This document shows, piece by piece, positions 1 through 64,000 of a stretch of 64,000 nucleotides of DNA. Within the stretch, counting starts at the first letter, position 1, and each line of letters starts with the position of its first letter. The DNA comes from an uncultured Chloroflexia bacterium (GTDB lineage: Bacteria; Chloroflexota; Anaerolineae; B4-G1; SLSP01): the NCBI GenBank assembly GCA_963751345.1, contig CAVVUS010000011.1, positions 192,001 through 256,000 of the forward strand, read 5' to 3'. The notes under the pieces are model-generated. The model did no database searches, was not told the DNA's origin, and saw only the letters and a program-made list of their open reading frames with translations. Both the position numbers and the translations under genes were made by a program.

Positions 1-349
1 GTAGATGAACGTTGATTGCCTGGGGTCCGCGATCGGTGTCGGTCACCTCGTACCAGACCCGTGCGTTCTCACCATACTCGGACGGCTCACCCTCCATAGC
101 ACTGCGGTGGAAAAAGATATCGCTTCCATCACGTTGGGTGATAAAGCCGAAGTGCTTGTCGTCCTGGTACCACTTCACCACGCCGGCCCGAAGCCCCGGG
201 CCGGTATCGGATTCCCCCCGGCACTTGGGACAACGCGTGGGGACTTCGGGTTCGAAACCCAGTCCTTGCTGCAGGCGTTGTTCCTCGACCCGGTAGACAA
301 AAGTGTCTCCGCAGTTCTCACAGGTCAGTAGTTGGTCACGAAACGGCAT
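1..349 (-). CDS. Zinc-ribbon (CxxC...CxxC) plus cold-shock domain fusion protein; 3' end runs off the window
   Basis: Not in the ORF track; translated by hand from ATG at 349 with a GGAG RBS upstream: MPFRDQLLTCENCGDTFVYRVEEQ...PTRCPKCR...GVVKWYQDDKHFGFITQRDGSDIFFHRSA...GPQAINVHL. Has RNP1 (KHFGFI) and RNP2 (IFFH) motifs. Confidence 0.85.
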   Translation of the reverse strand, partial: MPFRDQLLTCENCGDTFVYRVEEQRLQQGLGFEPEVPTRCPKCRGESDTGPGLRAGVVKWYQDDKHFGFITQRDGSDIFFHRSAMEGEPSEYGENARVWYEVTDTDRGPQAINVHL

Positions 350-501
350 GTATGTTCTCCAGTCAATGTACTGATACCACAATCCGGCACGCTGATCTCA
401 AACATCGATGATCGATCTGGACAAACTATACGTGGAAATGTGGGTTTCGACAAGTGGTCAGGCGCTTTGGTTGTGTTGATTTCTGAGCGTCGCGCGGTAA
501 A

Positions 502-1803
502 GTGAGTTGCATGCGCGAGCGAATTCGTGTCTGGCTGCGTCGGTGGCGTGTGGTCATCGTGGTGTTGGCCCTCTGTCTTCTGCTGGGGCAGGGCGGCCTC
601 CCGATGCAGGATTTGCAGACGAATCTGGAGACGATCACAGCGGGCCTGCGCTTCAACTTCTTCACGTGGGAGGTACGGGCGCTCGCAGGGAAGGTGGCCT
701 ACGGCCTCCTCTCGCCCCAACGATATATGAGCGACGAGGCCCAGAGCCGTTTCGTTCTCTCCTATCTGGATGACGTGGCCGAATCGAACCGACTGTCAAG
801 GGAAATCGATCACATTTACACGGATCCCTCGATCGAGGATCCCGAGGCCGCCAGTGCGGACGTGCGCGCGTCATTTGCGGCGCTCCGGCTCAAGATGGAC
901 AAGGAGGGGCCAATCGCCGAGGCCATCCTGCAGTCACAGGTCAGCCAGGTGCTCGCGAACGGCGGGCTGGGCGAGATGGCGTCGATCCTACCGCCGGTCG
1001 AGGGTACGTTCACACCGCTGCCCTACGTGTTAGTTGTATCTCCCAGGGCCGTTATCGAGAGCCTCAATCAGCAGCAGCTCGTCGCAGGCCTCACGGCGGC
1101 GCAACAGAATGACATCGAGACGGCGGTCATGGACGCGGAGCCCGATATGTCCGCGTATGTTACCGACATCGGGGGCCTCGCGGCCTATCCTGCCATGCTG
1201 TTGGAGAGCAGTTCCATCGACTGGGTCACCAATGTCGTGTCGCACGAGTGGACGCACCACTACCTGGAGTTTCATCCCCTTGGTTGGAACTACATGCGGA
1301 GCAGCGAGACCCGCACGATCAACGAGACGACGGCTGAGTTGATCGGGGGGTGGGCCGGGCAGCAGGTGATGCTCCGGTATTACGACCCGCTTCTCGACCG
1401 GACGAAGGAACTGCCCCAGCCGCTGGTGGCGCCGGCATCGCAGCCGGGGGGAGGGGGCGACGGTTTCGACTTCAACGCGGAGATGCACCACACCCGCGTC
1501 GTCGTGGATGGCTTGTTGGCTGAGGGCAAGGTGAAGCTCGCCGAGCAGTACATGGAACTGCAGCGGCGCTACTTCGTCGACAACGGCTACCAGATCCGGC
1601 GCCTGAACCAGGCGTACTTTGCGTTCCACGGTGCCTATGCCAGCACGCCGGGGGGCGCGGCGGGCGCGGACCCGATCGGTCCGTTGGTCCGCCGGATGTG
1701 GGCCCTGAGCGCGGAACCTTCCGACTTCCTGCGCAGCATCGCGCCGGTCACGTCGCTGCAGCAGCTGCAGAGCGTTGTGGACCGCGAACAGACGCCGGCG
1801 TGA
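502..1803 (+). CDS. Membrane-anchored putative zinc metallopeptidase (HExxH), conserved hypothetical
   Basis: N-terminal hydrophobic segment; HEWTH followed about 20 aa later by NETTA (gluzincin-like third ligand). ATG at 511 is an alternative start. Confidence 0.6.
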   Translation: MSCMRERIRVWLRRWRVVIVVLALCLLLGQGGLPMQDLQTNLETITAGLRFNFFTWEVRALAGKVAYGLLSPQRYMSDEAQSRFVLSYLDDVAESNRLSREIDHIYTDPSIEDPEAASADVRASFAALRLKMDKEGPIAEAILQSQVSQVLANGGLGEMASILPPVEGTFTPLPYVLVVSPRAVIESLNQQQLVAGLTAAQQNDIETAVMDAEPDMSAYVTDIGGLAAYPAMLLESSSIDWVTNVVSHEWTHHYLEFHPLGWNYMRSSETRTINETTAELIGGWAGQQVMLRYYDPLLDRTKELPQPLVAPASQPGGGGDGFDFNAEMHHTRVVVDGLLAEGKVKLAEQYMELQRRYFVDNGYQIRRLNQAYFAFHGAYASTPGGAAGADPIGPLVRRMWALSAEPSDFLRSIAPVTSLQQLQSVVDREQTPA

Positions 1804-1883
1804 GCCGCGCTGCTTCTGAGACGAACCCGCTCCCCGGACCCGCCGGCACCAGACGTCCGACGATCCGGCGTGGGGCGCATCCG

Positions 1884-1911
1884 TTGATATCCACTTCCGT
1901 TATGGTATAAT
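1884..1911 (+). promoter_or_regulatory. Sigma70-type promoter of the mre operon
   Basis: TTGATA-N16-TATAAT with extended -10 TG. Confidence 0.65.
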
Positions 1912-1951
1912 CCCTGGCGTTCTCCCCATGAATGTGAGGTCGAGGTATTGA

Positions 1952-3025
1952 TTGTTTAACCCAATAGATTGGCTTCTCGGGCTCTTTTCGCTCGACATAG
2001 GCATTGACCTAGGGACGGCGAATACGCTGGTCTACGTGCGCGGGAAGGGCATCGTCAGCAATGAGCCTTCCTGGGTTGCCCGTGACCGCAACAGCCGAAG
2101 GATACTGGCTGTGGGCGCCGAAGCCAAAGAGATGGTGGGCAAGACGCCCGCCAACATTGTGGCCATCCGCCCCCTTCGTGACGGCGTCATCTCGGAGTTT
2201 GACGTGACTGAGGTGATGCTGCGCTATTTCATCAGGAAAGCGCACGAGCAGCTCCTGATCCCCTATCCCCGCCCCCGCGTAGTCATCGGGATTCCGAGTG
2301 GTGTGACGGAGGTGGAGAAACGGGCTGTGCACGACGCCGCGCTGGAGGCAGGTGCTCGTGAGGCGTATCTGATCGAGGAACCGATGGCCGCGGCGCTGGG
2401 TGCCGGGTTACCTGTCACCGAGCCACAGGGCAGTATGATCGTGGATATCGGCGGCGGTACGACGGAGGTCGCCGTTTTCGCCCTGAAAGGCATTGTGGTC
2501 AGCCGCAGCCTGCGAATCGCCGGCGACGAGCTGGACGAGGATATCGTTCAGTACGCGCGCCAGAAGTATAACCTCGCCATCAGCGAGCGTATGGCCGAGC
2601 GGATCAAGATCAACATCGGCTCTGCCTATCCGCTGCCCGAGGAACTGACGATGGCTATGCGCGGACGTAACCTGATTACCGGGTTGCCCGAGGAAATCGA
2701 GATCAGCAGTATTGAGATCCGGGAGGCACTCAGCCGGTCGACGAACATTATCGTCGATCTAGTCCGTGATACCTTGGATGAGACGCCCCCCGAGTTGGTC
2801 TCCGATCTGATGGAGACCGGCGTCTGCCTTGCCGGTGGGGGTGGCCAACTCAAGGGATTGGCGGAGCGGATCAGCGAGGAGACGCACATTCGTGCCTGGG
2901 TAGCCCAGGAAGCGTTGACTTGCGTGGCCCGAGGTGCCGGTATGGTCCTGGAGGACTTCGAGTCACTTCGTGCGGCGCTCTCTTCGGAGGATAGCTGGCG
3001 GCCCGGAGGCTCGGCTTCCTGGTAG
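1952..3025 (+). CDS. mreB: Rod shape-determining protein MreB
   Basis: IGIDLGTANT, RPLRDGVI, VDIGGGTTE and LAGGG actin-fold motifs. Confidence 0.97.
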   Translation: MFNPIDWLLGLFSLDIGIDLGTANTLVYVRGKGIVSNEPSWVARDRNSRRILAVGAEAKEMVGKTPANIVAIRPLRDGVISEFDVTEVMLRYFIRKAHEQLLIPYPRPRVVIGIPSGVTEVEKRAVHDAALEAGAREAYLIEEPMAAALGAGLPVTEPQGSMIVDIGGGTTEVAVFALKGIVVSRSLRIAGDELDEDIVQYARQKYNLAISERMAERIKINIGSAYPLPEELTMAMRGRNLITGLPEEIEISSIEIREALSRSTNIIVDLVRDTLDETPPELVSDLMETGVCLAGGGGQLKGLAERISEETHIRAWVAQEALTCVARGAGMVLEDFESLRAALSSEDSWRPGGSASW

Positions 3026-3058
3026 CGGTCGTCGGGCCGCGAATCTGGTGACTGCAAG

Positions 3059-3934
3059 ATGAAACGCAATGGTGGTCCCTGGCTGGCCTGGGTCCTGCTC
3101 CTCCTTGCTCTGCTCCTCATCGTCCTCAGCGAATCCGGCACCCTCAACCCGGTCGAGAGCCTCCTCGGCTACGTCGTGGCCCCCCTGGAACGCGGCCTCT
3201 CGGGTGTTGTCGGTAGCCTCGGCTTTCTCACCCGTACAGCCCGTGACGCACAGGCGCTCCAGCAGCAGGTGGACGACCTCACGCGTGAGAATGAGGTGCT
3301 GGTTCAGGAGAACTTTCGTCTGCGCGAGTATCACGCTGAGAATGAGGAGCTGCGCCGTCAGCTCAACTATCAGCAGGAGAACCCCACGCTTGGCCTTCTT
3401 GGTGCCGATGTGGTCGGGCAGGAGTGCACTACCTATCCGTGTGGCGACGTCGTAGGGCAGGACGTCAACCCTTATCTGAGATATCTCGTCATCAACGTCG
3501 GGTCACGGGACGGCGTTGCGGTCGGCATGCCCGTCGTGACTGGAGGTGCCGCAATGGTCGGGCGGATTGCCCGGACCTCGCCGAATCTCTCCTACGTGCA
3601 GCTGGTCAATGACCCACAGAGCCAGGTTGCCGCGATGCTCCAGCAGTCGCGTGTCACGGGCATCGTAGAAGGGTCCGACGAAGGGGTGTTGGTGATGACC
3701 GACATCCTGCCGGATGAGCAGGTTACCGAAGGTGAGACGATCATTACGTCGTCTATCGGCGGTCTTCTGCCGCGGGGACTCATTCTGGGACAGGTGGAAA
3801 GCATCAGCTACCAGGAATCGGACCTGTTTCAGCGAGCGGCGGTCCGCTCGGCTGTGGATTTCCGGCACATCGAGACGGTATTGGTGATCACGGAGTTCCC
3901 GCAGCCGGACCTGGAAGAGCTGACCGCGCCATGA
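3059..3934 (+). CDS. mreC: Rod shape-determining protein MreC
   Basis: TM helix, coiled coil, INVGSRDGVAVGMPVV, TSSIGGLLPRGLILG; follows mreB. Confidence 0.93.
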   Translation: MKRNGGPWLAWVLLLLALLLIVLSESGTLNPVESLLGYVVAPLERGLSGVVGSLGFLTRTARDAQALQQQVDDLTRENEVLVQENFRLREYHAENEELRRQLNYQQENPTLGLLGADVVGQECTTYPCGDVVGQDVNPYLRYLVINVGSRDGVAVGMPVVTGGAAMVGRIARTSPNLSYVQLVNDPQSQVAAMLQQSRVTGIVEGSDEGVLVMTDILPDEQVTEGETIITSSIGGLLPRGLILGQVESISYQESDLFQRAAVRSAVDFRHIETVLVITEFPQPDLEELTAP

Positions 3935-4437
3935 GCCTCTATTTCGGCATCCCGATTCTGCTGTTGGCTGCTGTACTGCAGAGTGTCTGGGTGGACGGCA
4001 TCCGCGTCATTGGGGGGCGGCCCGATTTGGTGCTGCTGTTGGTCGTGACTTGGTCGATCATCCGAGGCGCGAACGAAGGGGCACTGTGGGGCTTCATCGG
4101 TGGCATGTTCTGTGATCTTCTGTCGGGCAGCGGTTTCGGCCTGTGGACGGTGTCACTGACGGCGGTCGGTCTCCTGGTAGGGCAGCCGTGGGTGCATTCA
4201 CTGGGGCCCACCGTGATTCGGCTCGCGTTGATGTCGGCCGTTGGGACTCTGTTTGGGCATCTGGTGCTGCTGTTGACAATGTCGCTCCTGGGATACGCCG
4301 TTGAGATCGGTCGCGGCATACAGACTGTGGCCGGGCCGGCTGCCGTACTTAACCTGTTGCTCTCCCCATTTGCGTTTTCTTTCCTCGTTTGGTTCCACCA
4401 ACGATCCGGACGTCGCCTCGGAGGTTTTGCCGCGTGA
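3931..4437 (+). CDS. mreD: Rod shape-determining protein MreD
   Basis: Polytopic membrane protein with RPDLVLL and GALWGFIGGMFCDLLS; overlaps the mreC stop codon. Confidence 0.92.
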   Translation: MSLYFGIPILLLAAVLQSVWVDGIRVIGGRPDLVLLLVVTWSIIRGANEGALWGFIGGMFCDLLSGSGFGLWTVSLTAVGLLVGQPWVHSLGPTVIRLALMSAVGTLFGHLVLLLTMSLLGYAVEIGRGIQTVAGPAAVLNLLLSPFAFSFLVWFHQRSGRRLGGFAA

Positions 4438-4461
4438 GCCGCTGGCTGGGATCTGGGATCG

Positions 4462-6645
4462 GTGGGACACACGGGGCGTGCCTGGGACAACCAGGGTCGC
4501 GATGAATCCGGAGCGTCCCGCCCTGTCTGGGTGCTCGAGGCGCCGCGGATCGCGATCGTGGGCTGGGTGATCCTGTTGATCCTGGGTCTCTATCTGATCC
4601 GCCTGTGGCAACTGCAGTTCCTGGAGGGAGGTTCGTGGCGCGCGCGGGCCGTCCAACAGCAGAGTCGTCTCGATGCGGTCAGTCCGCCGCGGGGCGTGAT
4701 CTACGATCGCAATGGCGAGATTCTGGTGCGAAATGTGCCGGCCTACGACGTCACGATCACGCCGGGGAATCTGCCCGATGATCCGGAGCGCGAGCGAGAC
4801 GTGCTGATGTGGCTGTCACAGCTGCTCGACATCCCGTATTCCACGACGGAGGGCTTTGATCTTCCGGAGTACAGGCCGGAGATCAGCGCTGTGGGGAGGT
4901 CCGAGTACGCGCCGTTTGGGAAGGCTCCTGAGCCGGGCCTGCTGGAGATGGTGAATGAGGTCCGGTGGCTGGAGCCCTACGCGCCGATCGTCGTGGCCCA
5001 GAACGTCGATCGCGATCTTGCGCTGCTGATCGCCCAGGAGAGCGGCGTCACGATGCCGGGGGTAGGTATTGAGACCATCTCTCGTCGGCGGTACACGTAC
5101 GGCGAGTTGACCTCCCAGATATTGGGTTTCCTGGGTCCGATCCCGCCGGAGAGTGTCGTAGAGTACGAGCAGAAGGGCTACAACGCAAACGTCGACCGCA
5201 TCGGGTATGCGGGCATTGAGGCCCAGCTAGAGGAGTCGCTCCGCGGCATTCCTGGCCGTAGGGTCATCGAGAAGGACGTCTTGGGGCAGGAGCTGAACGT
5301 GTTGAGCGAGACCGCGCCGACTCCGGGGGACAACGTCTATTTGACGTTGGACATCCAACTACAGACCGTGGCCCAGGAGGCGCTGGCACAGGGCCTGGCC
5401 GATGCGGGGTCACAGCGTGGTGTGGTAGTGGCGCTGGACCCACGGGATGGTGAGGTGCTCGCGATGACCAGCTTGCCGACCTACGATGACAATATGTTCA
5501 GCAAGAAGCTGGACACGGACGACTATGATCAACTGCTCAAGGACCCCCACCATCCCTTTCTGAATCACGCCATTGCCGACCAGGTCCCTCCGGGATCGAC
5601 GTTCAAGATTGTCCCGGCAACGGCCGGCCTCCAGGAAGGTGTGATCAACCGGGTCACGACGCTCAACTGCCCCGGAGAGATGTTCCTGCCCAACAAGTTC
5701 GCTCCCGATGACGCGAGCCTCGCGCAGCCTTTCTACTGCTGGCTGTACCTGCAGAATGGATATGGCCACGGCCCGCTCAACGTCGTAGATGCACTTGCGC
5801 AGTCGTGCGACATCTTCTTCTACAAGCTGGGTGGCGGCTTTGCGCAGGATAGCTTCGAGGGGCTCGGCGTCGATCGCCTGGCTCACTATGCCACAGAGTT
5901 CGGCCTCGGAAACCCGAGCGGGCTGGATATCCCGGGAGAGGCCGCGGGCCTGGTACCCACCCCGCAGTGGAAACGCCAGACCTATCAGGAAACCTGGACG
6001 ACCGGCAATACCTATAACCTCTCGATCGGTCAGGGCGATCTTCTGGTGACGCCCCTGCAGATGGCCAACGCGCTCGCAGTGGTAGCCAACGGCGGCGTGC
6101 TCTACAAGCCGCAGCTCATCCAGCACATCGACGACGCCGCGGGGCACACGATCCGGCCTTTCACACCGGCGATCAGCCATACGCTTCAGGTCGACCAGGC
6201 TGTCTGGCAGGTCGTGCGCCAAGGCATCGATCTCGCGGTCTCCCCGACAGGGACCGGGAGCCGAGCTGAGCTGGACGAGACCCTCGGGATCAACCTCGCC
6301 GGAAAGACGGGCACGGCCGAGTATTGCGATGATATCGCACTCGCGGCGGGGCTGTGCGACGTGGCAGAGGGCCAGACGCTGCCCACCCACGCCTGGTTTA
6401 TGGCCTATGGCCCCGTGGAATCGCCGGAGATCGTCGTCCTGGCCTGGGTCTATGATGGCGGCGAGGGATCCGTCACGGCTGCGCCGATCGTCAAGGAAGT
6501 TCTCGACTTCTACTTCCGTCGTGAGCTAGGCCTGCTGGGGGCGGAAGAGACGCCCGCCGAGGGTGAGGGGGTCGCGACGCCCGAAGTGCCCGATGCGACC
6601 CTGCCCGTGCCGGTAGAGCCCACTCCGGTCGTCACCAATCCCTGA
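4462..6645 (+). CDS. mrdA: Penicillin-binding protein 2
   Basis: RLWQLQ, RGVIYDRNG, SxxK (STFK), SCD and KTGTAE motifs; Pro/Thr-rich C-terminal tail. Confidence 0.93.
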   Translation: MGHTGRAWDNQGRDESGASRPVWVLEAPRIAIVGWVILLILGLYLIRLWQLQFLEGGSWRARAVQQQSRLDAVSPPRGVIYDRNGEILVRNVPAYDVTITPGNLPDDPERERDVLMWLSQLLDIPYSTTEGFDLPEYRPEISAVGRSEYAPFGKAPEPGLLEMVNEVRWLEPYAPIVVAQNVDRDLALLIAQESGVTMPGVGIETISRRRYTYGELTSQILGFLGPIPPESVVEYEQKGYNANVDRIGYAGIEAQLEESLRGIPGRRVIEKDVLGQELNVLSETAPTPGDNVYLTLDIQLQTVAQEALAQGLADAGSQRGVVVALDPRDGEVLAMTSLPTYDDNMFSKKLDTDDYDQLLKDPHHPFLNHAIADQVPPGSTFKIVPATAGLQEGVINRVTTLNCPGEMFLPNKFAPDDASLAQPFYCWLYLQNGYGHGPLNVVDALAQSCDIFFYKLGGGFAQDSFEGLGVDRLAHYATEFGLGNPSGLDIPGEAAGLVPTPQWKRQTYQETWTTGNTYNLSIGQGDLLVTPLQMANALAVVANGGVLYKPQLIQHIDDAAGHTIRPFTPAISHTLQVDQAVWQVVRQGIDLAVSPTGTGSRAELDETLGINLAGKTGTAEYCDDIALAAGLCDVAEGQTLPTHAWFMAYGPVESPEIVVLAWVYDGGEGSVTAAPIVKEVLDFYFRRELGLLGAEETPAEGEGVATPEVPDATLPVPVEPTPVVTNP

Positions 6646-6658
6646 GGTCGGCTCTGCT

Positions 6659-9600
6659 GTGGCCAGGGGGCAGACCACGAACTCGCCAATGATGCTCAGC
6701 CGCTCGTCCGCGGGCCCGCGATGGCTTGTCGGGGGGCTGTCTCTCACCGGGGGCGCTGTCTGGGGGCTGGCGGCGGCTCGCACCCTCGCCCTGGATCTGC
6801 ATTGGGCCTTCTGCTACAGCCTGGCGGCGGCTATCCTCGGGGCGCTCCTCGGTGGTCTGGCCGTGGCCGTGCTCGGTTCTCTTCTCCGTGTTCCTTTCGG
6901 ACAGAACGACCGTAGACTTCTGACGGTCATTGCGCTCTACCTTCCCCTGGTCGATCTGCTCAGCGAGACCTATCAGCCCTGGCGTGGGCCCCTGCTGCTT
7001 CTCGCGGCGCCACTGACGTTGGGGCTGAGCCTTGCCCGCCCCACCAAGGCCCTGTGGCTTTCCCTGGCCATTGTCGTGCCCCTTGCCGTCTACCTGCCCG
7101 ACGTCTCGCCCTACGTGGGCCGCGCCGATACCTTTGAGTTCCAGGTCATCGGGCCGCAGTTGGGGATTGCTCATCCGAGTGGCTATCCTCTCTACACGTT
7201 GCTGTGCAAGCTGTTCTCACTGGTACCCTTTGGGAGCATCGCCTGGCGGGTCAATCTCACCTCGGCCTGTTCTGCGGCATTGGCCTCCGGAGCACTTTAC
7301 CTGAGCCTCGACCGACGGAAGCCCGGGCCGGGGGCTGAGACCTCCCGCTTCCTGGCCTTCGTCACCGCGCTGATGATGGCTTTCTCGCCCACGCTTTGGT
7401 CTCGGGCCATAGAGGCCGAGGTGTACGCTCTGAACGCTCTGCTGATCGCCCTGGGTCTCCTGTTGGTCACCCAATGGACTGACGGCAAGCTGCAGACGCG
7501 ACTGGCGTGGCCTGCCTTCGGGCTGCTCCTCGGCCTCGCGGTGGCGGCCCATATTACGCTGGGAGCTCTGGCCTTTTTCGCCCTCGCGGGACTCCTCGCG
7601 GCGAGGGTCAAGCCCGCCGGTCGGACCTGGATCTGGGCCATCGGCCTGGGTGCTCTCGGGCTGATGCTCTATGCCTACATTCCGCTGCGCTGGCCCGCGG
7701 TGACGGGGGGAGCGGTCATGTCGCCCGCCGACTTCGTCCGCTACGTCCTGAATGCCGGTTCCGGCGGTGCCCTCCGCCCGCTAGCCTTCGTCCAGGATGC
7801 CGGGCGCTGGTCGCTGGTCGGCCGTCTTCTCCGTGAGCAGGTCGGGTGGTTCGGCCTCGCGTTCGCCGCAATCGGGCTCCTCTCATTGGGGCGCGACCGC
7901 CCGTGGATCGCTGCGGGCACGCTGGCATCCTTCGCTGCCTGGGTCTGGTTCAGCCTCAGTTTCTATGTCGCGGAGCCCGACTACTCCGCGTTCCTGATCC
8001 CCGCGCACGTGGTACTCACTTTCTGGTTGGGCCTTGGCCTGCAGATGCTCTATCGTGCGTTGGTCTCGTGGAGGGGGCTGAGCGATTCCGGCGCCTCACG
8101 TGCGGGGCACCTCGCGGCCGTATTGGGGCCTGCCTTGGCCGCGTTTGCCCTCTACTTTGGCCTGCGGCAGATCTGGACGACCGGTCCAACGCTGGACACG
8201 CTCACCCAGGGCCGCACCGACGAGAGCTGGGCGCGATATGTGCTGCAGCTTCCCCTCGACCAGGGCGCGGCGATTCTGGCAGACAGCGAGAAGTTCCCGC
8301 CGCTCTATTACCTGCAGCAGATCGAGGGCATCCGACCGGATCTCGAATTGGTCACGCTCTTCAGTGAGCAGCAGTATCGCGAGGCGCTGGAGCAGCGGCT
8401 GGGCGAGGGCCGGCGCGTCTACCTGGCCCGATACCTGCCGGGCATGGACGCATATGGCGTGAGCTCTGTCGGCCCGTTGGTCGCGGTTGCCCCCGACACC
8501 ACGCAGATATCCGATGAGGATGGGATCGCCAGCTTTGGCAGTTCTCTGGAGCTCGTGAGCTATCACGTTGTGCCGGACCCGCTTTCCCGTCCGATGGTGC
8601 ACGTCACACTGACCTGGCGGGCAATGTCTGTGGTGCGCGAGGATCTGGAAGTGCGCCTTCGGCTCGTCGATTCTGGCGGCGCTGTCCTCTGGGAGACCAT
8701 CGAGGGTCGACCGGTGAGCGGCTATACGACGACGCAGGCGTGGGCAGTGGGATCGGTGGTGGATGACTACCACGCGCTCGCGTGGCCCGATTGGGTTCCT
8801 GCCGGTGATTATTCCTTGGAGGTGGGCCTCTTCCCGCGTTTTCAGGACGACGGGCTACCGGTGGGAGGCGGGGGTACCCCATGGTATGCCCTTGGTCCGG
8901 TGACGGTGAGTGCGCAGGACGTCGAGCCGTCTCCGCCCCGCCTGGACGTGCTTGTGGATGGTGCGACGTGGCTGCTGGGGGCCAATCACCCGACCGAGGT
9001 CCAGGCGGGGATGCCGCTGAATCTCGATCTCGTGTGGCTATGTCGCGAGCCCGGAACCGCTGAAGCGGTTACTACGAACCTGACCTCCGGGGTTGGTAGT
9101 AACGACTTCAGTCGTTCTGTCCGGGGAGAGGGGATCCTGGATCTGCGCTGGGTGCCCGCCGACGGTTCTCAGCCCTCGGTGGACCAGCCCCTGCTCGCCC
9201 GCGGGCAGGGCGATCGGACCACGCCCTGTGCGACGACCGCGCCAGGTCCGACGGCGCGACGCTATACTGTGGTGGCACCGCCAACGGTGGGGCGCTACAG
9301 TCTTGAGATCGTGGATCCCCAGGGCAGCCGGCGTCGGTGCATCCTTGCGCTGCAGGTGGCCCGGCCCGGCGCAGGATAGCTGTCCCCTCGGCGTCGTCAC
9401 GGTGGTGCCCGCCGCGGCGGGACTGGCGAACTTCGACGACAAGATCCTGCTGCTGGATGCGGACCTCGATGCCGGTGGCGTGCCTGCGGGGGGACCCTTG
9501 AGCGTCAACCTGACCTGGCGTCCTCTGCAGAGCTTGTCCCTGGATTACACCGTCTTCGTCCAGGTGCTTGGCCCCGACGGCAAGCTCTACGGGCAAGTCG

Positions 9601-9824
9601 ATAGTTGGCCGGTCCAGGGCGCACGGCCTACGAGCGGGTGGCAGCCGTCGGAGGAGATCGTGGATCCCTACCGGTTCTACGTCAAGACGGACGGGCCGGC
9701 GGGCGACTACAGGGTCGTCGTCGGCTGGTATCTGCTGGCGGACATGACACGGCTGCCCCTGGTGGATGCGATGGGTCACGCGACCGGAGATTTCTACGTC
9801 GCCGGCACCTTTCGGATGCCCTGA
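6659..9824 (+). CDS. DUF2723 (TMEM260/GT117-like GT-C fold) membrane glycosyltransferase with C-terminal Ig-like domains; frameshift near 9320
   Basis: DTFEF, LGIAHPSGYPLY and AIEAEVY motifs; many TM helices; ORF 9093..9824 supplies a C-terminal domain (LTWRPL..DYTVFVQVL..GQVDSWP) that repeats the upstream beta domain. Confidence 0.8.
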
Positions 9825-9931
9825 CCGGCCCTGCAGAGGCCGGCAGTGGGCGATACACAGGAGGCGCCTCCGCGTGGGCCGTCGCTCCACAAGCAGGCAT
9901 CCTCATAGCCTTCCCTTCTCGGATTTTGGTC

Positions 9932-9986
9932 TTGACACACCCGGAAAGCACAGTATTATTTAGACGGCTAACGATTAGATAGCATA
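9932..9986 (+). promoter_or_regulatory. Promoter and putative MarR-type operator of the ABC exporter
   Basis: TTGACA-N16-TATTAT followed by palindrome TTAG-ACGG-CTAA (9960-9971) and a partial second copy TTAGATAGCATA. Confidence 0.55.
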
Positions 9987-10008
9987 TAAGTGAGGGAAGG
10001 AGGACGGC

Positions 10009-11793
10009 ATGAAGTCTCTTCGACGGATGCTTGTATACATCGCACCGTACAAGCGCGACGCGGTGCTTGCCCTGGCGCTGCTCCTGGGGGTCGTCGCGGC
10101 GGACCTTGGGATTCCACGCCTTACCCAGCGGGTGATCGACAAGGGGATCAACCAGGGCGATCTACATATCATCATCAACACCTCGTTGTTGATGTTCGCC
10201 GCAGCCCTCATCAGCGCGATCTTCGCGATCGGCAACACCATTCTGTCGGTGCGGGTCGGCCAGCGCTTCGGGGCCGACGTCAGGAGTGCGATCGTGCGCA
10301 AGGTGCAGACGTTCTCGTTCGGCAATCTCGACCGCGTGCAGACGGGACAGCTCCTGGTTCGAGCGACCAGCGACGTTACGCAGGTGCAGATGATCGTGAT
10401 GATGGGGTTACGGATTATGACCAGGGCCCCGCTCTGGCTCCTGGGGAGCGTCATCATGCTGGCGATCAACAGCCCTCAGCTTGTGCCCCTGATGCTTATC
10501 CTGATGGCGTGCGTTCTGGTTCTGATCGTCGTCTTTGTCTTCCGCGCACGTCCATACTTCCTCATCGTCCAACAGAAGCTCGATCGTCTCAACCAGGTCA
10601 TGGAGGAGAACCTCGCCGGCATCCGCGTCGTAAAGGCCTTCGTGCGGACAGCACGCGAGAATGAGCGCTTCGGTGAGGCGAACACGGACCTGATGGATCA
10701 GAGCATTCGCGTGAACCAGATGCTGGCCTTCCTCTTTCCTACCCTCACGCTGATCATCAACTTGGGCATAGCCGGCGTGATCTGGTTCGGCGGTATACGG
10801 GTTGTATCGGGCGGGTTCAGCGTTGGGGAAATCGTTGCCTCGTTTAACTACTTGACCTTCTCGCTCTTCCCTATGGTCATGCTTTCCAGCATGCTCGCAC
10901 CGCTATCGGCTGCAGATGCCTCGTCAGGACGTATCCTTGAGATCCTGGAAGCGGAGCCCGATGTACAGGAGCAGGCGATCGTGGCGCCGCCGTCGACCTT
11001 CGCCGGGCGGGTGGTCTTCGACGACGTGTGCTTCCAATACAACGGAGAAGATTGTACCGAGCCGGTCCTCAGCCACGTGAGCCTTGTTGCCGAACCCAGA
11101 CAGACGGTGGCGATCCTGGGGGCCACGGGGTCGGGCAAGTCGACTCTGATCCATCTGATCCCGCGATTCTATGATGTCACTGCCGGTCGCATTATCCTCG
11201 ACGGTGTCGATATCCGGGCGCTGCCCATTGACACCTTGAGGAGCCAAGTGGGGATTGCGATGCAGGACGCCGTCCTGTTCAGCGGCACAATTCGCGACAA
11301 CATCCGCTACGGGCGCCCTACCGCGACCGACGAGGAGGTCGTCGAAGCCGCTAAGGCTGCGCAGGCACACGACTTCGTCGTGGGGCTCCCGGCGGGCTAC
11401 GATACTATGCTCGGACAGCGGGGCGTCAACCTCTCAGGGGGACAGAAGCAGCGGATGTCGATCGCACGTGCGCTGTTGGTGCGCCCCCGCGTGCTCATCT
11501 TGGATGACAGCACAAGCGCCGTGGATTTCGAGACCGAGGCCAGGATCGAGGCTGCCCTCTCAGAGGTGTTGAGCGATGAGTTCGCGCGCAGCACGACCAT
11601 CTTCGTCGTCGCGCAGCGCATTAGCACGGTGATCAATGCCGACAAGATCGTGGTGCTTGAGCGAGGCAGAATCGCGGCGATGGGCACGCACGAGGAGTTG
11701 ATAGGGTCAAGCGAGATCTACCGCGAGATCTATGCCTCGCAGCTTGGCGGCAGTCCCAGCAACCTCGTCGCAGCAGCCGTGGGCGCGGCATAG
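10009..11793 (+). CDS. Heterodimeric ABC exporter subunit (TM287-like, degenerate site)
   Basis: TMD plus NBD; GATGSGKS, LSGGQ, degenerate Walker B ILDD and VAQR switch. Confidence 0.92.
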   Translation: MKSLRRMLVYIAPYKRDAVLALALLLGVVAADLGIPRLTQRVIDKGINQGDLHIIINTSLLMFAAALISAIFAIGNTILSVRVGQRFGADVRSAIVRKVQTFSFGNLDRVQTGQLLVRATSDVTQVQMIVMMGLRIMTRAPLWLLGSVIMLAINSPQLVPLMLILMACVLVLIVVFVFRARPYFLIVQQKLDRLNQVMEENLAGIRVVKAFVRTARENERFGEANTDLMDQSIRVNQMLAFLFPTLTLIINLGIAGVIWFGGIRVVSGGFSVGEIVASFNYLTFSLFPMVMLSSMLAPLSAADASSGRILEILEAEPDVQEQAIVAPPSTFAGRVVFDDVCFQYNGEDCTEPVLSHVSLVAEPRQTVAILGATGSGKSTLIHLIPRFYDVTAGRIILDGVDIRALPIDTLRSQVGIAMQDAVLFSGTIRDNIRYGRPTATDEEVVEAAKAAQAHDFVVGLPAGYDTMLGQRGVNLSGGQKQRMSIARALLVRPRVLILDDSTSAVDFETEARIEAALSEVLSDEFARSTTIFVVAQRISTVINADKIVVLERGRIAAMGTHEELIGSSEIYREIYASQLGGSPSNLVAAAVGAA

Positions 11794-11856
11794 TCGCAGA
11801 CAGACCTGGTTCCGTCCGGGTGAGGCCGGGCGAGCAACATTGAGGAGATAGGTGCC

Positions 11857-13761
11857 ATGCTAGATTCGAGTCAGAGGAATTCAGTGCGCCCGAACGGCGG
11901 TGATGGACAAGGGCCGGGCGCGGCAAGACAACCGGCACCTCCGCCACCCATCCCCGGGCCTGGGGGCAGGGGGCGTGGGGCAAGGATCGAGAAGGCCAAA
12001 GATGTGAAGGGGACGGTCCGCCGGCTATTGAGCTATCTCAGTCCCTATCGCAAGGCGATCGTTGGTGTGCTGGGACTCGTTTTGGCCGGCACACTCCTGG
12101 ACCTTGTGGGCCCAGCGCTGATGGGCCGGGCGATCGACGCGTTGACGCGCACCCGCGACATGCAGGCTGTGCTTCGCATTCTCGCGGTGATGCTGGCGAC
12201 CTACGCCAGTTCGTGGGCCGCCAATGTCGTGCAAGCCGTCGTAGTGGCGCACTTTTCACAGAAGGCACTGCGTGGGCTGCGCCAGGAGCTCTTCGAGCAC
12301 ATTCAGACGCTATCGTTAAGCTTCTTCGACCGTCATCCCCACGGCGAGCTTATGAGCCGCCTAACCAACGATATGCAGGCGATCAGCAACGTGTTGACGC
12401 AGAACGTGACGTCGCTGTTCTCCGGTTTGCTGACGTTGGTCGGTGTCATCGTGATGATGTTTGTGCTCAATCCTCTGCTGGCATTGGCATCTATGATCGT
12501 TCTCCCGGGGATGGTGTGGCTGGTGGGGTTCGTGGGGAAGCGGACGCGGCAGGGGTTCCGTGAGTACCAGATGCGGCTGGGTGTCCTCAACGCCCAGCTC
12601 GAGGAGATGTTCAGCGGGCAGCGCGTGGTCCTTGCTTTCGGCCAACAGGGGGCGGTGCTGGATGCCTTCGAGGGCGGCAATGCAGCCGTCAGGGATGTCG
12701 GCATTCGCGCGATGACCTATTCACTCCTGGTCCCCCCGTTGATGGGCATCATGAGCAATGCCAATGTCGCGATCATCGCCGGGCTTGGGGGATGGATGAC
12801 CCTGCAAGGTCTGGCCACGGTTGGGACGATTGCTTCTTTCTACACCTACTCGCGTCGCTTCGCGGCGCCGCTGCGGCAACTGAGCAACCTCTACAACCAG
12901 TTGCAGTCGGCAATTGCAGGCGCAGAGCGGATCTTTGAGATCATCGACGAGCGCCCGGAGATCCAGGACGAGCCGGACGCTATGACGCTGGAGCACGTCG
13001 GTGGTGACGTTGTCTTCGACCACGTGGAGTTTGCCTACGTGCCCGGCGTCCCGATCATCAAGGATATGAGCTTCCACGCACGTCCCGGACAGATGATCGC
13101 ACTCGTGGGCCCCACCGGGGCCGGCAAGACGACGATGGTCAACCTCCTATCCAGGTTCTATGATATACAGTCCGGACACATCCTGATCGATGGCGTCGAC
13201 CTGCGTGGCATGGAGAAGGCGAGTCTGCGCCGGAAGCTGGGCGTGGTGCTGCAGGATACGTTCCTCTTCTCGGAGACCGTGATGGAAAACATCCGGTACG
13301 GCCGCCTGGATGCGACTGATGAGGAAGTCATCGCGGCCGCCCAGCTCGCGAACGCTCACCAGTTTGTCGCCCGTCTGCCCCACGGGTACGAGACCGAGCT
13401 CTCCGAACGTGGCAGCAACCTGAGCCAGGGACAGCGGCAGCTCCTGGCCATCGCCCGGGCGATCCTCGCCGACCCGGCTATCCTGGTCCTCGACGAGGCA
13501 ACGAGCAGCGTGGACACGCGCACCGAGATGCTGATCCAGGCCGGCCTTTTGAGGTTGATGGAAGGGCGTACGAGCTTCGTGATTGCGCACCGGCTCAGCA
13601 CCATCCAGGGCGCGGACAAGGTCTTGGTGATCAACGAGGGCGAGATCATCGAGCGGGGCACGCACGAAGAGCTCCTGGCCGGCCGGGGCTTCTACTACAA
13701 CCTCTATATGAGCCAGTTCAAGGGGAAGGACGTCGCGGTCGAGGTCGCGCAAGGGGCGTAA
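11857..13761 (+). CDS. Heterodimeric ABC exporter subunit (TM288-like)
   Basis: GPTGAGKT, LSQGQ, VLDEATS, IAHR. Confidence 0.92.
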   Translation: MLDSSQRNSVRPNGGDGQGPGAARQPAPPPPIPGPGGRGRGARIEKAKDVKGTVRRLLSYLSPYRKAIVGVLGLVLAGTLLDLVGPALMGRAIDALTRTRDMQAVLRILAVMLATYASSWAANVVQAVVVAHFSQKALRGLRQELFEHIQTLSLSFFDRHPHGELMSRLTNDMQAISNVLTQNVTSLFSGLLTLVGVIVMMFVLNPLLALASMIVLPGMVWLVGFVGKRTRQGFREYQMRLGVLNAQLEEMFSGQRVVLAFGQQGAVLDAFEGGNAAVRDVGIRAMTYSLLVPPLMGIMSNANVAIIAGLGGWMTLQGLATVGTIASFYTYSRRFAAPLRQLSNLYNQLQSAIAGAERIFEIIDERPEIQDEPDAMTLEHVGGDVVFDHVEFAYVPGVPIIKDMSFHARPGQMIALVGPTGAGKTTMVNLLSRFYDIQSGHILIDGVDLRGMEKASLRRKLGVVLQDTFLFSETVMENIRYGRLDATDEEVIAAAQLANAHQFVARLPHGYETELSERGSNLSQGQRQLLAIARAILADPAILVLDEATSSVDTRTEMLIQAGLLRLMEGRTSFVIAHRLSTIQGADKVLVINEGEIIERGTHEELLAGRGFYYNLYMSQFKGKDVAVEVAQGA

Positions 13762-13769
13762 GGCAGTTG

Positions 13770-14774
13770 TCAGTTCCCGTTCGCCGGCAGGAACTCATTC
13801 GTGAACGCCTGCCGGACGTCGACGTCGCCGGTGATGGCCTGATAGGTTGTCAGCGTGTCGAGCAGCGCCTGCCACTGCTCCGTCGTCTGCCAGCCGATGC
13901 CGTGGGAGACCGTGGAGGGTCCGTAGGCTGCCTGCACTTCGGTGTCCAGCATAAAGCGCATATGGTCTGGGTCCGCATCGGGACCGGTGTAGGTCAGCAC
14001 GATGTCCACGGCTTCCTGGGGATGTGCTTCGGCGTAGGCGATGCCGCGTAGGGCCGCTCGCATAAACCGCGCAAGCTGATCAGGCTTCGCCTTGATCTGG
14101 TCATCGGTCGTGACGTACGTCAGCCCAAGTGTGGGGACGCCGAAGTCCGCAGGGTCCCACTCTGTCAGCTCGTAGCCCCAGCTTCTCAGCGTGTCCGGCT
14201 CGTTTGACGTGTAGACCGGGTAGATGTCGACCAGGCCTTCCGTCAGGACGCGGGGATCAAAGCCCACGTTGACCAATTCCACGTCCTGTTCTGAGAGCCC
14301 GGCCACATCCAGAAGCGCGAGCAGCTCCGGCGGCGGGGTTCCTTTGTAGCCGATTTTCTTCCCTCGCCAGTCCTGGAGCGTCGTGATGCCCGAGTCCGCC
14401 AGCGCCACGAACGCCTGCTGTCCTCGCTGTCCAATCAAGCCGATGGAGACCAGGGGAAGGCCCGGATCCGCCCGACGTCTGAGCAGCACCGCCGCGTCCT
14501 GGGTGGTCACGGCGACCTTTCCGGCCACCAGTAGTTGCAGATGCTCGCCGCCCCCCGCGGAGTGCTGGATCTCGACCTGAAGGTTCTCCTCCGTGAAGAA
14601 TCCCTTCGCCTGGGCGACGTAGACGCCGACGAAGGGTAGGTCGGCCTGGGGCTGATAGCCTGCCATGAAGACGAACGGCGCTTCGGCGCCGGCCTGCGGC
14701 CGGGTGCAGCCGACGAACGCCATCAGGCAGATCAGGGTCAGAGCCAGGGACGTGATCAGAGTTCTTTGGCGCAT
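13770..14774 (-). CDS. ABC importer substrate-binding lipoprotein, NMT1/THI5 family
   Basis: Lipobox FVGC; YVAQAKGFF..ENLQVEI; DWRGKKIGY. Confidence 0.85.
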   Translation of the reverse strand: MRQRTLITSLALTLICLMAFVGCTRPQAGAEAPFVFMAGYQPQADLPFVGVYVAQAKGFFTEENLQVEIQHSAGGGEHLQLLVAGKVAVTTQDAAVLLRRRADPGLPLVSIGLIGQRGQQAFVALADSGITTLQDWRGKKIGYKGTPPPELLALLDVAGLSEQDVELVNVGFDPRVLTEGLVDIYPVYTSNEPDTLRSWGYELTEWDPADFGVPTLGLTYVTTDDQIKAKPDQLARFMRAALRGIAYAEAHPQEAVDIVLTYTGPDADPDHMRFMLDTEVQAAYGPSTVSHGIGWQTTEQWQALLDTLTTYQAITGDVDVRQAFTNEFLPANGN

Positions 14775-14793
14775 CGAGCCTCCCATACCGACG

Positions 14794-15636
14794 TCAATCC
14801 CAGAAAACCACCCGCGCTTCGAGGGCGATGAAGAAGCCATAGAGGCCGATGCCCATCAGGGCAGAGCAGAAGACCGCCCCGAAAAGCGTCGGCATATCCA
14901 GATTGCTGTAGGCCAGCCACATGACTCGCCCCAGTCCGTTGGATGCTCCTGCCCACTCCGCGACGACCGCCCCGACCAGCGATAGTGGCCCTGCCACCTT
15001 GAGCGCGGCGAACAGATAGGGCATCGCCGAGGGCCACTGGGCGTGGCGGAAGAGCTCCCACCGGCTGGCATTCAGCGAGTGGAACAGATCCACCACGGCA
15101 GCGTCAGTGCTGCTGAGCCCTGCGTGCACGTTGATGAGGATGGGGAAGAACGTCATTAGGGCGGTGACGATGATCTTCGGCGCGGGGCCGAACCCGAACC
15201 AGATGATGAGCAGGGGGATGACGGCCACGATAGGCGTCGCCTTGACCAGAATCGCCAGTGCCAGAATCCCACGTTCCAACCCACGCCAGAACGTGATGAC
15301 GATCGCGACCAGCGTGCCGACCAGTAGGCCGAGGGCCAATCCGAGGGCGGCTTCCATCAGCGTCACCGACGTCGCCCTCAGGTACCGTCCTGCGTTGCGC
15401 CACAGGACCCCGGCGACCAGCGAGGGCGTGGGCAGCAGGTAGGCGGGAATTCCCTTCGCCGTGACAATGGCCTCCCAGGCAGTAAGCGCCATACCGACGA
15501 TCACGACGATGGACGCTGCGCTCCGCAGGGCCTTTCGCCGGTGACTGCGTGGCTCCTCTCCACCTCCGTGGGCTGCGGGAGGCGTAGCCGCTCCAGACGC
15601 CTCGGTCGCAGGCTGCATCGCCGGTTCGGTGGTCAT
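14794..15636 (-). CDS. ABC importer permease (SsuC/TauC type)
   Basis: YLLPTPS, FFPILIN and GAVVAEW motifs. Confidence 0.88.
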   Translation of the reverse strand: MTTEPAMQPATEASGAATPPAAHGGGEEPRSHRRKALRSAASIVVIVGMALTAWEAIVTAKGIPAYLLPTPSLVAGVLWRNAGRYLRATSVTLMEAALGLALGLLVGTLVAIVITFWRGLERGILALAILVKATPIVAVIPLLIIWFGFGPAPKIIVTALMTFFPILINVHAGLSSTDAAVVDLFHSLNASRWELFRHAQWPSAMPYLFAALKVAGPLSLVGAVVAEWAGASNGLGRVMWLAYSNLDMPTLFGAVFCSALMGIGLYGFFIALEARVVFWD

Positions 15637-16376
15637 TTGCGCAACAGGCTCCTCAGGCGACGGATGATCCGGCCCGTCTCGGGGGCGGTCTCTTCCCTCG
15701 GCCTTGGGAGGTCGACGCTCACGATGCCGCGCACCTCGCCCGGGCTCGGCGTCATGACCACGACCCGATCGGCCATCCGGGCGGCCTCGACGACGTTGTG
15801 GGTAACCCACAGCACGGTGGGCTTGAAGGTCTCCCAGAGGCGGAGCACCTCCTCCGTCAGGCGTTCGCGTGTGAGTTCGTCAAGCGCGGCGAACGGCTCG
15901 TCCATGAGCCACAGTGAAGCGCCGGTCGCAAGCGCTCTGGCCAGGGCCACGCGCTGCTGCATGCCGCCCGACAGCGTGCTCGGATAGGCGCCGGCAAACG
16001 CCGATAGCCGGACCATTTCCAGCAGTGCTGCCGGCTCCGGTGCGGGCTGCTGGTGGCGACGATTGACTTTTCGCGGGAGGGTGACGTTCTGCAGCACGGT
16101 CTTCCACGGCAGCAGAGCCGGGTTCTGGGCCATCCAGGCCACCTGTTTCTCGGTTCTGGCCTCGCCTGCGGGTCTGTCGCCCAGCAGGATCTGCCCTGAC
16201 GTGGGCGGTATTTGGTCGGCGATCAGCCGCAGCAGCGTGGATTTTCCGCAGCCGCTGGGCCCGATGAAACAGACGAACTCGCCCGAGGCAACGTCCAACG
16301 TCGCACGCGCCAGAGCCGGCAGTGGCTCAGGCGTGTCGACAAACGTCTTGGAGACCGAATTCAGTGTGACGTGCAT
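15633..16376 (-). CDS. ABC importer ATP-binding protein (SsuB/TauB type)
   Basis: GPSGCGKST, LSGGMQQR, MDEPFAALD; ATG at 16376. Confidence 0.92.
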   Translation of the reverse strand: MHVTLNSVSKTFVDTPEPLPALARATLDVASGEFVCFIGPSGCGKSTLLRLIADQIPPTSGQILLGDRPAGEARTEKQVAWMAQNPALLPWKTVLQNVTLPRKVNRRHQQPAPEPAALLEMVRLSAFAGAYPSTLSGGMQQRVALARALATGASLWLMDEPFAALDELTRERLTEEVLRLWETFKPTVLWVTHNVVEAARMADRVVVMTPSPGEVRGIVSVDLPRPREETAPETGRIIRRLRSLLRK

Positions 16377-16397
16377 ATTTCCTCGCGCTCTGGGCGT

Positions 16398-16426
16398 AGT
16401 ATAGGGAGTCGGGTAGGGCGTGTCAA
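16398..16426 (-). promoter_or_regulatory. Sigma70-type promoter of the ABC importer operon
   Basis: TTGACA-N17-TATACT on the minus strand, 21 nt upstream of the ATG. Confidence 0.7.
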
Positions 16427-16556
16427 TGGTCCGTTTTCCCGGACCATAGGGAAATGCTCCGTGACCGTTGTTGGCTCGCATGCTTGCGGGAGGGATAGAA
16501 TATGTTAGAATATCCATCCGTACGCATTTCCACATTATGGTACGGAGGAGTGATCC

Positions 16557-19374
16557 ATGATTGACCAGCCCAGGGATTGGCATGCGCTCGGCGTGCATGA
16601 TGCCACTCAGGCACTTGAGACCGACGCGCAAGCCGGCTTGACCTCCGCCGAGGCCAAGCGTCGTTTGGCCGAATACGGTCCGAACGAACTCAAGGAGGAA
16701 CCCCCACCCACTTTCTTTGAACGCCTTTGGAATCAACTGACCGACTTCGTCGTGATGATCCTCTTGGTCTCGGCGGTGATCTCAGCCATCCTTGGTGACT
16801 GGATCGAGGCCGCGGCCATTATGTCCATCGTCATCCTGAACTCTGCCGTCGGCGTGATCCAGGAGAGCAAGGCCGAGGAGGCACTTGCTGCCCTGAAGAA
16901 GATGGCCGCGCCGGACGCGTTGGTCATCCGGGATGGTCACCGTGTGACGGTGGCGACCCGCGAGTTGGTCCCCGGCGACATCGTACTGCTGGAGGCCGGA
17001 AGCATCATCCCCGCCGATCTGCGCTTGACCCTCTCGATGAACCTGAAGATCGAGGAGGCCTCGCTGACGGGTGAGTCGGTCCCGGTGAACAAGTATGCCG
17101 ACCAGGTTGTGAGCAAGGACGCCGGCATCGGCGATCGTCACAACATGGCGTTCATGAGCACGGTTGTGACCTACGGTCGCGGCCAGGGCGCCGTCATTGC
17201 CACCGGCATGGGGACCGAGATCGGCAAGATCGCCGAGATGATCCAGTCGGTTGAAGAGGAGGACACTCCGCTTCAGAAGAAGCTCGACCAGCTCGGCAAG
17301 ACGCTCGGTATCGGCAGTTTGGCGACCGTCGGTGTGGTTCTGGCCATCGGTTTGCTTCGTCCGATCGTCTTCGGCATCTATATCGAGGACTGGGTCCAGT
17401 ACATCAAGGAGTTCTTCATCCTGGCGGTCAGCCTGGCCATCGCGGCCGTGCCCGAGGGCTTGCCCGCCGTGGTCACCATCTGCCTGGCGCTGGGCATGCA
17501 GGAAATGGTCAAGCGGCACGCGCTGATCCGCCGGCTCCCGGCGGTCGAGACGCTGGGATCGGCGATGGTGATCTGCTCCGACAAGACCGGAACGCTCACG
17601 CAGAATCAGATGACGACAGTCCGCATCTGGGCCGACAGTAAGGAATACTCCGTCACGGGTCGCGGTTACAGCCCTGTGGGCTCATTTGAGCTGAATGGCG
17701 AGACCATCGATCTGGCCAACCACCCGACCTTGCGCAATACGCTGTGGGGCGGCATGCTGTGTAACGACTCCATCCTGGAGAAGGATGGCGGCAACGGTTC
17801 GGATTACCGCATGGTGGGCGATCCAACCGAGGGCGCGATGGTCGTGGCGGCGGCGAAGGCCGGCTACTGGACGGACGACCAGGGATGTGACTTCCCGAGA
17901 GTCAACGAGATCCCCTTCGATGCTGAGCGCAAGCGCATGAGCACGGTCCACGCCCTTGACGGTTCCGACAAGGGGGAGCTGAGCCCGATCCACCCGCAGC
18001 CCTCGGGTGCCGGGTACATCACCGTCGTGAAAGGCGCGCCGGACCTGGTCCTCGACCAGTGCACGCGCTTGCAGACCGACGGTGGCCCCATAGACCTATC
18101 GTCCGAGCAGCGTGAGGCGATCCTGCAGGCAAATGCCGGGATGGCGTCCCAGGCGCTCCGCGTCCTGGCCGTGGCCTATCGTTCGCTGGACGAGGTCCCC
18201 GACGAGCCCAAGCATGGCCGAGCTCGAGCGTGACCTCGTCTTCGTTGGTCTTGAGGGCATGATCGACCCCGCCCGGCCCGAGGTACTGCCCGCGGTCAAG
18301 AGGGCACAGGGCGCCGGTCTGCGCACGATCATGGTGACGGGCGACTATGCGGCGACGGCGGCTGCCATCGCCGACGAGATCGGTATTCTCCGCCCGGGTC
18401 ACGAGACGATCTCCGGTGCTCAGCTCGAAGTTATGAGCGACGAGGAGCTGCACCGCCGTATCGACAATGTCGACGTCTTCGCCCGTGTGGCACCTCACCA
18501 CAAGATGCGCATCGTGGCTGCGCTCCGGGATCGCGGCAATGTGGTTGCGATGACCGGCGACGGTGTGAACGACGCACCCGCGCTCAAGCAGGCCGACATC
18601 GGCGTGGCGATGGGCATCACGGGTACGGATGTCACCAAGCAGACGGCCGACATGGTCCTGACGGACGACAACTACGTCTCGATCATCAGCGCCATCGAGC
18701 AGGGTCGTGTCATCTACTCCAACATCCGGAAATTCGTCTATTACCTGATCTCGTGTAACGTCGCTGAGATCATGATCCTCTTCCTCTCAACGCTCTTTGG
18801 CTGGCCACCGCCCCTGACGGCAATTCAACTGCTCTGGCTGAACCTGCTGAGTGATGGTGCACCGGCTCTGGCGCTGGGGATGGAAAAGGGTGATCCCGAT
18901 CTGATGGATCGTCCCCCGCGGCCGCCGGAAGAGCCCGTGATCAACCGTGAGATGGTGATCGGCGTCGTCGTTCAGACGATTGCCATTACCTCTGCCGTGT
19001 TGGCAGCCTATCTGCTGGGTATGAATTACTTCGCAGCCCGGGCTTCGGCCGATCCGCTGCGCACTGCTGAGACGATGGCTTTCATCACTCTGGTAGCGTC
19101 CGAGCTGTTCCGGGCCTACACGGCGCGGTCCGAGCGGTACCCGCTGTTCAAGCTGGGTGTCTTCACCAACAAGTGGATGCAGTACGCGGTTGGCTTCTCG
19201 CTGGTACTGCTCCTGCTGGTGGTTTATATCCCGGTGCAGGCAATTCGAGATGTCTTCAACACCACGCCGCTGAACTTCGAGGAATGGCTGACGATCACGC
19301 CCCTGATCCTGATGCCCGCGGTCGTCGCTGAGCTGCAGAAGGTGATCGTCTTCCGGTCGAGCCGTAGGGGATAG
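16557..19374 (+). CDS. P-type (IIA, Ca2+-type) cation-transporting ATPase; frameshift near 18211
   Basis: TGES, PEGL, DKTGTLT and KGAP in ORF 16557..18233; TGD and GDGVND in ORF 18112..19374. Confidence 0.92.
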
Positions 19375-19387
19375 GCTGTCCTGAATT

Positions 19388-19423
19388 ACCATCCGGGAAG
19401 CTCCGCAGCTTCCCGGATGGTTT
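19388..19423 (+). terminator. Intrinsic terminator after the P-type ATPase
   Basis: ACCATCCGGGAAGCT-ccgc-AGCTTCCCGGATGGT perfect stem with a short T run. Confidence 0.7.
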
Positions 19424-19467
19424 GGCGCCAGGTGTCGTGATAGCACGGCACTTGGGCCACATATATC

Positions 19468-19514
19468 AAAAACAGCAGAGCGGCGGTGCCAGCCGGCACC
19501 GCCGCTCTGCTGTT
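19468..19514 (-). terminator. Intrinsic terminator after the response regulator
   Basis: 20-bp perfect stem AACAGCAGAGCGGCGGTGCC/GGCACCGCCGCTCTGCTGTT with T tract on the minus strand. Confidence 0.75.
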
Positions 19515-19528
19515 GCGACGCGAGAGTC

Positions 19529-20215
19529 CTACGTCGTCTCGGGTGAGAACGTATACCCGACACCCGGCACGGTGATGATGTAGTGCGGGTGGCGCGGGTC
19601 GGGCTCCACTTTGATCCTCAGCCGGCGGATGAGGCCCCGAACGAGATCGCGCTCGCCCTCTCCCGAGTAGCCCCAGACTTGCTCTACGAGGACCTCGGTC
19701 GGCAGGACCTGCTCCTTGTGAATCATCAGGGTATAGAGCAGGCGGAACTCGAGCTGCGTCAGCCGCTTTGGGCTGCGCTTGGCGATGACCACGGTGCGCG
19801 TGGCCGGATCGAGTTCCACGTCCAGGGCGTTGAGCGTGGGCAGCGTGAAGACGGGTAGATTGGCCGCGCGCCGCAGGAGCGCGCGGGTCTGCGCGATCAG
19901 CAGTCGCGCGCTGAAGGGCCGCTGCACGACCAGGTCGGCGCCCGATTCCAGGGTCACCGCGTGGGTAGACTCGTCAAGCTGCTCGGCAATCACCAACAAT
20001 GGCGTCTGATCCTGCGCACGGATGGCCTTGACGGTGGGTAGCGGCGACCCCTCCGCCGTTGCCAAAACGATCAGGTTCGTCGGATTGTCGATGTCATCGG
20101 GCATCGCCAGATCCGGCACCTCGCGGTGGCGGGTCACCGTCAGCCCGGCGCGTTGAAGCACCAGCGAGAGCACTGCGGTCTCGTCGGGGTCCTGCGAGAT
20201 CAACAGAGCCTTCAT
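19529..20215 (-). CDS. OmpR-family response regulator with an atypical (pseudo-)receiver domain
   Basis: Winged-helix LTQLEFRLL..VWGY..LRIKVE..TVPGVGY; receiver lacks the phosphoacceptor Asp (LIVLA) and the conserved Lys (QRPF). Confidence 0.88.
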   Translation of the reverse strand: MKALLISQDPDETAVLSLVLQRAGLTVTRHREVPDLAMPDDIDNPTNLIVLATAEGSPLPTVKAIRAQDQTPLLVIAEQLDESTHAVTLESGADLVVQRPFSARLLIAQTRALLRRAANLPVFTLPTLNALDVELDPATRTVVIAKRSPKRLTQLEFRLLYTLMIHKEQVLPTEVLVEQVWGYSGEGERDLVRGLIRRLRIKVEPDPRHPHYIITVPGVGYTFSPETT

Positions 20216-20221
20216 GCGCCG

Positions 20222-23200
20222 CTACTCTTGACGCGGGATAACAGTGACCGACACGGGTTCGGTTTCCGTCTTGTTGCCCGCGGCATCATAGACCACCACG
20301 TGGAACTGGTAGCGGCCTGGCCCCTGCAACAGCCAGTTGACGTTGAAGGGTGCCACGGTCCGAACGTTAAACGGCTCCTCCTGACCATTCACGTAGAACT
20401 CCACCTTGGAGATCGCGTAGTTGTCGTTGACCTCCGCATTCACGTTCACCCACTCGTCGAAGCCATATTCGAATTCCGATCCGTCATACGGAAAGGTCAG
20501 ATCTACCTTGGGTGCGGTATTGTCGATCGTCAGTTGGATGGACGCCTGCCTGACCTGTTGGTCGTTGCCGACAACCTGCAGTTGAAGGGTGTAGATGCCG
20601 TCGGCAAGTCCCGTCGTATCGAAGTTCTCGAGCAGGTTGTTGTCAACCTGGTTATTGTGGTCCGGGCCGATGGGCAGCCACTCCGTCGGATTCATGCCCT
20701 CGCCGAAGACGAGGCGGTAGAAGGCCACGTCCCCCCGCGCGTTACCCACGATGGGCACGATGCCGGCGACGTACGAGTAGGTGGTCGGAGAGATGATCGC
20801 CACCTCGGCCTGTGCCTGGCTGGGGGCATTGATCGTGTCGTATTCTGTGGGAGGCTGGTAAAGCTGCCGGCGTTCGTCGGGCAGGCTGGCGATCCAATCC
20901 TGTGCCTCGGGCGGCAGGACGATGTAGACGCGGTCCTCGATGAGTTCGGGCGGGGTGAAGATCGTGGCCAGCTTGCCGGTCTCGCGGTCGACCGGGTACT
21001 TCTGGTAAAGCGTGTCAACCTCGGTTGGCTCGGTACCAGGGATCATCAGCTCGGTGCGTGTGGGGCAGTTGTCGTTGGGCTTGAGGCCTGACACGTCACA
21101 GACTGCGACCTGCTCCAGCCCCCCCGGGTTGGTGAAAGAGACGATCGGCTGATCCTGGAGCGCATATTCCATCACGGCGTGCCATATGTAGGATGCCCCC
21201 CGCGATCCGGGGGTGTTGATCATATAGTCATCTCCATCCTTGTTGCCCTGCCACACCCCGACGACGATCTGCGGCGTGTAGCCGACGGTCCAGTTGTCGC
21301 TGAAGTTGTTGGTCGTCCCGGTCTTCGCTGCGGCCGGCCGATCATTGGCGAGTTCGAGGGGGTTGGGCGTGCCGAATGCGGGGATGCGCGCCTGGCGGTC
21401 GGAGATGATGTTGGTGATCAGGTAGGCCAGACGTGGTTCCAGAACCTGGCGCGACTCAGGTTGGTCCACCTGGTAGAGCACCTTGCCGTTGCGATCCTCG
21501 ACGCGCAGGATGGAGATTGGGTCAAGCTCGCGGAAATTAGGTCGGCGCTCCTCCTCAGGTACGGGTACCCCATACATGGTGCCGTTATTGTCGAAGACGC
21601 TGAAGGCATAGGTCTCGTCGATCAGCTTGACCTCGCCGCCGCCCAGCGTCAGGCTCAAGCCATAGTGATCGAGACTCTGGTCCAGCGTCGTGATGCCCAT
21701 CTTGTGGGCCGTGCGAAGCACGTTGTCGATGCCCGCGATGGACATCGCCTCGACGGCGGGAATATTGAGGGACCGCGCAAGGGCGTTGCGCATGCTCGAC
21801 CGGCCCATTATAGGTGCGGGTGTAGTTCTCGGGCACATACGGGGCCATCCCGGGTCCCCTGTCGAAGGCCTGGCGCACGTCAAGGAACATATAGGCAGGA
21901 TTGTGCCCCTCCGCGAGGAAGGTGACGTAGGTGAAGGGCTTAAAGGAGGAGCCGGGCTGCCGCAGCCCATCGGCCGCGACGTTGAACTTGCCGTCGATGG
22001 ACTCATCCCAGTAATCTGCGCTTCCGACCATGGCCAGGATCTCGCCGGTTGTCGGACGTATCGCCACCAAAGCGGAGTTCTTTACATTGAAATTCACTCC
22101 CACCCGGTTGGCAGGGACGTCCGGAAGATACTGGGCCGCATCACAACCGGCCCCCAGCGCCTCGGAGATCACGGCCGTCGGGTCTTCGCCCGAGAGGATC
22201 CTGAGATAGCTCTGCATGACGCACTGTGCCTGATCGTTGAGCTCCAGGTCGAGGGTCGTATAGACCCGTAGACCACCACCCGCCACGACTTCCGGCCCAA
22301 ACATCTGCTCAAGCTGCCGTCGGACGTACATCGAGAAGTGCGGGGCCTTGATGTCGAAACGCTGGTTGGATTGGGCAAGGTGCCAGGGCTCCGCCTCGGC
22401 GGCGGCGGCCTGCTCGCTGGTGATGCAGCCTTCCTCTACCATGCGTCCCAGGACGATCTCCTTACGCTGCAGGGCATCCTCAGGCGCGTCAAAGGGGTTG
22501 AGCAGGGGATACTGCGGGATCGCGATGAGCGTGGCTGCTTCGGACAGCGTCAGGTCCTTAGCCCCCTTGCCGAAGTAGGCACGCGCCGCGGCGTCGATCC
22601 CATAGGCGAGGTTACCGTACAGGTTGGTGTTAATGTACCATTCCAGAATGGTCTCTTTGTCATAGCGCCGCGTGAGCTCAAGGGAGATCAGGACCTCCTT
22701 GATCTTCCGGGCGTAGCTCTTGTCGAATCGCTCCTCCAACGGGATTACCGAGTTCTTCACGACCTGCTGGGTGATCGAAGAAGCGCCCTGGATCTCGAAT
22801 CCTTGCACGTTATTCACGAAGGCGCGTACAATGCCCCGGAAGTTGAACCCCGGATTGGTCCAGAACGTGTTGTCTTCCATCGCTACGGTGCCGCAGACCA
22901 CGTATTCCGGCATGGTGGAGAGCGAGATCCAGTTGCGGTCTCCTGCGTTGGGGTCGATCACCTCGTAGATGAGGGTGGGGTCCTTCTGCCCATCGCCGTT
23001 GGTGTCAGGGCCCCAGGCGTAGATCTTGGTGGTCTCGAAGGTCTGAACGCTGGCATCTGCTACTTCCTGTGGCGTGGGCAGACCCGCGGTGATCACTTGG
23101 TATGCGCTGGCTGCCGCACCGACGGTGACCCCGACAAAGAGGAGGGAGCCCAGGATAGTGACGAGGACCACGAGTCCCAAGACGCGAGAGATGAGGTTGA

Positions 23201-23288
23201 ACCCTGTGCGGCTTCGATTTCGTTTGCGATCCCGGTCGATCACGATCAGGGACCGGATCAGTGAGACAGGCGTTTGCCTTGTCGTCAT
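20222..23288 (-). CDS. Class A penicillin-binding protein (PBP1A family) with C-terminal Ig-like domains; frameshift near 21797
   Basis: EDxxF, GASSITQQ and RKIKE transglycosylase motifs; SSFK, SLN and KTGT transpeptidase motifs split over two frames. Confidence 0.9.
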
Positions 23289-23459
23289 AGTATCTAGACC
23301 TCTGTAGGGATTATTGGTAGTGTTGCTGGATGGTCCGCGACTGAAGTGGATTGTGTCGCACACATTGCTCGCGTATTATGCCGTGGACCAAGGGTTTGGC
23401 AAGGTTCGTCAAGGTAGAGCATGCGGCGCTGCTAGGCGTATCACCAAGGTTTTCGGACA

Positions 23460-23487
23460 TTGACGATTCCGCATTATCCATTAGAAT
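23460..23487 (+). promoter_or_regulatory. Sigma70-type promoter of the ffh operon
   Basis: TTGACG-N16-TAGAAT. Confidence 0.65.
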
Positions 23488-23517
23488 GTACGTCAATGGA
23501 AGGAAGGTCGGACACGC

Positions 23518-24852
23518 ATGCCCATGTTTGAGTCGCTGAGCGAGAAGCTGCAGGATGTCTTCAACCGTCTCGGCAAGCACGGGGTTCTGCGCGAAGAAGA
23601 CGTCAATGCTGTTCTTCGTGAGATCCGGCTGGCCCTTCTAGAGGCCGACGTCAACTACAAGGTCGTCAGGGACTTCGTCTCTCGGGTTCGCGACAAGGCC
23701 GTGGGAGAGGAAGTCTCGCGATCACTGGACCCGGCTCAGCAGGTGGTCAAGATCGTGCACCAGGAGTTGGTGACGACGCTTGGCGAGCCCGGCAGGTTGG
23801 AGTTGAGGGGGAGAGCTCCCTACGTGATTATGCTCTTGGGGCTCCAGGGCTCGGGCAAGACGACGCTGGCGGCCAAGCTGGCGCTCCATCTGCGGTCGCA
23901 GGGCCATTTCCCGTTGATGGTCGCCGCGGATACTTACCGGCCTGCAGCGATCACCCAGCTCGAAGTGCTGGGTCGACAGCTGGATATTCCGGTCTACAGT
24001 GAGAGGGATGGCGCCAAGCCCCCGGACATCTGCGTGCACAGCTTGGACGATGCACGGGCTCGTGGGGCCGATGTGGTTATCCTGGACACAGCCGGACGGC
24101 TCCAGATTGACGACACGATGATGTCGGAGTTGGTTGCGATTCGGGATCGTGTCCACCCGGTCGAGAAGCTGTTGGTAGCGGATGCGATGACCGGACAGGA
24201 GGCCGTCCACATTGCTGAGGGTTTCCATCAGCGGGTGGGGCTGACCGGCCTGGTTCTGACCAAGGTCGATGGTGATGCTCGCGGCGGTGCTGCCATCAGC
24301 ATGCGAGCCGTGACAGGGGTTCCCATCAAGTTTCTGGGGACCGGTGAGAAGACGAATGCCCTGGAAGTCTTTCACCCCGACAGGCTTGCATCGAGCATTT
24401 TGGGCATGGGCGATGTGCTCTCGCTGATCGAGCGGGCCGAGTTGACGTTCGATGCAGAGCAAGCGGCTCGTATGGAGCGAAAGCTTCACAAAGGCGAGTT
24501 TGATCTGGAGGATTTCCTTCAGCAGTTACGGCAGGTGCGCAAGATGGGGCCGCTACAAGAGGTCCTGGGCATGATTCCGGGTATCGGAAAGGCGCTGAAA
24601 GGCGTCGATATCGACCAGGAGCAAACCGAGGCCAGCCTCAAGGCTGTAGAAGCGATCATCCTGTCGATGACGCCGCAGGAGCGGCAGCATCCGCGAATCC
24701 TCAATGCCAGCCGGAAACGGCGTGTGGCTGCGGGCAGTGGTACGACGGTTCAGCAGGTGAACCAATTGCTGTCCCAGCATCGGCAGATGGAACGCATGAT
24801 CAAGCGGATGAACCAGGGCAAACTGCGGGGTCTTCAAGGGTTGTTCCAGTGA
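23518..24852 (+). CDS. ffh: Signal recognition particle protein Ffh
   Basis: ALLEADV, GLQGSGKTT, DTAGR, TKVDGDARGG and an M domain. Confidence 0.97.
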   Translation: MPMFESLSEKLQDVFNRLGKHGVLREEDVNAVLREIRLALLEADVNYKVVRDFVSRVRDKAVGEEVSRSLDPAQQVVKIVHQELVTTLGEPGRLELRGRAPYVIMLLGLQGSGKTTLAAKLALHLRSQGHFPLMVAADTYRPAAITQLEVLGRQLDIPVYSERDGAKPPDICVHSLDDARARGADVVILDTAGRLQIDDTMMSELVAIRDRVHPVEKLLVADAMTGQEAVHIAEGFHQRVGLTGLVLTKVDGDARGGAAISMRAVTGVPIKFLGTGEKTNALEVFHPDRLASSILGMGDVLSLIERAELTFDAEQAARMERKLHKGEFDLEDFLQQLRQVRKMGPLQEVLGMIPGIGKALKGVDIDQEQTEASLKAVEAIILSMTPQERQHPRILNASRKRRVAAGSGTTVQQVNQLLSQHRQMERMIKRMNQGKLRGLQGLFQ

Positions 24853-24889
24853 TAAGATGAGCAACAGGTAAGGACTGATTAGGAGACAT

Positions 24890-25310
24890 ATGCTTAGGAT
24901 ACGATTGCGTCGGGTTGGGGCGAAGAAGCAGCCGAGTTACCGCATTGTCGTTGCTGAGTCAACGGCACCCCGGGATGGTAAGTTCGTAGAGAACATCGGT
25001 TTCTATAATCCGCGGACCAACCCGGAGACGGTGAAGATTGACGAGGAGCGCGCGCTGCATTGGTTGTCGGTTGGGGCCTCTCCCAGCGATTCTGTGGCCC
25101 GTATTTTCAGGACGCACGGAACGATGGATCGCCTTGAACGACTCCGTGGCGGGGCTGCGGTGGATGCTTTGGTGGCAGAGGCGGCAGCCGCAACCAAGGC
25201 TGCAGGAGGTCGAGGTGGCCCGGGCGAAAGCCGTGGAAGTTGTTGAGAAGGATGTGGTGGAGGAGCCGGAGTTAGTCTCTGAGGAGTCGTCAGAGGCGGA
25301 GGAAGGTTAG
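24890..25310 (+). CDS. rpsP: 30S ribosomal protein S16 with acidic C-terminal extension; frameshift near 25205
   Basis: MLRIRLRRVGAKKQPSYRIVVA..RDGKFVENIGFYNP; the acidic tail continues in another frame to TAG at 25310. Confidence 0.93.
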
Positions 25311-25478
25311 CTCGCGGGATTACCTAACCTTCGCGGACCATAGACAACATAGTCGTATGCTACTTCTCAGGGTGCGCCAACTTGATCTTCAGGCTTCTAT
25401 GACCGATCGTTTCGATATCGTGTCACATCACCCGTTCCATCCAAGCCTATTTCGTTCACAAGCTTAAGGAGGTAGCCG

Positions 25479-25715
25479 ATGTCTAAGGTCAAGGATTTGG
25501 TCGAGTATGTGGTCAAGGCACTGGCCGATAAGCCAGAGGCCGTCAGCCTCTCAGAGATCGAAGGCGAGACGTCGATTGTTCTGGAGTTGCGTGTCGATCA
25601 AGAGGATATGGGGCGGATGATTGGGCGTGAAGGTCGTACGATCAACGCGATGCGGTCGATCGCCCGTGTCCTCGGCGCCAAGATGGGCAAGAAGGTCACT
25701 TTGGAGATTGTCTAG
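25479..25715 (+). CDS. khpA: KH-domain RNA-binding protein KhpA
   Basis: DMGRMIGREGRTINAMR; lies between rpsP and rimM; AAGGAGG RBS. Confidence 0.92.
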   Translation: MSKVKDLVEYVVKALADKPEAVSLSEIEGETSIVLELRVDQEDMGRMIGREGRTINAMRSIARVLGAKMGKKVTLEIV

Positions 25716-25760
25716 GTATGGCCGGCTTGGCCAGCTGTAGCGATCAGTCGAGGCTCAGGA

Positions 25761-26286
25761 ATGCAGCGGCAACCTGAGCCTCGTTATTTGGCTGTGGGCC
25801 GGGTTCAGCGCCCTCACGGCGTACGCGGGGAACTGCGAGCGGCGATCCTCACGGCTTACCCTGAGCAGCTGTCGCGCCTGAGCACACTCTATCTTGGGCA
25901 GAAGCAGCGTCCTTATCCATTGGAAAGTGTCCGCCTTCACCAGAAGGTGGCACTGATCAAGTTGGCGGGGGTTGACGACCGGGATGCTGCAGATGAGCTG
26001 CGCGGTGAAATCGCTCTACATCGCCGTCGGGGACGCACTTCCCCTCGAGGAACACGAGCATTACGAGTTCGAGTTGGTCGGCACGAGCGTCTTCACCGAG
26101 GAAGGTGAGCTGCTTGGTGAGATCGTCGAGACCTTCACCGCTCCAGGGGCTAACGACGTCCTTGTCGTCCATGGGCCTCGAGGTGAGGTGCTGATCCCGC
26201 TGATCGAGGACATCATCGTCGATGTGGATCTGGACGCCGGTCGCATCGTGATTCACCCCCTTCCGGGGTTGCTGAGCGACGTCTGA
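25761..26286 (+). CDS. rimM: Ribosome maturation factor RimM; frameshift near 26009
   Basis: VGRVQRPHGVRGEL in the first frame; GANDVLVV..EVLIP..LPGLL in the second. Confidence 0.92.
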
Positions 26287-26392
26287 GCCGTTCCCCCATC
26301 TGTCGTCCCCGATCTGTATGGGCGCCTGCCGGGCGCCTCTTGCCCTAGAACGTCCTTGCGTGTTGTATCCGAGCCGCACGGCGGAGGTAGCG

Positions 26393-27547
26393 ATGGACGA
26401 TGACCTGCGGTACTGGCTTGGTTTCAACCTGGTGAAGGGTATCGGTCCTGTGCGCCTGCGTGCCCTCATCAGGGCCTTTGGCGACGTCAAGTCCGCATGG
26501 ACGGCGTCCGAAGCCGCACTCCGCTCTATCAAGCTGGATCAAAGGGCGCTGACCCATCTGCTGCATGCTCGTCGCACGGAGGATCTGGACAGCATCCTGG
26601 TTCAGATCGAGCATCAGGGCATCCAGGTCCTGACGTGGCAGAGCCCCGACTACCCTCCGCTGCTGGCCCAAGTCCCGGATGCCCCTCCCGTGCTCTTTGT
26701 CCGGGGTAAGATCACGCCCGAGGATGAGTGGGCTGTCGCCGTGGTTGGAACGCGAAAGGCTTCTGTCTATGGACGCGAGGTGGCCCGCAGGCTTTCGACC
26801 GAATTGGGGCGCAATGGCGTGACGGTGGTCAGCGGTCTGGCAAGGGGCATCGATGGGATCTCGCACAAGGCTGCCCTGGAGGGTGGCGGTCGAACCATTG
26901 CCGTGTTGGGTTCCGGCGTCGACAGGATCTATCCGGCTGAGCATCGCCGGCTCGCCGCGGCTATCGCCGAGGCCGGTGCCGTCGTGAGTGACTATCCTCT
27001 CGGTACACCGCCCGATGGCCCGAACTTCCCGCCCCGCAACCGCATCATCAGCGGTCTGAGCCTGGGAGCGGTGATCGTCGAGGCCGGAATCCGCAGTGGT
27101 GCGCTCATCACGGCAGATTTTGCTCTCGATCAGGGACGCGAGGTCTTTGCCGTCCCCGGCAGCATCCTGAGCCCGGTCTCCGCAGGCTGCAACAGGCTGC
27201 TGCGGGACGGGGCGCACGTCGTAACGGAGGTCCGCGACATCCTGGAAGTGCTGCATCTCGACCAAATCCCCGACAAGCAGGCTGCGCGTATGGCGCTTCC
27301 CGAAACACCAACCGAAGCCACGCTCTTCGAGTATCTCTCGGCCGATCCCAGTCATCTGGACGAGCTTGCCAGAAGGTCGGGGATCGCGGTCGAGGTCGTA
27401 AGCAGCACGTTGGTGATGATGGAGCTCAAGGGGATGGTCCGGCAGGTCGGTGGGCTGCAGTACGTTCGGGCCTATGAACCGAGCACCCCCTATAGTGCCG
27501 ACGATGGAGGTGAGGCCCCGAGCCCCGCTTCCCCTTCTCCCCTATGA
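26393..27547 (+). CDS. dprA: DNA processing protein DprA
   Basis: VAVVGTR, VSGLARGIDG, FPPRNRIISGLS, SGALITA; ATG at 26393 with GGAGG RBS. Confidence 0.95.
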   Translation: MDDDLRYWLGFNLVKGIGPVRLRALIRAFGDVKSAWTASEAALRSIKLDQRALTHLLHARRTEDLDSILVQIEHQGIQVLTWQSPDYPPLLAQVPDAPPVLFVRGKITPEDEWAVAVVGTRKASVYGREVARRLSTELGRNGVTVVSGLARGIDGISHKAALEGGGRTIAVLGSGVDRIYPAEHRRLAAAIAEAGAVVSDYPLGTPPDGPNFPPRNRIISGLSLGAVIVEAGIRSGALITADFALDQGREVFAVPGSILSPVSAGCNRLLRDGAHVVTEVRDILEVLHLDQIPDKQAARMALPETPTEATLFEYLSADPSHLDELARRSGIAVEVVSSTLVMMELKGMVRQVGGLQYVRAYEPSTPYSADDGGEAPSPASPSPL

Positions 27548-28641
27548 AAGGCAAGACCATGCAGGATCATCTCTATGCCGTGATTATGGCCGGGGGAGGA
27601 GGCACGCGGTTGTGGCCCCTCAGCCGGCATGAGCATCCCAAGCAGATGCTGAGCCTGGTTGGCGACCGTACGCTCTTCCAGTCGGCAGTTGATCGCCTTC
27701 TGCCGCTCCTGCCGATGGACAGAATCCTTGTGGTCACGGCGGCTGAGCAGGTGCAGGCGCTTTCGGCGCAGTATCCTGAGCTTCCGCGCGAGAACTTCAT
27801 CGTAGAACCACGTGGTCGAGGGACTGCATCATGCATCGGGCTCTCCGCGCTCCACATCCGCCACCTTGATCCCCAGGCCGTCATGATCGTGGTGACGGCC
27901 GATCATCACGTCGAGGATACCGACGCTTTTACGCGCTCCATGCTGGCCGCGGTCACCGTCGCCGACGATGGCTACCTGGTCACGTTGGGCGTGACGCCCT
28001 CGTATCCGGCGACCGGCTATGGCTACATACGCTTTGGCGAGCGGCTGAGAGTCGTGGGGGAATTCGATGTCTTTGCCGTCGCGGCTTTCACCGAGAAGCC
28101 GGACCTCGACCGCGCACGAAGTTTCGTCGACTCGGGTGGCTACGCCTGGAACAGCGGCATGTTCATCTGGCGTGTCGATCGTATTCTGCAGGAAACGGCA
28201 CGGTTGATGCCCTCACTCCACGCAGTTCTGGAAGAGCTCGACTCGGTATTGGGATCAGATGACTATCAGACGCGCTTGGCCATCTTGTGGCCTGCGCTGG
28301 CCAGCGAGACAATAGACTACGGTATTATGGAGCGGGCGGATCGTGTGGCGGTCATCCCGGTGGATATGGGATGGTCCGACATCGGCACCTGGTCCTCCGT
28401 GATGGAGACCCGGGAAGCGGATGAGGACGGTAACGTGATGGTAGGCGATGTGCTTGGGATTGAGACGGAGAACACCATGGTGCTCTCGCAGGGCCGGCGC
28501 CTGGTCGTGGCTATCGGTCTCGACGATGTCATCGTGGTGGACACGCCGGATGCCGTTTTGGTCACGCGGCGTGCAACGTCGGAGAAGGTGCGCGATGTGG
28601 TCAGCCGGCTTAGGGAAGCTGATCGGGGCGACAAGCTCTAG
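27544..28641 (+). CDS. manC: Mannose-1-phosphate guanylyltransferase
   Basis: IMAGGGGTRLWPLSR..PKQ, EPRGRGTA, FTEKP, WNSGMF, WSDIG. Confidence 0.9.
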   Translation: MKGKTMQDHLYAVIMAGGGGTRLWPLSRHEHPKQMLSLVGDRTLFQSAVDRLLPLLPMDRILVVTAAEQVQALSAQYPELPRENFIVEPRGRGTASCIGLSALHIRHLDPQAVMIVVTADHHVEDTDAFTRSMLAAVTVADDGYLVTLGVTPSYPATGYGYIRFGERLRVVGEFDVFAVAAFTEKPDLDRARSFVDSGGYAWNSGMFIWRVDRILQETARLMPSLHAVLEELDSVLGSDDYQTRLAILWPALASETIDYGIMERADRVAVIPVDMGWSDIGTWSSVMETREADEDGNVMVGDVLGIETENTMVLSQGRRLVVAIGLDDVIVVDTPDAVLVTRRATSEKVRDVVSRLREADRGDKL

Positions 28642-28650
28642 TGTGGACCC

Positions 28651-28679
28651 TTGACAGCCCATTGCACATCCGTTATGAT
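28651..28679 (+). promoter_or_regulatory. Sigma70-type promoter of topA
   Basis: TTGACA-N17-TATGAT. Confidence 0.7.
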
Positions 28680-28706
28680 TCACCACGGTACGGATGTTAT
28701 GTATAA

Positions 28707-31106
28707 ATGGGAAAGTGTATGACGGAACAATTTAAACTTGTGGCGTATTGCGTAAAGTGCAGGGAGAAACGGGAGATGGTCGATCCAACTCCCGTCTTCA
28801 CTGCTAAGGGGCAGCCGGCAACTCAGGGGCGATGTCCGGAGTGCGGCACCAAGATGTTTCGGATGGGAGAGACGCCGATGCATGCGAGCCTGGAGCGTCC
28901 CCCCAAGCCGGAGCCTCCCAAGCCAACCGGAAAGCTGGTGATCGTGGAGTCGCCCACGAAAGCCCGTACCGTGGGGCGATTCCTGGGTAAGGGCTACACC
29001 GTGAAGGCATCGGTCGGGCACATTCGGGATCTGCTGCGCTCGAAGTTGTCCGTCGATGTCGAACACGATTTCGAGCCGCAGTACCGCGTGCCCAACGAAA
29101 AGCGCGCTGTGGTCAAAGAACTATCCGCGGCGGCCGCGAAGTCGGCGGAAGTCTATCTGGCAACCGACCTGGATCGCGAGGGAGAGGCCATCGCGTGGCA
29201 CCTCTATGACGTGCTGGGGCTCAACAAGGAGCAGACGCGGCGTGTCGTCTTCCACGAGATCACCAAGCCGGCCATTGCGGAGGCCTTTGCGCACCCTAGG
29301 TCCATCAATATGGATCTCGTCGATGCGCAGCAGGCCCGGCGGATCCTCGATCGACTCGTGGGCTATAAGCTGAGCCCGTTGCTGTGGCGCAAGGTGCGCA
29401 GCCGGCTATCGGCCGGACGGGTACAGTCCGTAGCACTGCGCCTGGTCGTCGAACGAGAGCGCGAAATTGAGCGCTTCGTGCCTGAGGAGTATTGGACGCT
29501 CGACGCGGAACTGGCAAAGAAGAAGGCTGCCGGCCGAAAGGCTCCCCCTACGTTTACCGCCCGTCTGGTTCGGATTCGGGGAGACGAGGTGGAGCTCAAG
29601 GCTGAGGGCGAGGTTGCGCCTATCCTCAAGGAGCTTGAGCACGCGATCTACACCGTCTCGAAGGTCAAGGAAGGGACGCGGACAAGGAACCCATCTGCCC
29701 CCTACACGACCAGCACGATGCAGCAGGAGGCTTCGAGCAAGTTGCGCCTCGCCGCCCGCAGGACGATGCAGTTGGCGCAGCAGTTGTATGAAGGTATCGA
29801 CCTCGGTGATGGCAGCACGGAGGGCCTGATCACGTATATGCGGACCGACAGCACCAATGTCTCCGAACTGGCGCAGGCCGAGACGCGGAGCTTCGTCAAG
29901 GAGCAGTACGGCCCCGAGTTTCTGCCGGGCAAGCCGCCGATCTACAAGACGCGGTCGAAGATGGCCCAGGAGGCCCACGAAGCCATCCGTCCCACGAGCA
30001 TTCACCGCACGCCGGACGAGATCAAGCGGTATCTGAGCAAGGATCAACACCGGCTCTACGATTTGATCTGGCGGCGCTTCGTCGCCAGCCAGATGAAGCC
30101 TGCGCTCTATGACACGCTCAGCGTCGAGATCTCCGCGGGGAGCAACGACGAACAGCCCTATCTCTTCCGTGCGTCGGGGTCGACGCTGCGCTTCCCGGGA
30201 TTCCTGGTGGTGTATGAGGAGACCCGATCTGAGGATGAGGAAGAGGAGAAGGCTCAGCAGATTCCGCCGCTCAAGGTAGACGAGTTGCTGGATCTCATCC
30301 GCCTGCTGCCGGAACAGCATTTCACCCAGCCACCCCCGCGTTTCAGCGATGCCACGCTGATTCGGGCCCTGGAGGAGTATGGGATCGGTCGGCCCTCTAC
30401 CTATGCCAGCATTCTGACGACGCTTCGTCAGCGCGGCTACGTCGATCGGCGCAGCCGCCGGCTGGAGCCCACGGAGACGGGCGAGCTGGTTAACGATCTC
30501 CTGGTCGAGAACTTCCCGGACCTGATCAACGTGGATTTCACGGCTGAGATGGAGTCCGAGCTCGATGAGGTCGCCACGGGCGATCGCGACTGGGTCGCAC
30601 TGATGCGCGAGTTCTATGGCCCATTTGAGCGCTCCCTCAAGGACGCCGATGAGGCGATTCCGAAGATCGAGCAGGTCGAGTACGTGGGGCGCAAGTGTCC
30701 GGAGTGCGAGGACGGGCAGTTGATTGTGCGGTGGGGCAGGTATGGGAAGTTCATCGGGTGCTCCAACTTCCCCAAGTGCCGCTACACGGAGCCGTGGCTG
30801 GAGAAGATCGGGGTCAAGTGTCCCGACTGTGAGGATGGCGAGATCGTCCTCCGGCGCACCAAGCGCGGTCGTCCGTTCTACGGCTGCTCGAACTGGCCGA
30901 CGTGCGAGTTCACGTCCTGGAAACGACCGCTCGCTACACCGTGCCCTTCGTGCGGCGGGTTATTGGTGGTGTCGAGGAAGGATCAGGCGACCTGTACCGT
31001 CTGTGACACAGTCTTCCCTCTCGACCAGGTGGAGTCAGAGGAGGACAGAAGAGGCGGAGGCAGTCTCAGCAGGGACGTGATACGATTCCGACGTGCCAGC
31101 ACGTGA
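28707..31106 (+). CDS. topA: DNA topoisomerase I with an N-terminal zinc ribbon and C-terminal zinc fingers
   Basis: LVIVESPTKA, ATDLDREGE, SAGRVQS, ITYMRTDS, GIGRPSTY. ATG at 28719 is an alternative start; a tail frameshift could put the true stop at 31080. Confidence 0.96.
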   Translation: MGKCMTEQFKLVAYCVKCREKREMVDPTPVFTAKGQPATQGRCPECGTKMFRMGETPMHASLERPPKPEPPKPTGKLVIVESPTKARTVGRFLGKGYTVKASVGHIRDLLRSKLSVDVEHDFEPQYRVPNEKRAVVKELSAAAAKSAEVYLATDLDREGEAIAWHLYDVLGLNKEQTRRVVFHEITKPAIAEAFAHPRSINMDLVDAQQARRILDRLVGYKLSPLLWRKVRSRLSAGRVQSVALRLVVEREREIERFVPEEYWTLDAELAKKKAAGRKAPPTFTARLVRIRGDEVELKAEGEVAPILKELEHAIYTVSKVKEGTRTRNPSAPYTTSTMQQEASSKLRLAARRTMQLAQQLYEGIDLGDGSTEGLITYMRTDSTNVSELAQAETRSFVKEQYGPEFLPGKPPIYKTRSKMAQEAHEAIRPTSIHRTPDEIKRYLSKDQHRLYDLIWRRFVASQMKPALYDTLSVEISAGSNDEQPYLFRASGSTLRFPGFLVVYEETRSEDEEEEKAQQIPPLKVDELLDLIRLLPEQHFTQPPPRFSDATLIRALEEYGIGRPSTYASILTTLRQRGYVDRRSRRLEPTETGELVNDLLVENFPDLINVDFTAEMESELDEVATGDRDWVALMREFYGPFERSLKDADEAIPKIEQVEYVGRKCPECEDGQLIVRWGRYGKFIGCSNFPKCRYTEPWLEKIGVKCPDCEDGEIVLRRTKRGRPFYGCSNWPTCEFTSWKRPLATPCPSCGGLLVVSRKDQATCTVCDTVFPLDQVESEEDRRGGGSLSRDVIRFRRAST

Positions 31107-31142
31107 GACCACACGGTCAGCAACGACCGTGTGGTCTTTTTT
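31106..31142 (+). terminator. Intrinsic terminator after topA
   Basis: AGACCACACGGTC-agcaac-GACCGTGTGGTCT followed by a T tract. Confidence 0.85.
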
Positions 31143-31164
31143 ATGATCCTCACCTTTCTTTCCC

Positions 31165-31192
31165 TTGCTATCATCTATGGGGCGGCTAGAAT
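31165..31192 (+). promoter_or_regulatory. Putative sigma70-type promoter
   Basis: TTGCTA-N16-TAGAAT upstream of the gene at 31248. Confidence 0.5.
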
Positions 31193-31247
31193 GGGAGTAG
31201 CGGGCTTCTAGCGGATCCGGCGGGATTCCTATACGTAGGGAGGACAT

Positions 31248-32612
31248 ATGCGCAAGGGACGGGTAATCGCACTGAGTGTGGTCGGCGTACTGGTGGTTGT
31301 CGCGATATTCGTGGTTGTCCGGCTCGGTCAGGGAGGCTATCTGCCGCGGAGGGTGACACTGACAGCAGCTCCACCTCCCACCGCGATACCGATAGGGCAA
31401 GCGACCGCGACAACTGAGCCGACGGCAGCCCCCGGCGTGTCCGCGACCGGTACCGCAGTGCCGACGCCGACTGCTCAGGCATCCGAGACGCCGTTTCCCA
31501 CCGGCGTGCCGACGGCCACGGCCGGCCCGCCGGATACTCCGGAGCCGACGGCTGCGCCCACTGACGTCGTGCTACCTCCCAATCCGCTTACCGTCCCCGA
31601 CGGGTTTGGCACCTCTGTCTTCGCCGCGGGGCTGTCCGCTCCGCGGATGATGACGGTAGGCCCGGACGGTGAGGTGTACGTTGCCGAGCGAGGTGCGGGA
31701 CGGATCGTCCGGCTGCCCGATAGGGACCGGAATGGTGTCGCCGACGGCGTCGAGGTCGTGGCAGCGGGCCTGTCCGCCCCCAGCAGCCTGGCCTTCTTCC
31801 AGGATGGGTCGCTCTACGTTGGAGAGACGACACGGGTGCTGCGGATTACGCTTGCGGGCGATCCGCCTACGGCCCAAGATGTCTCGGTGGTGGTGGACGG
31901 CCTGCCAACCGGAGGGCACTCGACCCGCACGGTGCTCTTCAGCCCGGATTGGCAGTGGCTTTTCGTGTCGATAGGGTCGTCCTGCAACGTCTGCATCGAG
32001 CAGGACCCGCGCCGGGCCACCATTATGCGGTATCGCCCGGATGGGACCGACGAGACGATCTATGCCACCGGCCTCCGGAATGCGGTCGGCATTACATTCC
32101 GGCCGGGAACTGACGAGCTTTGGGCCACGAATAACGGTCGTGACAACCTGGGCGACGACCAGCCTCCGGAGACGATCTACATTGTTCATCAAGGGGACAA
32201 CGCCGGCTGGCCGAGCTGTCACGCCGGACGCATCATCGATCCGCAGTATGGCAGTCCGGGCGCCTGCGATGGCGTGGCGATTCCGGTCGTCGAGATGCAG
32301 GCTCATTCTGCCCCGTTGGGCCTGCGCTTCTACACCGGCACGCAGTTCCCGGAAGCCTACCGCGGCAACCTCTTTGTCGCGTTCCACGGCTCCTGGAACC
32401 GCACCGTGCCCACCGGGTACAAGGTGGTTCGAATCCCCGTGGACGGGAGTACGGTTGGCCCCGTGATGGACTTCGCCACCGGTTGGCTGGAGGGCAACGG
32501 CACGCGTTGGGGGCGCCCTGTCGACGTGGTCACGGCGACAGATGGCAGCCTGCTGATATCGGACGACGAGGGAGGGCGCATCTTCCGCGTCTTCTATATG
32601 AATCCAGAATGA
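31248..32612 (+). CDS. PQQ-dependent glucose/sorbosone dehydrogenase family beta-propeller, membrane-anchored, with a Pro/Thr-rich linker
   Basis: GHSTR, SIGSSCNVC, GLRNAVG, AHSAPLG, AFHGSWNR, GRPVDV. Confidence 0.88.
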   Translation: MRKGRVIALSVVGVLVVVAIFVVVRLGQGGYLPRRVTLTAAPPPTAIPIGQATATTEPTAAPGVSATGTAVPTPTAQASETPFPTGVPTATAGPPDTPEPTAAPTDVVLPPNPLTVPDGFGTSVFAAGLSAPRMMTVGPDGEVYVAERGAGRIVRLPDRDRNGVADGVEVVAAGLSAPSSLAFFQDGSLYVGETTRVLRITLAGDPPTAQDVSVVVDGLPTGGHSTRTVLFSPDWQWLFVSIGSSCNVCIEQDPRRATIMRYRPDGTDETIYATGLRNAVGITFRPGTDELWATNNGRDNLGDDQPPETIYIVHQGDNAGWPSCHAGRIIDPQYGSPGACDGVAIPVVEMQAHSAPLGLRFYTGTQFPEAYRGNLFVAFHGSWNRTVPTGYKVVRIPVDGSTVGPVMDFATGWLEGNGTRWGRPVDVVTATDGSLLISDDEGGRIFRVFYMNPE

Positions 32613-32728
32613 GGAATCAAGGAATAGAGAATCGGAGAATCAAAGAATAGAGAATCGAAGAACAGCGGGGCGCAGTCGCGATCCGCTGTTCTCTATTCAC
32701 CATTCTGCGATTCTTCGATTCTCCATTC
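32600..32728. repeat. Inverted arrays of 7-8 bp GAAT/ATTC tandem repeats around a GC-rich stem
   Basis: Nine GAAT/GAAC units (32600-32663), core AGAACAGCGG/CCGCTGTTCT, then six GTTC/ATTC units (32688-32728). Confidence 0.85.
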
Positions 32729-32784
32729 CTTTGGTATAATCGGCGATGTCGGGCCCACCTTACGAGAGCCCCTAGGAGGCATCC

Positions 32785-33321
32785 ATGACGTCCTATGACT
32801 GGCTGCTGATCTTTCTGGGAATTGGCCTGCTGGTCCTGTTCACCTTCGACCGAACGATTCGGACGCTCTTCACGCTCATGGCGCTCTGGGTCGCGACGTT
32901 GGCGAGTGCCGCCGTCTACCGAGTGGCCGCCTTTCGGCTCCAGGCAGTCACGGGGCCTAACGTGGAGCTGGCTCGTGGTGTGGTCTTTGACGTACTTCTC
33001 GTGATTTTTCTGGTCGTCTTCTATGTCCTGACGCGGGTAGCCTTTCCGGTGACGAAGCTCCCGAAGCTTGGGTTGCTGGATAATCTACTGGGGCTGCTTG
33101 TGGGTGTGGTGGTCGCCGTGGTGTTGGTGTCTTTGTTGGTCAACAGTATGGGCGTCATGGTGATGGAACGCTGGGTGACACACGAGCAAGGGTGGGCAAA
33201 TCTGCGGGCCGCGTTTCTGGGCTCAGGGCTCCGACCGTATACGACGCGGGTCCTGGGCGCATACGACTGGTTGTTTGTCCCGTTCTTCCAGGGTTTGCCG
33301 CCCGTACTCTACCCACAGTAA
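32785..33321 (+). CDS. CvpA (colicin V production) family membrane protein
   Basis: Four hydrophobic helices, D-W-L start, LDNLLGLLVG; directly upstream of mutS2; TG-TATAAT at 32732-32740. Confidence 0.7.
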   Translation: MTSYDWLLIFLGIGLLVLFTFDRTIRTLFTLMALWVATLASAAVYRVAAFRLQAVTGPNVELARGVVFDVLLVIFLVVFYVLTRVAFPVTKLPKLGLLDNLLGLLVGVVVAVVLVSLLVNSMGVMVMERWVTHEQGWANLRAAFLGSGLRPYTTRVLGAYDWLFVPFFQGLPPVLYPQ

Positions 33322-33335
33322 CCATTGGGGTGTTG

Positions 33336-35741
33336 ATGAACCGTCATTGGGAGAAACTTGAATTCCCGGAGATCCTGCGCCGACTGGCGCGTCACACGGA
33401 TTTCTCCGGTGGAGAGGCACAGGCGCTCTCCCTGCAGCCATCCTTCTTCATCAGGGAGGCCGAAGAGCTCCTCGCCCGGACCAGCGAGGCACGGGCTCTG
33501 CTGGACGCCCATCCGGACTTTGCCCTTGGCGGCATCTCGGATATCCGCCCAATGGCCGTGCGTGCCCAGCATGGCATCGTGCTGCAACCGACCGAGTTCC
33601 TTGAGGTGCGGAGCACCCTGATGGGCGCCGACCGCGTGCACCGCACTCTGGTGCGGCTGGAGACTCAGTTCCCCAACCTTGCCGACATCGCGGGGCGCAT
33701 CCAGTCGTTGCCTGGGGTCTCTGATGCCATCACGCGGGTGTTGGACGACCGGGGTGAGGTGCGCGACAGCGCCTCGGAGGAGCTGTCGCGGATCCGGCGG
33801 GACCTCCGCGTCACCCAGGACCGGGTTCAGGAGCGACTCCGCAGAATCGTGGCGTCCCCTGAGGTCGCCCCGTACCTGCAGGAGGCCCTGATTACGCGGC
33901 GTGAGGGGCGGTTCGTCATCCCGGTCCAGGCGGACTTCAAGGGACACGTGCACGGCATCGTTCACGATCGCTCGTCGAGCGGCGCCACGCTCTTCATGGA
34001 GCCTACCCAGGTCGTGGAACTGAACAACGCCCTGCGCGAACTGCGGTTGGCGGAGGAAGAGGAGATCATCAGGCTCCTGCGTGCGCTTGCTGCCCGGGTG
34101 GGGCAGGTGGCGGAGGAGATCAACCATACGCTGGACGCTTTGGCCGAGCTTGATCTTGTGATGGCCAAGGCCCGGTATGCCGGCTCGCTTCTCGCGACGG
34201 CGCCCAAGCTGGTCCCGGTCGCCAAGACACCGCCTGATCCCGAGGGTGATAACCTCTATCCGGGCACCGTGGTCCGCCTCAAGGGCGCCCGCCATCCGCT
34301 TATCGACCCGGCCTCGGTGGTGCCTGTCGATATCGATGTCTTCGAGGATACGCACGTGATCGTCATCACCGGCCCTAACACCGGTGGCAAGACCGTCTCG
34401 CTGAAGACCGTGGGGCTGCTGACGCTGATGGCCCTCTCCGGCATGCACATTCCTGTGGATGAGGGGTCGGAGCTTTCCTGCTTCGACGCAATCTATGCTG
34501 ACATCGGCGACGAGCAGTCCATCGAGCAGAGCCTGTCCACGTTCTCGTCGCACCTGAACAACATCCTCTCGTTTCTGGAGGACGTGGATCACCGTTCGCT
34601 CGTGCTCCTCGATGAGCTGGGTGCCGGGACCGATCCGGCCGAGGGGTCGGCGCTGGCCCGGGCGCTGCTGGAGGCCTTTCGCCAGCGGCGAAGTACGGTC
34701 TTCGTCGCGACCCACTATCCGGAACTGAAGCTGTATGCCCACAACACGCCGGGCGTGCGAAACGCATCGATGGAATTCGATGTCGAGACGCTGGCCCCGA
34801 CCTATAGGCTGACGATCGGGCTGCCTGGGCGGTCCAATGCCTTCGCCATCGCTCAGCGGCTGGGCATGCCCGCTTCCATCGTCAAGCAAGCCCAGGGCAT
34901 GATCTCGGGCAGCGAGCTTCGCGCGGAGGATATGCTCAGCGACCTGCACAATCTGCGGATCCAGGAGGTCGTCCACCGCGACGAGGCCCGCAAGGCTCGA
35001 CGCGAGGCTGAGTCCATGCGGCAGGAGCTGCGGGAGCGCCTCTCCCAGATCGAGCGGGAGCGACGTCAGATCCTGCAGCAGGCGGAGGACCAGGTGGACG
35101 CCGAGGTCGACGAGCTGCGCAGCGAACTCCGCGCCCTGCGAACGAAGATGATGCTCACCCCGCTCAGCAGCGGGACGCCCGCCCTGGACGAGGTTGAGGA
35201 AGAGCTCGAACAGATCGACGCCAAGGTCTCGTCTCCCGGGCCCCTGGTGGAGGATCTGGTCGCATCCGTCGAGGTCGAGCCGGACCGGGAGATCCGGGAA
35301 GGAGATACGGTCAAGCTCCTCTCCGTAGGCATCGAGGGAATCGTGCTGGGTCTGGGCGACGGTGAGGTCACGGTGCAGGCGGGCTCGATCCGGACGCGTG
35401 TGCCGCGGTCGGATGTTGCACTCGTGACGCAGATACCGGCGCCCGAGAGGGCGTCCTCCGGCATCTCGACCCCGTCGCGCCCGGCGTCGCCCGGCATCCA
35501 GATCGATCTGCGCGGGCAGACGGTCGAGGAAGCGCTTCATCGCCTGGACCGATACGTCGACGAGGCTGCGATGGCGGCCTTACCGTGGGTGAGGATCATC
35601 CACGGTAAGGGCACGGGGACGTTGCGTCGTGAGGTCAGGCGCTACGTAGCGAGTCATCCGCTGGTTGCCTCGTATGACATCGCCCCGCAGAACGAGGGCG
35701 GAGAGGGCGCGACGATCGTCCATCTCGTGACATCGCGATGA
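33336..35741 (+). CDS. mutS2: Endonuclease MutS2 (Smr domain)
   Basis: ITGPNTGGKT, DIGDEQSIEQSLSTFSSH, LLDELGAGTDP and Smr DLRG..IIHGKGTG; ATG at 33336. Confidence 0.95.
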   Translation: MNRHWEKLEFPEILRRLARHTDFSGGEAQALSLQPSFFIREAEELLARTSEARALLDAHPDFALGGISDIRPMAVRAQHGIVLQPTEFLEVRSTLMGADRVHRTLVRLETQFPNLADIAGRIQSLPGVSDAITRVLDDRGEVRDSASEELSRIRRDLRVTQDRVQERLRRIVASPEVAPYLQEALITRREGRFVIPVQADFKGHVHGIVHDRSSSGATLFMEPTQVVELNNALRELRLAEEEEIIRLLRALAARVGQVAEEINHTLDALAELDLVMAKARYAGSLLATAPKLVPVAKTPPDPEGDNLYPGTVVRLKGARHPLIDPASVVPVDIDVFEDTHVIVITGPNTGGKTVSLKTVGLLTLMALSGMHIPVDEGSELSCFDAIYADIGDEQSIEQSLSTFSSHLNNILSFLEDVDHRSLVLLDELGAGTDPAEGSALARALLEAFRQRRSTVFVATHYPELKLYAHNTPGVRNASMEFDVETLAPTYRLTIGLPGRSNAFAIAQRLGMPASIVKQAQGMISGSELRAEDMLSDLHNLRIQEVVHRDEARKARREAESMRQELRERLSQIERERRQILQQAEDQVDAEVDELRSELRALRTKMMLTPLSSGTPALDEVEEELEQIDAKVSSPGPLVEDLVASVEVEPDREIREGDTVKLLSVGIEGIVLGLGDGEVTVQAGSIRTRVPRSDVALVTQIPAPERASSGISTPSRPASPGIQIDLRGQTVEEALHRLDRYVDEAAMAALPWVRIIHGKGTGTLRREVRRYVASHPLVASYDIAPQNEGGEGATIVHLVTSR

Positions 35742-35760
35742 TGGCCTGACGCACAGATGC

Positions 35761-35800
35761 AAAGAGAGGCCTGGCTTCCCGATGGGGGCCAGGCCTCTCT
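35761..35800. terminator. Hairpin terminator between convergent mutS2 and fmdB
   Basis: AGAGAGGCCTGGC...GCCAGGCCTCTCT. Confidence 0.7.
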
Positions 35801-35831
35801 ATACGATGAATGTGATACGCTGGATGTAACC

Positions 35832-36158
35832 CTACTTCTTGTTCTTGTCGTTCTTGCTATCCCCGCCGGATTCCGAAGCAGACGACGTGGTTGTGGTACT
35901 CTTGGGGGCATCGCTTTCGCTCTTATGCGCCGAACTCTCAGCCTCGTCTTTCCGGTTGCCGGGAATGGCCGTCGACGACTTCGAGCGATGATCTGTCACG
36001 TAGAAGCCCGAGCCCTTGAAGATAATGCCGGCAGGCTGTATCAGTCGCACGACAGGGCCCGAGCAATCCGGGCAGGTCTTCACCGGTTCCTCGCTGAAGC
36101 TCTGACGTCTTTCAAACCTCAACCCGCACTCTTGGCATTGATATTCATATAGTGGCAT
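35832..36158 (-). CDS. FmdB-family zinc-ribbon regulatory protein
   Basis: MPLYEYQCQECG..CPDC..IIFKGSGFYVTD with a Ser/Lys-rich tail; GGAGG RBS. Confidence 0.9.
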   Translation of the reverse strand: MPLYEYQCQECGLRFERRQSFSEEPVKTCPDCSGPVVRLIQPAGIIFKGSGFYVTDHRSKSSTAIPGNRKDEAESSAHKSESDAPKSTTTTSSASESGGDSKNDKNKK

Positions 36159-36184
36159 GCCGATTACCTCCCAGAGACTAACCG

Positions 36185-36914
36185 CTATATTATAAGCCCA
36201 TTGCCTGGGTTGGCAAGGTTTCGAGCGCTCATTCTCAGAGAGGCGCGCGCCTGCACGAAAATCGCGTCGAACATCTCCAGCGTCAGGCGACCCGTCTGGG
36301 TGTTCTGCCGGCTGGGATGGTAAGAGACGATCAGCCGCGGCAGCGAGTCGGGCAGCGCCACACTGAGACCGTGCGCGAAAGACCGGTTTCGGCACCTCGT
36401 AGCCCTGCTGGCTGAGCAGGCGCAGATAGCCGTCAAAGGCGACCTTGCCCAGGACCACCACCGTCTCCAGATTAGTGAGCAGGGCCAGCTCCCTGACCAG
36501 GAACGGGCGGCAGGCCACCAACTCCTCGGTCGTGGGCCGGTTATTGGGCGGGGCACACCGGCCGACCGCTGTGATGAAGGCGTCATGGAGCCGGAGGTCG
36601 TCGTCGCGCCGCTCCGAGGTGGGCTGACTGGCAAATCCCGTGCGGTAAAGCGCGCCGAAGAGCGTCTCGCCGGAGCTATCGCCGGTGAACATCCTTCCCG
36701 TCCGGTTGGAGCCGTGCGCCCCGGGGGCCAGCCCCAGGATGAGCAGCCGCGCATCGTGGTCGCCAAAGCCGGGCACCGGCTTGCCCCAGTACGTCCAATC
36801 CAGATATGCACGCCGCTTGGTCTTGGCGACCTCTTCCCGCCACGCCACTAATCGCGGACAGAGCCGACAGGCCACGATCTCATCGTTCAATGCGTCCCAG
36901 GTATCATCAGTCAA
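36185..36914 (-). CDS. udgB: Family-5 uracil-DNA glycosylase (UdgB type, Fe-S); frameshift near 36380
   Basis: CRLCPRL, GLAPGAHGSNRTGRMFTGD, RCAPP; YHPSRQNT in the second frame. Confidence 0.88.
36189..36216 (-). promoter_or_regulatory. Sigma70-type promoter of the fmdB-like gene
   Basis: TTGCCA-N16-TATAAT on the minus strand. Confidence 0.6.
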
Positions 36915-38149
36915 TCGATATCCTCCAGCAGCTTGTCGATCACGTGATGGGCCTCGTCGTACCGCAGAAAGGCACGCTCGGCCTTCCGAAAGGCGGGTGT
37001 ATGCGCGCGCCGCCGGCCCTTGACGACGTGCGTCCCCAGGGATTTGTGAAGCAGTTCGTGATACATCACCAGGTCCAGCCCGTAGTCGGGCACTTCAGCA
37101 TCGTCGAGCGTGATGCTGACCACAATGGTGTCTGTCGACTCATTATAGTGGGCGAGCTTCCTATGGGTGCGTGTGCGGTTCCAGGCTAGGTGCGGACGGG
37201 GCATCGCCCCGTGGAAATATGCTGCATTGACGCGATCGAACGCCGCGTCGAGGTCGTGATGCAGACCCTTGGCGTTCTCCGACGTCGACGGGGCCGGACC
37301 GAGGGTCGCCGTGAGAGCCTCGTGGATGGAGGAGAATGCCTCACTGCCGGCATAGGTTCTGATCCGCTTCCGGTCAGCCTCGTTCGCCCTCTGGTCGAGG
37401 AAGAGCCGCACGAGGGTATCGAGGATGCCGTTCGGCGCGACGATGAACCCCTCATCGATCGTGATCTGGCGCGAGGTGCTGCTGGCCTTTACCTGATACA
37501 GCTTCGACGTCAGCGCGATCTGCACCTGCAGCGCGTGGGACATGCCTCCCCGGACACGCCTGGCAGGTAGGCGTCGCTGGGTCTCCTGTGTCACATAGCG
37601 CAGTGTTCGGAGATGCTGTAGAAGGTTCTCCGGGTCGCTGAGAAAACGCATCCATTGGTAGGCGCGCCGGGATTGAATCGGCAGGTCCGAAGGTGAGGCG
37701 TCGCCTTCCTCGCAGAGCGAGGCAACGCCATCTGCATCGGCCCGCAGCCGCTCGCTGAGTGTTCGCACCTCGGGACTCTCCGCATTGAAGTCGGCCCTCG
37801 ACTCGGCAACCAGCGCGGCGAACTTCTCATGGAAATCATGACATGCCGACACCAGCCCTGAGAGCCGGAAGGGCTCTACGTCGGGTTCCGTTCCACCTTT
37901 GCGCTCCGGCAGCTTCGAGAGATCCAGGTCGCGCAGATAGATGTAGGCACGCCGCGAGGGGGCCGGTAGCTGTTCCGGCGTGGTCTGATACTCAGCGCAC
38001 ATCGCCTCGACTCGCCGCACGGCGCGGCGAACCGCCGCACGGAACGATGCATGCTCTGCCTTTGGAATGCCACCACGCAATTCATCGCGCACGCCGTTCA
38101 TGAGCTTGACTAGCCCGGAAATGCGAAGCTCTCCCTCATCGTTCGTCAT
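36911..38149 (-). CDS. SprT/M48(YgjP)-like zinc metalloprotease with a duplicated N-terminal helical domain
   Basis: C-terminal FDRVNAAYF..LAW..VMYHELLH..HTPAF; overlaps the udgB start. Confidence 0.7.
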   Translation of the reverse strand: MTNDEGELRISGLVKLMNGVRDELRGGIPKAEHASFRAAVRRAVRRVEAMCAEYQTTPEQLPAPSRRAYIYLRDLDLSKLPERKGGTEPDVEPFRLSGLVSACHDFHEKFAALVAESRADFNAESPEVRTLSERLRADADGVASLCEEGDASPSDLPIQSRRAYQWMRFLSDPENLLQHLRTLRYVTQETQRRLPARRVRGGMSHALQVQIALTSKLYQVKASSTSRQITIDEGFIVAPNGILDTLVRLFLDQRANEADRKRIRTYAGSEAFSSIHEALTATLGPAPSTSENAKGLHHDLDAAFDRVNAAYFHGAMPRPHLAWNRTRTHRKLAHYNESTDTIVVSITLDDAEVPDYGLDLVMYHELLHKSLGTHVVKGRRRAHTPAFRKAERAFLRYDEAHHVIDKLLEDID

Positions 38150-38155
38150 GGAGTT

Positions 38156-38184
38156 ACTCTAGCATGACAGTCGCCTTGGGGCAA
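38156..38184 (-). promoter_or_regulatory. Putative leaderless promoter for the SprT-like gene and udgB
   Basis: TTGCCC-N17-(TGc)TAGAGT, then 6 nt, then ATG; no clear SD sequence. Confidence 0.4.
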
Positions 38185-38210
38185 CCTTCCCGGGACCGAC
38201 ACATCGGTGG

Positions 38211-38777
38211 CTACAACCGCAGGTCGGCGGCAATACCCAGATTGCGGCGGCACTGTCGGATGGCATCCTCCAGTGACCCATCTGTGTCGACCACGAGGTG
38301 TGGCAGGTCCAGAGGGTCGGCTTCGGCCTTGAGCCTGAGGTAGAGGGTCGCGTCTCGGTTCGCAGCACTGTGGGCTTCCTCGGCTCTGTCCTGCGCCAGG
38401 CGGCGCAGCGCAGTAGCGTCGGCGCAACGGCACTCAATGAAGACAAGGCGCTCCTCTTTCGTCGGTACCCCCATCTCGGCTGCAGCCTGAACGACTCTCT
38501 CCACGTGACTGCGACGCGTGAACGTGCGACCGTCGAGGATGACGACCCGCCGCGGGACCCGCCGGAGCAGGAACGCTGCTGTTTGGAGCATAATCTCGAC
38601 GCAGAGGTCGTCCTGTTCGGCGGAATACTCAATGGCCTCCGGGGGAAAGAGAGCTGCACGGATCTCGTCCTTGTCGAGCACGATAGCATCGATGCCGGCG
38701 CCCCTCAGGTCGGCCGATAGCGCCCGCGCCAGCGTGCTCTTGCCCGTAGCGGGTAGACCCGCCATAGCGATTAGCAT
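38211..38777 (-). CDS. P-loop kinase (AAA_33 family)
   Basis: GLPATGKST, D-E-I-R, VILDG and lid RRLAQDR. Confidence 0.8.
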   Translation of the reverse strand: MLIAMAGLPATGKSTLARALSADLRGAGIDAIVLDKDEIRAALFPPEAIEYSAEQDDLCVEIMLQTAAFLLRRVPRRVVILDGRTFTRRSHVERVVQAAAEMGVPTKEERLVFIECRCADATALRRLAQDRAEEAHSAANRDATLYLRLKAEADPLDLPHLVVDTDGSLEDAIRQCRRNLGIAADLRL

Positions 38778-38795
38778 AGGACGAAGGGCGAGGCT

Positions 38796-40118
38796 CTAGA
38801 ACATACCCGTCCGTACGGCATCCGAGAGCAGGGCCCGGAAGCACGTGGGGTCGCACCCCGGCAGCGCCATGGCTGCCCTGTCCAGCCGGCCAAGTCGAAG
38901 GTACGCGAGAACCTCTTCTTCGAGCGCTACAGCCCGTACGACGGTGCCCTCGAGTTCGACGCTGTCGCACGTATGTGAAAATGAGGGAGCCCAATGGCCC
39001 CCGGTCTCGCGCTCCAGGTCTGCCATCACGTCGACATGCACGCCATCGACGTCAAAGACACCGTAATGAGACCGGACGCCGTCTCCCTTTCGCCAGGCCA
39101 CGGGCATCACCGCCCGGTCGGAGAAAAGCCCCTGGAAACGGTAGGCGGCCTCCTGGGACATCTCCAGATCGAGATCCGGTACGCTGACCGGGATCCCGTG
39201 CAGTGCCAGCGCCGCACTGCCGACCACCTTGTAGTCGATGTCCTGGGCATCCAGGGTCTGGGCAAGCTTCCGCAACGTCGCTCGCCATTGGGGACGCCGG
39301 CAGACTGCGAGAAGGTGCATGGCGCCTCCGTGGGTTGTGGGATCCTGGCCGATCTCGTAGTTCACATCAACCCAGAACTCCCAATCCTTGCCCGTGAGGG
39401 CGTTTAGTTTTTCCTCGCGACCTGCAGCGAGGCCCTCCACCGCCACCACAGAGATGACCTCCAGGCCCACGCTGCGGCAGAGCGGTCGGACCTCAGCCGG
39501 ATGGGCCTCATACGCGACAAATGTGACGCTGCCATCAGCGCTGGGCGGGACAATGCCGGTAGCCGCGGCCAGATGGTAGTCCTCCGAATCCTCTGGAGCT
39601 TGTTCGGGGTAGTTGGCTATGGCGTCGATGTGCGCAGCATAGCGGGAGATGAAGGCGACGAAGAGCGGGCCCCCCGGCTTGAGAACCCGATACGCCTCCG
39701 CCAGAGCCGCGGTGCGTGCCTCTAGTTCCAGTAGGTGGTAGAGCGGCCCCATCAGTAGGACGGCATCGAAATTCTCATCAGGATATCGCGAGAGATCGGT
39801 CGCGGTCCCTAGGTCGAATCCCGATGGGGTCACTCCGGCCTCGGCCGAACGTGCTCGCGCTATCGAGAGCTGATCCGGGGACAAATCGAAGAGCGTAACG
39901 TCGTAGCCCTGCTCAGCCAGTGTTATTGCGTACCGGCCGGGGCCGCTGCCGCAGTCCAGCACGCGGGCCGGTGGCTGCGGCAGGTGTTCCTGCAGTGCGC
40001 GGAGCGTCACCGCAAACTCGGAGCGGTGGCGCTCCATACGCAGCCACTCCCTCTCAGGGTGGGTCGCATAGAGCGCCCGGATGGCGGGTTCGATGGCGTG
40101 ATACGTCTCGTCGCTCAT
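38796..40118 (-). CDS. Class I SAM-dependent methyltransferase fused to a Pol-beta-type nucleotidyltransferase domain
   Basis: VLDCGSGPG and LLMGPLYHL; C-terminal VVGSAALALHG..PDLDL..VDVM; ATG at 40118. Confidence 0.8.
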   Translation of the reverse strand: MSDETYHAIEPAIRALYATHPEREWLRMERHRSEFAVTLRALQEHLPQPPARVLDCGSGPGRYAITLAEQGYDVTLFDLSPDQLSIARARSAEAGVTPSGFDLGTATDLSRYPDENFDAVLLMGPLYHLLELEARTAALAEAYRVLKPGGPLFVAFISRYAAHIDAIANYPEQAPEDSEDYHLAAATGIVPPSADGSVTFVAYEAHPAEVRPLCRSVGLEVISVVAVEGLAAGREEKLNALTGKDWEFWVDVNYEIGQDPTTHGGAMHLLAVCRRPQWRATLRKLAQTLDAQDIDYKVVGSAALALHGIPVSVPDLDLEMSQEAAYRFQGLFSDRAVMPVAWRKGDGVRSHYGVFDVDGVHVDVMADLERETGGHWAPSFSHTCDSVELEGTVVRAVALEEEVLAYLRLGRLDRAAMALPGCDPTCFRALLSDAVRTGMF

Positions 40119-40140
40119 CGCGTCCGGGGAGGCGCCGGCT

Positions 40141-40653
40141 CTACCAGTGGTCGTACTTGACGATTGCCGACAGCTCTTTCCGCCGCTTCGGACCCGGCTG
40201 GCTATCAGGATAGCCAAGCGGCGTGACGATCATGGGGGTTACCCCTCGCGGGAGCTTGAACACATCCTGCGCTGCCTCCGGATCGAATGCCGCAATCCAA
40301 CAGGTCCCCAGGCCCAGCGACGTTGCCGCCAGCACGATATGGTCCATCACGATGGCCGCGTCGACATCGACATAGCTCTTGCCGTCGTGGTTCCGCATCC
40401 AGGCTTCGGCCTGAACGCCGCATACGCATAACACGATGGGTGCCTCGACAAACCACTGCCGCCCGTAGATCTGCAGGAGTTCCTCCCGATGCCCCTCGGT
40501 TCGGACCACGAGAATGCGGAACGGTTGCCGGTTGGCTGCGGTGGGTGCGAGACGGGCCGCCTCCAGGACGGCCTGAAGCTTCTCATCCTCGACGGGGTCG
40601 GATTTGTAGGCGCGCACACTGTAGCGACTCTGCACTAACTCAAGGAAATCCAT
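40141..40653 (-). CDS. Nitroreductase family protein
   Basis: SRYSVRAY, APTAANRQP, GLGTCWI, PLGYP. Confidence 0.9.
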   Translation of the reverse strand: MDFLELVQSRYSVRAYKSDPVEDEKLQAVLEAARLAPTAANRQPFRILVVRTEGHREELLQIYGRQWFVEAPIVLCVCGVQAEAWMRNHDGKSYVDVDAAIVMDHIVLAATSLGLGTCWIAAFDPEAAQDVFKLPRGVTPMIVTPLGYPDSQPGPKRRKELSAIVKYDHW

Positions 40654-40823
40654 CGAATCCTCCTGTTCGGCTGGATGAAGGTGCTGCTTTACACCGATCA
40701 TTCTTCTTCAGGGTCGTCGCCGCTGTCATCTGATTCTGTGCCGGACCACAGGGTTTGTCAAATCGGCGAGCGCTCGTTGCCTCCAGGCATACCGCGGGCG
40801 TCCCGCGCACAGTCCGCCGCTGC

Positions 40824-40851
40824 TTGACGAAACAATCATAGTCCGTAAAAT
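40824..40851 (+). promoter_or_regulatory. Sigma70-type promoter of the second ABC exporter
   Basis: TTGACG-N16-TAAAAT. Confidence 0.6.
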
Positions 40852-40923
40852 GCGTAGGCTGTGGGGCCGGCGCCATTCGGGGGCCGGGCAAGATGTGGGA
40901 GGTATCGTGGGCAGGGAGTGACG

Positions 40924-42716
40924 ATGGCGACCGGTGAATTCGCACTGGAGAGGGAGTGGCAGTCGGACCGGCGTAGTGCGGCGCGGTGGGTGTTCTCGCA
41001 CGCGTTCCGGCACAAGCTGGCGATCGTGGGGATGTTGGTCGGCGCGCTTGGGAATGCCCTGCTGGCGTCGGCGCAGCCTATCTACATCGGGCGAGCGTTT
41101 GACGCGATCGTCGCGACAACGCCCAATCTGCAAGCTGCTCGGCAAGATGGCGATCTTGGTTGCCGCGACCCAGGTCGTGCGCGGGGCTCTGCTGCAGTTG
41201 ATCCGGAACATCTCGGCGGAGACTCTTGGCCAGCGTATCGAGCGCGACGTTCGCGATGAGCTCTATCTGAGCCTCATCGGCAAGAGCATGGCCTTCCACG
41301 ATTCGCACCCCACCGGAGATCTGATGGCTCGCGCTACGAACGACGTGCGCCAGATCAACTTTCTCTTCAATCCCGGCCTGAACATGGTCATCGGGTCGGC
41401 AAACTTCCTGATCATGCCGCTGATCGTTGCGCCGGGCATCAATCCACAGCTCATCCTGGCACCGGCGATCTATCTGGTCTTCTATGCGGTGGTCGTCTAC
41501 ACCTACCTGGGTACCCTCCGCCCTGCCAGTGATGCCGTTCGCGTTCGCTTTGGCGACATGAACGCGACGTTGGCCGAGGCCGTTGAGGGCGTGGAGACGG
41601 TCAAGGGGGCCGCACAGGAGGACTACGAGATCGAGCGCTTCCGAAAGTCGGTTACCGACTGGCGGGAGGCCTTCGTGTGGCAGCAGGACATTCAGGCCCG
41701 ATTTCTGCCCCGTCTGCTGCTGGCGCTGCTCATCGGCGGCGGCACACTCCACGCCCTCCTGCTCTTTCGCGCGGGCGTTCTGCAGATCGGTGACGTTGTC
41801 GCCTACACCGGTATCCTGGCGCTCTTCGGGTTCCCCACGTGGACGGGCCAGTTCGCCTATCCGCGGGTGGCTTCGGGGCTCGCCAGCGCTCGGCGACTGC
41901 TGGAGTTGATCACCGCCCATACCGATCTCGATGAGAATCCCGAGGGGCACGACGCCCGGATTGAGGGGGCGGTGAGCCTTCGACCATGCCTGGTTCTGTT
42001 ACACACCGCCCGAGGACGGCTGCGAGATCGACGCGCGAGTCTGTTGCCCTGGAGGACATCACGATCCGGGTCGAGCCGGGCCAGACCGTCGCGCTGGTGG
42101 GACAGACGGGCTCGGGCAAGTCCACCATCGCCAAACTGATCAATCGCACGTACGACGTCGATGACGGGCGCGGTCTTGGTGGACGGGATCGACGTGCGAG
42201 CGTGGAGCCTGGCGTCGCTGCGCCGTCAGATCTCGGTGATCGAGCAGGACATCTTCCTCTTCTCCCGCACGATCGCGGAGAACATCGCCTTCGGACACCC
42301 GGAGGCAACTCGCTGAACAGATCGAGGCGGCAGCCAAGGCCGCGCAGGCTCACGATTTCATCGTGAGCTTTGCCGACGGCTATGAGACCGTGGTTGGCGA
42401 GCGCGGTGCGACGCTCTCCGGCGGGCAGCGGCAGCGTATCGCCCTGGCCCGGGCGTTCCTGACGGACCCGGCGATCCTGATCCTGGACGATGCAACGAGC
42501 GCCATCGACAGCGAGACAGAGGACCGCATCCAGCGGGCGATCGAGCGCGCTGCCGAACACCGCACCACTTTTCTCATCACGCATCGTCTCTCGCAGATAC
42601 GCTGGGCGGACCTGATCATCGTGATGGAGCAGGGACACGTGGCTGCCACCGGCACCCACGAGGAATTGATGGCGGCTTCTGAGGCCTACCGCAACATCTT
42701 CGCGCGCTACGAATAG
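40924..42716 (+). CDS. ABC exporter TMD-NBD subunit (degenerate Walker B); several frameshifts
   Basis: Pieced together from overlapping ORF fragments: [34 protein letters not shown]. Confidence 0.85.
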
Positions 42717-42729
42717 GGTGTGACTTGAT

Positions 42730-44582
42730 ATGGGTTTCTTCCGCGGGCTAGAGGGAGAGGAATACGATCGCGAGTACGGCGATCGGGCGCTGATCGAGCG
42801 AATCTATAGGTATTTCCGACCGTATGGCAAGCAGGTGATCATCGCCGCCGTGCTCACGGTCAGCTTGTCGTTCGTCGCGATTGTGCCGCGTATCATCACG
42901 GCCCGTGGGCTGGATGTGCTCGTCGGCAACCGGCGTGATCTCACCATGATCCTGGGCATCGTCGCCGCTGTGCTCCTCAGTGGGGCTTTCGACTGGGGAG
43001 GGACCTGGTTGAACCGCCGCCTCCTTGCCCGTGTGAGCGGCTCGATCATGCAGAAACTGCGTGACGACGCGTTCTCAGCCTCGATACGTCACGATCTCTC
43101 GTTCTTCGACCAATACCCCTCCGGCGGCATCATAAGCCGCATCACGTCGGACACCGAGGAGTTCGCCGGGGTCGTGCAGTTGGTGACCGACTTCCTCGGC
43201 CAGGTGCTGCAGGTGCTCTTCCTGGTCGGCTATCTGTTCAGCATCTCGTGGCGGCTCACCCTGATGGTCCTGGCCTTTGTTCCCCTGGTTCTGGTCGTCG
43301 CCCTCAGCCTGCGGCGCCTGGCACGCAAAGTCACCCGCCAGGGGTTCAGGATGATGGCGCGGGTCAACACCGCCATCCAGGAGGCCGTGACCGGGATCGG
43401 CGTCGCGAAGAACTTCCGCCAGGAAGCAGCCATTTACGATGAGTTCGCGGAGACCAACCGGGAGTCTTATCGGGTCAATCTCCGGCGGGGATACACCCTG
43501 GCCCTCAGCTTCCCGGTGCTGAACGCGCTCTCCGGCATCGGGACCGCCGTCATCGTCTACCTCGGCGGCCGGGCTGCTGCCAGCACCGCGCTGCACGCCG
43601 GGTGATTGGTATCTCTTCATCACCAGCATGGATCGCTTTTGGTTCCCGGTGCTGAGTATCTCGGCGTTCTGGAATCAGTTCCAGAGCGGCTTGTCGGCGG
43701 CCGAGCGCGTCTTCGCGCTGATCGACGCCGAGGCCAAGGTTCAGCAGGTCGACAACAAGCCTCGTCGCGCAGTTGCGGGGCGAGATCGAGTTCGACCGCG
43801 TGCAGTTCCGCTACACCGAACAGGAGAAGGTGCTTCAGGATTTCTCGCTGCACATTCAGCCCGGCGAGAGCGTCGCCTTTGTGGGCCACACGGGCGCCGG
43901 CAAGAGCAGCATCGCCAATCTCATCGCGCGTTTCTACGAGTTTCAGGGCGGCAGGATCCGCATCGATGGGCAGAACATCCGAGCCTTTGACCTCAAGGCG
44001 TATCGAAAGCAGCTTGGGATTGTGTCTCAGGCGCCCTTCCTCTTCTCCGGCACGGTGCGCCATAACATCCGGTACGGACGGGAGGATGTGACCGACGACG
44101 AGATCGAGGAGATCTCGCACCATATCGGCGGCGGAGGATGGCTAGAGACGCTGCCCGATGGTCTGGAGACCGACGTGGGGGAGCGGGGCTCGCAGCTTTC
44201 CATGGGGCAGCGCCAGCTCGTCGCCCTGATGCGCGTGTTGGTGCAGAGGCCGGCGATCTTCATTCTGGATGAGGCGACGGCCAGCATCGACCCCTTCACG
44301 GAGGCCCAGATCCAGGATGCGACGGAGCTGATCCTCGAGCAGAGCACGTCGATCCTGATCGCACACCGCCTCTCGACCATTCGCGCCGTCGACCGCATCA
44401 TCGTGCTGCGGGAGGGAGAGATCATCGAGGAAGGCCGCCACGAGACCCTCATGGAGCGGGGCGGGCACTACGCCGAGCTCTACAACACCTACTTCAGGCA
44501 CCAATCGCCCGATTACCGACCGGCAGCGCCGGAGCACGAGGACGAGAGTTACCTGGAGCTTCTTCCCAGATACCGAGGATAA
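42730..44582 (+). CDS. ABC exporter TMD-NBD partner subunit; frameshifts near 43595 and 43765
   Basis: EEYDREYGD, SRITSDT, GHTGAGKS, LSMGQRQ, ILDEAT, IAHR. Confidence 0.87.
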
Positions 44583-44595
44583 GTGTGAACGCTCA

Positions 44596-45006
44596 ATGAG
44601 ACGGTCGCTCTGGATCTACACCGCGATTGGCGTCGGCCTCTCCATCTCCTTGGCGAGCTCATTTCAGTCCCGTCTGACGATTCACCCCTACGTCACGTGG
44701 GTGGTGGCCAGCAGCATCATAACGTGGGCGCTCTATGCGTGGGACAAGCGGACGGCTGAGCTGGGAAAGCTGCTCAAGGGATGGCGGGTGCCTGAGTTCA
44801 CGCTGAATCTGATGACGCTGCTGGGAGGATTTCCCGGTGCGTGGGTCGGCCGCGCGATGTTCAACCACAAGACCAATGTGAAGCGGCACCAGAGCATCTT
44901 GGTTGTCTTGGTCGCGAGTGTCGTGCTTCACGGCCTGGTGGTCGCGCGGCTTCTCTATGGCCCGCCGCTTGCCCTCTGGCCCCCGGAAAACTGGCTGACG
45001 TTCTAA
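44596..45006 (+). CDS. DUF1294 family membrane protein
   Basis: LYAWDK..WRVPE..LLGGFPGAW..F-HKT. Confidence 0.85.
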   Translation: MRRSLWIYTAIGVGLSISLASSFQSRLTIHPYVTWVVASSIITWALYAWDKRTAELGKLLKGWRVPEFTLNLMTLLGGFPGAWVGRAMFNHKTNVKRHQSILVVLVASVVLHGLVVARLLYGPPLALWPPENWLTF

Positions 45007-46446
45007 GGTCGCAGCGAGGAGGGCTGACGAGATTCAACCACGTCGTCGCGGATCGTCCTGTACCCCGCCTGCATCTGCTTCAGCTCCTCGCGGTCGATCT
45101 CGTGTTCCCCGTAGTGAACGCGCATATAGGCATCGGTGATCCTCTGTAGCATCTCCTGATGGCCACCGAACGCCCCGACCAGGTCCTCGACGTAGTTGTC
45201 CGGCGACTGGTACTTCTTGCGCGTGTATCCTCGCTGGTCGGCCATCCGGCTGAGATTGGCGTAGATGTTCTGGATTGAGATCGCTGCCAGGAGCTGCTGA
45301 CCGACGCCGACCCGCCGCGCCAGATCGAGCATCTCCTTCAGTTGGGAGAGCCCCCGTCCGAGCAGAGAATCGCCGCGCGTTGCCCGCCGTCTGACTTCCG
45401 CGCGCACCGGTTCGTGCCGCCGTGGCCGCACGATGCGACTCACCAGCAAGACAATGCCGGCTGCGACGGCGATGAGCAGCACTATAGCGCCGATGCGCAG
45501 AGCGGTCAGAACCCACGGCGGCAGGGCCGACAGCGTCGAGGTGATACCCACGTTGTCCTCCAGAAGGTCGGCAGCGGAGGGCAGCGTCGCGAGCGCCGGC
45601 GCGTCGCGTGAACCAAAGAGGCTAAACGCAGCCTCGATGACCGCGATCATCGTCGGATAGACCAGGAAGACGATGGCCAACGTGACCTCGAGCAGGAACA
45701 ACAGCAGCAGACTGAAGCCTTTCTCGGCCAGGGGCGTGAGGAAATCAGCGGTCGTCAGCAGCGGCACCAAGCCGATGACGCAGATCGCGGCGATAAGCAG
45801 CACGATCTGCAGGGTGACGGGACGCGGCATGAACGCGCCCGTTGAAGCTGCGTTGGCCGCCTTCTCGTCCGTATGGCTTATGAGAAGAACGAGGAGCCCC
45901 AGCGGGTAGCATGCGACCAGGACCGGGAATGGGTGTGCTGCGGGATTGCGGCTGCTCGCCACTGCGACGATCGCCGACAGGATCCAGAGCCAGCGGACGT
46001 TTCCCTTGAGCCGGGAGAAGGGCAAGCTTCGTCCCGAGGCCTGCAGCGCCCGCGCCCAGAGCAACAGCGTTTGCCAAGAAGGCGAGCAGCTCGCGCGGAA
46101 CTCCCGCATTGAATGCCAGGAGATTGTGCCAGGTCGACGCCAGCCAGGATAGATCGCCCAGGGGCAGCCGGGGATAGACCACGATCCTCAGCAGGACCAG
46201 GTAGCTCACCACGATGGCGGCCAGCACTCGCCATCTGAAGCCTGCATCGCTCAGCTTCATCGAGTTCATCAGGTCGATGATGGCCATCCACAGGCACTGC
46301 ATCCCCCAGAGGCCAACGGCCAGCAACCAGGTGGGCGTCGAGAGTGACGGGCCCGCCAGCCAGGAGACTGCAAGGGCCAACACGGCGGACTCCAGCCCTG
46401 CGAGGCCGATGGTGACCCACCGCTGGCGCCGATCCCAGAGCATCAC
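45003..46446 (-). CDS. DUF4129-type membrane protein; frameshifted near 46000-46100
   Basis: Multiple TM helices, C-terminal IY..L...RG..R...QSP..Y and ITDAYMRVHYG; follows moxR-DUF58. Confidence 0.7.
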
Positions 46447-47858
46447 GGGTTCTGCGCCTGCACCAGCTCGTCCGCCACCATCACATTGTCCGCCACAGGC
46501 CCGATCCGGTAGACCCTGATGTCGAGCTGCTCTCTCGTCCGGGGGCGCTCGTCGGGGCGGGGTGGATCATCCAGTGAGTAGACCAGCACCTTCCGTCCGG
46601 ACTTTGCCAGGGTGCCAAGGGCCTCCCAGAGGCTCCCGTACGTGACAGGGGTCACAATCGCCAGCGTCGCTCCCCATGGCAATCCCGGCGCCTTGCGGAG
46701 TAGGAAGTCCTCAATTGGCCGGCTGGCATAGGGTGTCACGGCAGCCAGCAGCTCGAGGATGTTCGTCAGTTGGCCCCGACTGCGCCCCGGCAGCAGGCGG
46801 ATGTCCTGGTCACTGCCGGGCAGATAACCGTTTGCCATCACCCCCACGGGGAGCCGCAGCTCGGTCGCGAGCAGGGCCAGAGTCCCTGCGACGCTGACGG
46901 CCAGCTCGTGCCTGGCTTCGACGATGCCCTCCCAGTGATGCTCCAGTGTGGCGACGTTGAGGATGACCTGGATCTGAGGCTCCTCGCTGGGCTCGTAGAC
47001 ACGGCTCAGGAGATGCTGATGTTTTGCTGACGCCTTCCAATGCACGCGTTTCATCGCGTCGCCGGGCTGCCAATCGCGAATGCCCGCGGTGCGCAGGGGA
47101 TCCTCGAAGAGACGCTGCTCGGAGCCGCGCTCGCCGAAGGGATTCTTGGCCGGCAGCCCCAGCTCCGCGGCTGTGAAGAGCCGGGGGTAGATGATCAGCC
47201 GGTGCTCCTTCTCCAGCTTTGCCTTCCGTTCGAAGAACCCGAACCCGTCGCCTGTGGTCAGGGTCGCTGGGCCATAGGTTGCGTAGCCTCGCTTGGTGCA
47301 CCGGATCTCGAACGTGCGCTCCAACGTCTGCTGGGCGCCGGCTATCCACGAGGAGGTTAGCTCGCCCTGGTTCGTGGCGCGGTTCACCGGGATGGCCGTG
47401 CCGACCACGGGCAAATGGGCGGGGAAGATGTCGACCACTCGGAGCCAGGTGACCGGGATCGGCTTCCGGTTGTGTACCCGCAGGGTGAGCGTCACCGTCT
47501 CGCCCAGGAATGCGCGGGTTTCGTCGGGGGCGCCGCTGAGACCCTCGACGTCGTGGAATTCGCGCTCATACGTCAGGCCGTAGAGGCCCAGCTTCGACCA
47601 CGCCCAGGCGGCGCCGACGCTGAGGCCCAGCAGCGACGCCGCGGCGATCAGCATGCGGCTCTGCAGCAAGACGCCGGCCACGGCAAAGAGGATGGCCGTG
47701 CTCAGCCACGGCTTCGCAGTGCTCGTCTCCTCCAGGATCTTGAAGTGGATGGGACCGCCGGACGCCGGCGACGCGTCCTGCGTTTGGTGATCTCCGGAGG
47801 TGCGGTCTGCACCTGCCTTGACCATTCTCTGTCCCTCAGCGCGCTCCGCCACGGCCAT
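46443..47858 (-). CDS. DUF58 domain protein
   Basis: GIRDWQPGDAMKRVHWKASA, RVYEP. Confidence 0.88.
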   Translation of the reverse strand: MAVAERAEGQRMVKAGADRTSGDHQTQDASPASGGPIHFKILEETSTAKPWLSTAILFAVAGVLLQSRMLIAAASLLGLSVGAAWAWSKLGLYGLTYEREFHDVEGLSGAPDETRAFLGETVTLTLRVHNRKPIPVTWLRVVDIFPAHLPVVGTAIPVNRATNQGELTSSWIAGAQQTLERTFEIRCTKRGYATYGPATLTTGDGFGFFERKAKLEKEHRLIIYPRLFTAAELGLPAKNPFGERGSEQRLFEDPLRTAGIRDWQPGDAMKRVHWKASAKHQHLLSRVYEPSEEPQIQVILNVATLEHHWEGIVEARHELAVSVAGTLALLATELRLPVGVMANGYLPGSDQDIRLLPGRSRGQLTNILELLAAVTPYASRPIEDFLLRKAPGLPWGATLAIVTPVTYGSLWEALGTLAKSGRKVLVYSLDDPPRPDERPRTREQLDIRVYRIGPVADNVMVADELVQAQNP

Positions 47859-47863
47859 CTCGG

Positions 47864-48802
47864 CTACTCGACGACAGGAACGGGGACGGCCTCGATGATC
47901 TCGGCAATCACCTGGCCCGGCGTTCGGCCACGGAGCCGCACCTGCGGGCTGATATGCACCCTGTGGGTCAACACAGGGGGACAGAGGCGCTGGACGTCAC
48001 TCGGCACGACGAAATCGCGTCCCTTCAGTGCAGCGAGAGCCTGCGAGGCGCGGAACAACGCCAGCGATCCGCGCGGTGAGACCCCCAGGGCCACCGAGGG
48101 GTGATCGCGCGTCGTCCTGACCACCTCCAGGATGTAGTGTCGCACGTCGTCGCTCACGTGGATGGTCCTGACCTGCTTCTGGAGCTCTGCGATAGCCTCG
48201 TTCGAGACCACAGGGCCGAGGCCGGCCAGGGGATCGTCGATCTGGTAACGCAGCAGGATGGTGTCCTCTTCCTCGATAGTTGGGTATCCCAGCTCGATCT
48301 GCATCAGGAACCTATCCATCTGGGCCTCGGGTAGGGGAAACGTCCCTTCCAGTTCGATAGGGTTCTGTGTCGCGATGACGAGGAAGGGACGGGGCAGTTG
48401 GTAGGTCGCGCCGTCGACCGTGACCTGGTATTCCTGCATCGCCTCCAGGAGGCTCGACTGCGTTCGCGGGGTTGCCCGGTTGATCTCATCCGCGAGCACG
48501 ATCTGGCTGAGGATGGGACCGGGACGAAACTCAAAGTCCTGTGCCTTCTGGTTGAACATGCTCATGCCCGTCACGTCGCTGGGCAGCAGATCCGGGGTGA
48601 ATTGGATGCGTGCAAAGGAGCAATCAAGACTGCGCGCCAGCGCCTTCGCCAGCGTCGTCTTCCCGATCCCGGGAACGTCCTCCAGCAGGACGTGCCCCTC
48701 GACCAGCAGTGAGACGAGAAGCAGGTCGACGACACCGGATTTCCCGATGATGACCTTTGCCACGTTGCGCCGCACGGTCTCCGCGAACGCTGTGAACTGC
48801 AT
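47864..48802 (-). CDS. moxR: MoxR family AAA+ ATPase
   Basis: LLEDVPGIGKT, RIQFTPDLLPSD, DEINRATP, ATQNPIE, LPEAQMDRF. Confidence 0.93.
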   Translation of the reverse strand: MQFTAFAETVRRNVAKVIIGKSGVVDLLLVSLLVEGHVLLEDVPGIGKTTLAKALARSLDCSFARIQFTPDLLPSDVTGMSMFNQKAQDFEFRPGPILSQIVLADEINRATPRTQSSLLEAMQEYQVTVDGATYQLPRPFLVIATQNPIELEGTFPLPEAQMDRFLMQIELGYPTIEEEDTILLRYQIDDPLAGLGPVVSNEAIAELQKQVRTIHVSDDVRHYILEVVRTTRDHPSVALGVSPRGSLALFRASQALAALKGRDFVVPSDVQRLCPPVLTHRVHISPQVRLRGRTPGQVIAEIIEAVPVPVVE

Positions 48803-48900
48803 ACCATCACTCCTAACACAGAAGATGAGTCACAAAACAGACACTACATCATAGCACAAACGGCACCCGCGGCACCCACAAAACGGGATATAGGTGTGTT

Positions 48901-49022
48901 TCAGGATAGGGGCGAGTCGTCATCCTGAACGAAGTGAAGGATCTCCGCCTTGCGGTTACGGCTGCATCCGTGGACAGAGATCATTCGCCGGGGCGGAAGA
49001 CGGGGCACCGCCCCGTCTCTAC
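48901..49022. repeat. Composite of REP-like palindromic elements
   Basis: GTCATCCTGAACGAAGTGAAGGATCTC (48919-48945) with a degenerate partner GAGATCATTCG, and hairpin CGGAAGACGGGGCACCGCCCCGTCTCTAC (48994-49022). Confidence 0.65.
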
Positions 49023-49074
49023 AAGAGGGCGGCGTGCTCGGCGTGCTGTATCCGGCAATTGTCCCTGATACACG

Positions 49075-49107
49075 ACAAGCGCCCGGCTCGCGGTGCCGGG
49101 CGCTTGT
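49075..49107 (-). terminator. Hairpin at the 3' end of the catabolic locus
   Basis: ACAAGCGCCCGGC/GCCGGGCGCTTGT 13-bp stem. Confidence 0.6.
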
Positions 49108-49121
49108 AGGCGGATGACGCG

Positions 49122-50549
49122 TTAGTCGATACAGCGGACCCGCAGGGCCAAGTACGGCATGCCCGGCAGATCGATACGCACGGTACCGGAGACCGTACCC
49201 TGGATCGGGGTCACGGTCATCTCCCAGGTGTCGATGACGTCGACCGCATAGTGTCTGTCCGCCGGCAGCCGCAGCGTCTTGGCTGCAGGCCGATGGCGGC
49301 CCAGGTAGATCAGGCGATAGGTGTCGTCCCCTGCTTGGGTGAGATCCCAATCGGCCTTGTATGGGTCGATGGCCGGCCCTGCTTGCATGATGTCGCGGAG
49401 GAAGGCGATCCTCACCGGGCTCTGACCGTGGAGCACGCCGCCCTTGGACCACCATAGGACGTCCTCGGGGTGCAGATAGGTCTCTCCGTGACCGACGTAG
49501 CCGCCTCGCGCGCAGCCCTCCCAGAACCGGTGTACCATCTCCTGAGCCGTGATGTTGCCCCAGTTGTTCGGGATGTTGCCCTCATACTGACACTCGTCGA
49601 CGACCACAGGCTTGTGGTACTGCTCGCGCCACTGTGTGACGCGCTCCAGGTCCGAGTGCTGGATGCTGCAGTGCGTGACCCAGGGCTTGTTGTGATCGTA
49701 GAACTCGCGGCAGTTGTGGATGGATCTTGGATGCTGATAGGGATCGTAGGTCTGCACGATTCGGAAGAACCGGTCCCAGTCCGGCATCGACTTGGCCTTC
49801 ATCAGGTCGTACTCATTGGCCATCGACCACCAAACGTTCCGGTATGCGGCCACGCGCGCGATCAGATAGCGCAGATAGCGGTCGTCGACGTCGGCCGGCA
49901 TTGTGCTGTATCCCCAACGGTCGTAGGGATGGAAGAGGATGAGATCCGCCTCGATGCCCAGCGCGCGAAGATCGCCGATGCGCTGCTCCAGATGCCGGAA
50001 GAACGCAGGGTTGAAGCGCTCGAAGTCGAAGCTGCCGTCGGCGTTCCGCTCGAAGGCGTGGTACACCGGCTCGTTCTCGTTGTAGGTATAGTGTTTCGGG
50101 AAGACGCACATCCGCAGCTTGTTGAACGGCGCGGTGCCGAGGGTCGCCAGCGTCTGTGTCTCCAGGGCGTCGCCCTGGTGCACCCACGCGTAGCAGGTCG
50201 TGCCGAACGAGAAATGGGGCGTCCCATCTTCGTATCGGAAGTGGTAGGTCCTATCGGTCCGCACCGGGCCGTGATTGCCGGCGTTCTCAGGTGTGCAGAT
50301 GAAGATGCCGCTTTGCCCATCCAGCGAGGGGACGTTGCTTTGTGTGGTGAAGCGCCACTCGCCCACGGCGTCGGGCATAAAGCGCAGCTTGTAGGTGCCG
50401 TCGCCGTCGTAGAACCCCTCGACCTCAACGCGACGGTTCTTGTAGCTGAACGTTGCCCCGAGCTCGACGTCGACAAATGGATTGCCCTCCCGAGGCCCCG
50501 CGAGGGTCAGCTCGAAGATTCCCCACTTCTCAGTGCTACCGTTCTGCAT
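49122..50549 (-). CDS. DUF5060-DUF4038-DUF5605 putative glycoside hydrolase (apiosidase/GH140-related fold)
   Basis: [50 protein letters not shown]. Confidence 0.8.
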
Positions 50550-50595
50550 GGTCGTGTCCTCCACGGTTGGCGACTGGCGGCTTTGCGGACGACTA

Positions 50596-51486
50596 TCACT
50601 CGGCGATGAAGGAATTCGTCAGTGTGCCCAGGTCGCCAACCTCGATTGTGATCTTGTCGCCCGGCTTCATCCAGACCTTCTCCTTCATGCCGAGGATCAC
50701 GCCCTCGGGCGTGCCGGTCAGGATGACGTCGCCCGGCTTGAGCACCATATAGCGGCTGGCGTAGCTAACGATCTCGGCGACCGTGAAGACCATATCAGCG
50801 GTGTTGGAGTTCTGGCGCAACTCCCCGTTGAGCCAGCTCTTGGTCGTCAATTGCTGGGGATCCGGGACCTCGTCCGCGGTCACCAGGTAAGGGCCGATGG
50901 GGCAGAACTTGTCCATCGTCTTGCCCAGCAGCCACTGGCTCGTGCGCATCTGCAGATCGCGCGCGCTGACGTCGTTGGCATTGCAGTAGCCAAGGACATA
51001 GTCCAGCGCCTTATCCACCGATACGTGCTTGGCCGTCTTGCCCATGACGACCGCAAGTTCGACCTCGTAGTCGTACTCGATGGCCTCGGCGCTAAGCGGG
51101 ATCACCTCGCCGTGGCCGGCGAGCGCGTTATTGAACTTCGAGAAGAGTACCGGGAACTCGGGAACCTCGGCACCGGATTCGGCCGCGTGCCGCCGGTAGT
51201 TCAGCCCGACACACAGGATCTTCTCGGGATTGTGGACACAGGGGCCGAACTGAAGTGCGGACTCATCCAGCATCCATGCGGCGCCCTTGGCTTTTGGCAT
51301 CGCCTCAGCCAGGAGGCTGGCCAGATCCGGCACGGCGCTCAGCCCACGTGAGAAGACGGCGGCTGGTGTGGTGGGCACGTCGTCGCGCTCCAGGGCCGCC
51401 GCGGCAGCGCGTACGTCGAGCACCCCCATGGCTGTCTTGATGCCGAGCGACGTGCCTCTTAGCGATTTGAACGTAAGTAGTCTCAT
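50596..51486 (-). CDS. Fumarylacetoacetate hydrolase family protein
   Basis: [31 protein letters not shown]. Confidence 0.92.
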
Positions 51487-51497
51487 CTCTTCCCCCT

Positions 51498-52469
51498 CTA
51501 TAGGTTCTCAGTTGTTAACCTGCCGTCGGCCAACGCCGTGCGGAAGGTGGCGATGGTCGACGCCACGCCCTGATCGAGGCCGGTGTAGGAAAGCGAACCG
51601 AGCAGCTCTGCGAGGCGCGAGTCGTCCTGACCGTCAGGGAAGGGCAGCGGCGTTGGGTCATAGGAGATGGTCCCCTTGGCTGAGGGCACGGCAGCCTCGA
51701 TCGCGCCCACAACCTCACCCATATCGACGACCGACCCCCTGACGTTGTAGACCTCGGCGCCCTCGAAGCCGACGTCCGCGACCTTGACGAAGAGCCCGGC
51801 GATGTCCTCGGTATACTGCATGCCGCTGCGCCCGCCGTACGTGATGTGGTAGGGCAGCCCTGCTGCTGCGGCCAGCATAGCTTTGGTCGGGGTGGACGTC
51901 ATCCCCTGGTCGCGACCTGGGCCGTAGATCACGTAAGGCCGCAGGCCGATGCTGCTCAGGCCGTAGTCCCACCAGAAGACTCTGCTGGTCGACTCGTTGG
52001 CCTGCTTGAAGACGCCGTAGAGCGTTCTGGGTTTCAGAAGATCGTCCGGCTGGATGAGCGCTCCGGCGTACTCTTCCCTCAGCCCATACGCCGCCACACT
52101 GCTGGCGTAGACGACGCGCTTGAGCTCAAGCTGCCGCGCGACCTCAAAGACGTTCACCGTGCCGACGACGTTGACCCGTGCGCCCAGGGCGGGATTGGCC
52201 TTGCAGGCGGGCACCTGCAGCGCGGCAAGGTGGATGATGTCGGTGACACCCGCGCCCTCGGCCAGGCTCAGCAGTTGCTTGAGGTCCGTGATGTCGCCCT
52301 TGGCGAAGTGCACCTGCCCCAGTTCATCCGGCGTCATGATCAGTCTCATGCGGTGTGGGTCGTCGGCCAGATCGAAGGCCGTGACCGACCTGCCTTGCCT
52401 GACAAGCGTCCTGACGACCCACGATCCGATGCATCCCAGGGCTCCCGTCACGAGAAAATGTCTATTCAT
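51498..52469 (-). CDS. NAD-dependent epimerase/dehydratase (extended SDR)
   Basis: VTGALGCIG, HLAA, YGVFK, YGPGR. Confidence 0.88.
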   Translation of the reverse strand: MNRHFLVTGALGCIGSWVVRTLVRQGRSVTAFDLADDPHRMRLIMTPDELGQVHFAKGDITDLKQLLSLAEGAGVTDIIHLAALQVPACKANPALGARVNVVGTVNVFEVARQLELKRVVYASSVAAYGLREEYAGALIQPDDLLKPRTLYGVFKQANESTSRVFWWDYGLSSIGLRPYVIYGPGRDQGMTSTPTKAMLAAAAGLPYHITYGGRSGMQYTEDIAGLFVKVADVGFEGAEVYNVRGSVVDMGEVVGAIEAAVPSAKGTISYDPTPLPFPDGQDDSRLAELLGSLSYTGLDQGVASTIATFRTALADGRLTTENL

Positions 52470-52508
52470 GTCTGTTCCTTCCTATCACTCGATCTCCTCA
52501 CGCCAAGA

Positions 52509-52568
52509 AGACCTTTGGGGTTTCCTTCACAACCAGGTGTCTACTCGACGAGGAAACCCCAAAGGTCT
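52509..52568. repeat. Perfect 18-bp inverted repeat in an intra-operon spacer
   Basis: AGACCTTTGGGGTTTCCT-N24-AGGAAACCCCAAAGGTCT. Confidence 0.8.
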
Positions 52569-52579
52569 CTGCGGGCTAC

Positions 52580-53663
52580 CTAGATGACCTCCAGGTCCAC
52601 GCGCTCGGGCAGGACCGGGAACGGGGCCGTCGGCAGCGACTGGTACCAGTAGACCACCGAGGCGATATCGTCCTGCAGAGGCAGATAGCGTCCGCCGTTC
52701 CGCCAGCCCAGCGCCTGGATGGTGACCCTGCAGGTCACGCTGGAACCGGATGGGATCGGCAATGTGCCAGCGGTAGAGGCCAAACCGCATCTGCGAGCGA
52801 TAGACGCCGTCGGGCTTGATGACCTGGTGCAAGCCGGCATAGGGAGTCGAGAAGGGCTGGTATTGGTGCAGCGCCCTGTTTTCGAAGTTGTACGAGCCGC
52901 AGAAATAGTCCTCCGTGCCGGTGCCGCAGATGGTCGGGTACGCGTCGTCGCCGTCCATATAGAACTTGATCTCGCCCTCGCCCCACCAGCCGTTGTTGTT
53001 CACGCCCCACGCCATGTAGGTGCCGACGTAGTGTCCGTGGCCCCGGACGCCGTCGAGCAGTGTGTAGACGTCCTTGTAGGGCAGCGGGTTGACGCGGCGG
53101 AATTGGGCGTGGAAGTAGCCGCAGTCCTCCGGAACGTCGGTCAGCGTGTAGTTGATCTGATAGTAGAGCACCATCGGATCGTCGGCGATATTCGTCAGCG
53201 TGATGCGGCAGTGGGTGCGGAAGGGCATCTCCCAGTAGCTGTTGAACGCACTCCCCGGATTCACGCAGACCGCCAGCGACGAGAGCTGTGCGTATTCACC
53301 CCAACCCATCGCGAAGAAGTCCCCGACCGGGCACTCGACCGACGGCTGCTCCTGGCCATCCCAGTAGATGCGCAGGATGCTGAACCGCCAGTTACCGGTG
53401 GGTGTCATCCAGATCTGCTGAATGGCACCGGGGCCGTCGATATCCGCGAGTTCGAACGTCTCCCCGGCGCCGATGCGCACCGACGGTGAGATCTTCCATC
53501 CCGGCCCGAGGTCCCGGGCGCATCGGGCGCCGGTGCCCTCCGTGGCCATCCCGGCTTTGCCTTTTTCGCCCGTGAAGTTCTCGGGGCTGATCGAGCGCGT
53601 CCGTGCGTCGGACAGCCTCGAGAGCGTCCCCATATTCATGCCCAAACCGTTGAAACTCGACAT
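52580..53663 (-). CDS. Glycoside hydrolase family 172 (DUF2961); frameshift near 52735
   Basis: SISPENFTGEKG, WWGEGEIKF, GTGTEDYF, YRWHIADPI; DIASVVYWYQ in the second frame. Confidence 0.88.
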
Positions 53664-53679
53664 TCGATGACCTCCGATT

Positions 53680-55503
53680 TCAGATTTCGATGGGTTCCGA
53701 CAGTTCGCCGTCCCGCCGCCAGAAGTCGACCGCGCGAACCCAATAGACGCCGTGCTCATCGGCAGGCGTGTGCACGAAGACTGAGTCCAGCAAGTCGGCT
53801 TCGTTCACCCTTTTGAACGGCCCGGCGACAGTCGCGGCGTAGAGCACCTCGTAGGTCTGGAGGGTCCGCGCGCTGACGCCGTGCCACGTCAGCAACACTT
53901 CACCTTCACCGGTCATTCCCTCGAACCGCTCCGCGCGGAGCCCTGTGACCTTCTCCGGCCTGATCTGGGGGTCCGCCGTCAACAGTACCAACACGACACT
54001 GGGCAGTACCAGGTCGAAGCTGGTCGTCAAGAGGCCCTCGATGATCCTTACCTGGTGCGGGGCACCCATCTGATGAAGCTCCTGCTGCCTCCGCATCTCG
54101 GTGTATTGCTCGGGTGTCGGATGGTCCGGCGCACCCATCGCCTCCCAGACAGTGAAGGGATCGCCATGCGCTTTGTCGATCCTGTAGTAGGCCAGCACGG
54201 CGTGGCCAAAGGGCAGGCCTTCGAGATTGAGCGTCACCCGCGTGCTGCCGCCTGCCATCATCCTGTCGTCGCTGTTGTAGAGCAGGATCGCTACCTGTTC
54301 GTCGCCCCGCCGGGTGGCAATGACGCCCAGCGGCTCCGACACGTCGCCGGCACCCGTGACCGAGCACCGTTCGTCCCCCAAGAGCGACAGCATCGTCATC
54401 ACGTTGAGCACGGGCTTCTTGATCAGCTCGAACCGTCGCCGCCTCGGATCCTCCTCCATCTTTGGGGCGTCTCGATGCCCGGGGGCCTGTCCGTGATCGA
54501 TGTGATCGAGCTCTGCGAACCGGGCCAGGAGCGTGCGGTGTCCCCACGTCCCAAGGAACCCATTGTCGTTGCTGAGGACAGCATAGTCCACGCCCTTCTC
54601 ATCGACAAGCCTGACCAAGTGCTGGTTGATGATCTTGGCGACCAACGCCGCGTAGTAGGGGCGCGCGCGCCACGTGTGGATTGTGCCCCATCCGACCTGC
54701 GGATCGCACTCGTTGTTGCCGAAAGGCAGCGAGGCGAGGGTGGGGTGATGCTCGCGGATGTAGTCGATGATCCGCGCCTCCCGCTCGACGATGCCCATCG
54801 AGCTGGGGGTAAGGTCCTCCTCGTGCGACCGTACGCCCTTTTCGTGGACTGAGAGGAAGGCCGGGCGGTGGGCAGGCTCGCCGGTGAGCACATTGGTGCC
54901 GCCGTCGCAGTGGGCCAGAAAGGCTTTCAGCGTGTCGGACAGGTTCCTGCACGTGCCGGGGCCTCCCAGGCGAAGCTCGGGGTCGGCGTCCGCCAGGCCC
55001 GCGGCACATGCGTCGTAGTAGATACAGAGGGCTGCGTCGCTCTGCTGCCAGAAGCCGACGTCCGGTTCATTCCAGGTCTCAAAGAGCCAGCCGCGGACCT
55101 CCGACTGTCCATATCGCGAGATCAAATGGCGTGCCAGATCACGTACGAGACGCCGCCACGCGCGTGCCTGGGTCAGGTCGGTGTAGTCGTCGAAGTAGCC
55201 GCCGACGTTGCCCATCAGCTCGAAGAAGGGGCGCAGGCCGTTTCCGACGAGCGCGTCAAGCGACCTGTCGAGGCGCGACCAATCGTAACTCGTCTCCTCC
55301 GTGCCCAGACCTTCTGCCGTGACCAGCTCAAGCAGATAATGGATGCGAACCCACGAGATGCCCCCGTGTGGGACCGCGCCGACGTAGGCCATAGCCTGCC
55401 GCATATCTGCGTCCAGGAGCAAGTTGGCGGGCGTGAATCCGGTGCTCTGCCAGAAGTGGCGCAGCGGCCCGGCGCTCTCGGAGCAGTTGATGTTGAGATT
55501 CAT
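53680..55503 (-). CDS. GH39 alpha-L-iduronidase-like glycoside hydrolase
   Basis: FWQSTGF, FELMG, FETWNEPD (acid/base), NNECDPQVGW (nucleophile), LSNDNGFL and a C-terminal FN3-like VRAVDFW. Confidence 0.82.
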   Translation of the reverse strand: MNLNINCSESAGPLRHFWQSTGFTPANLLLDADMRQAMAYVGAVPHGGISWVRIHYLLELVTAEGLGTEETSYDWSRLDRSLDALVGNGLRPFFELMGNVGGYFDDYTDLTQARAWRRLVRDLARHLISRYGQSEVRGWLFETWNEPDVGFWQQSDAALCIYYDACAAGLADADPELRLGGPGTCRNLSDTLKAFLAHCDGGTNVLTGEPAHRPAFLSVHEKGVRSHEEDLTPSSMGIVEREARIIDYIREHHPTLASLPFGNNECDPQVGWGTIHTWRARPYYAALVAKIINQHLVRLVDEKGVDYAVLSNDNGFLGTWGHRTLLARFAELDHIDHGQAPGHRDAPKMEEDPRRRRFELIKKPVLNVMTMLSLLGDERCSVTGAGDVSEPLGVIATRRGDEQVAILLYNSDDRMMAGGSTRVTLNLEGLPFGHAVLAYYRIDKAHGDPFTVWEAMGAPDHPTPEQYTEMRRQQELHQMGAPHQVRIIEGLLTTSFDLVLPSVVLVLLTADPQIRPEKVTGLRAERFEGMTGEGEVLLTWHGVSARTLQTYEVLYAATVAGPFKRVNEADLLDSVFVHTPADEHGVYWVRAVDFWRRDGELSEPIEI

Positions 55504-55505
55504 GT

Positions 55506-56933
55506 CTAGACCTCCACCAGCACGCTTGCGCGTTCAGTGTGCCGCGGTTCGGGCAGCGACAGAGAGAGCGGGAGCGCTGCCAGGATGCCGACCGCCGTGA
55601 TGATAAAGAGGATCTGGTAATTACTGTGGGACCATTCGAGGATGAACCCGCCCAGGGTCGAGAAGAGCGCCGTGATGCCGCCGAGTGTGTTGGTCAGGCC
55701 CATGTAGAGGGGCCGCTCGGCATCGGGCGCCCATTCCAGGACGAAGGCGGTCCAGCCCGGCAGGAAGCAGCTCATCGAGGCCTGGTTCATCAGAAAGACC
55801 AGGCCGTAGGCCCAGGCCAGCCAGAAAGGGTCGCTAATCCATCGCGGAATGAGCAGCGCCAGAACCGGCACGGCTATCGTGACCGGAATGCTGATCTGCG
55901 TGGCGAATCGTGTGCCTCTGCGCTCGTTGGCCCATCCGAAGGCTGCGGCTGCGAGAATTCCCCCAATGACGCCGATCGAGGTGTAGCGGCCCGCGACCTG
56001 GTCGGGGAGGCCAAGACGGTCGATCGCGTACGTGATGTAGAAGGGTGCTGCGAGGCCGCTCAGACCGAAGAGTTGGCGCGTGATCAGATAGCGACGGAAA
56101 GCGTGGTCTCTTCGCATCACTTTCCCGAGCTGGGGCAGATACTCTCGCCACGTGGGCACTCTCTCCGCCACCACACCCTTGGGTTCGACCCCGTGGGCCA
56201 CCGCAGTGAACGAGACGGCGAGCATGCCGAACCCCAACAGAAAGAGCCACGCGTAGTTGAGCGGAAAGCCGGGGCCCCGAACGCTCAGTATTCGTTCGAC
56301 GATAAATCCCGCCCCGAAGCTGAGGATACCCGAGAGGATCTGGCCTGTGCCGGTCAGGCGTCCGCGGCGGTGGGGTGGGATCGCCTTACTCAGGAAGTCG
56401 AACCATGCCAGGCTTGCCATGCCGTCGCCGATCCAGAAGATGCTGAGCGTGGCGATGGCGATGCCGATCATTAGCCCCGGAGAGCGCGCTCTCGTCACCC
56501 AGATCAGGATCGCCAGGATCAGGATCTGGCTGCGGCTGATGCCCGCCGGGACGAGAATGTACGGCTTCTTGAACGGCTTGTCGGCCAGATATCGGGCCGC
56601 CAGGAGCTGCGGCAGCAGCCATCCGGCCCGCTGCAGGGTAGAGAGCAGCCCGATCTCCGCCGTCGATGCCCCCAATGAGCTCAGGAAACTCGGGATGACG
56701 GTGCTGGGGCCGAAGAAGGCCATCCCAATCCCGAAGAAGCAGAAATCCATCGCCAGGCACCAGAAGTTCCGGCGAAAGCGCGGTGGCAGCGTGCCCTCTC
56801 CAAACGCAAGCTGTCTGGCGAGGCCCTCTTCCTCAGGGGGAGGGATTACCGGACCGGCGCCCCCGGAGGGGGTCGGATGAGGAGGAGGCGCGGTCAGCGC
56901 CAGCTCATCGGACACCGAGGCCACCTCAGGCAT
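55506..56933 (-). CDS. MFS transporter
   Basis: About 12 TM helices, RRGRLTG, ERPLYMG. Confidence 0.82.
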   Translation of the reverse strand: MPEVASVSDELALTAPPPHPTPSGGAGPVIPPPEEEGLARQLAFGEGTLPPRFRRNFWCLAMDFCFFGIGMAFFGPSTVIPSFLSSLGASTAEIGLLSTLQRAGWLLPQLLAARYLADKPFKKPYILVPAGISRSQILILAILIWVTRARSPGLMIGIAIATLSIFWIGDGMASLAWFDFLSKAIPPHRRGRLTGTGQILSGILSFGAGFIVERILSVRGPGFPLNYAWLFLLGFGMLAVSFTAVAHGVEPKGVVAERVPTWREYLPQLGKVMRRDHAFRRYLITRQLFGLSGLAAPFYITYAIDRLGLPDQVAGRYTSIGVIGGILAAAAFGWANERRGTRFATQISIPVTIAVPVLALLIPRWISDPFWLAWAYGLVFLMNQASMSCFLPGWTAFVLEWAPDAERPLYMGLTNTLGGITALFSTLGGFILEWSHSNYQILFIITAVGILAALPLSLSLPEPRHTERASVLVEV

Positions 56934-58245
56934 TGGGCAGGTACCCGCCCAAGGTCTTGAGGCGTGCTTGCAGCTCGGGAACGTCCACGGCGTGGACGGA
57001 GAGATCCTTGTCCGCGGCCAGGCTTGCCGCGATCCCCGCGGCTTGTCCGGTAATATAGCACCCGGGCATCACGCGGATGGAGCCCTGCAGAAAGCGGTCG
57101 GTGCTGACGCATCGCCCGGCGACGAGGACGTTGTCCAGGCCCCGCGGCGTCAGGATACGATAGGGGATGCCGTAGCTCTCCCCTCTCCCGTAGCGAAGCG
57201 TCTTGAACTCCTCCTCGAACTTGGCGAAGTCCTCCGAGCTCGGGGTCGAGGCATGGATGTCGACGGGGTAGTTGTAGCGGCCGATCTCGTCCTCGAAGAC
57301 GGCGCGGGCCTTGAAGTCGTCGAGCTTCAGAACGTAGTCGCCCATGATCCTGCGCGTCTCGCGCAGTCCCATCAGGGCGCCGGTTGCCGCCAGCGTCATA
57401 TCCTCGAAACCCTCAAGATATCCCTTGTAGTAGGTCTCATACTCGGCCATGCTCTGGCGTCCCCAGAGCAGCGCCTTGGTCAGCGACCGCTCGTCGGTGC
57501 CGTCGACGCCGAAGGTATGACCGACGTTGCCCCCGCCCATGTGAGCGGATACGGGCCACATGCCCGGCAGGTGGCGGTCCTGGATCGTGAAGACGCCGTC
57601 GGCAAATGCCCGCTCGAGCCCGCTGCCCTGCGCGGGGGTGGCGCGTGCCCAATCCACCCCGCTCCAGAGGCTGCACAGCGTACCCGGCATCATGTTGCCT
57701 TCGGCGTCGCCCTTCTCGAAGGGCGCGCCGGCCCACGTGGCGATGTCGCCGTCGCCGGTCCCGTCGACGAATACCTTCGCCTTGACCGCGAAGAGACCAC
57801 TCTTGGCCGCACAGACGGCGGCTTCGACGTGGCCTCCCTCGTGCTCTATGCCGACCACCTGGGTGTGGAAAGTGAAGTCGATCGTCGTCTGCTCCTGAAC
57901 GACGTCGTCGTAGACGCGCTTGAGTGCCTCAGTGTTGATCGAGACACTGCTGGCCGGATCGTCCCGCGGGGTGTCCGCATACATCTTCGTCCGCTCGTAG
58001 ATCTCGCGGCCAATGCCGTCGGCGAGGAAGTGAACGCCATCGCTGAAACACATGAAGGCCGGAACCAGGCCCGCGGTTCCCATTCCGCCGAAGCAGGCCT
58101 GCCCTTCGGCAATAAAGACGCTGGCGCCCTGGCGCGCAGCTGCCAGGGCTGCCGCAACGCCGGACGGCCCACCGCCCGCGACGAAGACGTCAACCTCGTG
58201 GCGGACCGGAATCTCACGGCGAAACGTCAAGCTCTCTGTTGACAT
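56926..58245 (-). CDS. FAD-dependent oxidoreductase (PF12831-like)
   Basis: VAGGGPSG, FVDGTGDG, RETRRI, IPYRIL, NVLVAGRCVS. Confidence 0.88.
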   Translation of the reverse strand: MSTESLTFRREIPVRHEVDVFVAGGGPSGVAAALAAARQGASVFIAEGQACFGGMGTAGLVPAFMCFSDGVHFLADGIGREIYERTKMYADTPRDDPASSVSINTEALKRVYDDVVQEQTTIDFTFHTQVVGIEHEGGHVEAAVCAAKSGLFAVKAKVFVDGTGDGDIATWAGAPFEKGDAEGNMMPGTLCSLWSGVDWARATPAQGSGLERAFADGVFTIQDRHLPGMWPVSAHMGGGNVGHTFGVDGTDERSLTKALLWGRQSMAEYETYYKGYLEGFEDMTLAATGALMGLRETRRIMGDYVLKLDDFKARAVFEDEIGRYNYPVDIHASTPSSEDFAKFEEEFKTLRYGRGESYGIPYRILTPRGLDNVLVAGRCVSTDRFLQGSIRVMPGCYITGQAAGIAASLAADKDLSVHAVDVPELQARLKTLGGYLPNA

Positions 58246-58275
58246 AGGGTATCCCTCCGGTTTTCAGCAAAGCTG

Positions 58276-59554
58276 CTATGCGTCTGCACTAATTCCCGTT
58301 TCCTGTACGGTCTTGTACATCGCCAGGACATTCTCGACGGGCGAGAGCGGCTGGACGTTGTGGATGGTGTTGAAGACAAAGCCGCCGCCGGGGCTGAAGA
58401 TCCGCACCCGTTCGCGCACCTCGGCGCGCACCTCGTCGGGTGTGCCGAAGGGCAGCGTCTTCTGGGTGTCGACGCCTCCGCCCCAGAACGTGATCTGGCG
58501 GCCAAAAGTCTCCTTGAGCATCGCGGGATCCATGTCGGCAGCCGAGCATTGCACGGGGTTGAGGATGTCGAACCCGGCCTCGATGAAGTCGGGGATGAGC
58601 TTGACCACCGAGCCACACGAGTGGATGAAGGTCTTCCAGTTCGTGTTGGCGTGGATCCACGCGTTCATCCGGATGTGGTAGGGCTGATAGAGCGAACGGT
58701 AGGTGCGCGGCGAGATGAAGGGCCCGCGCTGCGTGCCGAAGTCGGTGCCGGTCACCAGCAGCGCCGCCACACGGTTGCCCACGACCTCGTAGATCCGGGT
58801 CAGGTTCTCGATCGCAATCTCGGTCTGGCGTGCGAAGACAGCCTCGACGTATTCGCGGCGCGAGACGGTGCTGATGTACCATTCCTCGACGTCGCGGATG
58901 CCCTTGGGATGCTTGAGCCACGGCGCCGGCACCAGGGCGATGTCGCCGAGACCTGTGCCGCCGAAGTTGGCCAGGATGGCCTTATCCGTCTCGTTGTAGA
59001 GGCGTTCCGACTCCCGCGCGTAGTACGCCAGATCCGCCTCGGAGATCGGGCCGAACTCCTCCAGGTTATCCTCGACATCCAGCGCAGTCGTCGTCGATCG
59101 CAGGCTGGCGAACCGTCGAATCGAAATACCAGCCGCCCGCGGGCATCCTGCCGCTGGGGGGCACGGAAGTGTCGCCCTCGGGATAGAGGAACAGATCGCC
59201 GTTGGGCGCGGGCTCCGTGTTGAAACCTGCCGGCACCAGGACCGGCGTGCCGTCGAAGGTCGTCCACGGCTTCCAGCCCGCGTTCTCGAAACCGAACATC
59301 GTCCTTGGCGCGATCAGTCCGACCACGTCGATGCCCAGGGCCTCCATCAGGTCGGGCTCGATCTCGCCCAGCATCTGGTAGGGCTCCACGACCTTGACAG
59401 GGGTTCCGGTAGGGTCGAGGCCCAGTGCCTGCCGCAGCTTGTAGACGACGCTGACGTGCATACCGGTGACCGCACTGCCGCCAAGGTCGACGGGCACGCG
59501 GTCGGGTTCCTCGTGTGCCAATGCCATCATCACGCGCTCTCGCGATGTCGTCAT
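58276..59554 (-). CDS. Uroporphyrinogen decarboxylase / MtaA-CmuA methyltransferase family protein; frameshift near 59080
   Basis: SRERV..EPDRVP, TDFGTQ, HSCG, LNPVQ, FWGGGVDTQ, HNVQ. Confidence 0.85.
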
Positions 59555-59661
59555 CGATCTGCGCTCCTTTCGGATGTGTTGTGCCAGACGCCTGCCGTGG
59601 CCGTCCGCACGACCTCAAGCCGATCTTCGTCGTGGGTGCCCTGACGCTGACGGTTCCGGGC

Positions 59662-59721
59662 CGGAAGACGGGGCGCCGCCCCGTCTCTACGAAAATCGGT
59701 ATGCGGCCGTAGAGACGCGCC
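59662..59721. repeat. GTAG-type REP-like hairpin plus an inverted partial copy
   Basis: CGGAAGACGGGGCGCCGCCCCGTCTCTAC (28/29 identical to 48994-49022), then GTAGAGACGCGCC at 59709. Confidence 0.75.
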
Positions 59722-59726
59722 AGGCA

Positions 59727-60353
59727 TTATGCTCCGACGGCGCTCAACCATGCCTGCGCAATCAGGGCGTGGCCCGCAGGCGACGGATGGACCCCGTCGG
59801 GAAGCCAGAACCCCATCTCCCGTTTGGTCGCGGCTGCGGCAAAGAGCCCGTCCAGCGGCACAAAGGTGGCCTCAAACTCGCGGGCCAGCTTCCGTGCGAC
59901 GGCAATCTTGGGATCGAGGTCCACCCGCCACGATGCACGGTCCTCTGGGACCGGCAGGCAGAAGGGTTCCAGGATCACGAGCTTTGCGTTCAACTTTTCC
60001 CGTGTCTGCTCCAGGATTGCCCGGAAGTTGGCCCCATAGACCTGGGCAGAGGTCGGATCGTCGCTGTCGTAGCGTCGCCAGGTGTCGTTGATGCCGATAA
60101 GGATCGACACCCACGTCGGCGCGAGGTCGAGGCAATCGGGCTGCCACCGCCGCTTCAGGTCCGCGGCACGGTTCCCACTGATGCCCCGGTTGATGAATCG
60201 CACGTTCTTCTCGGGATGGAGCGCCGAGAACCACGCGGCGACCATCGCCGGGTATCCTCTCCCAAGGTCTACGTCGTTCTCACGACTGCGCCCGGCGTCC
60301 GTGATGCTGTCGCCCTGAAAGAGCACGACAGCGCTGTTTTCGATCTTCGTCAT
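59727..60353 (-). CDS. SGNH/GDSL hydrolase (putative carbohydrate esterase)
   Basis: FQGDSIT, NRGISG, IGIND, DGVHP. Confidence 0.9.
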   Translation of the reverse strand: MTKIENSAVVLFQGDSITDAGRSRENDVDLGRGYPAMVAAWFSALHPEKNVRFINRGISGNRAADLKRRWQPDCLDLAPTWVSILIGINDTWRRYDSDDPTSAQVYGANFRAILEQTREKLNAKLVILEPFCLPVPEDRASWRVDLDPKIAVARKLAREFEATFVPLDGLFAAAATKREMGFWLPDGVHPSPAGHALIAQAWLSAVGA

Positions 60354-60371
60354 AGGTTCTCTCCTTGTCGA

Positions 60372-62087
60372 CTACAACCACAGACCTTCGGTGTTCCATA
60401 GCGCGAACTCACGATGACCATTGGCCTCGGCCTTGGTCTCTCGCCCGGAGGCCACGTCGAGAATGGTTTGGAAGATCACGGCTCCCATCTCCGGCAGGCT
60501 CAACCCCTCGGTCAACACAGCGCCCGCGTTGACGTCCATGTCCGTATGCATCCGCTCGTACAGCGGGGTGTTAGAGCTGATCTTGATGACGGGCGCGATG
60601 GCGTTGCCGATGCCGGTGCCCCGTCCCGTCGTGAAGCAGACGACCTGGCATCCAGCGCCCACGAGGCCGGGGACCGACAGCTGGTCGTAGCCCGGCGTGT
60701 TCAGCAGGTAGACTCCGGAGTTCCGGCGGTCCCAGACCCACTCGCCGTAGTACATCACGTCTTGGACCGGCGCGCTGCCGCTCTTGGCTTGGGCACCCAG
60801 TGACTTGATGGTGATGTTGAGCAGCCCTCCTGCCTTATTGCCGGGGCTGGGATTCTCCTCCATAGTGTGACCGGAACGTGCGGCATACTCGCGGTACCAT
60901 TGGAGCGCCTCGAAGACGGCGTCGGCGACCTCGCGGTTGACCGCTCGCGCGGCAAAGAGGTGCGCCGCACCGAAGAACTCCGGGACTTCACCGATGACGC
61001 TGCGCCCCCCGGCGCGGACCAGCAGGTCGCTGGCCTGGCCCAGCGCGGGGTTGGCCGTGAGCCCGCTGAAGGCATCGCTGCCGCCGCACTCCAATCCCAA
61101 TGCCAACTTGCTGAGCGGTGCGGGCTCTCGTGCGGTCTCGTTTGCCTCTGCGAGCAGACCGGGCAGCAGCGCAAGCCCTTGTTCAATCGTTGCCTGTGTC
61201 CCGCCCAGTTGCTGGATCGCCAGGCGGCGCACCGGCTTCCCGTAGAGCGCTTCCAGGTCCGACGTGCCGAAGTAGGTGTCAAAGGCCGCGAGGTTCGTCT
61301 TTTCACACCCAAGTTCGACGATGATCGCAGCCCCGACGTTGGGGTGCCGGATGTGCTGAGCGAGCATGCGCAGGGTGGCCTCATACGCTCCCGGCCCCTT
61401 CGTCTCGACCGTGGGGTCCGGACACGCGCATCCGCCGTCGTGCGCGATCGAGGTCACGCCGTCGACGTTGGGGTAGGCATCGCGTGAGTACAGGCCCTGC
61501 AATTCGGCGCGCGTCGCGATCTGGGTCGCCTCGTGGGCGGCACACATACTCGCGGGCACGATCAGCACCCAGTTCCTGATTCCGACCTGCCCATCGGCGC
61601 GGTGGAACCCCTCAAAGGTGGGCAGATCGCCCTCCCAAGGGGGCAGCACAGGTGGATCAAGCACCAGTTGCTCGGCCCCGAGCAGCAGCTCGGACTCGAT
61701 CTCCGGCACCTCGCTGTCGGCGGTATCGTTGTTGATCGGATCGCCCGGCTCGACGCCCCTGGATCGCGCGAAGGGTTGCCCGTACTGGCGAATCCATTCG
61801 CCGGCGGGCACGGGGCGTATCGCGAACCGATGGCCCGCCGGAATGTCGGCGCGCACCACGATCGTGGTCTCCGCTTTATTTGCCCTCTCGCTGTCCGGGG
61901 GAGGGCAGCCCCGGTCCTCCTGCGCGGGGAGGGGGGGCGCCGGGTCCCACGTGAGGACGGTGTTTGCCGGGATAAGCTGCTTTGCGACGGCGACGTGATC
62001 CTGGTCGGGATTGACCACCACGGCCACGTCGCGGAGTCGTTGGGTATTGGGATGTGTTGTCATTGGATTCGTTGAGGTCCTGGTCAC
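60372..62087 (-). CDS. uxaA: UxaA-family altronate/galactarate dehydratase (SAF plus GD_AH domains)
   Basis: GIRN, HDGGC, LGCE, LECGGSD, NPSPGNKAGG, FTTGRG; ATG at 62063 is an alternative start. Confidence 0.85.
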   Translation of the reverse strand: MTRTSTNPMTTHPNTQRLRDVAVVVNPDQDHVAVAKQLIPANTVLTWDPAPPLPAQEDRGCPPPDSERANKAETTIVVRADIPAGHRFAIRPVPAGEWIRQYGQPFARSRGVEPGDPINNDTADSEVPEIESELLLGAEQLVLDPPVLPPWEGDLPTFEGFHRADGQVGIRNWVLIVPASMCAAHEATQIATRAELQGLYSRDAYPNVDGVTSIAHDGGCACPDPTVETKGPGAYEATLRMLAQHIRHPNVGAAIIVELGCEKTNLAAFDTYFGTSDLEALYGKPVRRLAIQQLGGTQATIEQGLALLPGLLAEANETAREPAPLSKLALGLECGGSDAFSGLTANPALGQASDLLVRAGGRSVIGEVPEFFGAAHLFAARAVNREVADAVFEALQWYREYAARSGHTMEENPSPGNKAGGLLNITIKSLGAQAKSGSAPVQDVMYYGEWVWDRRNSGVYLLNTPGYDQLSVPGLVGAGCQVVCFTTGRGTGIGNAIAPVIKISSNTPLYERMHTDMDVNAGAVLTEGLSLPEMGAVIFQTILDVASGRETKAEANGHREFALWNTEGLWL

Positions 62088-62219
62088 TATGGAATATGCC
62101 AGGCCCCACTATAGCACGGATTCCGCCGAGCACAGCCTGGCAGGAGATTCCGATCCATGGGGTGATGGACCCACGTACAGGGCGTACGCTTGTGGTCAGG
62201 ATAGGGACGTGGTACCGCC

Positions 62220-62437
62220 CTAAAGAAGCGTCAGAAACTCCTCGACCGTCATTCGAGCCTGCCGTATGATGGACCGCAGCGTCCCCGGCTTGAGATCTCC
62301 CGGATGAACCGGGACGGTGACCAGAAGATTGCCTCTACGTAACTGCCGGCGACTTCCTCGCTGGCGCAGTCGCGGAACCCCGCGCTCTGCAGGGCTCGAA
62401 TGACATCGCGGGCACTCAGCGACGGCAGCTTAGGCAT
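62220..62437 (-). pseudogene. hicA: HicA-family toxin, frameshifted and lacking the catalytic His
   Basis: MPKLPSLSARDVIRALQSAGF..RQRGSR..VTVPVHPGDLKPGTLRSIIRQA; 218 nt, one short of an intact frame. Confidence 0.7.
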
Positions 62438-62714
62438 GCACGCGGATGGAAACGCTGACTCGCAGCAAGAATGTCTCCACGACCGTCCGTGGCGCCGTAA
62501 AGCGGGGATCTTCGGAAGGAGGGACGGGGCGTAGCCACGGCAGTTGGCTTTCGAGTGCCGTCTCAAGGTAGAGCGTCACAGCCTCGGCAAGCTCCGCCTT
62601 CGCGTCAGCTATCGTGTCGCCTTCGGAGGCGACGTCCAGATCCAGGCAGAGCGACGTGTAGCCGACCTCTTCCTGGATGATCACACCGGTAAACACGAAC
62701 GTGTCGTTTTCCAT
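62430..62714 (-). CDS. hicB: HicB-family antitoxin
   Basis: YTSLCLDLDVASEGDTIADAKAELAEAVTLYLE; overlaps the hicA start. Confidence 0.8.
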   Translation of the reverse strand: MENDTFVFTGVIIQEEVGYTSLCLDLDVASEGDTIADAKAELAEAVTLYLETALESQLPWLRPVPPSEDPRFTAPRTVVETFLLRVSVSIRVHA

Positions 62715-62801
62715 AGCGGCAACCCCTGTGCCCGTTGAGCGGCCTCCCGTACCCTGTCTCGAGGCTTGGCTGAAAACGTCGGATAGCTCTTGTCTGACGT
62801 G

Positions 62802-62893
62802 ATTATACATGTGTGGGAGGGCGCATCAAGGGCGCAGAAGTCTCTCGGCTTGGCACTGCCGGCCCGCCACCAAATGCTCTTCCTTGATGCGCC
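62802..62893 (-). promoter_or_regulatory. hicBA promoter overlapped by an inverted repeat
   Basis: TTGATG-N16-TATAAT (62829-62802); GGCGCATCAAGG...CCTTGATGCGCC inverted repeat. Confidence 0.5.
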
Positions 62894-62949
62894 GGTTTTC
62901 CCTACTGACTTACGTGCGGATTGGGTCCAGGATCACTCCCTCCGCCCGG

Positions 62950-64000
62950 CTACCAGTCGGCCACACTGCCGTCCGAGGGATAGAAGAACTCGCCACCGAG
63001 CTCCTCCGTATACTCGACGCTGTGCTGGACAGCGTCTTCGTCGATCTCAAAGCCGAGGCCGGGCTTGGTGGGCAGCTCGATGAAGCCATCCTTGACCTGC
63101 CAGTCCTCCTGCAACAGGCCATCGCCCAGACAGGCATCGACCTGTTCCTGGATCAGGAAGTTGGGCACCACGGCATCGACCTGCATACAGGCTGCGAAGG
63201 CCACTGGGCCGATGGCGCAGTGAGGCATGATGTGCATATAGTAGACCTCGGCCATATTCGCGACCTTCTTGAGTTCACTGATCCCACCGACGTGCGAGCC
63301 ATCCGGCTGAATCAGCGAGACCGCGTGCTTCTCGAAGATCTCGCGGAATCCCCAACGGGTCAGCAGACGCTCACCTGTCGCGATGGGGAAGGAGACGTGA
63401 TCGGAGACAAGCTTCATCGCGTCGACGTTCTCCTGGGGCACCGGCTCCTCGACAAACATCGGGCGCATGCCCTTGAGCTCGTTGCAGACCTCGATGGCCA
63501 ATCCGGGCGTCATCTTGCCGTGGAAGTCGAAGCAGAGCTCCACATCCGGCCCGACCCATTCGCGCATCAGATAGGCACGTCTGACAAAGTCGTCGATGGC
63601 AGCAGGCGGTTCGTGGGCGCGCCAGAAGCCACCGGGCCCTCCTTTGTAGGCGGTATATCCCATCGTCTGGAGCCGCTCCAGTCGTTCGCGCGACCGGGCC
63701 AGCCCCTCAGCACTCAGGTCGTGGATGCCCCAATGAGCGTAGACGCGGATCCGGTCGCGCACTTGCCCGCCCATCAGACGGTACGAAGGGACGCCGTAGG
63801 CCTTGCCCGCGATGTCCCACAATGCCTGGTCGATGCCGGAGAGCGCCGACATGACGACGGGGCCCCCGCGGAAGAACGATGAGCGGTAGATGTGCTGCCA
63901 GTGGTGCTCAATGCGGAGGGGATCTTTGCCGACGAGATAGGTTGCCATTTCGTCGACGGCGGCACACGTGCTGGCGGGACGCCCCTCCAGGGTGGTCTCG
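62950..64000 (-). CDS. dgoD: Enolase-superfamily sugar-acid dehydratase (DgoD/galactonate dehydratase-like); 5' end outside the window
   Basis: SALSGIDQALWDI, DFHG, FVEEP, ATGER, QPD, PH, PGLG. Confidence 0.8.
   Translation of the reverse strand, partial: ETTLEGRPASTCAAVDEMATYLVGKDPLRIEHHWQHIYRSSFFRGGPVVMSALSGIDQALWDIAGKAYGVPSYRLMGGQVRDRIRVYAHWGIHDLSAEGLARSRERLERLQTMGYTAYKGGPGGFWRAHEPPAAIDDFVRRAYLMREWVGPDVELCFDFHGKMTPGLAIEVCNELKGMRPMFVEEPVPQENVDAMKLVSDHVSFPIATGERLLTRWGFREIFEKHAVSLIQPDGSHVGGISELKKVANMAEVYYMHIMPHCAIGPVAFAACMQVDAVVPNFLIQEQVDACLGDGLLQEDWQVKDGFIELPTKPGLGFEIDEDAVQHSVEYTEELGGEFFYPSDGSVADW

Follow-up and report, generated by a model that had tools for sequence, protein, structure and literature searches.

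Described GH39 relatives

The closest described relative of the protein analysed here is a GH39 protein of Rhizobium leguminosarum bv. trifolii (PDB 5NDX). Its structure was released in 2018 under a title that calls it "the bacterial orthologue of human a-L-iduronidase" and presents it as catalytically competent and as needing no N-glycans. 4-MU-alpha-L-iduronide is bound in 5NDX (PMC10794756). In our HMMER alignment, the 5NDX chain carried Q in place of the acid/base Glu, which would be expected if an active enzyme had been trapped with its substrate. A literature search, with most subscription journals beyond its coverage, returned no primary paper describing 5NDX or bacterial iduronidases; the mentions of 5NDX that it found were secondary only.

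Two further groups served for comparison. The first is human alpha-L-iduronidase (IDUA; 3W81, 4KGJ, 4MJ2), a lysosomal enzyme in which we take E182 to be the acid/base Glu, E299 the catalytic nucleophile, K264 and R363 the carboxylate-binding residues, and G305 and W306 the backbone contacts to the carboxylate. The second comprises the GH39 beta-xylosidases (XynB of Thermoanaerobacterium and Geobacillus, and CcXynB2 of Caulobacter; 1PX8, 2BS9, 4EKJ), which belong to the same CAZy family.

The GH39 gene and its place in the family

The gene lies at 53680..55503 on the minus strand of the window (the whole 64,000-nucleotide stretch that was analysed). It is an intact ORF of 607 amino acids, with an ATG start preceded by GGAGG. 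The first-pass annotation had read thirteen motifs from it and set them beside human IDUA motifs. All 13 were present in the translation (FWQSTGF, WVRIHYLLEL, FELMG, FETWNEPD, YYDAC, LGGPG, SVHEKG, NNECDPQVGW, WRARPYYAALV, LSNDNGFL, RTLLARF, LIKKPVL and VRAVDFW), and every one of the human motifs was found, collinear with the query, in the HMMER alignment to the human chain 4kgj_A (FWRSTGF, VRTHWLLEL, FELMG, FETWNEPD, YYDAC, SLHRKG, NDEADPLVGW, LSNDNAFL, RTLTARF, LLRKPVL and VRALDYW). The reported absence of a signal peptide was likewise borne out. The ORF was called from the first start codon that follows a stop, and the upstream gene has its own stop 2 nt before the ATG, so the ORF cannot be extended upstream. 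Residue 3 already pairs with 5NDX residue 7 in the HMMER alignment. The N-terminal motif was located in 113 close homologues, 110 of which have no N-terminal overhang. A signal peptide is not possible, and the protein would act in the cytoplasm.

PF01229 (Pfam GH39) scored 246 bits against a cut-off of 26 (E 9e-73, residues 3-474), and PF21200 (Pfam, alpha-L-iduronidase C-terminal domain) scored 47 bits against a cut-off of 27 (E 3e-12, residues 533-606). The latter match, at 53686..53907 on the minus strand, marks the IDUA-type C-terminal Ig/FN3-like domain, which the first-pass annotation had proposed as an FN3 domain. In full-length HMMER comparisons, the protein matched 5NDX at 481 bits (E 5e-143) and 4kgj_A at 327 bits (E 2e-96; query 5-605 on human residues 34-636); judged by these alignment scores, the human match is far above chance. 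BLASTP against P0194, a primate IDUA that itself scores 1273 bits over human IDUA residues 1-644, gave 36.7% identity over 640 columns (E 4e-100). The NCBIfam search returned no model naming the GH39 protein.

An AlphaFold model (pLDDT 86, pTM 0.90) showed a TIM barrel (~18-375), a beta-sandwich (~2-13 and 378-509) and the Ig/FN3-like domain (~520-606, with strands at 520-593). Its TM-scores were 0.91 to 5NDX, 0.86-0.88 to human IDUA and, normalised to the query, 0.63-0.64 to the beta-xylosidases. The beta-xylosidases have the TIM barrel, the beta-sandwich, the NEP acid/base motif and the position of the nucleophile in common with the query, but they have a two-domain architecture with no IDUA-type C-terminal domain. 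They scored 77-92 bits, in the N-terminal half only, and the best of them (92 bits) aligned over residues 5-247 only.

A FastTree phylogeny of 136 rows combined 133 IDUA-like sequences with three xylosidase-type paralogues of the same genome, one of which was compared with PDB entries and was xylosidase-type. The IDUA-like set, with the window protein in it, was separated from these paralogues at an SH-like value of 99, and the clustering with beta-xylosidases that the first-pass annotation had named as evidence against its claim was not seen. The window protein and all 33 named prokaryotic rows fell in one 59-row clade (SH-like 93), and the primate sequence P0194 fell in a separate clade of unnamed sequences. 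On bit scores, tree and TM-scores, we rejected an assignment of the protein to the beta-xylosidases.

We then compared the active sites. The BLASTP alignment paired R53/R89, H55/H91, N145/N181, E146/E182, K222/K264, E265/E299, D267/D301, G271/G305, W272/W306, D313/D349 and R323/R363 (query/human). All codons named here are on the minus strand. Those of N145 and E146, the NEP motif, lie at 55066..55071, and the Glu is kept in 130 of the 133 clade rows. The codons of E265 (54709..54711), K222 (54838..54840) and R323 (54535..54537) specify residues that are each kept in 131 of 133 rows. Those of G271 and W272 lie at 54688..54693 (G in 114 and W in 129 of 133 rows), and the Asp at D313 is kept in 130-131 of them. 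Neither the Lys nor the Arg carboxylate binder is present in two of the three xylosidase-type paralogues, which have Y at the K222 position; the query has both. K222, R323 and G271/W272 are all in place, and the loss of carboxylate-binding residues that the first-pass annotation had named as evidence against its claim was not seen. The protein retains all the human IDUA active-site residues compared here.

Profiles, alignments, tree and model all agree with the proposed assignment to the iduronidase clade. The ORF is a bacterial member of the GH39 alpha-L-iduronidase (IDUA-like) clade and retains its three-domain layout. It resembles 5NDX in its three domains and active-site residues, in lacking a signal peptide, in not relying on N-glycans, and in a bacterial loop after the R363 equivalent (query residues 315-344 are of low confidence in the model). 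The two belong to different branches of the prokaryotic clade and to different phyla: 5NDX is from Alphaproteobacteria and the query from Chloroflexota/Anaerolineae. With human IDUA, the query shares both catalytic Glu residues, the carboxylate binders and the C-terminal domain. It differs in an extra ~20-residue loop at ~329-357 and in being neither lysosomal nor secreted. The Asn residues that we take to be N-glycosylated in the human enzyme, including N372 with its presumed substrate-contacting glycan, are not retained, and N372 corresponds to D336. Without a signal peptide or these glycosylation sites, and placed in a separate clade, the protein is not an orthologue of animal lysosomal IDUA in the strict sense.

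Genomic context

The GH39 gene sits in a run of minus-strand genes separated by -8 to 57 nt, with one exception of 172 nt. Directly upstream is an MFS transporter gene (55506..56933; MFS_1 E 1e-19 in Pfam), adjacent in 17 of 80 related loci. Directly downstream is a DUF2961 (GH172) gene (52527..53663; PF11175 E 2e-88), adjacent in 18 of the 80; 16 nt separate its ATG, which is accompanied by a GGAGG, from the GH39 stop. Further downstream, Pfam and NCBIfam identified an NAD-dependent epimerase/SDR (51498-52469; kept in 14 of 80 loci), an FAH-family hydrolase (50596-51486; 16 of 80) and a DUF5060-apiosidase-like-DUF5605 protein (GH140-like; 49122-50564; 12 of 80); no NCBIfam model named the MFS, GH172 or GH140-like proteins. 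Upstream of the transporter gene are genes for a PF12831 FAD-dependent oxidoreductase (56926-58245), a URO-D/MtaA-like protein (58276-59554; in 15 of 80 loci, frameshifted in this assembly at about 59088-59090), an SGNH/GDSL esterase (59727-60353) and a UxaA/GarD-family sugar-acid dehydratase (60372-62087). These upstream genes (56926..62087) are kept in 11-15 of the 80 loci. The gene order is retained in about 20 Anaerolineae loci; about 60 of the 80 carry other neighbours, and the operon occurs only among close Anaerolineae relatives. The transcription unit is drawn from spacing and synteny only, because promoter-like sites (3, with 2.5 in shuffled sequence) and terminator-like sites (7, with 7.2) showed no excess and gave no operon boundaries.

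This context also bears on whether the gene is a working bacterial gene at all. That it is instead a eukaryotic contaminant, was recently acquired from an animal or is decaying into a pseudogene could be suspected from the frameshift in the URO-D-like gene of the same operon and from the assembly, which has 49 contigs and an estimated contamination of 5.6%. Against this, the GH39 frame is intact, its ATG follows a GGAGG, and the gene is tightly coupled to bacterial neighbours at a GC content (0.63-0.64) like that of the surrounding DNA. In another Chloroflexota assembly, the same operon contains a relative that is 96% identical in the best tblastn segment. The low identity to primate IDUA and the position inside a clade of named prokaryotic sequences speak against an animal source. 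We consider this explanation highly improbable, and contamination or a pseudogene is effectively refuted by the synteny, in line with the matching GC content and the unbroken reading frame.

Nothing among the operon partners is specific to iduronate. The FAH protein is nearest to a hydrolase of the deoxy-rhamnonate pathway, and an enolase gene among the partners passes the NCBIfam cut-off for galactonate dehydratase. GH172 enzymes are reported to act on alpha-D-fructofuranosides and D-arabinofuranosides.

Contexts in other phyla were different. In loci of Devosia, Bosea and Ahrensia, KduI is encoded directly upstream of the GH39 gene, together with an Opp-type ABC importer; the query has the MFS transporter, GH172 and esterase in place of the importer and KduI of these alphaproteobacterial relatives. 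The alphaproteobacterial comparison covered Devosia, Bosea, Ahrensia and Neorhizobium. A Zn-dependent alcohol dehydrogenase is encoded upstream in six loci, and the Halogranum copy is adjoined by an enolase-family dehydratase. Neighbours were clustered from greedy longest-ORF calls, which include some antisense ORFs in GC-rich DNA; several clusters without Pfam matches were ignored, and the Pfam search covered 87 of 146 neighbour ORFs. Within this scope, the predicted neighbours in other phyla appear to link the family to uronate or sugar-acid metabolism.

In the host genome, we counted 47 sulfatase-family matches, found no GH88 and found only one heparinase II/III-like match. The sulfatases without GH88 may point to sulfated glycans being broken down much as in the lysosome, by exo-sulfatases together with exo-glycosidases, and not by a lyase route.

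Proposed function and significance

The protein, an intact cytoplasmic IDUA-like GH39 encoded in a tightly packed operon, probably acts as an exo-glycosidase on an imported uronate-containing oligosaccharide. It would be a retaining enzyme with E146 as acid/base and E265 as nucleophile, and K222, R323 and the G271-W272 backbone would bind a terminal uronic acid by its C6 carboxylate. Its most likely substrate would be a non-reducing-end alpha-L-iduronate. The MFS transporter encoded just upstream is the likely importer of a small uronate-containing oligosaccharide, which in the cytoplasm the SGNH esterase would de-esterify and the GH39, GH172 and GH140-like enzymes would trim. The sugar acids released would then be processed by the dehydratase, SDR and FAH-type enzymes of the operon.

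Alpha-L-iduronides, beta-D-glucuronides and beta-D-xylosides have their anomeric geometry in common, and the GH39 protein could therefore have a different specificity. With fold and clade unchanged, it might act in the cytoplasm as an exo-beta-D-glucuronidase, as a beta-xylosidase-like enzyme or as a glycosidase for another 6-carboxy or 6-deoxy sugar of bacterial or algal glycans, and the name iduronidase would in that case merely have been transferred from the animal enzymes. The operon partners (GH172, the GH140-like protein, the galactonate-dehydratase-like enzyme and the rhamnonate-pathway-like FAH protein) and the variation of gene contexts among phyla are in keeping with such a specificity, and the lack of GH88 and the single heparinase II/III-like match in the genome argue against classical glycosaminoglycan use. 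We nevertheless regard it as unlikely, because the equivalents of K264, R363, G305-W306 and D349 are kept (K, R and D in 130-131 of 133 rows) and KduI and other uronate-linked neighbours reappear in other phyla. In addition, the R. leguminosarum relative was crystallised with 4-MU-iduronide, and its title calls it catalytically competent. Against the iduronidase reading stands the identity of 39% between the query and this relative, the one bacterial relative in which an iduronide is bound.

A wider proposal extends the iduronidase reading to the whole locus. Ten genes, encoding the UxaA-like dehydratase, SGNH esterase, URO-D/MtaA-like protein, PF12831 flavoprotein, MFS importer, IDUA-like GH39, GH172, SDR, FAH hydrolase and GH140-like protein, could form a complete and undescribed cytoplasmic route for a uronate (possibly iduronate, possibly acetylated) oligosaccharide, including the catabolism of free L-iduronate. 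We know of no bacterial catabolic pathway for free L-iduronate, and we offer this proposal as a speculative one that is quite doubtful as a whole.

The novelty implied by the first-pass annotation did not stand. In a scan of species-representative genomes, 212 of 220 pattern matches encoded relatives. Among clusters at 50% identity, 258 had E<=1e-30. Both Pfam domains were present in 117 of the best 120 homologues, and the JGI annotation of such proteins is already "L-iduronidase". Because of these relatives, clusters and names, and of 5NDX, the claim to novelty fails: many IDUA-like GH39 proteins of bacteria and archaea share this architecture, and the non-glycosylated bacterial model of IDUA that had been put forward was already realised in 5NDX in 2018. 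The large prokaryotic family to which the query belongs already has a solved representative, and the query is ordinary within it.

This family occurs widely among bacteria and in at least one haloarchaeon, and the query alone matters little. The synteny gives gene sets for questions about the natural substrate and the fate of the uronate: Anaerolineae have MFS-GH39-GH172, Alphaproteobacteria combine KduI and GH39 with an Opp-type ABC importer, and Verrucomicrobiota and Planctomycetota pair GH39 with a Zn-dependent dehydrogenase.

Identity of the GH39 protein

The GH39 gene (53680..55503, minus strand) was recovered in the ORF listing of the window as one 607-aa frame starting with ATG, with GGAGG a few bases 5' of the start. 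No extension of the ORF is possible: the MFS gene preceding it ends with a stop codon at 55506-55508, 2 nt ahead of this ATG. The GC content of the region (0.63-0.64) was the same as in the remainder of the window. The first-pass annotation had proposed that the product follows human lysosomal alpha-L-iduronidase (IDUA) motif by motif. All the motifs it quoted were found in the translation, and the human motifs it listed were all present and collinear with the query in a HMMER alignment to the human IDUA chain 4kgj_A.

Pfam matched PF01229 (GH39) at residues 3-474 (E 9e-73) and PF21200 (alpha-L-iduronidase C-terminal domain) at residues 533-606 (E 3e-12). The top match among PDB sequences was the bacterial orthologue 5NDX_A (481 bits, E 5e-143, query 3-601), followed by human IDUA chains (327 bits, E ~2e-96, query 5-605 versus residues 34-636); the top beta-xylosidase reached 92 bits, restricted to residues 5-247. 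By BLASTP, the protein matched the database entry P0194 with E 4e-100 and 36.7% identity over 640 columns. P0194 itself scored 1273 bits against human IDUA (4mj2) across residues 1-644 and is essentially human or primate IDUA. An AlphaFold model based on an input alignment of 14 sequences had a pTM of 0.90 and a mean pLDDT of 86, with residues 315-344 as the sole long low-confidence stretch. Using this model, Foldseek ranked 5NDX first (TM 0.91, 39% identity), human IDUA entries next (TM 0.86-0.88) and GH39 beta-xylosidases after them (TM 0.63-0.64).

Relatives, phylogeny and cellular location

Orthologues of IDUA abound in bacteria, and their annotation is routine. A word-indexed search in which 8000 candidates were scored gave 378 homologues at E<=1e-10. 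Both Pfam domains were present in 117 of the best 120 of these, at 48-74% identity; these 120, mostly from Anaerolineae, carried the NCBI name 'GH39 family glycosyl hydrolase' and, where JGI gave a name, 'L-iduronidase'. An exhaustive search of 50%-identity representatives yielded 258 clusters at E<=1e-30. Species-representative prokaryotic genomes were also scanned once with two peptide patterns, and 212 of the 220 stretches obtained encoded relatives. The 80 loci kept came from Chloroflexota, Planctomycetota, Verrucomicrobiota, Spirochaetota, Fibrobacterota, Halanaerobiaceae, several Alphaproteobacteria, a Comamonadaceae MAG and the haloarchaeon Halogranum amylolyticum.

A FastTree phylogeny (136 rows, 599 columns) combined the window protein with a set of 33 from the 80 loci, chosen by hand for taxon spread, 99 of the 150 listed 50%-identity representatives (560-720 aa; the other 51 were excluded by length) and, as outgroup, three xylosidase-type GH39 paralogues of the window's genome. 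The outgroup was split from the IDUA-like set with an SH-like support of 99. The window protein and all 33 locus-derived prokaryotic rows fell in one 59-row clade (support 93), and P0194 in a separate 44-row clade (support 87) otherwise made up exclusively of 50%-identity representatives. Deep nodes are weak, given the long branches and uneven composition of which FastTree warned. Sequence, fold and tree all place the protein on the IDUA side and apart from the beta-xylosidases, and its assignment to the iduronidase clade was correct.

Two further groupings were observed in the tree. The Halogranum amylolyticum copy (L056, 8001-9875; 49% identical in the best tblastn segment) grouped with a sequence from Halanaerobiaceae, a hint of interdomain transfer in saline habitats. 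The GH39 genes of an Actinomycetota MAG (L061) and a Dormiibacterota MAG (L063) were near-identical (branch lengths 0.003-0.004), owing to misbinning or else to a transfer that is very recent.

The proposed lack of a signal peptide also held, as the ORF cannot be extended upstream. An N-terminal motif of the F-W-x-S-T-G-F type was detected in 113 of the best 120 of the 378 homologues and began within 25 residues of the N-terminus in 110 of the 113, leaving no space for a signal peptide. In 48 of the 69 distant representatives with the motif, more than 25 residues preceded it, with a hydrophobic stretch among them in 45. A cytoplasmic location is therefore usual in the prokaryotic IDUA-like clade and not peculiar to the window protein.

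Active site and the known bacterial orthologue

In the pairwise alignment, R53, H55, N145, E146, K222 and E265 corresponded to human R89, H91, N181, E182, K264 and E299, and D267, G271, W272, D313 and R323 to human D301, G305, W306, D349 and R363; the mapping was confirmed at the codon level. In human IDUA, E182 is the acid/base and E299 the nucleophile, and the substrate carboxylate is bound by K264, R363 and the backbone of G305-W306. The carboxylate binders were thus retained in the window protein. Among 133 IDUA-like rows, E182 was kept in 130, E299 in 131, K264 in 131, R363 in 131 and D349 in 130; the Lys and Arg were absent from two of the three xylosidase-type paralogues. The glycan on human N372 contacts the substrate. 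This position is D336 in the window protein, and the other human glycosylation sites considered are also non-Asn. The bacterial proteins have an additional loop C-terminal to the R363 equivalent (HMMER alignment; low-confidence residues 315-344 of the model), and it is a speculation that this loop substitutes for the N372 glycan. The ligand contacts given in PMC10794756 include His91 and Asn181.

The first-pass annotation had also offered the protein as a non-glycosylated IDUA model. Such a model is not new: 5NDX, released on 2018-07-11, was solved for exactly that purpose, and its PDB title describes a bacterial orthologue of human IDUA and states that N-glycan modifications are not needed for catalysis. 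It is described as a Rhizobium leguminosarum bv. trifolii orthologue crystallized with 4-methylumbelliferyl alpha-L-iduronide (PMC10794756), with an extra C-terminal beta-sandwich (PMC6933502). In the HMMER alignment, 5NDX has N-Q at the family's N-E position, which fits an acid/base mutant made to trap substrate.

Gene context and host genome

From 62087 to 49122, every gene lies on the minus strand, with intergenic gaps of -8 to 57 nt and a single exception of 172 nt. The ten genes encode, in order, a UxaA/GarD-family dehydratase, an SGNH/GDSL esterase, a URO-D/MtaA-like protein (58276-59554), a PF12831 flavoprotein, an MFS transporter, GH39, a DUF2961 (GH172) protein starting 16 nt past the GH39 stop with GGAGG in front, an NAD-dependent epimerase/SDR, a FAH-family hydrolase and a DUF5060-apiosidase-like-DUF5605 (GH140-like) protein. 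GH172 enzymes are described as alpha-D-fructofuranosidases or D-arabinofuranosidases. The URO-D/MtaA-like gene is split near 59088-59090, with residues 1-155 of the L001 homologue in frame -1 and 156-420 in frame -2. The homologue is a single 427-aa ORF in locus L001 and keeps one frame throughout in L003, whose GH39 is 96% identical to the window's; the break is due to a frameshift or to misassembly. A short way upstream of the operon, an enolase-superfamily gene (62950-63999, minus strand, running past the window end) scored 354 bits to NCBIfam galactonate dehydratase (cut-off 311). A promoter-like site (62829-62802, minus strand, 10/12 matches) lies between this gene and the operon.

When the operon proteins were searched by tblastn in the 80 GH39 loci, DUF2961 was adjacent to GH39 in 18, MFS in 17, FAH in 16, URO-D-like in 15, epimerase in 14, GH140-like in 12, and flavoprotein and UxaA in 11 each. 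Nearly all loci with these proteins were from Anaerolineae, with a GH39 identity of at least 60%; they were not found by tblastn at the other ~60. The ten-gene operon was kept in ~20 Anaerolineae assemblies (L001-L020, L022, L048).

Neighbours were further surveyed with Pfam on 87 ORFs from 14 hand-picked distant loci, and on cluster representatives of 570 ORFs from all 80 loci. In the Alphaproteobacteria Devosia, Bosea and Ahrensia, an Opp-type ABC importer is followed by a KduI/IolB-family isomerase gene immediately upstream of GH39 (L046 6390-7229, L068 6760-7920, L073 7102-7944); Ahrensia has an SDR gene directly downstream. A Zn-dependent medium-chain alcohol dehydrogenase lies just upstream of GH39 in six loci (L029, L031, L045, L050, L053, L064; e.g. 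L050 6907-8004) from Phycisphaeraceae (Planctomycetota), Alkalispirochaeta (Spirochaetota), Verrucomicrobiota and Opitutales. L-Idonate 5-dehydrogenase is a member of this superfamily, and the neighbour is a lead as a candidate for iduronate catabolism. In Halogranum, components of a sugar ABC transporter occur along with an enolase-family dehydratase and a regulator of the IclR type, and PfkB kinases occur at three loci.

The window's assembly (5.40 Mb, 49 contigs, completeness 93.4%, contamination 5.6%) had 47 sulfatase-family (PF00884) matches, some being pieces of one gene, one heparinase II/III-like match and zero GH88 matches at this 93% completeness. This suggests that the organism attacks sulfated glycans, perhaps as a specialist, and not mainly via lyase plus GH88. 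Four more Pfam GH39 matches were above cut-off in the genome: L082 (contig C1), L083 (C11:99043-100161), L084 (C19) and L085 (C21). L082 (381 aa, apparently short at the N-terminus) is xylosidase-type, with 1PX8 as its top PDB match (116 bits).

Across gene contexts, an importer recurs alongside genes of sugar-acid metabolism. This agrees with the cleavage of imported oligosaccharides by an exo-uronidase in the cytoplasm and does not specify the substrate. The conserved operon provides testable candidates for the natural substrate and for the fate of the released uronate.
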